64,000 nucleotides of DNA from Eledone cirrhosa. Its lineage: Eukaryota. Both the position numbers and the translations under genes were made by a program. Of the stretch, positions 1 to 64,000 are shown one piece after another; the stretch's first letter is position 1; every line of letters starts with the position of its first letter. The stretch is from contig OZ024742.1 in the NCBI GenBank assembly GCA_964016885.1, positions 148,552,001-148,616,000 of the forward strand, given 5' to 3'. Under the pieces are notes generated by a model. That model did no database searches and had not been told where the DNA came from. It was given only the letters and a program-made list of their open reading frames with translations.

Positions 1-115
1 AGAATTCTGCAGACATGTAGAGGGATGGGTTCCGTCAAGTTTTAAAAAATGCCCCAGGCATGCTGTATGTCAATATGGTGTCCTTACAACTCAGTGAAGA
101 GTTACAAATCGTTAT
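1..115 (+). repeat. Dispersed repeat segment, usually found 3' of a SINE
   Basis: agacatgtagagggatgggttccgtcaagttttaaaaaatgcccc aligns by eye with ~28040-28110, ~46640-46750 and ~47895-48010. Confidence 0.6.
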
Positions 116-769
116 ATACATACACTAAACAACTGCTTCATTTCGCTGAGTCTGAAGAAAATAGAAAGAATACAAACAAAGGCAGCTAATATACACCACG
201 AAACACTCGCAAAACAACATTACACTGTATATAAAAAAATATGCATTTTATAAGATTTTCATTGAAAAGAACAACATAAAGTTCTTTATATTGATTTGTT
301 GCATCGGAAGAAGACTTCAAATTTGAGACGAAGTAAATGTTGACATTCATCAAAATACAATATGAAAATAATTCAAATCTAAATGACAGCAGCTAATCAA
401 TTAATTTATTGAAAGAGAGTAGTACTGTAGGAAGTGATAAATAAGTTATAAATCAGACTTTGAATAATTTCAAACCTCCAATTAGTCCAAATAACACGTG
501 AAACAGTATATACAGTCATCAGCTCTCTCATCTCTTGTTACAGAAACTCTTTACTTGCTATGTAGACGTAGACAGATAGTGTTAAGTGCTTCGATCAAAG
601 ATCCCTGAAAGTGCAAGTGGTAGCATACTACTCACGGCTCACATGAGACCAACACTTAATCCACTTGGCTGAGTTATACTTCCCATATTGAAATTATTGG
701 CGTGATATCAAACAGAATTAAGCATCGAGAATGCTATTGCTTACATGTGTGTATGAGTGAATGTGTATG

Positions 770-804
<35 letters not shown>

Positions 805-809
<5 letters not shown>

Positions 810-999
810 AAGGAGTAGGACTCTGACGGCTGAGCTCAAGCCGTTTCGACGGCTAAATCTGGACAGATTTAGCCGTCGAAAGGGCTTGAGCTCAGCCGTC
901 GGGGTCCTACTCGTTCCTATTACCCACTCTACTACCCTAAGTATTGAGTACTTTGGTTTGTTATGGTCCACCTGGTTATTTACCACATTTCCTCCGTTA
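805..999 (+). mobile_element. Non-coding fold-back element in (TA)n with HHR 3' half (PLE pLTR-like)
   Basis: Inverted arms 805-860/865-920 plus a unique tail to 999, (TA)n on both sides; GAAA-stem III (CGGCU..AGCCG)-UC at 878-900; second copy at 45322-45510. Confidence 0.75.
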
Positions 1000-1075
1000 T
1001 ATATATATATATATATATTTATATATTTATATGCATATATGCATATATATACATATACATACATGCATATATATG

Positions 1076-1188
<113 letters not shown>

Positions 1189-2289
1189 ATATATTCATTC
1201 ATATATATGTATGTGTGTGTATATATATACACATATATGTATGTATGTATGTATGTGTTTGTGTGTATATGTGTGTACGTGTGTGTGCATGTGTGTGTAT
1301 GTATGTATGTGCGTATGTGCGTATGTGTGTATGTGTGTGTGGGGGGGGGGGCATTTATTACTACTGCATTTATCAAAACATCAGAAAATAACATCTAATA
1401 TCATCTAATGGATGATTGGAAAAGTTCCATCAGAATGTAACCCATTATACAAATGAGAAATGAGAAATTCTTGATGAGAGTTTAACTATATTAAGTATTG
1501 CAGGTCTCTATTATCGTTTTGGGACCTAGAATTAGAATAATGCAAAACTATCCTAGTCAGTCGGATATAGATTAAATGGTAAAGTAATATTCTTTAATTT
1601 GACTTGACATCTACAGTTATTCATATATATCTATTTGATATAAAGATTAGAGTCCAGGGAAATACTTTCATGACTTAGACATTTATTGGTGCTTTTCAAG
1701 TTTGACTTCTCCATTAGGTTTGTTCCATTTGCGGATTCACAAATGCCGATGTATTCATTACATGGCCGTGTTTAGTTACTTTTAGTGTTAAGTACCAATG
1801 GACAAACTACAAACAAAGCAGAATCTTTGTAGATACTGTGCAACATCCAGTTTGATGATTCACGATTATATTTTCAATTCTAGCATAATTAGTAAGTAAT
1901 ATTTTATCATATTTTAAAAAGAATGTATTTATTTGGTAGGTTGGGGCTTTGCATAAAGCCTTCGCAACCCCTTCTGTTATCGGAGAGATCGATGTCGTTA
2001 TTATGCCGCTTAAACTGTTGCCAGTCTACTCCTTTCAGAAAGACATTTGTAGGGTGGAAGTTGTTCTGGCAGGAAGGAATGAACATAGATGATGAGAGAA
2101 AGAGAGACGAATAGAATGGGAGCGTCTGAGTGTGGATGGCCCAGCACGCAAGATTTAGTTTAACTGCTTCAATTAAAATACCAATGCACTTGATATAGGA
2201 AAGCATTTGTTAGTTTAATGGGTTCATATGAAATTATCAGATCTAAAAAATTTTAATTCTCGCTATTCGATTCATACTGGCCAACCAAA

Positions 2290-3470
2290 AGCCATGATCT
2301 GCCTCTGGGGTACCGTTTGGAAAGCTACTGATCTTGTGCCACAAATAGTATTAGACAATATAGATGTCTGTTCAAGCAGGAATAAGCCTTTAATGTTTTC
2401 TTGAGCCACACGAGGTTAACAGCATAGTAAGCTTCTTTTCTGACATTAAATTGTCTATATGTAGCAGTGTACAGCATATTAAACCTTAAACTTTTTTTAA
2501 TGAATTGCATCAACTTTATAAATTTCTATTGAAACACTCATGATGATCCTTGGGTATTTGTCCTATGAATCATATATCTTTAATCTATTTCTAGTTGGGT
2601 TGCAGGTGATGGTTATGAACAGGCTGTACGTCAAAAACGCAGCATGTATATCACTGCATCTTGGGTTTTATCTTGCATATATCATGGGCTCACTGTGTAA
2701 CATTATTGTAGATGGTGTGGTTGCCTGTATCATAGTTATTGGGAATATATCAAGCCTTAACTCCTTTTGGTGAGTTATAATATAATTTAATCTTTTGATT
2801 CCATCATTTCAAACACATCAACAGTATATTTTTGAAAAGAATCATGAAAATGGTGCTCTGCATGAACAAATCATTATATAATATACATAAAACTGATCCC
2901 ATCTGAGAAACACCAATGTGGTGTCAATTTTCTCCATTAACGCGTTATAAAGTCATCTGTATCTCATTCCTTTGACGTGTATCAAATTTTCTTTCTAGTC
3001 ATGTTCTTATCCTGTAATAATCATAGCTAACTCAATATATTCTGGGACATTAAATATTTGTTGATGCCTTCCCCAAAAGGCGTTTTTCGGCTTTAATTAC
3101 CGTTATAAAGTTCATTGAAGGATTTGCTTCAAGGGCAAATTTAAACATTATGCATAGCTGTTCTTAGAATACATAATTTTTCATCGCTTTAAACTTAAAT
3201 CAACCCTTAAGCCATTATGGCTTTCACATCTTGGTTCAGGTTGATCGTTCAAATACCCAACGAAATATAACAGAAGATATTGCTTTTAGTTAGGAAGAGA
3301 AATTAGTAACTAATTCTGTGATGCACTTTTTCTGCGACAGCTACAGACCCGAATGATTTTAAGATATGCTTAAACTCGGGCATATTAGCAAAATGTTGAA
3401 AGGAGCTGGAGAATTCTGGCAACATTCCTTCTTGGGCCTTTCCATCTGAGTGGCACATTTAAGCTGATCA
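2290..3470 (-). pseudogene. Degenerate Helitron Rep fragment
   Basis: Frameshifted minus-strand peptides KVHHRIS (~3300-3330), SP*YMQDKTQDAVIY and LFITITCNP (~2590-2695), SKRYP (~2305-2322) resemble Helitron Rep motifs, in the expected order. Confidence 0.6.
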
Positions 3471-4471
3471 CTTTTCCCACTCTTTACTCCACACTTGGAG
3501 CGCATTTAGCCTGAGGAAGGAGCACCCAGAGGCTGAGTGGCTGATGCAGCGAGTATCAATGACAATGTCTATGCCATTTCTGTCGCAGGGCGCAGTTGGA
3601 ATATACTGCCTAGACTGGTGTGTAGAGTTTTCCGCTCTCTCCCCCTCCTCTTACCTTCACTTTTTAATGTTATTTCATTTTCGTATTTTTACATACAAAC
3701 ATTGAATTGTAAATTTCTTTCTTCAAATTATGAATGGATAAAATATGCAATGGCTAAACCTTAAATCAAAGACAATCCTATCAGATTCACAATCTTAAGT
3801 TGGATCATAATTAAAAACCATATTGTATTGTTTGCCAGCATAACTTATTTGTTCTATGTGAAGGCGTCATTGCAGTTGCGAACTCAGATTCTTATTTCCT
3901 AAGATACGTTTCGCACATTCTATTCTCTGCTGATAGTATCTTGGTTCTAGAGATCCTGTCCGTCAACGATTTTATTTACACATAATGTTTTAATTCAAAC
4001 CCCTATTGTATTTGTTCTGATATTGGTGGTTCGCTTCACACATATCTATTTCCTTTAAGTCTTTGTTGTCTGTGTCAGATAACCAGCTTATGGTGCACAG
4101 GAAGCAACTTGATAAAAAAGTTTTTATCAAATAATTATTTGACTGTCAGCTACGTTCTTGAGCAATCTAAAATGCACAGAGAATAATTGTCATAGATGAT
4201 TTTCAAATTGATTACACTGTACGTGGCTTAAACATCTGCATTTCATAATTACTTGAAACGTGTGATAATGAAATCTCACTTGCAAATAATTATATCTGTG
4301 CGCATAATTAGAGATTCAATAACAACACGCGAGAGCGGAGCAAGAATCAACACGTATATACACACATATATATGTATGTATATATATATGTATGTATATA
4401 TGTATATATATATATATGTATATATATGTATGTATATATATGTATATATATATATATATGTATATATCGAG

Positions 4472-4560
<89 letters not shown>

Positions 4561-4867
4561 AAATATAGATAGAAATATATTATCTCGATCCAATTATACT
4601 ATAGGCAGCTCAATGAATATTAAGGGTTAAACTCCAAATTCTCAAAGCATCATTTACACAATATTATTGAGGTATGATAATTTCATATTCAATAAAACAA
4701 ACCATAGTAAGCAAAAATACATTTCAAAACAATTTTACTTAATCCCGCCGAGGTTAGTTTTGCCTTTCATCCTTTCTTTCTACATTTCTCTTCCTTCTTC
4801 CTACTGTCACCTGATTTTGTTATCCGGAGATTTACCCATCTGCATTGTAGAGGCTTCCAAAACGACC

Positions 4868-4917
<50 letters not shown>

Positions 4918-5534
4918 TATACACACACATACACACACACATACATACATACATACATACATACATACATACATACATACATACATACACACACACACAT
5001 ACATACATACATACATACATACATACATACATACATACATACATACATACATACATACATACATACATTTCTTTTACAACCTTGCCACCAGGAAGGTGGC
5101 CGGTCAAAAAATATACTCGAAATTAAGAGAAAGAGAAAACATACATACATACGTACATACATACATACATACATACATACATACATACATACATACATAC
5201 ATACATACATACATGTATGTATGTATGTGTGTGTGTATGTATGTATGTATATTCTGTAGTACAGTAAAGCATTAAAACAAAAGAGATAACGTTCAACTAA
5301 TACATTTGCTGATATATTTGTCAAGAATATACAGAAATATCTGAGTGGCGACTTAAATGCGAAATGTTGCATGTAAATCCGAACGCAAGATTGATGTTAG
5401 CCCAAGTGTGTCCCTCTTTTTTCTGCTCTCGAAGATATTGTATATAAAGACAAGGTGTTTGCATGTATCTATATAAACACATTGTTGATATATCTATGTA
5501 CATTGATATATCTATGTACATTCCTCTTGTGACG

Positions 5535-5789
5535 CTAAACTCCGCCAGTTGCAGACTGCGCATTAACATGTGGTATCTCTCTCCACAAAGTTCGATCACC
5601 AGCAGCAGAGTTCAAAGTGCAAAGATCAAGTCCAGTCCATAAGTTGACATTGTCAAGCCATCGTTTTGGCTGCCGGCCCCTGCTTCTCTTACCAGCCAAC
5701 CTTCCTTCCAGGCATAACCTACTCACACCACGAGTTGATCTTTTTATATGGCCGTATAGTTTGAGTACTCTTGACTTGACTATATACAT
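5535..5789 (-). mobile_element. RTE-clade LINE, 3' fragment
   Basis: LKLYGHIKR...LEGRLAGKRSRGRQPKRWLDNV...AGDRTLWR is typical of the RTE ORF C-terminus. Confidence 0.85.
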
Positions 5790-6682
5790 TAGTATTTTCT
5801 AATAAAGCCTATATAGTTATCTAGTCCATAATTTTGTCAATATTTCTAGATAATTATGGTCACGTCATCCCTGGCTTATTATTTTTGCTTTTTTGTAGGC
5901 ATATGAATTTTATGAAGCTATATGCAGTTCATTTTACTTCCTCATCATTCTTCCCCAGAACAATCAAGCTAAAATTCTTGAAGTGATATTTGTTGTTTTT
6001 TCATTAACATATCTACTTGTATAAATCATATTGTGTGTGACTGAAAAAAGAAACCCACAATAAAACATTGTCCTATTATGATAGTAAAAACTATCAGACT
6101 GCATGACATTGATAATTATCAATGTGATGTAGATTATTATAATCTGTATTTAGTTACAGAGATTTTTCGTAGATATAACTATATATTAGTTAAACATACA
6201 AAACAGATTCTTCGTATTCTTTCTGCCATACTTTTGCGACAGTTAGAACAATAACAACGTTTTGGTCCGAGAATTTCCTTTTAATTTTTTTTTTTAATAC
6301 ACATACAAATATTTTCATAAACACACACTTTGAATTTTAAAATTATTCGTTATAATCACACATCACAAGTCACGTGTTCATGACATGTGTATACTGCTCA
6401 TATGGCTGGCACCATACTGGATATTGATCTTCGTGCCAAATTGTTTATAAGTATTCCTTTCGGGATTAAGTGATTACATTAGCCAAACATGTACAACACT
6501 CCCGAAGGCTCATTTACTAACAAGGTGTAATTATAACACACTACACCACACACCACAAAACAAAATGAGAGAACATTAACGGACAATACATCTGACTTGT
6601 GCAGAATTTCGGACTAAATTAGCCGTCTTCAATAACAAGTTTAAAAGGCTATTGTTCGTATATACGAACACACACACACGCG

Positions 6683-6761
<79 letters not shown>

Positions 6762-6823
6762 TTGTACATATATAGTAATAGTAATAAATGTGAAGACTAA
6801 ATTCTGAAGAGGGTTCGATAAGG

Positions 6824-6902
<79 letters not shown>

Positions 6903-7138
6903 GTTCATAAGATTCTTAAATAGAATCATGATGGAAGATTTTCTTAGGTAAATATTTACAGTTGTATAAATAACATTACAAATATGTTTTAAATACCGGG
7001 TTACTTTGAACGTCCAGGGTTTGTTTGAAAAAACCAAATAAATGTAGAAACTGGTGCCATGAGGTTTGCACTCGCTATGTACTTGGCCAAGTCTACTATT
7101 TGTGTGACGTTTGTGAATAAAATGAGTATTTTCGATTC

Positions 7139-7373
<235 letters not shown>

Positions 7374-7477
7374 TTCTACCTGGAGTTGCGACTGATAGAT
7401 AGTATTAGCAATTGGAAAGACCAACGGAAACATTGTTCCCTCGGTCCGATTTGACGAAAGTTGATCGTTCCTTTTAT

Positions 7478-7539
<62 letters not shown>

Positions 7540-7865
7540 AGAAAGACAGAGAGGGGGGTGAGTTAAATCGACACTACAGAACCAAGCGAGGAAAAAGCAT
7601 AAGGTTGACAAAAATGTAGACAAAAACACGAACTATGTTAGTACATTGAAAATATGTAAGCTAAATGAAAAAGGAAAGAAAAAATCTAAAGTTCCCAGTT
7701 ATACCCTTTATGGAATTAGGATAAAGTATAAGAAAAAATAAAACGTTTTAGAAGGATACACAGTTCGAGAGTAGATGTGGTTTAAATGGAAACATCCTGT
7801 TGATGTATATATATATTCAATGGTGGAGTGGGTCTAAAAATATATATAGAATGCTAGCATTGACT

Positions 7866-8366
7866 TTGGTAAAAGGAAAAGAAAATGCTGACAAATTGTT
7901 CCCAGTGAAAAATAGTTTAATTAGGAATAAGTAAAAATTAGTAATAGTATTGGTTAGTATTCAGTTTTGCTTTTAAGTTTTTACCGGTTGCGCATTTCTA
8001 ATGCTTTTCAAAAATAATTTTGAGATAGAGCGCCCGTGATGTTTGCTCTAATCTGATTAGTTTTGAAAATTCTACCTGTTTTATGTAAAAAAAAGTGGCT
8101 CCAGATGTATTTTTTACATAAAACAGGTAGAATTTCCAAAACTAATCAGATCAGGGCAAACATCACGGGCGCTCTATCTCAAGATTATTTTTGAAAAGCA
8201 TTAGAAATGCGCAACCGGTAAGAACTTAAAACCAAAACTGAATACTAACCAATACTATTACTAATTTTTACTTATTCCTAATTAAACTATTGTTCACTGG
8301 GAACAATCTGTCAGCATTTTCTTTTCCTTTTACCAATATATCATAACTCGTGTGTTACACATCTAT

Positions 8367-8372
<6 letters not shown>
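7866..8372 (+). mobile_element. Fold-back PLE-type element with degenerate HHR
   Basis: ~225 bp inverted arms (7866-8091/8110-8336) plus tail ending at (TA)n; UUGAAAA-GCAU..AUGC-GCAA-CCGG-UA at 8191-8220; shorter relative at 20643-20850. Confidence 0.75.
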
Positions 8373-8398
<26 letters not shown>

Positions 8399-8422
8399 TT
8401 ACTTATATACATATATACAATT

Positions 8423-8458
<36 letters not shown>

Positions 8459-8459
8459 T

Positions 8460-9930
<1,471 letters not shown>

Positions 9931-9953
9931 GTCTGTGTGTGTACATATATATT

Positions 9954-10069
<116 letters not shown>

Positions 10070-10379
10070 TAAATAAACATACAGTATATTGTCAAATATA
10101 CTATACATACATTCATATACACATCGCTATTTCAGAGAAGCTTACTAATTTCCACTCTGTATGTTAATGAGTTTAAACAGCTTGTAAACATAAGTGAAAT
10201 TCAAAAGAATTCAGCTTCTATATCTCGCAGCAGAAGCCAAGGAGTATGTAGTCTTGACAGCCACTTACAAGTGAGAAAGGGTACTACCGTCGATTATTCC
10301 CATATATATATAACTTTTTAAATGGAAGTTGTAAAGTTTAAGAAATGTCAAATTTATTTATAAAACTGTTTATATATTG

Positions 10380-10445
10380 TATTTTGTCTGAAGAGGGCAT
10401 ACCATATTTTTAATATGATATCCCTGAAATATATATAATGAAATA
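10380..10445 (+). ncRNA. Minimal type I hammerhead ribozyme
   Basis: UAUUUUGU-CUGAAGA-GGG..CCCU-GAAA-UAUAUA-UA^AUGAAAUA; homolog on the minus strand at 53526-53586. Confidence 0.7.
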
Positions 10446-10705
10446 AATATGGTTTTATAAATGTAGTTTCCATTTGTTTAATATCGTAAATATACTCCAA
10501 AACTTGTTGAGTGCTTTTATATCAGTTATAAAATATTTACTCGTTGTAACCCAACAATTTTAAATAAAACTTTTGCATATATATATATGGGAATAATCGA
10601 CTAATTTCCACATACAGAGTGGAAATTAGTATAGCTTCTCTGAAATAGTGATGTATATATGAATGTATGTATAGTATATTTGACAATATACTGTATGTTT
10701 ATTTA

Positions 10706-10741
<36 letters not shown>

Positions 10742-10787
10742 CATACATATATATATATGTACACACACAGACACACACGCACATACA

Positions 10788-10870
<83 letters not shown>

Positions 10871-10962
10871 GCATATATATCCAAATAGTTGCAAACTCGA
10901 ATCACAAGCCTAAAGATACGCACTCATACACACTCATACGCACACACACACATGTGTGTATG

Positions 10963-11030
<68 letters not shown>

Positions 11031-11442
11031 TACATACATACATACATACATACATACATACATACATACATACATACATACATACATACATACATACATA
11101 CATACATACACAGATACTAATGTTTGTATGTCTGTGGATACATGTGTGCATTTACGTACGTAAGTATTTATAAAGGTATGTATAAAATAAGCCAATAAAG
11201 ATTAATATGATAGATTAAGGATTTAATCCTTAAAGATTAAATATAAGCTGGAACAAATTTCAATAAAATTAATAACATTGTTTAGATATATAAAATAGTT
11301 CCATTAGGAAAATAGTTGGAAGAATGATTAAAAGGGAAGTAGGGGTGAAATGACTGTTGTACGGCTTAGTAAAATAAACAGATTCTAAATTACAAGGTCA
11401 AAAGAAAATGTTTGAATAATGTAGAAAATTTAATTAGTATGA

Positions 11443-11572
11443 ATATACGAATGTAATATTTAAAGGTGGTGTGCAGAAAGAAGCGCTTTAAAATCCAAAC
11501 AAAAGCATATTACTGGCTGGTAATCGTTCTCTAACGGTGAAATGATAGCAGATTCACGATCAAAACCATATA
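11443..11572. repeat. Dispersed repeat, second copy at 15810-15935
   Basis: aaagaagcgctttaaaatc...atcgttctctaac.gtgaaatgat...gatcaaaaccata is shared by both copies. Confidence 0.7.
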
Positions 11573-12438
11573 TAAATAGCTTCTACAGGACTAGAACGCA
11601 CTCACCTGCTTTTGGTTCTTATCCTTTAACTTTTGACAATTTTCTGAATTTTATAGAAAAAAATGTTACTTAACTCCCTCTGGTGTGTATGTATTTATTT
11701 ATTTATTCATTCATTTATATATACACGCACTGTGTCTCGTTTTGAAAAGATTTTTTAAGATCTTTTAATTTTTTTAAAGAAAAATTTTTTGAAAGTTTCT
11801 TTTGAAAAGTATTTTTTGAAGTGTTTTGGAAGAGTTTTCTTAACTTTCTTAACTTCTTTCATTTTTAAATTTTTGGATTCTGGGAATCCTTTGGATTTTA
11901 GTTCTTAACTTTTGACAATTTTCTGAATTTTGGAGAGAAAAGAATTTTTCTTAGTTCCCCTCCACAAGAGTAGCTTTGGCAGACAGGCTGAAAAAGACAC
12001 ACAGAAACACACACAACAACCCCACACATACACACGTGTTTATGCATGCATATACGCACACACTCACATGTGTGTACTGTTGTATATACACCCTTACACT
12101 CTCTCTCTATACATATGTGTATATGTGTATCTGTGTGTGTGTGTATGTACACCGTGTGTATGTACTACCACAGAATTCAGCTCTTACAATCCCATGTCCC
12201 CTTTTGAACTATTGACCAATACATTCACAGTACAATACATTCACAATACAAACAATACATTCACAGTATATTTTTCAAAATATTTTGCAAAAAAAACAAC
12301 AACTGTTCTCACTCCACCGAACCTTTCAACAAGCAGGATGGAAGAAAAATTATTCAAATATTCGATTTTGATTTTGATTTTAATTTTAAACCTTTTTTTT
12401 TTTTTACTACTATCAACTCTAATTTAATTTTTTACGCT

Positions 12439-12481
12439 ACATTTGACAAGATAGATTTTAATACATCGAAACCGGGAATAT
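12439..12481 (+). ncRNA. Degenerate HHR with U3:A8 core
   Basis: UUGACAA-GAU..AUC-GAAA-CCGG-GA; homolog at 30320-30356 has CCGG-UA but AAAA, so the two-copy consensus is a complete core. Confidence 0.5.
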
Positions 12482-12585
12482 TTCTTCATATACTTTATAC
12501 ACTACATAAACATTTTTTAAAAAAGTATTGTCCCTCTCTTTTCTTAATAACATTATCTTTTTAATAACATTGTCTTTTCAATAAT

Positions 12586-12690
12586 TGTTTCTACTTTAGG
12601 CACAAGGCCAGCAATTACCCAGTTCATTACTGGTACTTTATTTTATCGACCCCGTAAGGATGAAAGGCAAAGTCAACCTCGGCGGGATTT
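12586..12690 (-). mobile_element. 5'-truncated SINE with 16-bp target-site duplication
   Basis: Matches the 3' part of the SINE at 59736-59922; ttgtcttttcaataat at 12570-12585 and 12689-12704. Confidence 0.85.
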
Positions 12691-12777
12691 GTCTTTTCAA
12701 TAATGTCACTTTGACGAATCAAAAATGAAAAACAGACCCTTAACTATATCTCCCGTCCTATTTCCAACTTCATCTTT

Positions 12778-12835
<58 letters not shown>

Positions 12836-12837
12836 TC

Positions 12838-12909
<72 letters not shown>

Positions 12910-13008
12910 AGAATTAAAATACTAGAGTGTGTTGGAGTTAAACACCCTCTTCATATTATAGAAATGACAGTATAAGATATAGCTCAATGTAATTAAACAG
13001 AGCCGAAG

Positions 13009-13041
<33 letters not shown>

Positions 13042-13048
<7 letters not shown>

Positions 13049-13174
13049 AAGTTTGTCCTCATCAGTGGCCATCCAACCCTCGTAGGCATTTCGTCGCAAC
13101 GACGGTTGGATGGCCACTGATGAGGACAAACTTTTTCATATGTAACCCATTTGCAGCGCCGCAGCTCCATTATT

Positions 13175-13178
<4 letters not shown>
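13042..13178 (+). mobile_element. Fold-back element in (TA)n carrying the 3' part of the permuted-HHR motif (family B)
   Basis: Inverted arms 13042-13083/13099-13140 plus tail tgtaacccatttgc shared with 21580-21612; GAA-AUGCC-UACGAG-GGUUGG-AUGGCCA-CUGAUGA on the minus arm. Confidence 0.75.
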
Positions 13179-13265
<87 letters not shown>

Positions 13266-13304
13266 GTGTGTGTGTGTGTGTGCGCGTGTATGTATGTGTG
13301 TGTA

Positions 13305-13615
13305 AGTATTCATACGTGCACACACATATGTATGCACACACATATATGTACATATACATATGTACGTATGGGTTATATCGAATATCAATAATAATATTTG
13401 ATGCGTTTGTAAATAAACCGCCCAATTAACCATGTTTCTATGTCATTACCTTTCATCAGGACTGTATACCTCTGCCAATATGTTCAACGGTTGAAAATAT
13501 ATAGTATTTTCTTAAGTACACAACGGCTGAGTAGCCTCATTTGCATACCGAGTGAGTTACTACTGACCATGCTGTAAACTAAAAATAAATTTAAAATTTT
13601 ATTTCTCGCCCTAGC
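13305..13615 (+). mobile_element. Diverged relative of family A
   Basis: Shares acggctgagtagcctcatttgcataccgagtgagtt and gtatacct..gcca..gttcaacg with 9095-9240. Confidence 0.55.
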
Positions 13616-13658
13616 ACAGCTGATACATGCATACGTAGACAAATATATATACACACAC

Positions 13659-13746
<88 letters not shown>

Positions 13747-13818
13747 CTGTGTAGTATATATATGTATATATATATATATATAGTTGAAAATTCCAAACTT
13801 GACTGTCACCACATATTA

Positions 13819-13857
13819 TGAACCTGAAGATTGCAAAAGCAGGAAAGTACTTGTTCA
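13819..13857 (+). ncRNA. Minimal type I hammerhead ribozyme in a ~190 bp TA-flanked element
   Basis: UGAAC-CUGAAGA-UUGC aaaa GCAG-GAAA-GUAC-UU^GUUCA; element ~13785-13975 is repeated at ~53768-53955. Confidence 0.85.
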
Positions 13858-14007
13858 ATTAACACTTAGAATTTTATATTCTATCATACTATTTCATTAT
13901 AATACCGTTATAAATTTTAAAGGATTGTAAATAAAACGAGTAAATCAGACAAAGTTGGAATTCCTCTTATTAATATATATATGTTGTATATATGTATATA
14001 TATAAAC

Positions 14008-14081
<74 letters not shown>

Positions 14082-14312
14082 TACTACACACACACACACA
14101 AAATTTCTATAGAATTTTGACTGAGGAATGTTCTCACAACTGACCAATGGGAGGAGAGAGTGTCCTTTGACGCCGAAATTCGTTTGTTCCAATTCATATG
14201 ATTCCAGTTCCTCAGAGAAATAACAACACAGCCAGGAACTGGGCATATCGGAGTATTGACAGAGTTAAACACCTCGACAGCGTGTGTGCCCGTCTCTACC
14301 ACACCAGTTCGG

Positions 14313-14367
14313 ACTGTCTGAGGAGGTCACAGACAGGGATAACTGCCACCGAAATATATATAGCAGT
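14313..14367 (+). ncRNA. Minimal type I hammerhead ribozyme
   Basis: ACUGU-CUGAGGA-GGU..ACC-GAAA-UAUAUA-UA^GCAGU, followed by AATAAA and (TA)n. Confidence 0.8.
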
Positions 14368-14419
14368 ACACCTTTTTTAATAAACAAACCCAAATTTTAA
14401 ATATTTGACTTATATATTT

Positions 14420-14460
<41 letters not shown>

Positions 14461-14463
<3 letters not shown>

Positions 14464-15508
14464 GGAAAAAATGAAACGAAATTTCATTTCTCACTCTTAG
14501 TACGGCTGTTACTTAAATATAAGTATGTCTACGTACATACATATATGTATACATACGTACTGTAGTATGTATATATATATATATACATGCAGAAATATAT
14601 ATATGTACGTATGGATTTACCGAAGATTTATTAGAATGCTCGGTGTGTTTGTAAACAAATATCCCGAATTAAGCCGTACAGTGTTTAGCAACCATCGTTG
14701 CCCTTTTGTTCAACACTAACAAAGGAATGATGTACTAGTTTCAAGCTTATTAGCTATCGTCAGCACCGTTTACCTCCCTGCCAGATGATTGAACGTCTGA
14801 AAGTATATACTTTCCTTATGCATATTAATGGCTGAGCAGCCTAATTTGCATATCGAGTGAGTTAATCGGCCGGGTGCACCGAAAACGATAAACGGAAAAA
14901 ATGAAACGAAATTTCATTTCTCATTGAACTAAAGGGCAACGATGGTTGCTAAACACTGTACGGCTTAATTCGGGAGTTTTTTTTACAAATACACCGAGCA
15001 TTATAATAAATGTTCGGTAAATCCATACGTACATATATATATATGTGTGCATGTATGTATATATATATACATACTACAGTACGACTGTATACATATATGT
15101 ATATACATACTTATATTTAAATAACAGCCGTACTAAGAGTGAGAAATGAAATTTCGTTTCATTTTTTCCGTTTATCGTTTTCGGTGCGCCCGGCCGATTA
15201 ACTCACTTGATATGCAAATTAGGCTGCTCAGCCGTTAATATGCACAAGGAAAGTATATACTTTCAGACGTTCAATCATCTGGCAGGAAGGTATACGGTGC
15301 TGACGATAGCTAATCACAAAAGGGCAACGATGGTTGCTAAACACTGTACGGCTTAATTCGGGATGTTTGTTTACAAACACACCGAGCATTATAATAATGT
15401 TCGGTAAATGCATACGTACATATATATATATGTGTGTGCATGTATGTATATATATATACATACTACAGTACGTCTGTATACATATATGTATGTACGTATA
15501 CATACTTA
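14461..15508. mobile_element. Family A cluster (inverted monomer plus tandem), HHR at 14728-14768 (-)
   Basis: Starts with the same aacggaaaaaatgaaacgaaatttc terminus as 8581; switches orientation at ~14925. Confidence 0.85.
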
Positions 15509-15546
15509 TATATATATACATATATATATATACATGTATATATATA

Positions 15547-15805
<259 letters not shown>

Positions 15806-15929
15806 TATATACGAATGCAAGATTTAAGGGAAATGTGCATAAAGAAGCGCTTTAAAATCTAAAGAAAAACATTGTACTGGCGGGTTATCGTTCTCTAACT
15901 GTGAAATGATACCACATTCATGATCAAAA

Positions 15930-15970
<41 letters not shown>

Positions 15971-16613
15971 CAAAGGGATATTTAATTTGTTGGTAATTCA
16001 ACAAATATTTCAAATAATTTAGATGAATATGAAAATGAGGTTGAGGCGTAGGGCTGAAAAAAAACGTTATTTTTAGACGCTAGGTAGATTTAAATAATTA
16101 TTATGATATATATATATGTATGTATAGGAAGGCGAAAGAGAAAGAAAGAAAATATTGTATTTATATTACTATAATATACGGGAATTTAAAAAGATTAAAT
16201 CGTTAAGAATTAACAGTTTGTTGGTGTGGTGGAATATGACAACAGAATTTTAAAAAATATTTAGCTAAATTATGAGTTATAATATTATATATATAATCAA
16301 TTAGATTATATGAAGAATTATGGTTGTAAGTACATTTTATCTTATATTGCAACAGGTTGTAAGTATATAAATATCTATATAGATTAATAAGTATATAAAT
16401 ATGAATATTATTGGTGATTATATAGATATAAAACACACGTATTAATTTGTTTACATTTGTTATATGAGTTACGAAGGATGTTGATTTTACATTTTACATA
16501 TATATTTAAGAAAAAGACGTAGTTCAAATTTTAAGAAAAGAACAATTTGTAGGTTCAAATATTTTCATCCAACATTGAAAATATTTACAGAACATTATTA
16601 ATTTAGCGAAATT

Positions 16614-16690
16614 CATCCTTATGGGGTCGATAAAATAAAGTACCAGTAATAGACTGGGTATTTGCTGGCCTTGTGCCAAAAGTAGAAACC
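16614..16690 (+). mobile_element. 5'-truncated SINE with 20-bp target-site duplication
   Basis: attattaatttagcgaaatt at 16594-16613 and 16691-16710. Confidence 0.85.
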
Positions 16691-16946
16691 ATTATTAATT
16701 TAGCGAAATTACATAATTGATCATACAAATTATTATGTCTATGTTTGCTCAATCGTAAAGGAAAAGATAACTCCAATATTATTTGTTAAACTATTAAAAT
16801 TAGATTTGATGAATAATCATTAGGAAAAGAATATTAATTGGTAAAAATACTAAATTTAAGAAGAAAATGATCATTTAAGAAAAAAACCTCAGTAAACAAC
16901 AGAATCATTTTAAAGATGTATAAGATGTAGTCAAGTGTAATGAATA

Positions 16947-18316
16947 TTATAGATTTAAAATATTTCGGAAAGTGGATTTTTGGCGATGTCTGCAAGAACT
17001 GAATAATTCGCTTTTTAAATTAATAGAATTTTGACAGTTAATTATATAAAAAAATTCATCGATGCACAAATGACAGATTCTTGAGAAAACCATATTTCCG
17101 TATGCAGGTGCTTTCGAAATCGTTCCCAAGGTATTGAATAGTCTATATTATTGTCCTTTAAATTCCAAATTAGATGTGAAAGTGAAGTGGAAGATTTTTT
17201 TATCGGACCTATTAAATGTATGTTTGTAGTTGTACCAGCCTTCTTTGAATTTTGTAGAAGTGGCACCTATATAGTTAAATATTTTGTCTCTAGTTTTTAC
17301 TGCGCATTTATAAATTAAGTTTTTGTCTAAGCAATTATTTTGTAAAGGGCAGTTTGATTCAATTCTACAGTTACATTTTCGGGAGTTGTTACTAGAAACG
17401 GTACTATTAGTATGAATATTGTTATTAGAAATATTATTATTGTTGTCTTGGTTTGTTTGGTTAGGGTTTAAATCTAAGTTTCTATTATTAATTCTATTTA
17501 TATTTTGTGCTATGTTCATAGTGGTAGAGTAAGATAGTTTTATAGTATGTCTGTTAAAAATAGATTGGTATCTGTGGGCTTTAGGAAAACATTTATCCAG
17601 TGCTTTGAAAAATAGTTTTGCTACAGGTGTTTTAACGCCTAATGAGAATGGGGGAGAGTACCAAATAATATTTCTAGTTCTAGTTTTTTTGTTTGATTTA
17701 CTATTTAAGTTAAATTGCTTATTATTATTATTATGAATTTTAGGATGATTTATCATGTTATAGTTGTCTAAGTATTTAATTTTATTCGAGTATCCTGCTC
17801 TATGTAAAGCCTTATTGTAATATTCTGCCGTATTATCAAAAATATTTTTATTAGCGGAGATGCGTGAAATTCATTGCTGGACGCTATTGACAATAGTATT
17901 TTTTATATTTCTAGGATGATTAGAATTGAAACTTACGTAATTTAGATTTTCATTAATTTTATGGAATGGATAATAAAGACTTGAGCTAAGGTTTAAAGTT
18001 ACATGATTTTATAATTATTCTCGATTTCTAAATTAAGGTTGTAGTTGTTGAAAAACTGTTTTATGGATTTCTTTTTCCTATTAATTTCACTATTGCTATG
18101 GTTTTCGATTAAAAGTAACATATCGTCACGATATAAACCTCCGGTCATCTCTGGCATTTTTCTATGCAGTACATTAATAAATAATCCAACGAGGTCTGTT
18201 ACTTGAGTCGAGTCAGATGATCCCATAGTAATATCGAAATTGTTTTGTCTGTCAGCTCTTTTACAGAGATGGTTATTAAATTCTATTAGGGTTTTACGCG
18301 CGGTTAGAATGATATT
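16947..18316 (-). pseudogene. Penelope-like element RT plus C-terminal GIY-YIG endonuclease, 5'-truncated and frameshifted
   Basis: FDITMGSSDS..DLVGLF, GLYRDD, RNIIWYSPPFS, IFNRHTIKLSYS, CNCRIESNCPLQNNC, LIY..YIGAT, SLSHLIWNLK, CHLC..E, SELFSSCRH. Confidence 0.9.
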
Positions 18317-18381
18317 CATATATATATATATATATGAATATGATATATATATATGAATATCATATATATATATATATGATA

Positions 18382-18463
<82 letters not shown>

Positions 18464-18713
18464 TGAATATCATATATATATATATATATATATAAGGGAT
18501 AACAAATTATCGTTATAGGTAATCCAGTTAGAGGTTGTGAATATTTATTATTATGGATAGTTTTAGCGTACGGCGTTGTTTGACTCAACAAGATGTTTAC
18601 GTAGATGACGAGTTCATGATTTTACTTGTATTCCTATGTAAGTTAATCTTGGAGTAATAAAATTGAAAAAGTAGAGAATAACATGGCCAACAGTACAAAA
18701 AGGGGATTTATTT

Positions 18714-18825
18714 ACAGTCTAACAATTGTTTCTCTGATAAAGTTGTCTAAAAATTGCTGAACACTAGAAGCAGTGCCACTCAATTTCAAATACAATGCTA
18801 GCTCGATCAGATCTTCAGAAACTGT
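18714..18825 (-). ncRNA. Type I hammerhead with long stem II insert (mirror of 20196-20307)
   Basis: ACAGUUU-CUGAAGA-UCUGAU..AUCAGA-GAAA-CAAUUG-UU^AGACUGU. Confidence 0.8.
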
Positions 18826-19710
18826 TATAAAAAATATATATATAAATCAATAAATGCGGTGCCCCAGCATGGCCTCAGCCGGATGGCTGAAACAGGTAAA
18901 AGAGTAAAAGAGTATATAACCGGCAAATTTACAAATTCTAATTACATCATCAATAATAATATTAATAATATAGATAGAGAGTGAGAAAGAGAAAGAAAGG
19001 GAGAAACATACAGGAGAGAAAGAAAGGAAAAGGAAAGAGAAAAAAGAGAAAAAGAAAGGAAAAAGAAAAAAGAAAGAAGAAGAAAAAGGAGAAATGAATT
19101 CAGAGAAAAATATAGAGAGAAGAAAGTATATGGAAAAATGAGAACTTTAGACCAGCTTAATTTCATCTTATCTATTCCATAACCCAAATTGTACCACTTA
19201 GATCTATTATAATATCATCATCATTATTATTATAATTGTCATCATCTATCAATGAACAACATGAAAACATCTTATATTTACATTCTTATTTTATATATCT
19301 CTATCTTTCACTCTCTATTTTTATATTCCTTTCCCTAAATTTATTTCATATCTGGCATTTTATTTTATCATATAATATAACTTACAATTAATTAATTAAT
19401 TTATTTATTAAAATAACCAATACACACATAAATATATTTAACATTATCATATTTAGACCTTCGTGTATCTCTGTGTATATCTCTATATTGTAGCCATTCT
19501 CAAAAGCCACTCTCAATAATCTTAATGTTTAAATTTTCTTCGCATATTTTTACTTTTTTACTTATTTATTTTAATATTTTAATATTTTAATATTTTCATT
19601 TTTCATTTTTTTAATATTTTCATTTTTCGTTTTTCACATTTTATACCATTTTATATCATATTAGATATATTTTATTTATTTATTGATTTATATATTTATT
19701 ATTATTTTTA

Positions 19711-19818
19711 ACTCCCGCCGAGGTTGACTTTGCCTTTCATCCTTACGGGGTCGATAAAATAAAGTACCAGTAATGCACTGGGTAATTGCTGGCCTTGTGC
19801 CTAAAGTAGAAACAATTA
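19711..19818 (+). mobile_element. 5'-truncated SINE
   Basis: cccgccgaggttgactttgcctttcatccttacggggtcgataaaataaagtaccag...gtagaaacaattatt. Confidence 0.85.
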
Positions 19819-20195
19819 TTATTTTTATTTTTATTTACATTTATCCATGTATTAACGTTTATTCATTTATTGCTGATATCACTATTTTTCCCTCTCTTTT
19901 TCTTTCTCTCCTACGTTATATCTCCTTAAGCTTTTCTATCCTCTTTCTACCATCATTTTTCCATATACTTTCTTCTCTCTATATTTTTCTCTGTATTCAT
20001 TTCTCCTTTTTCTTCTTCTTTCTTTTTTTCTTTTTCATTTCTTTTTCTCTTTTTTCTCTTACCTTTTCTTTTCTTTCCCTCCTGTATGTATCTCCCTTTC
20101 TTTCTCTTTCTCACTCTCTATCTATATTATTAATATTATTATTGATGATGTAATTCGAATTTGTAAATTTGCCGGTTATATATATATTTTTTATA

Positions 20196-20307
20196 ACAGT
20201 TTCTGAAGATCTGATCGAGCTAGCATTGTATTTGAAATTGAGAGGCAGTGCTTCTAGTGTTCAGCAATTTTTAGATAACTTTATCAGAGAAACAATTGTT
20301 GGACTGT
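20196..20307 (+). ncRNA. Type I hammerhead with long stem II insert
   Basis: ACAGUUU-CUGAAGA-UCUGAU..AUCAGA-GAAA-CAAUUG-UU^GGACUGU. Confidence 0.8.
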
Positions 20308-20344
20308 AAATAAATCCTCTTTTTGTACTGTTCTCTACTTTTTC

Positions 20345-20408
<64 letters not shown>

Positions 20409-20428
20409 CTATATATACATATATATAC

Positions 20429-20474
<46 letters not shown>

Positions 20475-20517
20475 GTATATATATATATGTATATATATGT
20501 ATATATATATATATATG

Positions 20518-20887
<370 letters not shown>

Positions 20888-20903
20888 ATATATATATATA
20901 TGT

Positions 20904-20997
<94 letters not shown>

Positions 20998-20999
20998 GT

Positions 21000-21094
<95 letters not shown>

Positions 21095-21098
<4 letters not shown>

Positions 21099-21740
21099 TA
21101 AAATTAGTCCTTCATCAGTGATCTTCCAGCCTTCATTGGTATTTCATCGCTTTAAAGATCATATACCTCTGGTTGGTGCCAGCAACGGCTAAAGAAATTC
21201 GTTGGGACACGTAAAATAGGGTGAAACGAGCGAGACATGTAAACAGACAAAGATGGTAATGCAACGGAAAGTGGGGAAGAAGGAGTCAAGTCCCTGAAAT
21301 CGATGAACTTAAGTTCTGTGAAATTGTAGACGAGAGATAAAGACCATCCGACCTGGGTGAAATGTGGGCGAGAAAAGGAATTCACACAGGTCAAACGGGA
21401 GGAAGTGAGAGAGAGGGAGTAGCACAGAGTGAGTGAGTGAAAGTGTGAGGAAGAGGCCAGCTGAGAGAGTAACTGGCAGAGGGGCTAAAACGAAAGTGAG
21501 AGATACGGAGAAAGGGGAAGCAGTGAGAAAGAAACAGACGGGTCACAGCGGAGGAAAAAAATAAATATATGAAAATATGGCGTGCTGCGTGGTTGCAAAT
21601 GGGTTACATATGAATAAAATTAGTCCCTCATCAGTGATCTTCCAGCCTTCATTGCTTTAAAGATCATATACCTCTGGTTGGTGCGAGCAACGGCTAAAGA
21701 ATGTCGTTGGGACACGTAAAATAGGGTGAAACGAGAACAT
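21095..21740 (-). mobile_element. Family B element, partial tandem
   Basis: 21095-21230 is repeated at 21611-21735; homolog at 22758-23262; abuts (TA)n. Confidence 0.75.
21107..21176 (-). ncRNA. Candidate non-circularly permuted (pseudoknotted) hammerhead ribozyme
   Basis: CCAACC-AGA-GGUAU-A^UGAUCUU-UAAAGCGAU-GAA-AUACC-AAUGAA-GGCUGG-AAGAUCA-CUGAUGA-AGGAC. Confidence 0.65.
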
Positions 21741-22031
21741 GAACTATTTGGAAGCCATGAACAATCTATGATATTCTGAATAACGTGAATAATTTATTCC
21801 AAGCATCCACAGTTATCTCCCTGACATCGATCTATTGTGGGTTTTCCTCCCCCAGGAGAAGTGACCATTTCTTCACATGCGCATTCGTACTGTTTTTCCT
21901 TTTCCGTACATTTCCTTTTCCGTACAACTTCATTTAGACTGAGCTAATAATCCGAATAAAGTGAAACAATTGTTCTCGGTATGGTGAACTAACTGTTGTG
22001 GAACTACTTATATATATATATATATATATAT

Positions 22032-22685
22032 ATACATTATGAAGAGAGAAGAAACATTTAGATATAATTAGTAATAAAATGTATCATACCTAAACTGCTC
22101 CTAAATTCCTCGACTACGTAGTTTCGTGGCATAAACAAAAACAATATATCAAAGATATAGAGTCCTTGCGAGGTCTGCCAACTTATCAAGAGGATACCTC
22201 ATTTTACTAGTCTCAAGAACGCGTCTACACGACGTGAGAAAGAATCCCAAAAGGCGGAGGGGGAGATAGTCACGCGATATAACGGTCGAGAAACAGAGCT
22301 AAGCCTCGACCGTTATATCGCGTGACTATCTCCCCCTCCGCCTTTTGGGATTCTTTCTCACGTCGTGTAGACGCGTTCTTGAGACTAGTAAAATGAGGTA
22401 TCCTCTTGATAAGTTGGCAGACCTCGCAAGGACTCTATATCTTTGATATATTGTTTTTGTTTATGCCACGAAACTACGTAGTCGAGGAATTTAGGAGCAG
22501 TTTAGGTATGATACATTTTATTACTAATTATATCTAAATGTTTCTTCTCTCTTCATAATGTATTTTTAACTCTGATACTGGTTCAGTCTGGTTCAAACTA
22601 AATTGGTCTGTCCCAGTCATTCATTGAGCAACATCGGTGAAGTTGGCACCCTTAACTCGCAGTTGGGTGCGGATGCATTCATGTA
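22032..22685 (+). mobile_element. Young fold-back PLE-type element, ~259 bp arms plus tail
   Basis: Arms 22032-22290/22305-22563 look identical by eye, 14-nt spacer, begins at (TA)n. Confidence 0.85.
22401..22488 (+). ncRNA. Type I hammerhead with U3:A8 core
   Basis: UCCUC-UUGAUAA-GUUGGCA..UGCCAC-GAAA-CUACGUAG-UC^GAGGA; mirrored in the left arm. Confidence 0.75.
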
Positions 22686-22719
22686 TATATGTGTGTGTCC
22701 GCATGTATCTGTGTGTTTC

Positions 22720-22762
<43 letters not shown>

Positions 22763-22817
22763 AATATGGGGAGAAGAATACTGCATGGTTGCATATGGAT
22801 AACATGTTATAAAATGA

Positions 22818-22887
22818 GTCCCTCATCAGTGATTTGCCAACGGTCATTGGTATTTCATTGCATTAAAAATCATATACCTCACGTTGG
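22818..22887 (-). ncRNA. Candidate permuted hammerhead (family B)
   Basis: CCAACG-UGA-GGUAU-A^UGAUUUU-UAAUGCAAU-GAA-AUACC-AAUGAC-CGUUGG-CAAAUCA-CUGAUGA-GGGAC. Confidence 0.65.
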
Positions 22888-23262
22888 TGCAATAATAACT
22901 AAAATAAGTTATTAGGACAATTAAAACGCGTAAAGCGAGTGAGACAAGTAAACAATACAGGGGAAAGCTAACCGAAGATAGGAAGAAACACAAGCTACAT
23001 AGTTATTCTATCAGTATAAGCTGGGTGAATATATGAGCGAGTAAGAAATAGACCTTTCGCGATGAATCCGATGTAAGAAAGAAGGAGAATCGTTTTCGTA
23101 GCGAACGGGGGGAAGTGAGAAGGGGAGAAACAGTGAGTGAGTGAGTGGAAGTGCGAGGAAGAGGTCAGTAGAGAGAAAGTGTTAACTGACATGACAGAGG
23201 GGACGAAAGAAAGTAAGAGAAACAGAGAGAACGAGGGAGCAGTAAGAGAGAGAGAGAAAAAA

Positions 23263-23351
<89 letters not shown>

Positions 23352-23682
23352 GACTGAAAACAAACTAAGACATCTCTCTAAGAGAAGGCCACGCTCCTGC
23401 GACTTCGTTTGCATCCAATGATGTAGACTAGTTCGTCTTTTTCTGACCAAATGCATTCGATGTTCAGAGAGTGGGATTGGCTCCTCGCAGAGCTTTTCCT
23501 CACTTAAAAAAGCTTCAAGCAAAGGCACCGCTTGATTTATGACATTTTTTGCGATGCATGATAGTGCTGGCCATAGGCATGTCCCTAGCAGGACTAAAAA
23601 GTCAAGTCCGGGATGCTCGTGCTTAAGTATGAAGCGATGGCATTACTTGAAATTGAGTTGCAGCCATCATATATATGATACA

Positions 23683-23752
23683 CTGGAGCTAGACATGTTG
23701 TCTTTAATGCGCAGAAATGTCCATGCTCTCCAGAAGACAACTGATGAAGGGG
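23683..23752 (+). ncRNA. Distant, probably decayed permuted-hammerhead homolog
   Basis: CUGGAG-CUA-GACAU-G-UUGUCUU-UAAUGCGCA-GAA-AUGUC-CAUGCU-CUCCAG-AAGACAA-CUGAUGA: identical spacing with all three helices covarying; G at position 17. Confidence 0.6.
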
Positions 23753-23792
23753 AAATTACCCCCCCCCTTCCCGTTCGTTCTTTCCTCTTATT

Positions 23793-23856
<64 letters not shown>

Positions 23857-24293
23857 CGTGTGTGTGTGTGCGTGTGTGTGTGTGCGTGTGCGCGTGTGTG
23901 TATAATGGTCTTTCATATATGAACCGTAAGAGACCATGGTTAAATAAAGAACTCAATACATTTAGTTGTGAAGATAATATATTCCAGACGGAAATCACTT
24001 CTACGAGACTAACTCATTCTCATTCGGTTGACGTCATTAGTTGATTTTAACCAAATGAAACAGTGGTGGCCTGTACATGTCATGTTTATACAAAATAAAT
24101 GATATATATATACATTACAGGAGTTAACAGAGAGTGTGTTAAATGTGTATGTAAACATGTCTAATAGACGTATTTCTCCGCCGAGCGATCGATATCATCT
24201 TCAGCGGCTATATATAACTCTCACAATCCACATACAACTATGTAAGTATGTGTATGTATTATGCACACACACACACACAATACACACACACAC

Positions 24294-24353
<60 letters not shown>

Positions 24354-24720
24354 ACGGGTATATTTCTGTTTATAAGCGATACTTTGTATATACTTGTGTC
24401 TGACACGTTTTCAAATATACACACACAATCACACATAAACGCACATGAACACACATTTTTATGCATATATATATATGTGTATGTGTGTGTGTGCGTGTGT
24501 GTGTAAATGTGATCTCGGTCATATCGACAGGTTTGGTAAATCTCAAAATTTACCAGTTCACCTACAGTTTACAGTAGAACTCTGGAGACTATAGGCTTAA
24601 TTAATAAACATTGTTTGCCATTCTACTTCTGGCAGGAAGCCACTTTTCATATCTCACTGAATTCCTTAAAATATTCACTGTTCAAGAATGGCTGCCAGCT
24701 TCTCAAAGATATAAAAATGT

Positions 24721-25150
24721 GTTTGACAGTTCGCTCTAAACTTAGCACGTTTTATTTCCCTCAGGCATATGAGAATATTTACATATTCATCACTAGTATA
24801 TTCTTAGTCGCAACAGCCATTTTAATACCTTATTTTTTCGTTATAGTTTATAGTCAGAAGTAAGATCCCGACATTTCATCAAGGTGTGAAGGTTTCGATT
24901 TCCAGTTGTTTATTTTTTTTTTATGTATTTAGTATTGTATTTGACAGTTCGTTCTAAACGTAATGCGTGTTATGTCCCTCGAGGTTACAAGAATATTTAC
25001 ATATTTTTCAATAGTATATTAGTAACTACAACATTCATTTTTAACACCATTTTTTGCTATCTCTTATGGTAAGAAGTAACTACCTAGTGATCCTGTTCAG
25101 CGATGAAATTTCGATTTCCAGCAATTTCATTTTTATGTATTGTGTATTGC
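24721..25150. repeat. Diverged tandem duplication, ~220 bp unit, two copies
   Basis: tttgacagttcg.tctaaac...agaatatttacatatt at 24722 and 24940. Confidence 0.65.
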
Positions 25151-25412
25151 AATCAACAAACAATTGTTTCGTTGGTTGCAATATTTTTTACTAAACTATT
25201 CACTGGCTCACACATTATTGAGTGACAAAGATTTTCGTTTAGAGTGCCCAGCAACTGTTTTGGGGGTTATTTACATCCGTTGGCAATATTCTTCGGTGAA
25301 AAATATATACATTTACACACATACACATGCATGCACACGCACACACGTATATATATATATATATATGAAAAATTCGGGACCCCGTCGGCTGAGCTCCTGC
25401 CATTTCAACAGC

Positions 25413-25478
<66 letters not shown>

Positions 25479-25688
25479 CGTGTGTGTACATATATGAATC
25501 AGGATGGATTCAGTTTGAAACTGGTTGGACCATTACTCAACAGAGTACTCGATACACACGCACACACACACACACACACACACGTGTGTGTGTGTGTGTG
25601 TGTAAAAAGTAAACAGAAATAACAACACAATCGGTACAGTATATGGAACGTATATATTAGGTTAACGCTTGATATAGAAGGAAGGGGG

Positions 25689-25724
25689 TCTTAACGTTTC
25701 GGACGCTAGTCCTTCATCAGAAAA
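25689..25724 (-). ncRNA. Minimal hammerhead in a ~190 bp dispersed element
   Basis: UUUU-CUGAUGA-A-GGAC uagc GUCC-GAAA-CG-UU^AAGA; decayed copies at ~35420-35455 (+), ~45605-45640 (-), ~54955-54985 (+). Confidence 0.7.
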
Positions 25725-25807
25725 AAGAATGAGAAATAAGATAAATTGAGGGGACGGGTGGGTTGGAATTGGAAAAAATGTCTCTAGATAAAAATAACAG
25801 GTCCATT

Positions 25808-26672
25808 CAAGCTGTCCATAAAGTCGCTCTACAACTTTAAAAATGTATTACAAAAGCAAATGAACAGACAAATATATGGAAATTATTTCAAAATGAGGAG
25901 TAGATATTGAAGTTTTTTTTAACTAATTTAATACACCTCCATATTGACGTCATTAATTGTATGAAGCACATCAAGACGGTACTCGATTTCTTGTAATGTT
26001 TGCTGTAGCATAGCCTCATCAATGGGGGTAATGGCATCAGTGATCTTTTGCTTTAGAACAGTGGTGTCCCGTACTTTTGTTCGATACACGATATCTTTAA
26101 CATAACCCCATAGAAAGAAGTCCAGAGGAGTGATATCTGGTGAACGAGGTGGTCAGGGAATTGGGCCATCCCATCCAATCCACCGGTCTGGAAATGTTTG
26201 ATTTAGGAACCCACGAACATGCAGTCCCCAATGTGGTGGTGCACCAACTTGCTGGAAAATGATGGTTGGTTGAAGGTCATCTAGTTGTGGTGCCACATAT
26301 TCAGTCAAAAGGTCAAGGTAATTCCCTGGCCACCTCGTTCACCAGATATCATTCTCTGGACTTCTTTCTATGGGGTTATGTTAAATATATCGTGTATCGA
26401 ACAAAGGTACGGGACACCACTGATCTAAAGCAAAAGATCACTGATGCCATTACCCCCATTGATGAGGCTATGCTACAGTGAACATGGCAAAACATCGAGT
26501 ACCGTCTTGATGTGCTTCGAGCAACTAATGGTGCCCATACAGAGGTGTATTAAATTAGTTGAAAAAACTTCAATATCTACTCCTCATTTTGAAATAATTT
26601 TCATATTTGTCTGTTCATTTGCTTTCGTAATAACTTTTTAAAATTGTAAAGAGACTTTATGGACACGCTGTA
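25808..26672. mobile_element. Tc1/mariner fold-back derivative made of two 3' ends
   Basis: Arms ~25808-26165/26318-26672; both encode PPRSPD..LDFFLWGYVK.IVYRTKVRDTT.LKQKITDAI; minus strand also IIFQQVGAPPHW; right end finishes ...ggacacgctgTA. Confidence 0.9.
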
Positions 26673-26915
26673 AATATACATACACACAGACACACTGACA
26701 CTCGGACACACAGACACACAAACACGCACTCACAGACACACATACACATATATATATATAGTTGCGGGTCCAAACGAAAGAAAACACCAACCAAAACATA
26801 ATGGGGAGGTTGAGTATTTATATTAATAATTTGACTTTATTCCGCACAATCAACAATTCCAAGACGAAGCACATTAACAGTATACCCAACAATATTCAGT
26901 TTATTACAATGATTC

Positions 26916-27098
26916 AGATCTGCCAACCTCTAAAAACCCAAACAGGGAGTACCATGTAAAAAGGTGCCCCAAAACGGGGAGAAATGAGGCAAAATGGGGA
27001 GATTTTACAAAATGAAAGCTATACCCATTTTCACAAGAGAAAACATCCCAAAGTGGGTAGGAGATCTCCCCGTTAGACAGGTAGAGTTGATAGCTCTG
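26916..27098 (+). mobile_element. ~185 bp MITE with CAGRCCTGYCAAC-like TIRs (hAT-like by terminus)
   Basis: Copies at 33181-33369 and 59626-60019 (-); terminal inverted repeats present, no convincing TSD. Confidence 0.7.
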
Positions 27099-27404
27099 AT
27101 GATACTAAACACAAATATACTCAAAGTTCCACGGATGGTTAACAATATTAAATGTTAAATCATGAATAGATTTTACAATATTTTTTAAATAATATTTATA
27201 TTAATTACCGTTTATCTTAAGGAAGGAAGGACACTAACTACAGACTATGATGCAGCTTAATAAGGTCGAAGCCAAAACAACGTGTTTTAGTATTCTAAAC
27301 AACACAATTGAAATAGCTGAACTAAACAGCAAAAAAAATTACTACTTATAGGATTTCTAATTCAATAAGACCAACCAGTCTCCGCTGTCTAGTTTTATAT
27401 ATTT

Positions 27405-27592
27405 AATTGTTTCTACTTTAAGCACAAGGCCAGCAATTATCCAGTGCATTACTGGTACTTTATTTTATCGACCCCGTAAGGATGAAAGGCAAAGTCAACC
27501 TCGGCGGGATTTGAACTCAGATCGTAAAGGGACGTAACTATGCTGGAAAGCATGGCGTCCGACCCTCTACCGATACTGCCAATCCACCGCCC
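27405..27592 (-). mobile_element. Full-length tRNA-derived SINE
   Basis: Reverse complement of 59736-59922, B box GAGTTCAAATCC. Confidence 0.9.
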
Positions 27593-27607
27593 TAATTAAT
27601 GATATAT

Positions 27608-27990
27608 AATTTAGGCACAAGACAACAATTTGTGGGGAGGATAGAGCGGATTACATCGACCTTGTAGCCCAGAAAAATGAAAGGCAAAGTTGACCTCGGC
27701 GGGATTTGAATTCAGAACGTAAAGAGCCGTAACTATGTGTCGCGAAGCAGTGTGTCCGACACTCTAACGCTTCTCCCAATACACCGCTCTTCAGCGAATT
27801 GGTAAAGTCGTTAGATCATCGTATAGAATGCTTTGTATTCGTTCCGATTCTCTGCGCTCTCTCAGTTCAAATCCCATCGAAGTCAACTTTGCTTTTCATC
27901 CTTTCGAAGTCGCTAAAATAAAATACCAGTAAAGGTATGAAGTCGATTTAATCAACTTTCACCTCCCCCAAATTACCGGCCTTGTTCTGG
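27608..27990. mobile_element. Two older SINEs, head to head
   Basis: Minus copy ~27608-27790 and plus copy ~27793-27990 share the gttcaaatccc..gtcaactttgc.tttcat core. Confidence 0.7.
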
Positions 27991-28716
27991 AGGTCAATTC
28001 TTCCTTTTTATCTCTGTTTCACTATCTCTCTCCTTTTACTGGAAGAAATCGGCTCTGTTCAGACATGGAGAGGTGATGGACTCCACCAAGTTTAAAATAC
28101 TCCTACGATTCCATCAGGGGTTGGGGATTCATACATCATACATACAAATACTCTAAGATACTTCAGGTATTATATGTAGAATTTCTTTTCATTGTTGTTG
28201 AAATATATAATATCTACGATCTGTCCTCAGAAAATTAACCCTAATATTTCAGTCAGCTGTCACATCACTTCAGCAATCATCTATAAAAGTTTATTATATA
28301 AAGGTAAATTTCAAGTTGTATACACAACTCTTGTGGCTAACAATACACATCTTGATAAGTCATAATATCAGATCTTTTCAGCAAACACCATTTATAATCG
28401 ATATTAAAGTTATTCTTATTCAGCAAGAAATCAATAAGTGTACGTTTCAATCTTTATGTTAGTGTTGACCCAAGTCTTATTGAAATACATCTTGTCTTTT
28501 TATCTGAACATTAATTTAGGCTTTTGAGCGGTACCGTGTTTGTTTTCTTGTCCTGGTTATATCCTCGATATATGTGTCAACGCACTATTGAATTACAGTC
28601 AATATGTCTGCAATTAGATGACAAACACAGGAGAGAACTTTCTTTCCTCTTTTTCATTATATTTCACACTATTTTCAGTTTCACTTTGTTTACATACATA
28701 CATACATACATATATA

Positions 28717-28827
<111 letters not shown>

Positions 28828-29136
28828 GTGGGGGGGGGCTCTGTGTGTCTGTCGTTTGTAAATATATTGTTTTAATGTTTTAATGGCAGAAGGTTGTGAG
28901 TAGAAAGCTATTATAATTGAAGTGGTTCTTAGAGTAAATATAGAGAGAATGGGTTAGACGAGCAGTGTATGATGGTGTGTTAGATGCTTTAGAAAACTGA
29001 CAAAGTTAAACAAAATTATTATGGAATCAGGAAAGACTGAACAATAGATTCAATAGAATCAAAACGATGAAAAAATCTTTCAAAGAATAGTGAGTGTATA
29101 TATGTAGGTATGTGTGTATGTATGTGTGTATGCAAG

Positions 29137-29175
<39 letters not shown>

Positions 29176-29228
29176 ATACATATATATATAAATATATTAA
29201 TACATATACATATACTTATACATCTCTC

Positions 29229-29330
<102 letters not shown>

Positions 29331-29379
29331 TGCGTGGAGAGAGTGAGAGAGAGCGAGAGAGAGTGAGTGACTGAGAGAG

Positions 29380-29439
<60 letters not shown>

Positions 29440-29759
29440 GGGGAGAATACAGATTTGAGCAAGGAATATTTATGAACTGTCTGTGCGTGTGAAGACGTAT
29501 ATTATGTACGTAGAAACAATCGTTTATTTTGGGATATTGTTAAATAAACATAAGAATTTAGAAGTGTTTGAAAATTGTATGAAATGGCGAGATATGCAAT
29601 AGGCGTGAAGTGCAAGTAGGAACGGTTCCTAAATTCAGAATCTACTATATTCGTTTGTTTTCTATAACTCTATCAAAGTTATCAGAAACAAAGATCTTCG
29701 TTTGTATTCTTTATTGCTTCTAACGGATTATCACAACTATTGTTGTTTGTGCATAATTG

Positions 29760-29838
<79 letters not shown>

Positions 29839-30516
29839 GTGTGCTGCGTTGTGTGTCTGAATGAAACGCTAGACAGTATTTATTCTGCCTCCATGCATTC
29901 TGAGTTCAAATCCCACAGATGACAACCTTGTATTTCATCGTTCTTGGGTCAATAAATCACTTTCCAGTCTTGAGTCGTGAACTGGCATGATTGTTAGCGC
30001 GTTGGAAGAGATGTCTGGTGGTATTTGATCAGGCTATTTGCGTTTTGAGTTCGAATCTCTTAGTGGCTGATAGACAATCCGTCATCCGGTTCAGCACCGC
30101 CACCTGGCCCTTTAACGGAATCTCTTTTGTTGAAAGCATTCGTGCTGGATCACCAGTTTGAGAAGATCATACTTCTTACCTCCTAACTCCCACCAGTCTC
30201 AAGAGCACTAAAAATGAGCATGACATTGCTCTTAGTTTTGATAGATAGTTGATATATGAACAGACTTTCCTCGACACTTAATTTTAAATTCTTTTTTTAA
30301 ATTTCAATGGTAATATTTAATATTAGACAAGATGGATTACATCAAAACCGGTAATCTTTTATATATTTTATAATACTCCTTTTTTTAAATAAAATTGTTC
30401 TCCTTTTTTCAATAATGTCACTTTGACGAATTAAAGAAGAAAAAAAAAAGAAAAAAAGATTCTTTAAATATATTTCCATGCTGTTTCCATTCTTACTTAT
30501 ATATATATATATATAT

Positions 30517-30727
<211 letters not shown>

Positions 30728-31067
30728 ATGACTTGTCCCAACACAAACATTATACCAAAGGAGATATTTATTTCTCCGTTGTTACGAGCCACCTATCCTT
30801 CAGTTCTTTCAGGCAAATCGTTGAAACTGCAGGTGATCTGAAAGCTGGCGAGTGTATTTAAATACTTGTCATCTCCCATCATCCATTCTGTTTCTTCCTT
30901 CCTATTTCTTCCTTCTTCGCGCCAACTCACTTCGAGGTAATTTTTTACCCAACGCCGTCACGGCGGCATTTTGCTGTTTTCACTGCTTCCTTGTGCCGAG
31001 TTATTCTATTTTCCTACGAATTCTAATACACTCCTGTTTCAAAACTCGATATTCGAGTTAATTATCG

Positions 31068-31156
<89 letters not shown>

Positions 31157-31224
31157 TGGTGCTATTAAGTTAGATATGGCCTGGGCCATTCCTGGCCGAA
31201 ACCTATCAAAGTTATCAAAGTCAA

Positions 31225-31281
<57 letters not shown>

Positions 31282-33180
31282 AGATGATTTGAATCCAGGG
31301 CAGACAACCTTATTATCTTACTAAAAAGGAGACAATTTCCAGTTTTTTCTCCATGTGTTATGATGGTAAGCAAATCACTGAGCCGAGTTTTCTTTCTACC
31401 ACAACCTATGTTCAGCCATGTTCAGCTGCAACAAGGAAGTCTCACTTAAATATTACAGATAGAAAAATGCGGAGTTGGTGTAGACAAGTGTCTTTACAAA
31501 GAATGTTTTAACCAAATAATTATTATAAGGAATACTTTTATACTAAAATTTAGTTATAAATCCTTCTATAGTCAAATATATGGACACTACGCTATTTGTT
31601 ATATAACCTATTTAGGTTTTGTAGTTACTGCACCGTATGTACCGTATACAACTTCAATATGTTTCCAGTGAATAAATATAATTTACTTAACATTTTAGGA
31701 TATTTCTACCATAATTCATATAAACTATATAGGAACATATTATAATTTAGTTTATATAAGCTGTATGAACTGTAAAGGTGCACAGCGGGATTTTTAATAC
31801 ATATTTAAATTGCAATATTTGTGGTTAAAGTTATATGAAAATGAAACATAAAGAATGCAATTCCAAGTTGGCAATAAAACTTGTGCGAATATGAGCGATC
31901 GTGATTTTTTACCTTTACTATTTTCACTGGAAATCAATCAAATTATGTTTCCGTGTACAGCTATAACTTCAAATTAAAATATTCTCCGGGAATAGACAAA
32001 AGAATAAGTTCTTTGTGAATTTCTTTCTGTCGTTATTATAGATGAAATAATATCAGAATTAGATATTATAATGATCTCATGAGATTTTATTTCACCTTCA
32101 GTGCAACTCAGAATATGTTCTATAGTTATCAATAATACAGTCTGGACATATAACCATGTATACAAATAGACTTGATTTCGTTTCAATAGTATGTTTTTAA
32201 AGACTGTCATTTTATTTAGAAAACATTATCCAGCAAATAGGTGATCTCTTGTTGTTGTCATTTAACCCCCTAATCAGCATTAATCTACTAGATTTATAAT
32301 CAAAAATATTCCAGCCATGGCTATCTTATATTTTTTATATAACCAGGACCACATTGTCCAATCTGTTCTTTTTAAGACACTAGCGTGTGAATTGAGAAAG
32401 TATGGTTGCTATTTTTAGCAGCTCTAGTAAAGATTCATTCTTGCAAGCAAACGAAAGTTCTGGGGGTAAAATTATAGATTACATGAAATATTCATTCTCT
32501 TGATATAGCATGTGCTGTTCATTAAAATCGGAAGTTTGACCGAGATATTTGAAGAACATTCTGCTTCAGTTCAATTCTTTATAGCCATTACAGCAAACAT
32601 TTATGGGATTAAAACTACGTAATCCTTTTGTTCACCAATGAACTACGTTTTGCTATGTAACATTGTACTTTGAATCTTGAATATATTTCCCTTCGAGAAT
32701 TTAATAAAACATCGAATCTTTTATAAGATTGATGTTCTTGTCAATGATACAAAACCTGTCGAGTGAAAGAGATCTACAAACCCAAAATGTCAGATATAGT
32801 AACTTTTTTATTCGTTTATTAAGTATTCTGCAGAATCTGTAGGATTAAAAGCTGAAGAATTTGGCAGGTTCTAAATTACGGACTGTCAAACTTTTCTTTT
32901 GGATTCAATGCAGAGTTCAAACTTCAACCCTGTTTTCGATTTATTTAAACCATACTTATTGTTTCTTGTAAAATTATTAACACCTATATATTTGTCGTCT
33001 CACATTTCCAGTGTAATATATCTAATCATGTTTTACTCCAGTGAAGTCATCTCAGTAGTCTTGTTTTGTGGTAACGAAAAAAAGAAAATAATTGAGCATG
33101 TAGTGCATAGTATTTTGATTTAGTTTGAAACAGACTAGGCACGATTTCTGTTAATTCTTAAAGTCACTCATTTCAAGACT

Positions 33181-33369
33181 TAGACCTGCCACCCTCTAAA
33201 AATCTAAAAGGGGAGTACCATGAAGGTGCCCCAAAAACTGGGAGAAATGAGGCAAAATGGGGAGATTTTACATAATGAAAGCTATACCCATTTTCACAAG
33301 AGAAGACATCTATCACCCACCCCAAAGTGGGTGGGAGATCTCGTCGGACGGGGAGATTTGACAGGCCTG
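33181..33369 (+). mobile_element. MITE, same family as 26916-27098
   Basis: gggagtaccatg..ggtgccccaaaa..gggagaaatgaggcaaaatggggagattttac is shared. Confidence 0.75.
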
Positions 33370-34224
33370 AAAGACCACTGCAAATAGTAACACACATTAC
33401 GATTACAATTTATAAACATTCTATTGCTCTTTACTGTTGCCTCTTATCAGATAATTATAAATCATTTAAAGATTAAATCAATTCTTTCAAAATTACTGCT
33501 ATTGGGGGTATCTTTATTCTTATTTACATAATTTGTTGCGTGTGTGTTAAAGCAAGGAAGTAATTATTCGTTTCGTTGCATTATGACTACTACATAAAAG
33601 GAATTTTCATTTTAAATCTTACCGCAACTCCTCATCTAATGATGGCACCTGTAATATCTAACATATTTGTTATGCTGCCGCCCTATTCCCGACTTAAAGA
33701 TTTTTATTGTCTTCATCTTCGGTCTGGTATCGCGTAGCCGTCAAGTCTGATTACATTCAAATGAACATCACAATGTATTTAGTTGATACACAGACAATAA
33801 CTTTATTACGCTTGATAAAAGAGTACAGTTTTTTTACGACGATCATAAACAATGCTTTATTTCTATGATGTATAAGACGCAAGAGAGATATAACAACATT
33901 CAGCTGCCGACAAAATTAGAATAAAAATTATTAATCATCTAGATTGTTCAGTTTAATTCATTTTTTGCAAGTACGTTGTTAGTAAAGCAACTGTTTTAGC
34001 ATGGTAATAATAGTAATCTCTCCTACAATTAACATCTGAATTACAAAGTTTGATACATGACGATTTGAGAAATTTACACAAGTGCATGCAGAGGTGTATT
34101 TAGACATTATACATCAGAGTGTGCATTAATATGATGTCACTTCTCAATTTTAGAATTTTGAATGAATACAATCAATCAGCCTAAATTATTTAAGTGGTAT
34201 ATCTATAAATTTTGTTTTTAAGCA

Positions 34225-34428
34225 ATGATTTCTAATTTATGCACAAGGCCAGTAATTTGGGTGAGGGGAAAGTCGATTATATCTATCTCAGTACAACGAA
34301 AGGCCAAGTTGTAACAACGAAAGGCCAAGTTGTCATCAGCGGGATTTGAACTCATAATGTAAAGTACCGTAATAATTACTACGAAGTATTTGTCTGACGC
34401 TTTAACGATTCTGCCAATCCACCGCCCT
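34225..34428 (-). mobile_element. SINE, older copy
   Basis: gcacaaggccag...gcgggatttgaactc...ctgccaatccaccgccc. Confidence 0.75.
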
Positions 34429-35544
34429 TCATCTTGTATACACCATCTTAGAAATTGGGTTATCTATTTCTATAGATTTCCATATATTTTCTTAATCTAA
34501 ATACTATACGTTTATCTTATTTATTTATATTTTGGTTGTGAATATCGTACGATACTTTATATACGCATCGAAACAGGTTTCGTTGCTAGTAGATCCAAAG
34601 TGATGCGGGGTTACACAAAATGAATACCTAGCCATTTCAATCATCCCGCCAGCTAACGGGAGGGGGGGGGGGGTTCTAGGTTCGATCTGCTAGAAATATT
34701 AGTCAAATCTCCTTCAAACCACTCCATAGAATTTGAAATAAGGAAATATGGTATATTAGCTAATGTAATCATACACACCCATAAACGATCATGACTGGAA
34801 TGCTTTTATCAAAGATCTGCTTGGTTAGAGTTGACCTTAGACTAAAGAACAGCTGTTGAGACCAACTGTTGTCATTTTTCTTTATATATTTTGTAATTTA
34901 TGCATTAAAATGCACGTGTTAATCGGTAGAGAGCTTTCATCCTTCTGGGGTTGATAAATAATGTACTAATCAAAGGAAGGAGAAACCATTATTTGACTGG
35001 CACCATCAGCTCTAAAGTATTCATTTAAAATTAAATTCTCAATCAAAATCTTATTATAACATAAATGATAATGAGATACCAGTTGGTCAACACCAGCATA
35101 ATATATACTAATTCATAAAGTCATAGATGAAATAATAATTATCTTGAAAACTAATGAAACACTTCGACAATCTAATTGTTAGAGTTATAGTCACGAAAGA
35201 ATTAATAGACTACACTTTCCCCAACAATTGGGGTTTGTGACTATGTAAAAGTTCAAACTATATATGATCACATCTTTCAAGTCTACAAAACAAGATGATT
35301 CATTCAGGCTATTATTTAAATTATATATTCTAGAGAGTGATTTTCTCCATTTTCTCCCGTTTCTTTCACTTCTTACTTCGTCTATCCTTCTTTTTCTTCT
35401 TTTACATTTCATTCTATATCGTCTGATAAAAGACTAACGTCCAAAACGTTAAGACACTTTTCCTAATATATTAAACGTCAAACTAGAATATATCTTCATT
35501 GTACTGTGTCGTTTCACTGTGTTGTTTATCCGTTTACTTTTCGC

Positions 35545-35644
<100 letters not shown>

Positions 35645-36079
35645 TGTGCGTGTAATAAAGAATATATTAATCTCAACTATAGTACGCATTACTAAGCGTT
35701 GTCTAATGTTACTTTGAAAATAGAGTGAAATGAAATGAAAGGCTAATCAGGGAAGTACACACACACACACACACACAGACAATCATTGCGAAATATATAA
35801 CAGATATATGTACATAGACACAAAAAGAGAAAGGGGTAAGTGTCAACGAAAGACAGTAACAGAGAGGGAGGGAAAGAAAGAAATGCCACTGATGAAGTGT
35901 TCTCATAATCACAATTACATGTGTATGTAAGGGTGTGTGTGTGTGCGTTTCTGCGATTGTTTTTTGTCGGTGGTTGCGCGCATTTGAGTCTAGCTTATTA
36001 AAAACAGAATACCTTTCCAAATGTTACTTATTTTGATAATATCTATATCTACAATCGAATAGATTATTTCTTCTTCTTC

Positions 36080-36123
<44 letters not shown>

Positions 36124-36737
36124 TTTCTTTTGCTTTTTCTTTTTCTTTTTATTTTTATTTTTCTTCTTCTTTTTCTTTTTCTTCTTCTTTTTTTTTCTTC
36201 TTCTTCTTCTTCTTCTTCTTCTTCTTCTTCTTCTTCTCTCTCACTCTCTTTATTCCTCAATTCTGTCCTAATCGACTGCCTTCCACAGATATTTTGAGGA
36301 GGTATCCTCCATCAATCACTACTTTTATTAATAAAATGACATCTTCAAGCAATAATACAGTGATTCATTTGTTATTTCGTATGATGAGAGGAAAATGTTG
36401 TCTGTTGTAATGAAAGATCAATAAATAACATTGAGATGAGAAAAAAAAACTAATGAAACTTTGTTCGGTGCTGCAAAACTATCCAATTCCTGTAGCAGAC
36501 ATTTTTCACATTTCATACAATTGTTTCCACTAGTATTTGGAAAATACGACTGTATTTTAGAAGCTCATATACAATAGTATGTGGATGTGGTTATATGCAT
36601 GTGAGTTTTACAATATATATATATAATATGTGTATGAATGAAGATAGTTATTCTAAACGGTATAAGCTGTAGGGAGTGTATTTTCAAAGTATATTTGCAT
36701 TTATCAGGCTATGATCAATATTCAACGGAATGCGAAG

Positions 36738-36806
<69 letters not shown>

Positions 36807-36880
36807 AGTATCATTAAGATACCAGCCAAAAGGAAGGCAGAGTGCACACTTATACCTTAAATAGTGAAAAAACGATTTCG

Positions 36881-37010
36881 CCACGGACTAATGCATTAGT
36901 TTCTGCTATTCCATCTGCTGGCGAAAGTCCATATGGAGTTGGCGTGCACAGAAATTAGGCAATTCTATTAAGCATTACGTAATTGGCTAAGAGCAACTTC
37001 ATCAGCGAGG
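36881..37010 (-). ncRNA. Probable hammerhead with ~95-nt stem II region
   Basis: CCUCG-CUGAUGA-..-GAAA-CUAAUGCAUUAG-UC^CGUGG; element lies between two (TA)n arrays; stem II register is imperfect. Confidence 0.55.
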
Positions 37011-37114
37011 GATTAACCTCTTCGGAACATGTCAGTACGAGCCTACCTGACTTGGTATGAAGTCGCCATAACAGTAGTAAGCAATTATACATTTTTATAT
37101 ATATATATATATAT

Positions 37115-38854
37115 ATTTGTTTTATACAAACCCTAAATAGTGAAAGATAGTCATTAATTACTATCTTATTACCAGTAAGATAATAGCTCAATGTAATAAC
37201 ATCGGTTGTGTTACAGATCAGTTATATAGAGATTACAATAATCAAAGTTCAGTTTAAATCATTTATTTGCTTACAATTGTTTCCTCCAAACCGAGGTTTG
37301 GATTCTTCGGAGCAACTATTTAGTGATCTATAACCTACTTGACCTCCTTTTCAACACAAGAGACATATAAAAGCACATGCATATATTGACCCACAGTGGG
37401 ATGACATCCATCAAAATGATATAGCATGGCAATTTACATATAAAGGTTAAAGGATAAAAATAAAAATAAAAATAAAAATAAAAATAAAAATAAAAATAAA
37501 ACATTGGCAGTTTTTGAAGATAAAGCAAGAGGAAAGTTTAGAGTAGTCAGTGTATGAAACAATCTCACGTGTAGCATGCACGCGTGTCCTATTTATACAG
37601 GATTAGAGTGCGGCAGATTGTTACTTGCAGGGTCAGGCAGTTGAAGCAGGCAATCGATATTATTATGTGGGCTGAATTGTTAAATCATTTTTTCGCATAC
37701 ACCTGTATGATATACAATCCCGAATGTAGAGAAACACCAAAATATCAAAAATATCAAACATATTATAAAACATATTATAGCGTAGGCAAAACGGTACCAC
37801 TGTCTTCGCGCACACCACCACTCACATAATCCATGGGACGCAATATATAGACCACGGGTCTATCATATAATCCACGATGGTTCGGCATATAACCAAGTTA
37901 TAAACCATATCTTCTCGATTCTTAATTAATAGATCATGTTGTTTAGTTTTGTGTGATGATACTATATTCCGGAAGTGTGTGTGTGACCAAGGGGAGTTAA
38001 TGCGTAAGGGGAGGTAACTAGCTGGTTTTCTTAGTTAAATTTATTATCCTAAATTACATTAATGGTGTTTCAAATAAGTGCCTATCATATGCTGTTATAA
38101 CTAATTTCTAGATTATGTTACTTATCTATAGGTTACAGTGTTGTCTATTAAGAAGTACTAAAGGTGTATATATCAGGATGATTACCTCCCCTTACGCATT
38201 AACTCCCCTTGGTCACACACACACTTCCGGAATATAATATCATCACACAAAACTAAACATGATCTATTAATTAAGAATCGACAAGATACGGTTTATAACT
38301 TGGTTATATGCCGAACCATCGTGGATTATATGATAAACCCGTGGTCTATATATTGCGTCCCATGGATTATGGGAGTGGTGGTGTGCGCGAAGACAGTGGT
38401 ACTGTTTTGCCTACGATATAATATGTTTTATAATATGTTTGATATTTTTGATATTTTGGTGTTTCTCTACATTCGGGATTGTATATCATACAGGTGTATG
38501 CGAAAAAATGATTTAACAATTCAGCCCACATAATAATATCGATTGCCTGCTTCAACTGCCTGACCCTGCAAGTAACAATCTGCCGCACTCAATCCTGTAT
38601 AAATAGGACACGCGTGCATGCTACACGTGAGATTGTTTCATACACTGACTACTCTAAACTTTCCTCTTGCTTTATCTTCAAAAACTGCCAATGTTTCATT
38701 TTTATTTTTATTTTTATTTTTATTTTTATTTTTATTTTTATTTTTATTTTTATTTTTATTTTTATTTTTATTTTTATTTTTATTTTTATTTTTATTTTTA
38801 TTTTTATTTTTATTTTTATTTTTATTTTTATTTTTATTTTTATTTTTATTTTTA

Positions 38855-38885
<31 letters not shown>

Positions 38886-39198
38886 TTTATTTTTATTTTT
38901 ATTTTTATTTTTATTTTTATTTTTATTTTTATTTTTATTTTTATTTTTATTTTTATTTTTATTTTTATTTTTATTTTTATTTTTATTTTTATCCTTTAAC
39001 CTTTATACTTAAATTGCCATGCTATATCATTTTGATGGATGTCATCCCACTGTGGGTCAATATATGCATGTGTTTTTATATGTCTCTTGTGTTGAAAAGG
39101 AGGTCAACTAAATAGTTGCTCCGAAGAATTCAAACCTCGGTTTGGAGGAAACAATTGTAAGCAAATAAATGATTTAAACTGAACTTTGATTATTATAA

Positions 39199-39200
<2 letters not shown>
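37115..39200 (-). mobile_element. Large fold-back PLE-type element
   Basis: Arms 37231-38017/38182-39200, tail 37115-37230, (TA)n at both ends; contains (TTTTTA)n. Confidence 0.85.
39116..39164 (+). ncRNA. Hammerhead with C4 variant core (mirror at 37267-37315, -)
   Basis: UUGCU-CCGAAGA-AU(U/C)CAAACC uc GGUUUGGAG-GAAA-CAAUUG-UA^AGCAA. Confidence 0.7.
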
Positions 39201-39285
<85 letters not shown>

Positions 39286-39520
39286 ATAATAATAAATTTG
39301 AAGACTAAAATCCAAAGAGGGCTCGATAAGGATAAATATATATAAAATATATAAGAACCGTAGAGCAAATATTTATTAAAATAAAAGATTAAAGTTTAAG
39401 CAAAGAATCGCTGCTTTCACCCTTAACCGGATCTTCTGAAACTAACAAAGTCAATCTGTAAACGCAGAAGTGGATATTTCAAAAAACGTTGCAACTGGAG
39501 GAAGACAGGAAGACGATACT

Positions 39521-39792
39521 TTGGTTCGTGGAAACGTTCCCTGGCAAAGAACAGGAAAAAACGAACATAATACGTCATTAATAGGAGCGGTGAAAAACAA
39601 TTACGCGCAAAGACAGAACCACGTTTATGGTATAAAAGAAGTCGTAGACTAATGTTCTTTTAGGTGGTTCATAGAGACGTTCTCTGGCAATGAACGGAAA
39701 AAACGAAGATAATACGTCATGTGTGGAGCGTGGAGAACAATTGCAAGCAAAGATAAAACCACGTAAATGGTATAGCTAAAGTCGTAGACTAA
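39521..39792. repeat. Tandem duplication, ~140 bp unit, two copies
   Basis: tggttc..acgtt..ctggcaa..aaaaaacgaa.ataatacgtcat..aaccacgt..gtcgtagactaa occurs twice. Confidence 0.75.
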
Positions 39793-40383
39793 ATTCTAAC
39801 TAGGAAACCGAATGAATCTCTGCTTCAGAGTTAAGAATAAAGTAAATAAATACAATACAGAGGTAATAGAAATTACATAAATGCATACACGCATGCAAAT
39901 ACGTACATACACAAGCATACGCAAAACACTTGCCATAGGTATACAAGACCACGCACATATAAATATGTGTATGTGTGTGTGTGTGCGTGTATACAAATAA
40001 ATAAATAATTAAATAAACGTATATAAATAAATACTTATATAACAAGCGCACACACATACCTACATGTAAATGTTCGGAGACGTAAGTCAACCAAAACATG
40101 AATACACATATACACACACCCTACATACCTGCATACTCACGCAGACGCAAAACTCCCGTATACACATAACCAAACCATATGTACCAGAATATATAGAAAA
40201 TTTATACGCCATAACATATTCAATCAAATATACGTATGAGAAAGTATACGTACCTTCACAAAACATACAGGTAATATATACTTACCTATGCAAATAAATA
40301 ATGGTATAAACAAAACATATACTTAGCTACCACATCAAGACGTAAAATATCCACGTATAAACTTTAATCTGTTATTTTAATAA

Positions 40384-40457
<74 letters not shown>

Positions 40458-40639
40458 TTTTTTAATGTATAGGAAAAACAAATACTAGGCGTGAAGTATA
40501 GAAAAGAAGTGAAGAATTTAATCAAAAGTTCATTCTTTAACACGTGTTTCAATGCAGTATAAGTCTACGAGTGCAATATTACTTATTTTAATTTTGTTTC
40601 TACACTAATCAATACAGACAAATTTTATCCGTATATATG

Positions 40640-41685
<1,046 letters not shown>

Positions 41686-42450
41686 GTACGTATGTAGAGA
41701 GAGTGATGGAGAAAGGCGATAAGGAAGAAACAGAGGTGGGTATAATTGCTTTTTGTGTTCGTTGTTATTAATTCATTGCGCTTACAAATATTTTACGCCA
41801 GCATCAGTAGCGACAAGAGCTATAACAATATAGTTATCGATTTAAAAAAGGAGCTTTTATCTCATTGAAAAGCAACATTTGGTTTGGCGTTGCCACTGAT
41901 TCCAAGACGGATGGAATTAAATTCCCTTTTATTTATTCTTTCTTCTTTCCTTTTCCGTTTTTTTTCTTTCTTTCTGTCTTTCTCTTTTTTTGTCGCTTAA
42001 TATAATCTTTTACTATCAATTTATTCAGTTAAGTTGAGATGGCGCGAGGCTTTCCAGTGTATTTAAATCGCCTGAAGTCTTTTGATGGCTGGCAAGAATA
42101 TGAATGCATTACAACCTTTTTATGTAGTCGACTTGCTTTGTGTTCGTCCATGACGTGTCAAAAGATGAAGTTACGCGTCCAAGCAGGTATTTTTATTTTT
42201 TATTGTCTCGCGTTCCTTTCTAGCGAGTTCACCTCTAAGCACTTAACCTTTATTTTTGTTAATAGTCCTTTCTTCTATTGATCACTTCTATACCCTGCAA
42301 TGGCGTCTCTTCACTAATGTCATGGGCGGACTTTTCAGCAGCTGTTCCTTTTGAACTTTTATAATTTCTCACAAAAACCCGTCTTCACAATATTTCTTTC
42401 TTCATTCGTACAAGTGGTCAAATTATTATATATATCTCAAATCTTGTGGT

Positions 42451-42550
<100 letters not shown>

Positions 42551-42586
42551 AGAGAGAGAGAAATGTATATATATAAATATATATAT

Positions 42587-42658
<72 letters not shown>

Positions 42659-42959
42659 CACATATATATATATATATATATAATGGATGGTTAATCCGAA
42701 AGATTTGGGGAATATCAAATTGATAAAGTAACTTTCAATCCTTCGTCCTTTCATCGTCATCATCATCTTCTTCTTCTTCTTCTTCTTCTTCTTCTTCTTC
42801 TTCTTCTTCTCACTAAGCGATGTTTCTTTCTATTTTTCCCCTTTTCCTCTTCTGTCTAATATTCATTCTTTTGATTTTGTATAAATCTCATTTTTTCTTC
42901 CCTATCGTTCGTACAAATCAAATCCTTTCTATTTAGATCCCTTCAAGCTATTCATTCTA

Positions 42960-43945
42960 ATTTCATTATGATCTCCTTTCTCTCACAGAACACTCTAACA
43001 CAGAATCTAACCAATGTTATCAATATGTTATGGTTCATGGCTTTACAAATCAGCTTGCTTGTTATTGCACAAAATCCATTGTCCATAATATATAGTGTTT
43101 GGCTCATATGCCCAGAGCTTGAAGTTCTAATCAAGACTATCAATATTGGCTTCTTACATATAGATACATGTAAGGTAAATTCAATTGAATCGAATCCACT
43201 GTCACTTACTTTAGTAATTTGCGGTTATTTAAAGTTAAAGTCGACATACTAGTAGATTTGAATACATAAGATAAATAGGAAATGAATTTTTTTAACAAAA
43301 TTGATTTCGCTATTTTGCATGTCTCATTAATTACTTTATATTTATGTACTTTCTGTAAACCATAGAGATTACTAGGTTCACATCTAAAATTAGTGAAATA
43401 GTCTAATTCTGTAGCAGGCAGTTTTGGTATGAGTGTAGTAAATCAGTGAGTTGTTTCATCACTATATGGTGTTTGTAGCTTTCGGCTTCTTCATAATTAT
43501 GTATTGTCCTGTAGAATTGTTTGAAGCATGTTGGTGTAATGCTTAGTGACAATAGTCCTTTGTCGGCTTATTTTATAATAATGTTTTTGTCCTGCTTCAG
43601 ATCGTTTAAATGGTCCCATTGTTGTCTGGTAAAGTTGGACTTTGTGGCTTTCCCAGTTTATCAACTGGGAAATTTGAGATGTAATCATAAAATTTATCAA
43701 TGGCTGCATTCCTACCTTTTAGGGGTTGATATTCCTTTTTTTCTCTAATTAGTGATTCATCGTTGTCTTCTTTTTCAAAAAAACTGGTCCACTAGCCTGA
43801 GTCTTCAACAGAAGTCCGAAATGTCATCTTTAAATCTTGGTATATTTGGTTTTTGACAAGTGGGCGTAAATTTTAGTCCTTTACCTAGAATATCTATTTG
43901 CGTGGGTGTTAGCGGTTTTCGTGAGAGATTAACTATTTTCAGTTT
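42960..43945 (-). pseudogene. Penelope-like element ORF, N-terminal/RT fragment
   Basis: IVNLSRKPLTPTQIDILGKGLKFTPT, later PSNLYGLQKVHK (FYGLPKIHK-like); many stops; ~65 bp direct repeats at 42682-42746 and 44217-44282. Confidence 0.75.
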
Positions 43946-44295
43946 CTCATGAATTATATATATATATATGTGTGTGTGAGTGCGCGCGCGCGCGCCCATG
44001 TGTGTGTGTGTGTGTAATGAGAGTAGGAATCCCACTCTTATTTTGGTAAGGGGTGCTAAGCTCAATGCGTTAATAAAATCGACACCATAAAAGAATCCAA
44101 GTCCAATGTATGTTCCAAAGGGTTGAGGTACTGGTATGTAAAGACAGTATAAGCTGCAAAGCATCAATAATTGATATAAAAGGAGAAACTCCTCCTACGA
44201 GAAACTACTCCTTGATAATGGATGGTTAAGCCGAAAGATTTGGGGAATATTAAATTGCTAAAGTAACTTTCAATTATTCGTATGTATTTATTATA

Positions 44296-44900
44296 ATGCC
44301 GAGCATTATAATAAATGTTCGGTAAACCCATACGTACATATATATATGTGTGTGCATGTATGTATGTATATACATACTAGTGTACGTCTGTATACATATA
44401 TGTATGTACGTATACATACTTATATTTAAGTATCAGACGTACTAAGAGTGAGAAATGAAATTTCATTTTTTCCATTTATCATTTTCGGTACGCCCGGCCG
44501 ACTAACTCACTCGATATTCAAATTAGGCTGCTCAGCCGTTAATATGCATAAGGAAAGTATATACTTTCAAACGTTCAATCGACTGACAGGAAGGTATACG
44601 GTGCTATTGACAGCTAATAAGCTAGAAACTAGTTCATCGTTCCTTTGTCAGTGTTGAACAAAATGGCAACGATGGTTGCCGAACACTGTACGGTTACTAA
44701 CTCGGGCTGTTTGTTTACAAACACACCGAGCATTATAATAAATGTTCGGCAAACCCATACGTACATATATATATATATGTGCATGTATGTATGTATATAC
44801 ATACTAGTGTACGTCTGTATACATATATTTATGTAGGTATACATACTTATATTTAAGTATCAGCCGTACTAAGAGTGAGAAATGAAATTTCATTTTTTCC

Positions 44901-44906
<6 letters not shown>
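44296..44906 (+). mobile_element. Family A tandem (~1.4 units, period 427 nt)
   Basis: gagcattataataaatgttcgg at 44301 and 44728; decayed HHR ~44598-44640; ends ...ttttttccatt|(TA)n. Confidence 0.85.
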
Positions 44907-44934
<28 letters not shown>

Positions 44935-44957
44935 GGAAAAAAAAAATATATATATAT

Positions 44958-45272
44958 AAGAAATGAATACAAGGAGTTTAAAACCGTTAAAACATGTTTA
45001 TATAACGGTGCACCTACGTACGTTTCGCCCTTGATAATCCCATTCCGGGCGAAACGTACGTAGGTGCACTGTTATATAAACATGTTTTAAACTCCTTGTA
45101 TTCATTTCTTTTATAATCGGTCTGCTTATTTTTTCTCGCCCACTAAATATTGACGCTTCTAATATTTAACCCTGTAGGCACAAGTATTGAGCACATCTGC
45201 ACAAACTATTGGCAACTAAATATATGTATCGCCTATCTTTCCTTTTTTTTCTCTCTCTCGATACTTAAACAT
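44958..45272 (+). mobile_element. Fold-back element with U3:A8 HHR truncated in stem I
   Basis: Arms 44958-45030/45047-45110; UUGAUAA-UCCC..GGGC-GAAA-CGUACG-UA at 45031-45062; tail to (TA)n. Confidence 0.7.
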
Positions 45273-45321
<49 letters not shown>

Positions 45322-45324
<3 letters not shown>

Positions 45325-45510
45325 GGAACGAGTAGGACCCCGACGGCTGAGCTCAAGCCGTATCGACGGCTAATTGGATTAGCCGTCGAAACGGCTTGAG
45401 CTCAGCCGTCGGGGTCCTACTCGTTCCTATTACCCACTCTACTACCCTAAGTATTGAGTACTTTGGTGCGTTATGGTCCACCTGGTTCCTTACCACATTT
45501 CCTTCGTTAT
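45322..45510 (+). mobile_element. Second copy of the 805-999 fold-back element
   Basis: Near-identical arms and tail, different hairpin apex. Confidence 0.8.
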
Positions 45511-45730
45511 ATATATATATATAGGCAAAAAAATAAGCGATAATAAAGCAAACAATACAGTACAATGAAGAATTTAATTAATTCAACGCTTGATATAGTA
45601 GAAGAGTCTTTACGTTTTGGACACTAGTCGTTCGTCAAAAAGTAGAATGAGAAATAACAGATGAAATAAAAAGATAGAGAGGGAAAATAGGAAGGAACGT
45701 AAACATTTTTTTTTTAGAAAACATTTTTCC

Positions 45731-45802
<72 letters not shown>

Positions 45803-46426
45803 ATATATGTGTCATACAGAACCATGTGAGATATTTTCAAACCCAAAATGTAAAGGAGGCCGACTGCACAACAATATTTTACAACCTCCTCTTTATCATA
45901 ATCATCATCATCAACAACACCTGTTTTATCTTTGCACCTATTTTCATTAATATACACACTGTTCTAAATATTTCTCCCATGTGATATTATCCCGATATTT
46001 ATTATTACAAAGAAATCTCTTATCATATCTCTTGTGTTCTTTGATTTGTGATAGATAAATTGCTTCAGTTATGATAAATAATAAACATCGTTATGGAAAC
46101 ACTAAACACACTTAAATTGTCTTTGAAGGCGAAGTGATTGAAATACACAAGTCAATGTTGGACAAAATTTCATTTAATTTCCATGTATGTAATACCCCCC
46201 CCCCCCTGAAAATGCGAACCAGAGTCAATTATTGAACGTAGATATTTCAGTTACTCAGCTTATACACTTTAAAATGTTATAAACCTTACAACTGGTGCCA
46301 GCAAAACTGATCAGACGTCAATAGATATTTTAGTTCACAAATAGCCAGGTAATTATTTCAATGGGAAGATCATTGAGGCAGAGAACGAGTAAAACGTATT
46401 GCTTGATAAGTACCTTGTATAACATT

Positions 46427-46580
46427 AGGCGTATGTGGCGAATTGGCGAAGTCATTAGAACGCCGGATAGAATGCTTTGCGGTGTTTGTTCTGGCTCTCT
46501 GCTCTCTGAGTTCAAATCCAACTGAGGTCAACTTTGCCTTTCATCCATTCAAGATTGATAAAAAGTACTGGGGTCGATTC
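46427..46580 (+). mobile_element. SINE, older copy
   Basis: ggcgaattggcgaagtc..gagttcaaatcc..gaggtcaactttgcctttcatcc. Confidence 0.7.
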
Positions 46581-46859
46581 TTCCTCTGAATCTCTGTCTT
46601 ACTTCCATTCTCTCACTCTCTATACTTCTCTTGACAAAATCTGCTGTATTCAGATCTGGAGAGAAGATGGACTCCGCCAGGTTTTTAAAATGCCCAAGAA
46701 ACGCCCTATGTCAATACGGTGCCCCTACGACTACCCCTGAAATTACGATCCATAGATATATACATAACATTGTGTCCGCAGCAGGGTCGGATGATTGAGG
46801 AGTTCGCTTTGCAATCATTAGGTTCTAGGCACGATCCCACTTCATAGATCACCTACTAA

Positions 46860-47130
46860 CAAATAAAATGATACAAGAAAAAACAGCAAAGAATCGCACT
46901 GTGGTGTGGCTGGCCTATCAGAGGCTTTTGATAGTGTACCTCACAGGTGGATTATTAAGGCTTTACAGTTAACCAAAGTCCCACAACCACTAGTAGCTGC
47001 TATTGAACGCCTGACCAAAAACTGGTACACCAATTTGATACTTAGGGGTGAGAAGGGGCAAATTAAAACTCTACGAGAAAGGTATCTTTCAGAGTGATAG
47101 CGTATCAGTGCTGCTTTTCGTCCTCTCACT
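46860..47130 (+). pseudogene. Non-LTR RT fragment (R4/Dong-like)
   Basis: AFDSVPHRWIIKAL..AIERLTKNWYTNL, then GIFQSDSVSVLLFVL in a shifted frame. Confidence 0.75.
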
Positions 47131-47418
47131 AAACCCACTATCATACCTGGCATTTTGGGCAAGTGTCATTTACCATTGTCTCGGGGTGGGTGTCCATGAC
47201 TTGTGAGTGAAATTAGATAGACGGAAGTTGTTTGGAAGCCCGTCAGTACCTCTAATTCAAAGGGCCAAAATTGTCACACACTACGTCACGATCAAACTTG
47301 ATAATCACGTTAAGGGTATACGTGTATGGGGAATGTTTAGCCACTTAAATGTGAGTCTCACGAGCCGGCCGTGATGAGGATCGAACAAATGTAACACTCA
47401 TCTTCAAAAATCGACTTT

Positions 47419-47519
47419 GTATTTTGAAAATTCGGATGCCACAGTATCTTTCTTGATTGCCTATTATAACATAGTGTAGCAATAATGGACTGAAATTCTG
47501 ATGAAACAATTGTAAATAC
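47419..47519 (+). ncRNA. Type I hammerhead with U3:A8 core and long loop II
   Basis: GUAUU-UUGAAAA-UUCGGA..UCUGAU-GAAA-CAAUUG-UA^AAUAC, ~55 nt upstream of (TA)n. Confidence 0.7.
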
Positions 47520-47569
47520 GTGGATTAAATTCTTTTGTAATTGTTTACCTTCGTCCTATTTCTCTTCTT

Positions 47570-47604
<35 letters not shown>

Positions 47605-47620
47605 GAGAGAGAGAAAGAGC

Positions 47621-47700
<80 letters not shown>

Positions 47701-47714
47701 TTAGAACATTATAT

Positions 47715-47845
47715 AAAATTGTTTGCGGAATTCGTTCCGGTTCCCTGCTCTCTGAGTTCTAATCCTGCTGAGGTCAACTTTGCCTTTCAGCCATTTAAGG
47801 TCGATAAAAAAAGTACCAGTCAAGTATTGGGGTTGATTTTTCACC
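47715..47845 (+). mobile_element. SINE, partial
   Basis: gagttctaatcctgctgaggtcaactttgcctttcagcc...aaagtaccagt. Confidence 0.7.
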
Positions 47846-48010
47846 TGTGTCTCTTTTTCACTTCCATTCTCTCATACGCTATCATTCTCCAGAAGAAATC
47901 TGCTGTATTCAGACCTGGAAAGGAGATACGCTCCACCAGGTTTTAAAATGCCATAGAAACGCAGTATGTCACTACGACGTCCCTATGACTCTCTCGGAGG
48001 TTACGGGACC

Positions 48011-48046
<36 letters not shown>

Positions 48047-48060
48047 GTATGCATTGTATG

Positions 48061-48120
<60 letters not shown>

Positions 48121-48149
48121 TATATATATGTATGCATTGCATGTATGTG

Positions 48150-48180
<31 letters not shown>

Positions 48181-48418
48181 GTGTGTAGAGAGGGGGGAGA
48201 GAGAGAGAGAGAGAGAGAGATAGATAGATAGATGGATAGAGAGAGAAAGAAAGAGAGAGCCCATGTGTGCGTGTGTGTTTAATCTGGGAAGGGAGAGCCA
48301 TACCCATGACCCTTTTGGTGGCCTCCAAGATGGTTATAAAAGAGTTTCCTCGAACTGGAAAGCTGGTCCAGGGGGCTATGGGTGATAGGGGCTACGTGGC
48401 TATGTTAAACTGGACAAT

Positions 48419-48877
48419 ATATAATGAGCCCCCAACTTACGAACGAATTACTTTCCAAGAAGCGGCTCGTTATTTGATTTGTTCGTAAGTCGATCGTCTA
48501 ACACATCAAGCCCTTATATGTTACATTGAAACTGCAGGTTTTCATATGAGCGGTATATATATATATATATATAAACAGTATATAGAGGTACTCTATAACA
48601 TGTAATAACGAATTTAAATACTGTAAAGCTAATGACAATAGATTGTTAAAGAAAAAAAGTTCTTTTTCAATTCTGCCAAAGTAGAATGGTATCCCATACC
48701 ATAGGTACGATTTCGGTTTTTTTTTATGCTGCAAAAGAAGGAACCCAGGGTCCGAAAGAGCCCACAAAAACAAACCCACCCTGGAAGAAAACAACAAAAC
48801 AATTTTTTTTCTTCGTGGGACTGTTCGTATCTGCGGAAGTTCGTAAGTAGGATGTTCGAAAGGTGGGTTTTACTGTA
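48419..48877. mobile_element. Tigger/pogo-like MITE remnant
   Basis: Right end reads TACAGTAAAACCCACCTTTCGAAC..ACTTACGAAC on the minus strand; left end has cccaacttacgaac. Confidence 0.5.
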
Positions 48878-50334
48878 CTGTGTTTACCATCCAAATAAAC
48901 CACACGAAAATGTAAATAAATACTACCAAGTATCCCATCTGGCGCTTTAGTAACTCCACCAATCAACCGTTCTTTAATTGCTACTTTATTTATGATCCCC
49001 ACCTACCCAACAGTATGAATAATGTTTCAAAATTTGGTTTTATTCAATTGAAGTAAGGTACCATCTCCCAGACAATCTTTTTGTCTATGAGCAGAGTATA
49101 TTCAAAACATTTCTGTAAAATATGGTTACGCGATATATCTGTGTTGGTCGAACTAACCTCAGTAGTTGCTGATGTTTATTTTGTTGCACACAGAAAATGA
49201 AGGGTAAATTTGACTTTAACAAAATTTGAAATAAGAGCGTAAATAATTAAAACTAAATACTGTAAGGCTTTTACTCTGTTGTTCTACTAAAAAAAAAAAC
49301 CAGTGATATCATTTGATGACGTACATTACCAATGTTTCAACGATGGCTGAAGATCGGTAGGTAGATACTAATAAAAAATACTTTAGTCTATTACAGTTTA
49401 TGTCAAAACTACCATCCCCCGCCAACAGAAACTTTGTGTACGATGAAAATTAGATTATTGTTCAAAACTGTTCCCAGAACGAAGTTGATTGTTCCATATG
49501 TTTTGTAGAATTGTTAAAATTACGTGTCGATTTGTTGCACGAAACTGGAATTTGCGTAGATTAACAAATCACCGGATTTCCTGTTGTGTTTTATGATGTT
49601 ATATGCCAGACATCTGTAAAAGGCATCGCTTTCCAGCCTTCAATATGATGAACAACACCATTTTGAGGTTAATTGTGGATTTTTTCTTTTTTCTTTTCCT
49701 TTCTGCGCATCATTTATGTAAAATTCTGTCACAACCGTTCCTTTTTTTTCTCTATTATCTATCGTCTTTCTCTGATTCTTTATTTTTTTATCTTCCTCAC
49801 TCACATCCCCCTCTTCCTCTTTCCCTCATTCTCTCTTTCTTTTTCTATCTCTCTTCCTCTCTCTAACCCTCCTTCTCTCATACATACTTCCACTACGTAT
49901 CTATTTTATATCGTTCTCCTTTCTCTCTTGCTTTCTAATTATGTCTATCTCTTCTCTGCCCTTCTATTTCCCTTCTATTCCTTTCTACTTTACTAACATT
50001 TTCATTCTTATTACGGTTTACTATAACATTTTCATTCATATCTCACTCAATTTCCCATATATTCTTCATTATTAATTTTTTGTTGTTCTATGTCTGGGTC
50101 TAAATGTGTGTGGAACGTCGTTTCAAACGGGGGAAAGTATTCAATTGTTTGTGTTCAATCAAATAGTAAAATATATATACCATTCAACTTCTCTATCTAT
50201 CTATATATCTATCTATCTTTTTAAATTGCATTTGTGATAACATTTTACACGTTTTTATTGTATGTAAACTTCCCCCTTTGTATTTGTCCCCTTCTTTTGT
50301 GCCCCTGTGGCTAATAAAGAAACATATCTATCTC

Positions 50335-51320
50335 TGGCACACTGAGTGTGCCCAGGCGCTCACCGCCCTCTGGCAGGCGGATCCGGTTATCAGTGGAGAC
50401 TCCACCGCAACATTCTATAGAGGGCTGGTACGCAGCAGGTGCGACGACGCCCTCGGAGAAGCCCTAGACATGGAGGAGGACGAACTGGCCAGCCTGTTCG
50501 GTGGGACATTCAGCCCAGGACCTATGGACAATTTCCAGAAGTCCCTGGCCTGGCAGTGCTACCGAGGGGCTTTACCCGTTCGAGAAAGGCTCTACAGACA
50601 CGGGCGCCCGGGTAGGGACCCCGCCAAAAAGATCTGTCCCAGATGCGTGTGCGACGAGGAAACCGTTGCACACGCATTGGTACACTGCTCGGGCGTAGCC
50701 GATCTGTGGGGCTATGTCGAACAACTGCTGTCAAGGGTGGGACCGATCCGGTTGACCACCGAGTCTATTGTAATGATCAAGCCGCCTCCCCCCTTCAAAG
50801 ATGAAGCAGAGGCGGTGTTTCTGTGCGTAATAGCCATGGCGAAAGAGGTTGTATGGTGGACGCGTCTGAAAGGACTGAGGTCAGGCACCTTTCTCTCTGG
50901 CCAACAACTGGTCCGTTTCTTCCGATATCATTTCGGAAGAAGGATCAGGATGGAGAGAGAGGTGCTGCACCCCAGCCGTTTCTATGAAAGATGGGTGAAA
51001 GTGGCGAGAATGGCCCGTGTGAATGGGCCTTCACTCTACATCAGACTATAGGTGAGGAAGATGAAAGACCAAGGGAGCACCCCTTCTCTGTGCTCCTGAG
51101 GAGAAGGGTTGCACACTTTTTTCGGGGGTGTGTGCGACCCCCCAAGGCGCCTCCTCTCTATTGAGGATTTTGTTAAAAATTTTATTTTTTGTTATATCTT
51201 ATTTTATTTTTATATTTTGTTATTGCCTCCTCCTTATTGAGGACGCCTTTTTGTGTAAACTCCCCCCCTTTGTATTTGTCCCACTTTTGATGCCCTTGTG
51301 GCAAATAAAAGAAACATATC
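50335..51320 (+). mobile_element. Tx1/L1-clade LINE, 5'-truncated (ORF2 C-terminal zinc-binding region plus 3' UTR)
   Basis: Open GC-rich frame to 51051: LAWQCYRGALPVRERL..CPRC..ETVAHALVHC..WWTRLK; 3' UTR with AATAAA ending in (TATC)n. Confidence 0.9.
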
Positions 51321-51359
51321 TATCTATCTATCTATCTATCATCTATCTGTCTCTGTCTG

Positions 51360-51461
<102 letters not shown>

Positions 51462-51780
51462 ATTCTGTCAAAACCGTTCCTTTTTTTCTCTATTATCTAT
51501 CGTCTTTCTCTGATTCTTTATTTTTTTATCTTCCTCACTCACATCCCCCTCTTCCTCTTTATATATATATATATATATACATATATATTATATTATCTAG
51601 GTACCTATCTATCTATAATATACTAATATACATACATACATATACATATGTGTGTGTGTATGTATATATATGTATATATATATATATATATATATCAATG
51701 GTTGTGCCCCAACATGGCCTCAGCCTATCGGCTGGAACACACAATAGAGTAATATAGATATATATATGTATGTATATATA

Positions 51781-51878
<98 letters not shown>

Positions 51879-51989
51879 TATATATATATATACATTATTA
51901 ATATAATCTTCTATACACAATCATACACACCCATGTATATTTACCTATCTATATCTATATATATATATATATATATAAATATATATATA

Positions 51990-52042
<53 letters not shown>

Positions 52043-52825
52043 ATGTATGTATATTTCACGTTCTCTCTTTCTGTAACTTCTGTAACGTATCTAATGTATC
52101 CTACGCAAATTAGCAGGCTAACAGAAATACTGTCAGGCGAGTCAGCCTCTAGAAACTTTAGAATAAACATCTGCGACCAGAGATTTTCACTCAATCGTGT
52201 TTACGTCATATTTTCACAAATAAATACGCAACAGACACGACTGCACTACAAAGGTCAACAGACCCATTTTTAAATTTTTATTCTAAGCCAGACGACTCGT
52301 TAACAACAAAACATATGCGAATTTATTGAAAATTAGTATTACATTTTCGAGGACTAAGGCATCTTATTTTGTAAGTTCCATATTTATGCTCGCTATAATG
52401 TTTCTTTGTGTATTATATTGCCTCATTATATACCATTTATTTATTTATTTTTATTCACTGGACACGACAAAATCTGTTGCATGTGTAGTGATTGTTCGTT
52501 GAATGTTTTTTAAAGTCTTTGCTGTGGTTTTTTCTTGACATTTAATAGGTTTCTAAAACAAAAATTAAATAGGATAGGCGTAAATCCATCAACATCTGCG
52601 TACCTATACACCTGTATACAAACACATATACATGCACACATATAGATGCCAAATTTATCCAAGGAGAAGGCAAGAGACAAGACCATTTGGCATCAAAGTC
52701 GTCGTACCCGTTGCTGTCAGGACATAAAAATCCGCAACAAATAACACAAGGCATTTTCTCTACGTTCTAATTATTCTACCAATCCTGCATGAACACACAC
52801 ACACTCACACACACACGCGCACACA

Positions 52826-52908
<83 letters not shown>

Positions 52909-52987
52909 ACACACACACACATACACATACATACATACATACATACATACATACATACATACATACATACATACATACATACATACA

Positions 52988-53405
52988 TGGTGGCTGCCAA
53001 CTCGTTTTCGAGTACGGCCACTACTTTATATCCATGTAGGAGAACCCCTACCGATGCGTTGAACATGTGTGACGTTTTAGGCCAGCCAGCGACTTGAAAA
53101 CTCTGGTACAAACACTACACTTGTGACAATTATTGACACATAGTGCTGGGCCCATGGTACCATGTGACGACAAGTGCAGAGATCTCCAGATATAAAGCAA
53201 TGCCTGTGCCGTGAAGCTTTTATAGTGAGCAAAGGCACTGCACAAAGCCAGTCCCATTCTCTTAACCAAGATGATATTTACCAAAAAGAAGAACAAGTCA
53301 ACATCATTGGATACCATCAGGGTTGCAGGTGTTATATCAGAGTTTTCCTTCTCCTAGAATTCTGCCTTGACAAAGGCTAAGGAGTCATCTCTCCCGGTGA
53401 TTTTG
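52988..53405 (-). mobile_element. LINE 3' remnant (RTE-like terminal C2H2) inside (TACA)n
   Basis: HKCSVCTRVFKSLAGLKRH at ~53065-53125; flanked by (TACA)n. Confidence 0.55.
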
Positions 53406-53449
53406 TACATACATACATACATACATACATACATACATACATACATACA

Positions 53450-53477
<28 letters not shown>

Positions 53478-53480
<3 letters not shown>

Positions 53481-53745
53481 TCAATGATATTAAATAAATG
53501 GAAACTATATTTATAAAACCATATTTATTCTATTATATATATTTCAAGGGTACCAAAATTTTGGTACGCTATCATCAGATAAAATACAAAATGTTTTATA
53601 AATATTTGACATGACCAAGGATAATATACCTTAACGGTTCAAGTTATCCCTGGAAAGTCATTTAATATCATTGAATATTTACTCCAAAAAGCTGTCGTGT
53701 GCTCTGAATCAGTTATAAACATTTATATTTATTTGTTGTATTTCC
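53478..53745. mobile_element. Inverted pLTR plus tail, same family as ~10340-10560, with HHR at 53526-53586 (-)
   Basis: UAUUUUAU-CUGAUGA-UAGCGUACCAAAAUUUUGGUACCCUU-GAAA-UAUAUA-UA^AUAGAAUA; short arms tcaatgatattaaat/atttaatatcattga. Confidence 0.75.
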
Positions 53746-53800
53746 AACAAATGAGGTGCACTATATATAAAATTGCAAACTTGACTGTTACCACATAATA

Positions 53801-53839
53801 TGAACCTGAAGATTGCGAAAGAATGAAAGTACTTGTTCA
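53801..53839 (+). ncRNA. Minimal hammerhead, copy of 13819-13857
   Basis: UGAAC-CUGAAGA-..-GAAA-GUAC-UU^GUUCA with weakened stem II. Confidence 0.7.
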
Positions 53840-53951
53840 ATTAACACTTAACATTTAATATTCTACCATACTATTTCATTCTAATACCATTATAAATTTT
53901 AAAGGATTGTAAATAAAACGAGTAAATCAGACAAAGTTGGAATTCCTTTTA

Positions 53952-53987
<36 letters not shown>

Positions 53988-53995
<8 letters not shown>

Positions 53996-54305
53996 CGGAG
54001 ACCATATTCAGTTAGCTCGGGTTTATTTAAAACTCCGTTATACATATTTTACTGATGACTATCAGTTTAGATAGCCTGAGCTCTTCAGACGGCAGAACTT
54101 AAAATAAACATTGAAAGTTCCTAATAAACGCTTAAATTCGGTAATCCAATAATTTACCCGAAAAAGATTTTCTTTTCGTGATACAGAGGGCCGGCAGAAT
54201 GCGTAGTGTTGTTTCTTCGACGGCCGTCCTCAGTAATAGCCCTAATATGTATAACGAAGTTTTGATTAACCTGAACAAACTGAATATAGCCTCCGATCTT
54301 TTATT
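53988..54305. mobile_element. Old fold-back element with decayed HHR (54035-54092, -)
   Basis: Arms ~53988-54048/54244-54303; CCGU-CUGAAGA-GCU..AGU-AAAA-UAUGUA-UA^ACGG (G12 lost). Confidence 0.6.
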
Positions 54306-54682
54306 ACTATATAATGCTCCGTCTTGTACCATTTATACAGGTCGTTGAGCGCTTCTTTTTAGCTGCTACACATCCGACAGACCCTAATGTGATCAGCACA
54401 TCCCTGTTCTGTTAAACCCATACTCTAAATATATATATTGTGGGGTCTGCGTGTGCATGGATATAATATATTTCAGATGGAAATATCTTATACAAGACAA
54501 ACATTGTATTATTCGGTTGAACTCATCAAAAACGTATTTTTCTGTCGATTTCCATTTCTCTACAGAAAACCAACATATATATAAAAATGACTTCTACATG
54601 ACTAGTACTGTTTCATTCATATGAAATCACCAGGAATCAGAATATTTGGGGCCTTTTTCCTATCCCCTTCTGAAAACCATCC

Positions 54683-54739
<57 letters not shown>

Positions 54740-55070
54740 CCCAAGGGCGGTGCCCCAGCATGGCCTCAGCCGGATGGCTAAAACAGGTAAAAGAGTAAAA
54801 GAGTATATATATATATATAAATAAATAAATCATACACAAAACGCCAGCACCAACAGTTTTGCAAGAGATGTCAACATGTTATTTTTATCTAAAGACATTT
54901 TTTCCAATTCCAACCCGCCCGTCTTTTCAATCTATCTTATTTCTCATTCTTTCTTCAGGTCTAGCGTCCGAAACGTTAAGACCCTCTTCCTGCTATATTA
55001 AGCGTTAACCTAATACATCCCTTCCATATACTGTACCGATTGTGTTGTTATTTCAGTTTACCTTTTACAT

Positions 55071-55163
<93 letters not shown>

Positions 55164-55684
55164 ATCCGATGAGATGATTATGATAAAAATACCGTCCACA
55201 AACCTGATGTATATTGTATGTTTGTCTTGGTACCACTTTGTTTTCTATGCGAACGTAGATTGTTGATAAAAGCAATACTCATAACACGGGAACGTCCTGA
55301 AAAACACACCAGACTTATGTTTTTGAGATCTAACGGTGAAAATTCGAATTCTCTTGGTAATAACTGCACATCATAATGCCACTACCTTCAATAAAGATCT
55401 AACAACACGCGTTAACAAGGTTTCATCCCGAAGATTAGAACATGAACATCTAGAAACGTTGATAATGGATTTAGGAACTTTTCTGTTTCAAATAACCTAC
55501 AAGAAACAGCTTATTAAGATATATGAAAACAACCAGCTTCCTTTAAAAAATTGCAATCTTGTTTTCAGTACAAGAAATACTAAAAGAAAATCAGTTACCA
55601 TACATACTAATATGAAATCCAGTCGCATATTGTACCAACTAAAGATACGCATGTGTAAGCTGTACCAATAACGATAAATGCATA

Positions 55685-56025
55685 TACAGTATAGGTCAAA
55701 AGTCTGAATTCAAGCATGAAATTTAGCAATTTTCTAAATACGAATTGATAGTAAGATAAAAACAAATCATCTACTAGATATTTGCAAATAACAATGTTAA
55801 TTTATTTACACCGTGTGTTATTATATATGACTGGTTAAGTATTTCTGATTTCGTCTTCTTTTTTACAAATAAGATGTTGCAAGGTCCATCAATATTTTAT
55901 AAATTCGTGGAATTGTCATCAGAAAAAAAGTTTAAATTGATGCTTTACATGACAGTGGACTTTCGTTCAGAAATATTTCAACTCGACTAAAAATATCTGT
56001 TGGTGCTGTACAGAAATCTTTCTGT
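55685..56025 (+). mobile_element. Tc1-like transposon 5' fragment
   Basis: TA-CAGTataggtCAAAAGT terminus; ELSSEKK/IDALHDSGLSFRNISTRLKISVGAVQKS resembles the transposase HTH. Confidence 0.5.
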
Positions 56026-57814
56026 CAATCTTACCAGATAAATTTATAAAAATCATCTGGGAAATTAGGCAGAATTCGTGACTTAACTCTTCTAACTGAT
56101 TGAATGATTCGCTTTCTTTGTTTCGCATTTTTAGTCACATCAAACTTTGCCGTACACGCACAGCTGCCAGTAACAGTAAAATACAGTTTCGTAACTTCTC
56201 TACTACACTCTTTCTTTCATACTATCATACTTCCACTTTGTTTCTTCCTATCTTTTTCATTCTTTTTCCCATTCTTTCATGCTTCCATTTCTCCCACTCT
56301 ACCGTTATCATATTTTTAAAGTAATCTTAACTGTCGATCTGTACATTTTGTTTATATATTGATATCAGCTGTAACTTGAATTAGACACTTTGTGCCCATA
56401 TTCACAAGTCTTTCGGTGTTTACATTTGTGTCTTTCTTTTAATTTGCTTTTTTTATTAATGATTTTGCATCAATAACACAATGGAAAAGCTGTTCCACAT
56501 TTGCAAGGTATTCTGCGGTAAAACACAAGCTATCTCTGAATGTAGCAGAAATAGAAAAGCAAGAATTCTATTTTGTGCACGGTAAATTTTATGTAGGGTG
56601 CTCAAGTGTTCGAAGCCATCCTCAAACGTTTTTGTTTATGCACCTACATCCAAAATCAAAGTATTATGCTCCTGAGTTGCTGTCGTTACAATGCTCAGAA
56701 TTCCTGGTTACAGATCTAATGTCATAAATCTGAGATCCATTGCAATTATTAAAATCGTTTCTTTATTGATTCAAGTATTTCTCCGTACTTGTCCTATATT
56801 TAAATGCCTGGCTTGCCTTTTTGCTCACTAGTTACAATGCATTATAAAAATGATTTCATTTTCATTGGTGGTTTACCTCGCTACACTCCAGTCTCTTCTA
56901 TTTGAAATAGTTTATTAAAACAGTTTAAATTTCGCCCAATTCTGCGTTATTATTTAATACCCTTAAAGAAAGCCCTTCGCGGCAGAAAGAAGTGGCAGCA
57001 ACCGCTACGGAGAAACCAGCCCCACTGGCCACTTTTTGCCCGATTTTCTAACCTAAGCCCATAATTTATAGCAATGAACTATTGTTACAGGTATTTTCTG
57101 GGATGGTTTAGCTAATGGGTAGATCTTGTCATTCCTATTAGTGCAATAAATAAAAGCACTCAACGTTCAGCGTTTCATCCATCATACATTTTGTATATTG
57201 TGGTTGGTGCACAAACGGAGTTAAATACTACAATGAAAAAAAAGAAGGCCGGATTCCAAATTATTCCTTTAATGTTGCATAGATACACAATACGTATTTC
57301 TATCGTCGTAAGAACTTACAAAACAAGTACTTATAGAAATGTTAAATACATTTCACAATCACGGCTGCCGCATTGAGCTGGTACAAACACTAGGTTCTGG
57401 AATCTGGCAAGCTTTCAATAAAAAAAAAAGATTTTTACCAGTTCGCCTACTCCGTAAAGTGTCGTTTGGAAATGTGTTGAGTGTGTTGTAACAGCATCAC
57501 TATATCCATTATTTGATGACATCAAAATGGTCTGTGTTGACTAAAATATGTCTTACCAGAAAATATATAACAAGCTGTCATATAATTGATCACAAGCTCA
57601 TAAATTGTATCTGATTTTTTTTCTCTCGGTTTACTAACAAAGTAAGCATCGTTTTTCCATTACTCGGTGACATCAATGCTGTCCATGCTTACTAAATGTG
57701 TGAAGCAGAAGATATATGAGAGACAGTTGTATAATTGAAAACAAACTGAAAAGTTGCATCTAAGAGATGTTTATCTGTTTGCAAACACACACAGACAAAC
57801 ATGCACGCATGCAC

Positions 57815-57845
<31 letters not shown>

Positions 57846-57890
57846 TACATACATACATACATACATACATACATACATACATACATACAT

Positions 57891-57923
<33 letters not shown>

Positions 57924-57975
57924 TACATACATACATACATACATACATACATACATACATACATACATACATACG

Positions 57976-58782
57976 AAATACCTGATTCACAAAGGAGATA
58001 GGCAATGTCATCAGCAGCTGTCATCGCGGTACTATCTACCTATGAGGCATGATGTAGTGGCCAAAACACTGTACAATGCAGTTCGTAAAAAAGATAGCCC
58101 CGATAATAAACACATTAAAAGCTACAACAATGTGGAAGACATCCATGTACATAATATGAAAGAATACTGGTGGAATGTTCCAGTAAAAACCCCAATAAAA
58201 TGCGGGCATAACAGACCAGATATTATGATATGGTACAGGGAGAAGAAAACATGCACAGTAGTGGAAATTAGCTGCCCAGCAGATGCCAATATAATATCAA
58301 AGATTAGTGAAAAGGAGAATATTTATGCAGAACTGATGAGAAATCTGCAGATACTCCACCCTGATTACATCTTCAGATTTATGCCTGTGATTATTGGGGT
58401 ACTGGGATATGTTAGTAACTGCCTCAATACAAATCTTGAGAAGCTAGGCTTCACATGAACAGAAAGAACACAACTAGTTAGGAAATTACAAGTACAATCC
58501 ATTAATGGAACAGTAAAAATATGTAAAACATTCCAAAACTTTTGCATCTAATAACCGCATATACACATGTACAGATACAAAGCATATACACATGCACACA
58601 TACAACTCAAAACATCCACATCCACACATACAATAACATCCATATCTACACATGCATGCATACATACATAATTTACCTAGTTGATGTTGTGTAAATTCCA
58701 ATGAGAGAGTCTTGTGCCTATATTAGAAACCGACTCCCTCTCTATTGGTAAAACTTTGTGAAATTATAAAACCAGAAGAACG
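57976..58782 (+). mobile_element. R4/Dong-like non-LTR element, 3' fragment (restriction-like endonuclease) in (TACA)n
   Basis: RHDVVAK..YWWN..HNRPDIMIW..VEISCP..EKENIY..PVIIGVLG; one internal stop at 58456-58458; (TACA)n on both sides. Confidence 0.9.
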
Positions 58783-58803
58783 TACATACATACATACACA
58801 CAT

Positions 58804-58871
<68 letters not shown>

Positions 58872-59625
58872 ATGTGTGTCGTGGAGATTTTAGCAAACAC
58901 ACTAACTTTCTATCGTCCTAAAAACAAATGCAAACTTCAACCATTCTAGTACGTAGCCTCAAACCAGTATTTACATTCTTTTTTCAGTTACCTTTGTTAT
59001 TTGGTACCGTAGCCGCTTCTTTCTAAAAATAACCATAAAATCCTCTAAAATCAAGCATAGCTATCTTTAAAAAAAAACACATTAGAAAATACAGCTCTAC
59101 ATATACCTGAAAATATGGAATGGTCACGGGTAGAACGTCTTTAAAGATAGGCATACTTGATCAGGGTCGGTTTGGTGTTAAATAACAACAATGATATACA
59201 ATGACAAGTAATAAACGAAAAATAAATTAATTGAGTCGAAACAACCTAAGAAGAGTAATATTTTCTAATATAGAAACAAGGCTATATATTTTGTGAGATG
59301 GGTAGTCCCTTAAATCATTCCCAGTCCCTTAAATCATTTTTGTAAATATTTCATCGATACTGGAAGATAGAGAGACACCAGTCTTGATTTAAAACCAGAA
59401 CTTAACTAAACACTGCAAGACGATTTTTCTTGTGCTTTATTAATTCTGGTGCTTTATTAATTTTGTCAAGAATGATAATATAAACCCCAAGTGTTTAAAA
59501 AATTAGAAAACCACTGTGTTGTAAAAGATGTCGTAAAAGTATCCATTCTAGTATTGTTGAAACTATAACCTTTCAAACCAACTAATGAAATAATTAACTT
59601 TAAAACATTCATGTTGTCTCCCTCA

Positions 59626-60019
59626 CAGACCTGTCAACTCTCCCCGTCGGACGGAGAGATCACACAACTTTGAGGTGGGTGAGAAATGTCTTTTCTTGTG
59701 AAAATGGGTATAACTTTCATTATGTAAAATCTCCAAGGGCGGTGGATTGGCAGTATCAGTAGAGGGTCGGACGCCATGCTTTCTAGCATAGTTATGTCCC
59801 TTTACGATCTGAGTTCAAATCCCGCCGAGGTTGACTTTGCCTTTCATCCTTACGGGGTCAATAAAATAAAGTACCAGTAATACACTGCGTGATTGCTGGC
59901 CTTGTGCCTAACGTAGAAACAATTATGTAAAATCTCACCATTTTGCGTAATTTCTCCTCGTTTGGGGCCCTTTTTTTCATGGTACTCCCCGTTTGGCCTT
60001 TGAGAGGTTAGCAGGTCTG
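59626..60019 (-). mobile_element. MITE interrupted by a SINE
   Basis: cagacctgtcaac...gttagcaggtctg; reverse complement of 33181-33369. Confidence 0.8.
59736..59922 (+). mobile_element. Full-length tRNA-derived SINE with 15-bp TSD
   Basis: B box GAGTTCAAATCC; attatgtaaaatctc at 59719-59733 and 59922-59936. Confidence 0.9.
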
Positions 60020-62809
60020 CTAACATAATTTTCACCGCCAACACCTAGAGCAAGGGTTATGGGTTTTTTGTATATTTGAACACCGCATTAACTCAAGTGT
60101 AATCTAGTGAGTCTGCTTCAAAGAATGTGTTATTAAATATACACGAAAATAGAATTACATTTATTGTGAAGATGTAATTATAAATATTGAAATGTGAAAT
60201 ATAAAAATAAACTAGCCTTTTAATTCAGAAACATTAGAATAAATATCATGTAATCAATAAACATGTTTTGTCTTGCAAACCCCAGCCGTGTTCCAGAAGG
60301 TCGTACTTAAGGGATCCAAACATTGCAGGTTTCCTATCCATGAGTCCAAGTATAGTATATGTCAATTAATGTTTGTAGGCAAATTCCCAGATTTTTATTT
60401 TGCAGCAAACCGCAAAATATTCCCAAAACATTAACGGTTTAAATAAAATACCTTCTATTGGAGTATCTAAAGTAACATGGAAACTCAAATCACGAGCAAT
60501 TGCCTCTAACGCTATGATATTTGCCACGAATGCAATAAGTATTTCTTTCAAGTCAGCTACGGAGCCTTTGTGTAGTCATTCGACCTGTTAGATATAGCAG
60601 CCGAATCTCCTAAAATAACTCCCTACCATCATTATAAAAAGGACACATTGGATAATGCTATCCATGACGGGACTGTCGTGGTTGAAATTCTTTTATCATA
60701 GATGAAATCCCAAAGATAAAACAGGAGTAGCTTCTTTTTTTGTTTTTCAATTGGACACTTAGGCTCTGGATTCGAACTTTGAACTGAAACTGAGTCACGA
60801 ATTCAGTTCGTTGGTATCTTCTGTTTTGCAGCCTTTCGCTAAATACTAGTTTTTAACTTATACACAAAAGAATTTGTATCGACGATTGTATCGACCCCAG
60901 TGTTCGCTAGTATTTATTTTAGTGATCCTATGGTATTTGGAGGGGCGAATTGGCAAATGGTTTGGGCACGGGTTAGAATATATTATGGTAGTTGTTCCAG
61001 ATCTCTTTCTAATTTAAAATACTACCAAAGCTTAATGTTGCCTTTCATCTTTTGATAAAATAAATTACCAGTCCATGACAGTGGGTTTGCTGGATTGTTA
61101 GAGCGTGTGTTCTCTTTTCCGGTACATTGCGTTCTGAGTTGAAATTCGACTTTGGGATTCCATTCTCTTCGATAGCCAAGACTAATCATCCGTCAACGGG
61201 ACCAGAACGGATTATGAAAGCTGCAATATATGAAGGAGAATTGTGACCAACTTTTGTAGTCAACCGATGATGATAATGAGTTGATTTGAAAGACGAACAT
61301 AAAGAGTTATAAACAAATATGGCGTGATGTGTTATTTAACACTCTAACGATTATTCCAACTCCCCATACTATATTAAATATTTACATGTATTTGTCTTAA
61401 TTAGGTTAGTTAAATCATGGGCAGAGTATTAGAGGAAATGTGGATTCAAAATTTGAGACAGCCATACTTTTTTAGATATGTGACTTGGTTTACTCTTTAA
61501 AAAATACAACAATTTTGTTAAATTTCTATAGTTTAAGCATGCTGAATAACAATGGAACTAGTTTTATAATAAAACTACTGGCAAAAATCGAATAAAGCAA
61601 AAAGAAATAAAAATTAATAAGCTACAGAATGAGACAAATTGAGTTTTATATCAAGATATAATAATTTGGCGACAAGAAATGGAAAAAAAAAAAAGTGAAA
61701 CAGATATTGACATTAAAAAGAAAGTCTGAACGTTTGAAATAAGCTTTATTGATTTTGATTTCTTTTCTTGTACACAAGATTTCAAATTTGTTGTAACGAA
61801 CAATAAAATTGTGTTACGTTCAATAGCTACAAAGATGAAGAGGAAGTGAATTGTCTTCATAGGATATTCAAATTACTTTTTTAATGCCAAGAATGTTCTT
61901 TAGAAATACATGATCATCCACTCAATCTCATTTATTTCGATATATAAAAATGTGGTGGGAGGGGAGTAGTAATATAAACCGATAACAAATTTGAGGTTTA
62001 CTGTCGTTAGCAAGAATAGAGACGCGCTTCTTCAAAACAAATCTCGTTTTATGATTATTCATGTTTTCCCTTAATGGTTCATGTAATTATTCGAATCTAA
62101 ATAAATAAAATTAAAGAACAATTTAAAAGAATTATGTTCCTAAACTAACTTCTCTCCAGTTCCAACTTTATCTTGCAAATTATTTAGTGCTTGTTGAGAA
62201 AATATTGTAGACCAATTGTCATACACTAATTTGGTTTGGAGAAAATTTAATCTCAACTCATTGGATTAATAGTTATTACTATTTCCTTTCATATTTCCTA
62301 TATTGCTTTGTTTATTTTTGAAGGACAATCTGTAGAAATCAAGGAAACTACTTTTTGTTTACTTAGGTAAACATGAGTAAATCTACCATTAAATATGATG
62401 ACGATGTGGACAACCTTGATCTCATGATAGCTTCTAATCTTTTTCAGTTCCCACTTTTAATCCTGGTACCGGTTAATTTTCTCCTTCTCCTTTCCTTACA
62501 CTCTTGTGTCAAAGGGGAAAGCTATATCTATAATCAAGCAAGATCTATTTTTTCCTTGTCAAAAACCACCAGGCCAGGCCTATTATGTTCTAATTTTTTG
62601 TCCGTTTGTATCCTGAAATCCCACAATACCTTCATCTGATCATTTTCTATCAGCGACTCTGTTGCGTGTTGTCATTATATTACAAACTGTAGCCTTGATT
62701 TCGTTGAGTGTGTACAGTGATATGACTCTTTATATTGTGGTTGTACTATTTTAATACAGCATGTTTTGCTGTGGTTGTTGGTTGTATATTTTTTGTTTTA
62801 ATATTCCCA

Positions 62810-62983
62810 GGGACATTTAATTACGGCTCTTTACGTTCTGTGTTCAAATCCTGCCGACATCAGCTTTGGCTTTCATCCTCTGGAGGTAAATAAAACAAAC
62901 TACCAGTAAAATACTGAGGTAGATATAATTGACTTTCACCTCCTCCAAAATGTCTAGGCTTCTGTCTATCCTAGAAACAATAA
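62810..62983 (+). mobile_element. SINE, older copy
   Basis: tttacgttctgtgttcaaatcctgccga..ctttcatcct..taccagt..tagaaacaataatt. Confidence 0.65.
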
Positions 62984-62984
62984 T

Positions 62985-63080
62985 TTCCCAGGCATCGTTT
63001 ATTGTGTGGATTATTTCTGTTTCACACATTCACGTTATTTCTATACCCAGGTCTTTATATTTGGATAAATTCTCAATGGT
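62985..63080 (-). pseudogene. Tiny RLE-type LINE remnant
   Basis: ENLSKYKDLGIEIT resembles the EK..KY.DL..EI motif of R4-type endonucleases. Confidence 0.45.
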
Positions 63081-63900
63081 AGGGGGTAAATGCTCGTCGT
63101 ATATATATGTGTGTGTATGTTTGTTAAGCACAATACATGCGTGAGTGTGTGTCCATGACACACATATACACCAGATCCGAACACAAAAGAACCAAACTCC
63201 ACCTGTCACTGCCTCCGCCTCTTCTGCTCTCCCCATTTCTCACTATTCTGAGCAAATGGAGGCCCACGCGCTGGCCATCCCGTGGCCCCGGCGGACAGAA
63301 TAGAAAAGGCGTTTCCTCGGAGGTTGATGAGGGGGGTGCGGGGGGGGGGGGGGGGGGGGACTAGAAGAGCCATTCCAGCTCGCGTTTGTTATGTGTATTA
63401 GCCTGAATAGCCATGTCTGTGTGTATCGGCATGTCCCAGAGTATAGCTGTGTTATCATCTAGTGTATGCCTATGGACTGTACATGTATTTCAAAGGGACA
63501 GATTTCACATAAACTTTATTACGCTGAATCTTCCTGAGAATTAGGTTAAGAGTACACGTCTCTGTGGAATGCTCAGCTACTTGCACGTTAATTTCACAAG
63601 CGGCGAGATGTTCAATTGATTGGACATCTGGAATACTTATCGTCGAAAGTGAGAGAGGGTGTGTATGTGTGTGTGAGAGAGGGGGTGGGAGAAAGAGAGG
63701 GAGGGTGCGTATGTGTATGAGAGAGAGAGAGAGAGAGGGGGGGAGATGGGGGAGATAAGATATTACTTCAGAAAAGTAGAGTCGAAACGGTAATAGCTTT
63801 AAGGTAGGCCTGAGCATCATCTTAATGATATTTATATATATATATTTATATATTTATTAAAATATATATCTGTACGTGTGTATATATATATATATGTACG

Positions 63901-63953
<53 letters not shown>

Positions 63954-64000
63954 ATCATTAAATATTTGCTCTACGGTTCTTATATATTTGATATATATTT

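Follow-up and report, generated by a model that had tools for sequence, protein, structure and literature searches.

A consensus kink turn in stem III of a predicted non-circularly permuted hammerhead ribozyme carried by an Eledone cirrhosa repeat family

Described systems and the Eledone repeat

Hammerhead ribozymes whose conserved blocks run in the non-circular order S-G-C were defined by Eckert et al. 2023 (PMC10085705). Such non-circularly permuted hammerheads have come from metatranscriptomes and from a small number of metagenome sequences. The parts of that paper drawn on here already note that strands are joined directly at the far end of stem III, without explaining it, and leave open how the distant helix ends meet. 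Kink turns (k-turns), for which folding rules can be read from sequence (PMC5061560 and PMC5689011, in the sections used), contain two adenines that make cross-helix contacts (Huang and Lilley 2016, PMC5061560), and their usual exception is position 2n, which is U in Kt-23 (PMC2790904). Naiads were described by Craig et al. 2021 (PMC8557442) as being without canonical hammerheads; in the passages of that paper used here, eight are marked 'half core', the label of Naiad_Ovul being 'HHR_half_core', and (TA)n targets with tandem and inverted 5′-truncated copies make up the described footprint of Penelope-like elements (PLEs). Animal retrozymes have been proposed to be non-autonomous PLE derivatives (PMC7229834; 10.64898/2026.07.22.740005, both as excerpted here).

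The locus considered here lies at 22837-22887 of a 64,000-nt stretch of the E. cirrhosa assembly (contig OZ024742.1, positions 148,552,001 to 148,616,000; hereafter the window), on the minus strand, within a repeat unit of about 530 to 540 bp without an ORF (Table 1). A first-pass annotation of the window had read the motif as a k-turn consensus inside stem III of a permuted hammerhead, and that reading is borne out by GA conservation, covariation of the flanking helices, and fixed spacing genome-wide. Judged by its letters, stem III of this copy is interrupted by a k-turn of consensus type, with AAU as the bulge followed by G·A and A·G, and the k-turn pattern is conserved across copies. With a probability of roughly two in three, we take the k-turn to be an architectural hinge that would fold stem III so that the predicted ribozyme closes and likely cuts the transcripts of a repeat that is itself likely Naiad-derived.

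Comparison with the described systems, each within the parts of the sources cited, places the repeat among known kinds without matching any of them. Like the type-SGC ribozymes (HRIMA-1 and a variant; PMC10085705), it has the S-G-C order, the core letters, a short connection between stem I and the stem II strand, and three mutually crossing stems. Those ribozymes come from metatranscriptomes and none from the genome of a known organism, whereas the repeat has thousands of copies in an animal genome. Its stem II partner lies upstream and is not the strand after CUGAnGA, contrary to the block C definition of PMC10085705, so that neither an intact block C with a separate helix tying stems I and II, as in type SGC, nor a stem II opened by G10.1-C11.1 with its 5′ strand directly after CUGANGA, as in hammerheads generally, is found. 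The k-turn is a further difference, the words kink and k-turn being absent from the text and supplement of PMC10085705 that were searched. With simple k-turns (Kt-7, U4, box C/D, Kt-23; PMC5061560) the motif shares the 3-nt bulge, G1b·A1n, A2b·G2n, and C-G at -1b,-1n, as well as, in some lineages, the U at 2n of Kt-23. Unlike them, it is part of a small predicted self-cleaving ribozyme fold, has both helix ends tied into a junction rather than held by a loop-receptor contact, and has a 3b,3n position fixed to neither the ion-folding nor the protein-dependent type. Non-LTR retrozymes (Cervera and de la Pena 2020, PMC7229834; Li et al. 2026, 10.64898/2026.07.22.740005) are likewise non-coding tandem units with one hammerhead each, but theirs are type I hammerheads in units of 150-450 bp, a definition that does not cover a non-circular order in units of about 505-637 bp. 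Closest are the Naiad PLEs, which share the (TA)n targets and the tandem or inverted 5′-truncated copies, and whose Octopus consensi have the identical layout and k-turn; the repeat differs from them in having no ORF, and the permuted fold is not described for Naiads in the passages of PMC8557442 examined.

The open-access literature gave no paper that links a k-turn with a natural hammerhead and nothing beyond Eckert 2023 on rearranged hammerheads in PLEs, and the papers listed there on L7Ae with hammerheads are, judged by title, methods, engineering, and reviews. The family supplies an abundant animal example with deep covariation and names a concrete solution for the meeting of the helix ends, a k-turn in stem III.

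Table 1. Parts of the predicted ribozyme and its other copies, in window coordinates; the strings are read along the strand given
Feature	Position	Strand	Evidence or remark
Repeat unit, non-coding, (TA)n-flanked, ribozyme near 3′ end	22723..23263	-	96.6% identity over 551 columns to tandem unit in L022
Pa 5′ strand GUCC; predicted partner GGAC 3′ of core	22915..22918	-	weak support
P0 hairpin in leader	22893..22914	-	predicted at like place in most families
Pb 5′ strand UUGCA, upstream supplier of stem II partner	22888..22892	-	double-sided changes in 4/5 pairs
NC helix of k-turn, non-bulged strand CCAACG	22882..22887	-	double-sided changes in 5/6 pairs
k-turn 3n, 2n, 1n = U, G, A	22879..22881	-	A1n in 114/121
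C helix strand GGUA (22878-22875), U16.1, H17 = A	22873..22878	-	C helix covaries
Stem I 3′ strand UGAUUU	22867..22872	-	double-sided changes in 6/6 pairs
UUAA linker, Pb 3′ strand UGCAA (22862-22858), N11.1 (U)	22857..22866	-	covariation, sequence
Core GAAA (G12-A15.1)	22853..22856	-	sequence
C helix strand UACC (22852-22849), bulge AAU (22848-22846), G1b A2b C3b (22845-22843)	22843..22852	-	
NC helix bulged strand CGUUGG (22842-22837), junction nucleotide C to stem I	22836..22842	-	
Stem I 5′ strand AAAUCA, core CUGAUGA (22829-22823)	22823..22835	-	
Nucleotide after A9, Pa 3′ strand GGAC	22818..22822	-	
Second complete ribozyme copy, other subfamily	21112..21181	-	k-turn intact; 3b,3n = A·A
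Upstream tandem copy of the 21112..21181 subfamily	21628..21690	-	GAAA and C-helix strand deleted
Head-to-head inverted pair of 5′-truncated copies	13038..13191	.	
Older decayed copy	23678..23748	+	2b = C, H17 = G

Conservation of the kink turn and covariation of the helices

The genome searched comprises 3.0 Gb in 1,796 contigs. A ribozyme pattern that leaves the k-turn letters free has 14,756 matches in it and its reversed control has 0, and 13,597 of the 14,756 have the fixed spacing; all 40 scored genome matches to a 111-nt query are 99-100% identical. Because twenty 10-kb stretches of the genome yielded one usable copy, sampling moved to pattern matches, nearly all of them on contig C1. 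The sampling patterns fix linker and core letters, and the constancy of the linker is therefore no evidence. From 170 fixed-register contexts, 36 that were truncated, inverted, or slipped were dropped to leave 134, which keep the fixed register with a 3-nt bulge between covarying helices, and removal of 13 preselected for GA left 121.

Conservation of the GA dinucleotides across copies, the check proposed along with the initial reading, is strong. Position 1b is G in 118/121 copies, 2b is A in 118/121, and 1n is A in 114/121, flanked by C-1b (115/121) and G-1n (116/121), and L1-L3, 3b, and 3n vary freely. GA at 1b/2b holds in 143 of 154 copies when the dropped rows are counted in, and in 13,176 of the 13,597 fixed-spacing matches genome-wide, a count dominated by young families. 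Position 2n is G in 80 copies, U in 38, and another base in 3, so the standard G·A/A·G arrangement is present in 75/121 and the form with U at 2n and the other three letters intact in 32/121. We also placed changes on a midpoint-rooted tree of 97 distinct cores; it was built from 67 columns, with the loop columns left out, and all subfamilies share ancestry. Internal branches hold 0 changes at 1b, 2b, and 1n, whereas nine other unpaired columns average 5.8; L1, L2, L3, 3b, and 3n changed 6, 2, 6, 5, and 7 times, and 2n three times, always between U and G. The match to the k-turn consensus thus covers both which positions stay and which may vary, and so exceeds what a generic GA-rich loop would predict. 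The isolated 51-nt stretch is of unexceptional stability (z = -1.57), and the support is therefore comparative rather than thermodynamic.

At the level of individual copies, the strings first reported are exact for the copy at 22837-22887 (CC-AAU-GA-C-CG opposite CG-U-GA-GG, read on the minus strand) and for that at 21126-21176 (CC-AAU-GA-A-GG opposite CC-A-GA-GG). The copy at 13072-13089 does keep the bulged strand CC-UAC-GA-G-GG, but it is a bulged strand only, because an inverted duplication has replaced the rest, its partner strand included; the minus strand of this pair retains GAAA, the bulged strand, and the core and has lost the S block. The plus-strand copy at 23683 has the 6/3 loop sizes ascribed to it, but it had also been said to have lost its GAs, which is wrong in part: G1b and A1n remain, 2b is C, 2n is U, and the cleavage position is G. 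Among 31 relatives chosen by helix sequence, 27 retain GA at 1b/2b, and this copy has therefore decayed rather than descended from a lineage free of GA. In three runs that are contigs of one study, possibly of the assembly's own sample and not counted as independent, variants fall at 22842 and 22843, and among those listed none is at 22844, 22845, 22879, or 22880. A small subfamily of three copies (L221, L226, L237) has 3 nt inserted between A1n and -1n and so spread with a disturbed k-turn; the insertion is at the place where k-junctions insert a third helix. Separately, A2b falls in UGACC (window 22842-22846, minus strand), which we take to fit the DRACH consensus for m6A, and 3b is C in 44/121 copies; methylation at A2b could undo the kink.

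The hammerhead blocks run 5′ to 3′ in the order S, G, C, with crossing stems. We measured covariation in a gapless alignment of 53 natural copies across clusters, taken from 122 in-register copies; one slipped copy of 54 was left out, and 8 entered through a GA-containing pattern together with 2 neighbors there. Changes on both sides occur in 19 of 22 proposed pairs and 91.7% of the cells pair, a share that the in-register filter raises. The covariation score is 0.54 versus 0.22 for shuffled alignments, with 0/500 shuffles as high, although relatedness inflates the shuffle test, and controls slid along the alignment reach at most 0.134. Compensatory swaps also recur on separate internal branches, as in the six pair-state changes at NC 6b-6n. 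Four helices covary (stem I, the C helix, the NC helix, and Pb), and around the cleavage site double-sided changes reach 6/6 pairs in stem I and 4/5 in stem III.

Pb, the fourth of these helices, lay outside the original picture of the fold. Its strands are the five nucleotides immediately 5′ of stem III and the five that precede N11.1, with 87.5% of cells paired, so that the strand preceding GAAA covaries with a partner upstream of the S block. We rejected a canonical stem II formed by the strand after CUGAUGA and the strand before GAAA, since the covarying partner is elsewhere and G10.1-C11.1 is rare. The opening of the chain therefore lies within the core, between A9 and stem II. The strand after CUGAUGA probably pairs further upstream (Pa), beyond a hairpin; by eye, Pa swaps between families, for example GUCC/GGAC versus UUUUCC/GGAAAA, and a copy's own tail beats foreign tails in just 62/103. 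A hairpin resembling the leader hairpin P0 is present in the Octopus Naiad consensi.

The core letters CUGANGA, GAAA, and UH are intact in 111/121 copies, of which CUGANGA and GAAA are largely fixed by the search pattern and UH is free of it. U16.1 is kept in 119/121, and H17 is A in 82, C in 37, and G in 2. The predicted cut falls between 22873 and 22872. The pair adjoining the core is less constant: a strict G10.1-C11.1 pair is present in 19/122 copies, 5 have a leader G instead, and N11.1 can pair with either candidate in 99/122. Some lineages may therefore cut poorly, and this variability at 10.1-11.1 is the weakest point for the predicted cleavage activity.

The bend in stem III and what it may serve

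The need for a sharp bend, argued originally from the adjacency of stems III and I, holds up, with the correction that their junction is one nucleotide (22836) and not zero. From the pairing, the far end of stem III joins the far end of Pb by 0 nt and that of stem I by 1 nt, and stem I and Pb are joined by 4 nt, so three helix tips meet in a second junction. Since both far-end strands of stem III enter other helices, a monomer requires stem III to turn sharply. Stems II and III are coaxial in hammerheads (PMC10085705, PMC4209133, in the parts cited). If stem III were straight under such stacking, about 64 Å would separate its tip from that of Pb, and a 50-degree kink five pairs below the core reduces the distance to about 30 Å, axis to axis; these figures are arithmetic with two straight rods, with rise and arm lengths assumed. 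RNA backbone radii are 9-10 Å, and about 10 Å is then left over. The terminal pair of Pb forms least often (70/97), as fraying would give, and a frayed end pair would help one backbone step to span the gap. On this rod model an intramolecular fold with a kinked stem III is plausible. We envisage that the kink would form in Mg2+ together with the rest of the fold, with protein as an optional partner, and would bring the tip of stem III to Pb, the surrogate for stem II, and to stem I. Cleavage after UH would then free RNAs of unit length from tandem transcripts, and a Penelope-type reverse transcriptase would copy these RNAs into (TA)n.

A different role for the kink, and a doubtful one, would be as a docking site for the host L7Ae-family protein 15.5K/Snu13, whose binding would switch the predicted cleavage. 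The copies at 22837 and 21126 match the U4 k-turn from -2b to 2b, a likeness that we count in its favor, as we do the U at L3 in 82/121 copies and the box C/D combination of U·U plus G-C, predicted to be protein-dependent, in 12/121. In the sections of the sources cited, all k-turn variants tested in PMC5061560 fold upon L7Ae binding, and helper factors have been suggested for slow SGC and PLE hammerheads (PMC10085705, PMC4209133). The letters that would betray such dependence are nevertheless scarce: the U4-type G-C at 3b,3n occurs in 0/121; 3b,3n is of an ion-folding type in 53, poor-folding in 15, and intermediate in 53; and -1n is G, the ion-folding choice, in 116/121. G2n, an L7Ae contact (PMC5061560, as excerpted), is replaced by U in 38/121, and what selection keeps is the adenines and G1b, with no protein-dependent signature. 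The suggestion that the k-turn makes cleavage protein-responsive accordingly finds no backing in the sequence rules, since all three informative positions of the 22837 copy (-1b,-1n = C-G; 3b,3n = C·U; 4b,4n = C-G) are of Mg2+-folding type. Tertiary contacts can fold even impaired k-turns (PMC5061560, in the part cited). Judged on these letters, binding of 15.5K to this k-turn family is possible, and the sequences do not appear to have been selected for such dependence. The copy at L035:1476-1551 and its relatives read like box C and box D (AUGAUG and CUGA, with U·U at 3 and G-C at 4), and by sequence this subfamily is the best candidate for 15.5K dependence.

It is also unlikely, on the sequences in hand, that Naiads and their repeats carry a fully caged hammerhead, with all three reverse-order joins and the chain opened in the core between A9 and stem II, whose k-turn in cephalopods binds 15.5K/Snu13 and so gates cleavage. 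Were it true, an animal genome would hold thousands of copies of a small ribozyme switched naturally by a protein, and binding of 15.5K would tie a retroelement ribozyme to a spliceosome and snoRNP protein.

Less probable still is a strand-swapped dimer in tandem transcripts, in which the stem I/Pb junction of one copy would receive stem III of the other and the k-turns would do no more than help to close the two-copy ring. The swapped arrangement satisfies every pair, tandem copies 505-637 bp apart are common, and metazoan PLE hammerheads have been reported to be dimeric (PMC4209133, in the passage cited); moreover, one Naiad consensus with identical connectivity has just a 1x2 loop in stem III, which fits a dimer better. 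Nevertheless, a single copy contains both strands of every helix and no helix is self-complementary, an intramolecular fold agrees with the invariant 23-nt spacing and the constant place of the kink, and natural SGC ribozymes cut as single copies during transcription according to the portion of PMC10085705 used here. A folded but non-cutting RNA, with the GA-rich loop structure acting as a 3′-end recognition element for a retrotransposon protein, would account for the variable 10.1-11.1 pair adjoining the core and for the placement of the motif shortly before the 3′ end, which the repeat shares with Naiads, but is improbable given that H17 toggles between A and C six times on internal branches and never becomes G, that CUGANGA (most letters of which are pattern-fixed) varies there at N7 alone, and that truncated copies begin at the predicted cut.

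These truncated copies offer a hint that the predicted ribozyme cuts. In a subfamily with C at H17 in 13/13 intact copies, 13 genome matches, representing 12 events because two matches are one palindromic event, begin in (TA)n exactly at the predicted cut, and at the one control site, a neighboring TA with longer TA microhomology, there are 2 matches, of which 1 is a true truncation; 10 of the 13 cut-site matches and both control matches were inspected. The numbers are small, and TA microhomology is available at the cut too. A number of inversion junctions likewise lie no more than one base from the predicted cut. The excess of copies starting there (12 versus 1) points, as a hint from genomic sequence, to cleavage activity. 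As a separate observation, L272 has three short tandem repeats running from the predicted cut to stem I, the first of which begins at the cut.

Relation to Naiads and other elements of the window

The insertion habits of the family are those of a PLE. Same-strand neighbor spacings cluster at 505-637 bp, with tandem copies common, 19 neighbor pairs are inverted, and (TA)3 lies within 150 nt 3′ in 152/170 contexts, in a genome that is itself TA-rich. The repeat is likely non-autonomous and derived from Naiad-type PLEs. The 3′ ends of the Naiad_Obim and Naiad_Ovul consensi (PMC8557442, File S5, read by eye, as are the other Naiad ends below) show the whole layout. The leader has its hairpin, Pb spans 6 bp and closes on C11.1 with a G of the leader, the 3-nt bulge of stem III (AAU or AGU) precedes a GA that faces GA on the other strand, and 23 nt lead from GAAA to CUGA as in E. 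cirrhosa, with helix sequences that differ. Five other kinds of Naiad 3′ end in the passages of that file examined have the S-G-C order and the upstream stem II partner with other breaks in stem III: three near-identical consensi have a 7-nt bulge, and the remaining kinds have a bulge of 5 nt, a side hairpin, a 3-nt bulge lacking GA/GA, or a 1x2 loop alone. Nematode Naiads around Naiad-Nbra have a related C-S-G order. Since other Naiads use other bends, the layout does not require a k-turn; the same order with varied breaks therefore makes the layout widespread in Naiads, as represented in the passages of File S5 examined, and the k-turn the cephalopod solution to the bend. This suggests that Naiads, described without canonical hammerheads, may have reverse-order ones, in which case the argument that ribozyme loss aided Naiad spread would change. 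Many of the Naiad consensi in these passages show, by eye, complete reverse-order hammerheads near the 3′ end, either S-G-C with the upstream stem II partner or, in nematode families, C-S-G.

Searches of the genome for an autonomous partner with the ribozyme found none: reverse transcriptase motif searches gave 0 matches and 3 decayed ones, and a protein search for the Naiad reverse transcriptase gave 83, all decayed, those listed besides the query being 36-73% identical and most having stops. No ribozyme stood beside decayed Naiad reverse transcriptases at 30 loci and in 20 downstream stretches, and no PLE ORF lay upstream of eight older ribozyme copies. Rfam gave 320 matches over the whole window, of which the 150 listed are microsatellite-driven miRNA models and two unrelated weak matches; within 22770-23250, at E up to 10, it gave 3 matches and no hammerhead, as expected because the order is non-circular. 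Scans with the ribozyme pattern returned 1 metagenome match, a chance one within a bacterial gene, and 16 viral matches with no stems by eye.

In a minus-strand frame from near 17870, the window holds a 240-aa piece of a Penelope-type reverse transcriptase thumb and GIY-YIG region; long PLE ORF pieces are likewise present in L069 and L078, and GIY-YIG pieces lie beside L011, L081, and L105, where their membership in the element is putative. At window 25691-25720 (minus strand), CUGAUGA, a short stem, and CGAAAC follow in ordinary order and resemble a minimal type I PLE hammerhead, and a similar stretch is found in L206. Another repeat family has CUGACGA or CUGAUGA in a constant context (window 8913-9180, 9588-9707, 13430-13549, 14734-14853, and 15210-15329), partly in inverted pairs, and may carry a different hammerhead-like motif. 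Finally, a near-perfect palindrome of about 250 bp per arm, centered near 22300 (window 22061-22563), is unrelated to the ribozyme repeat.
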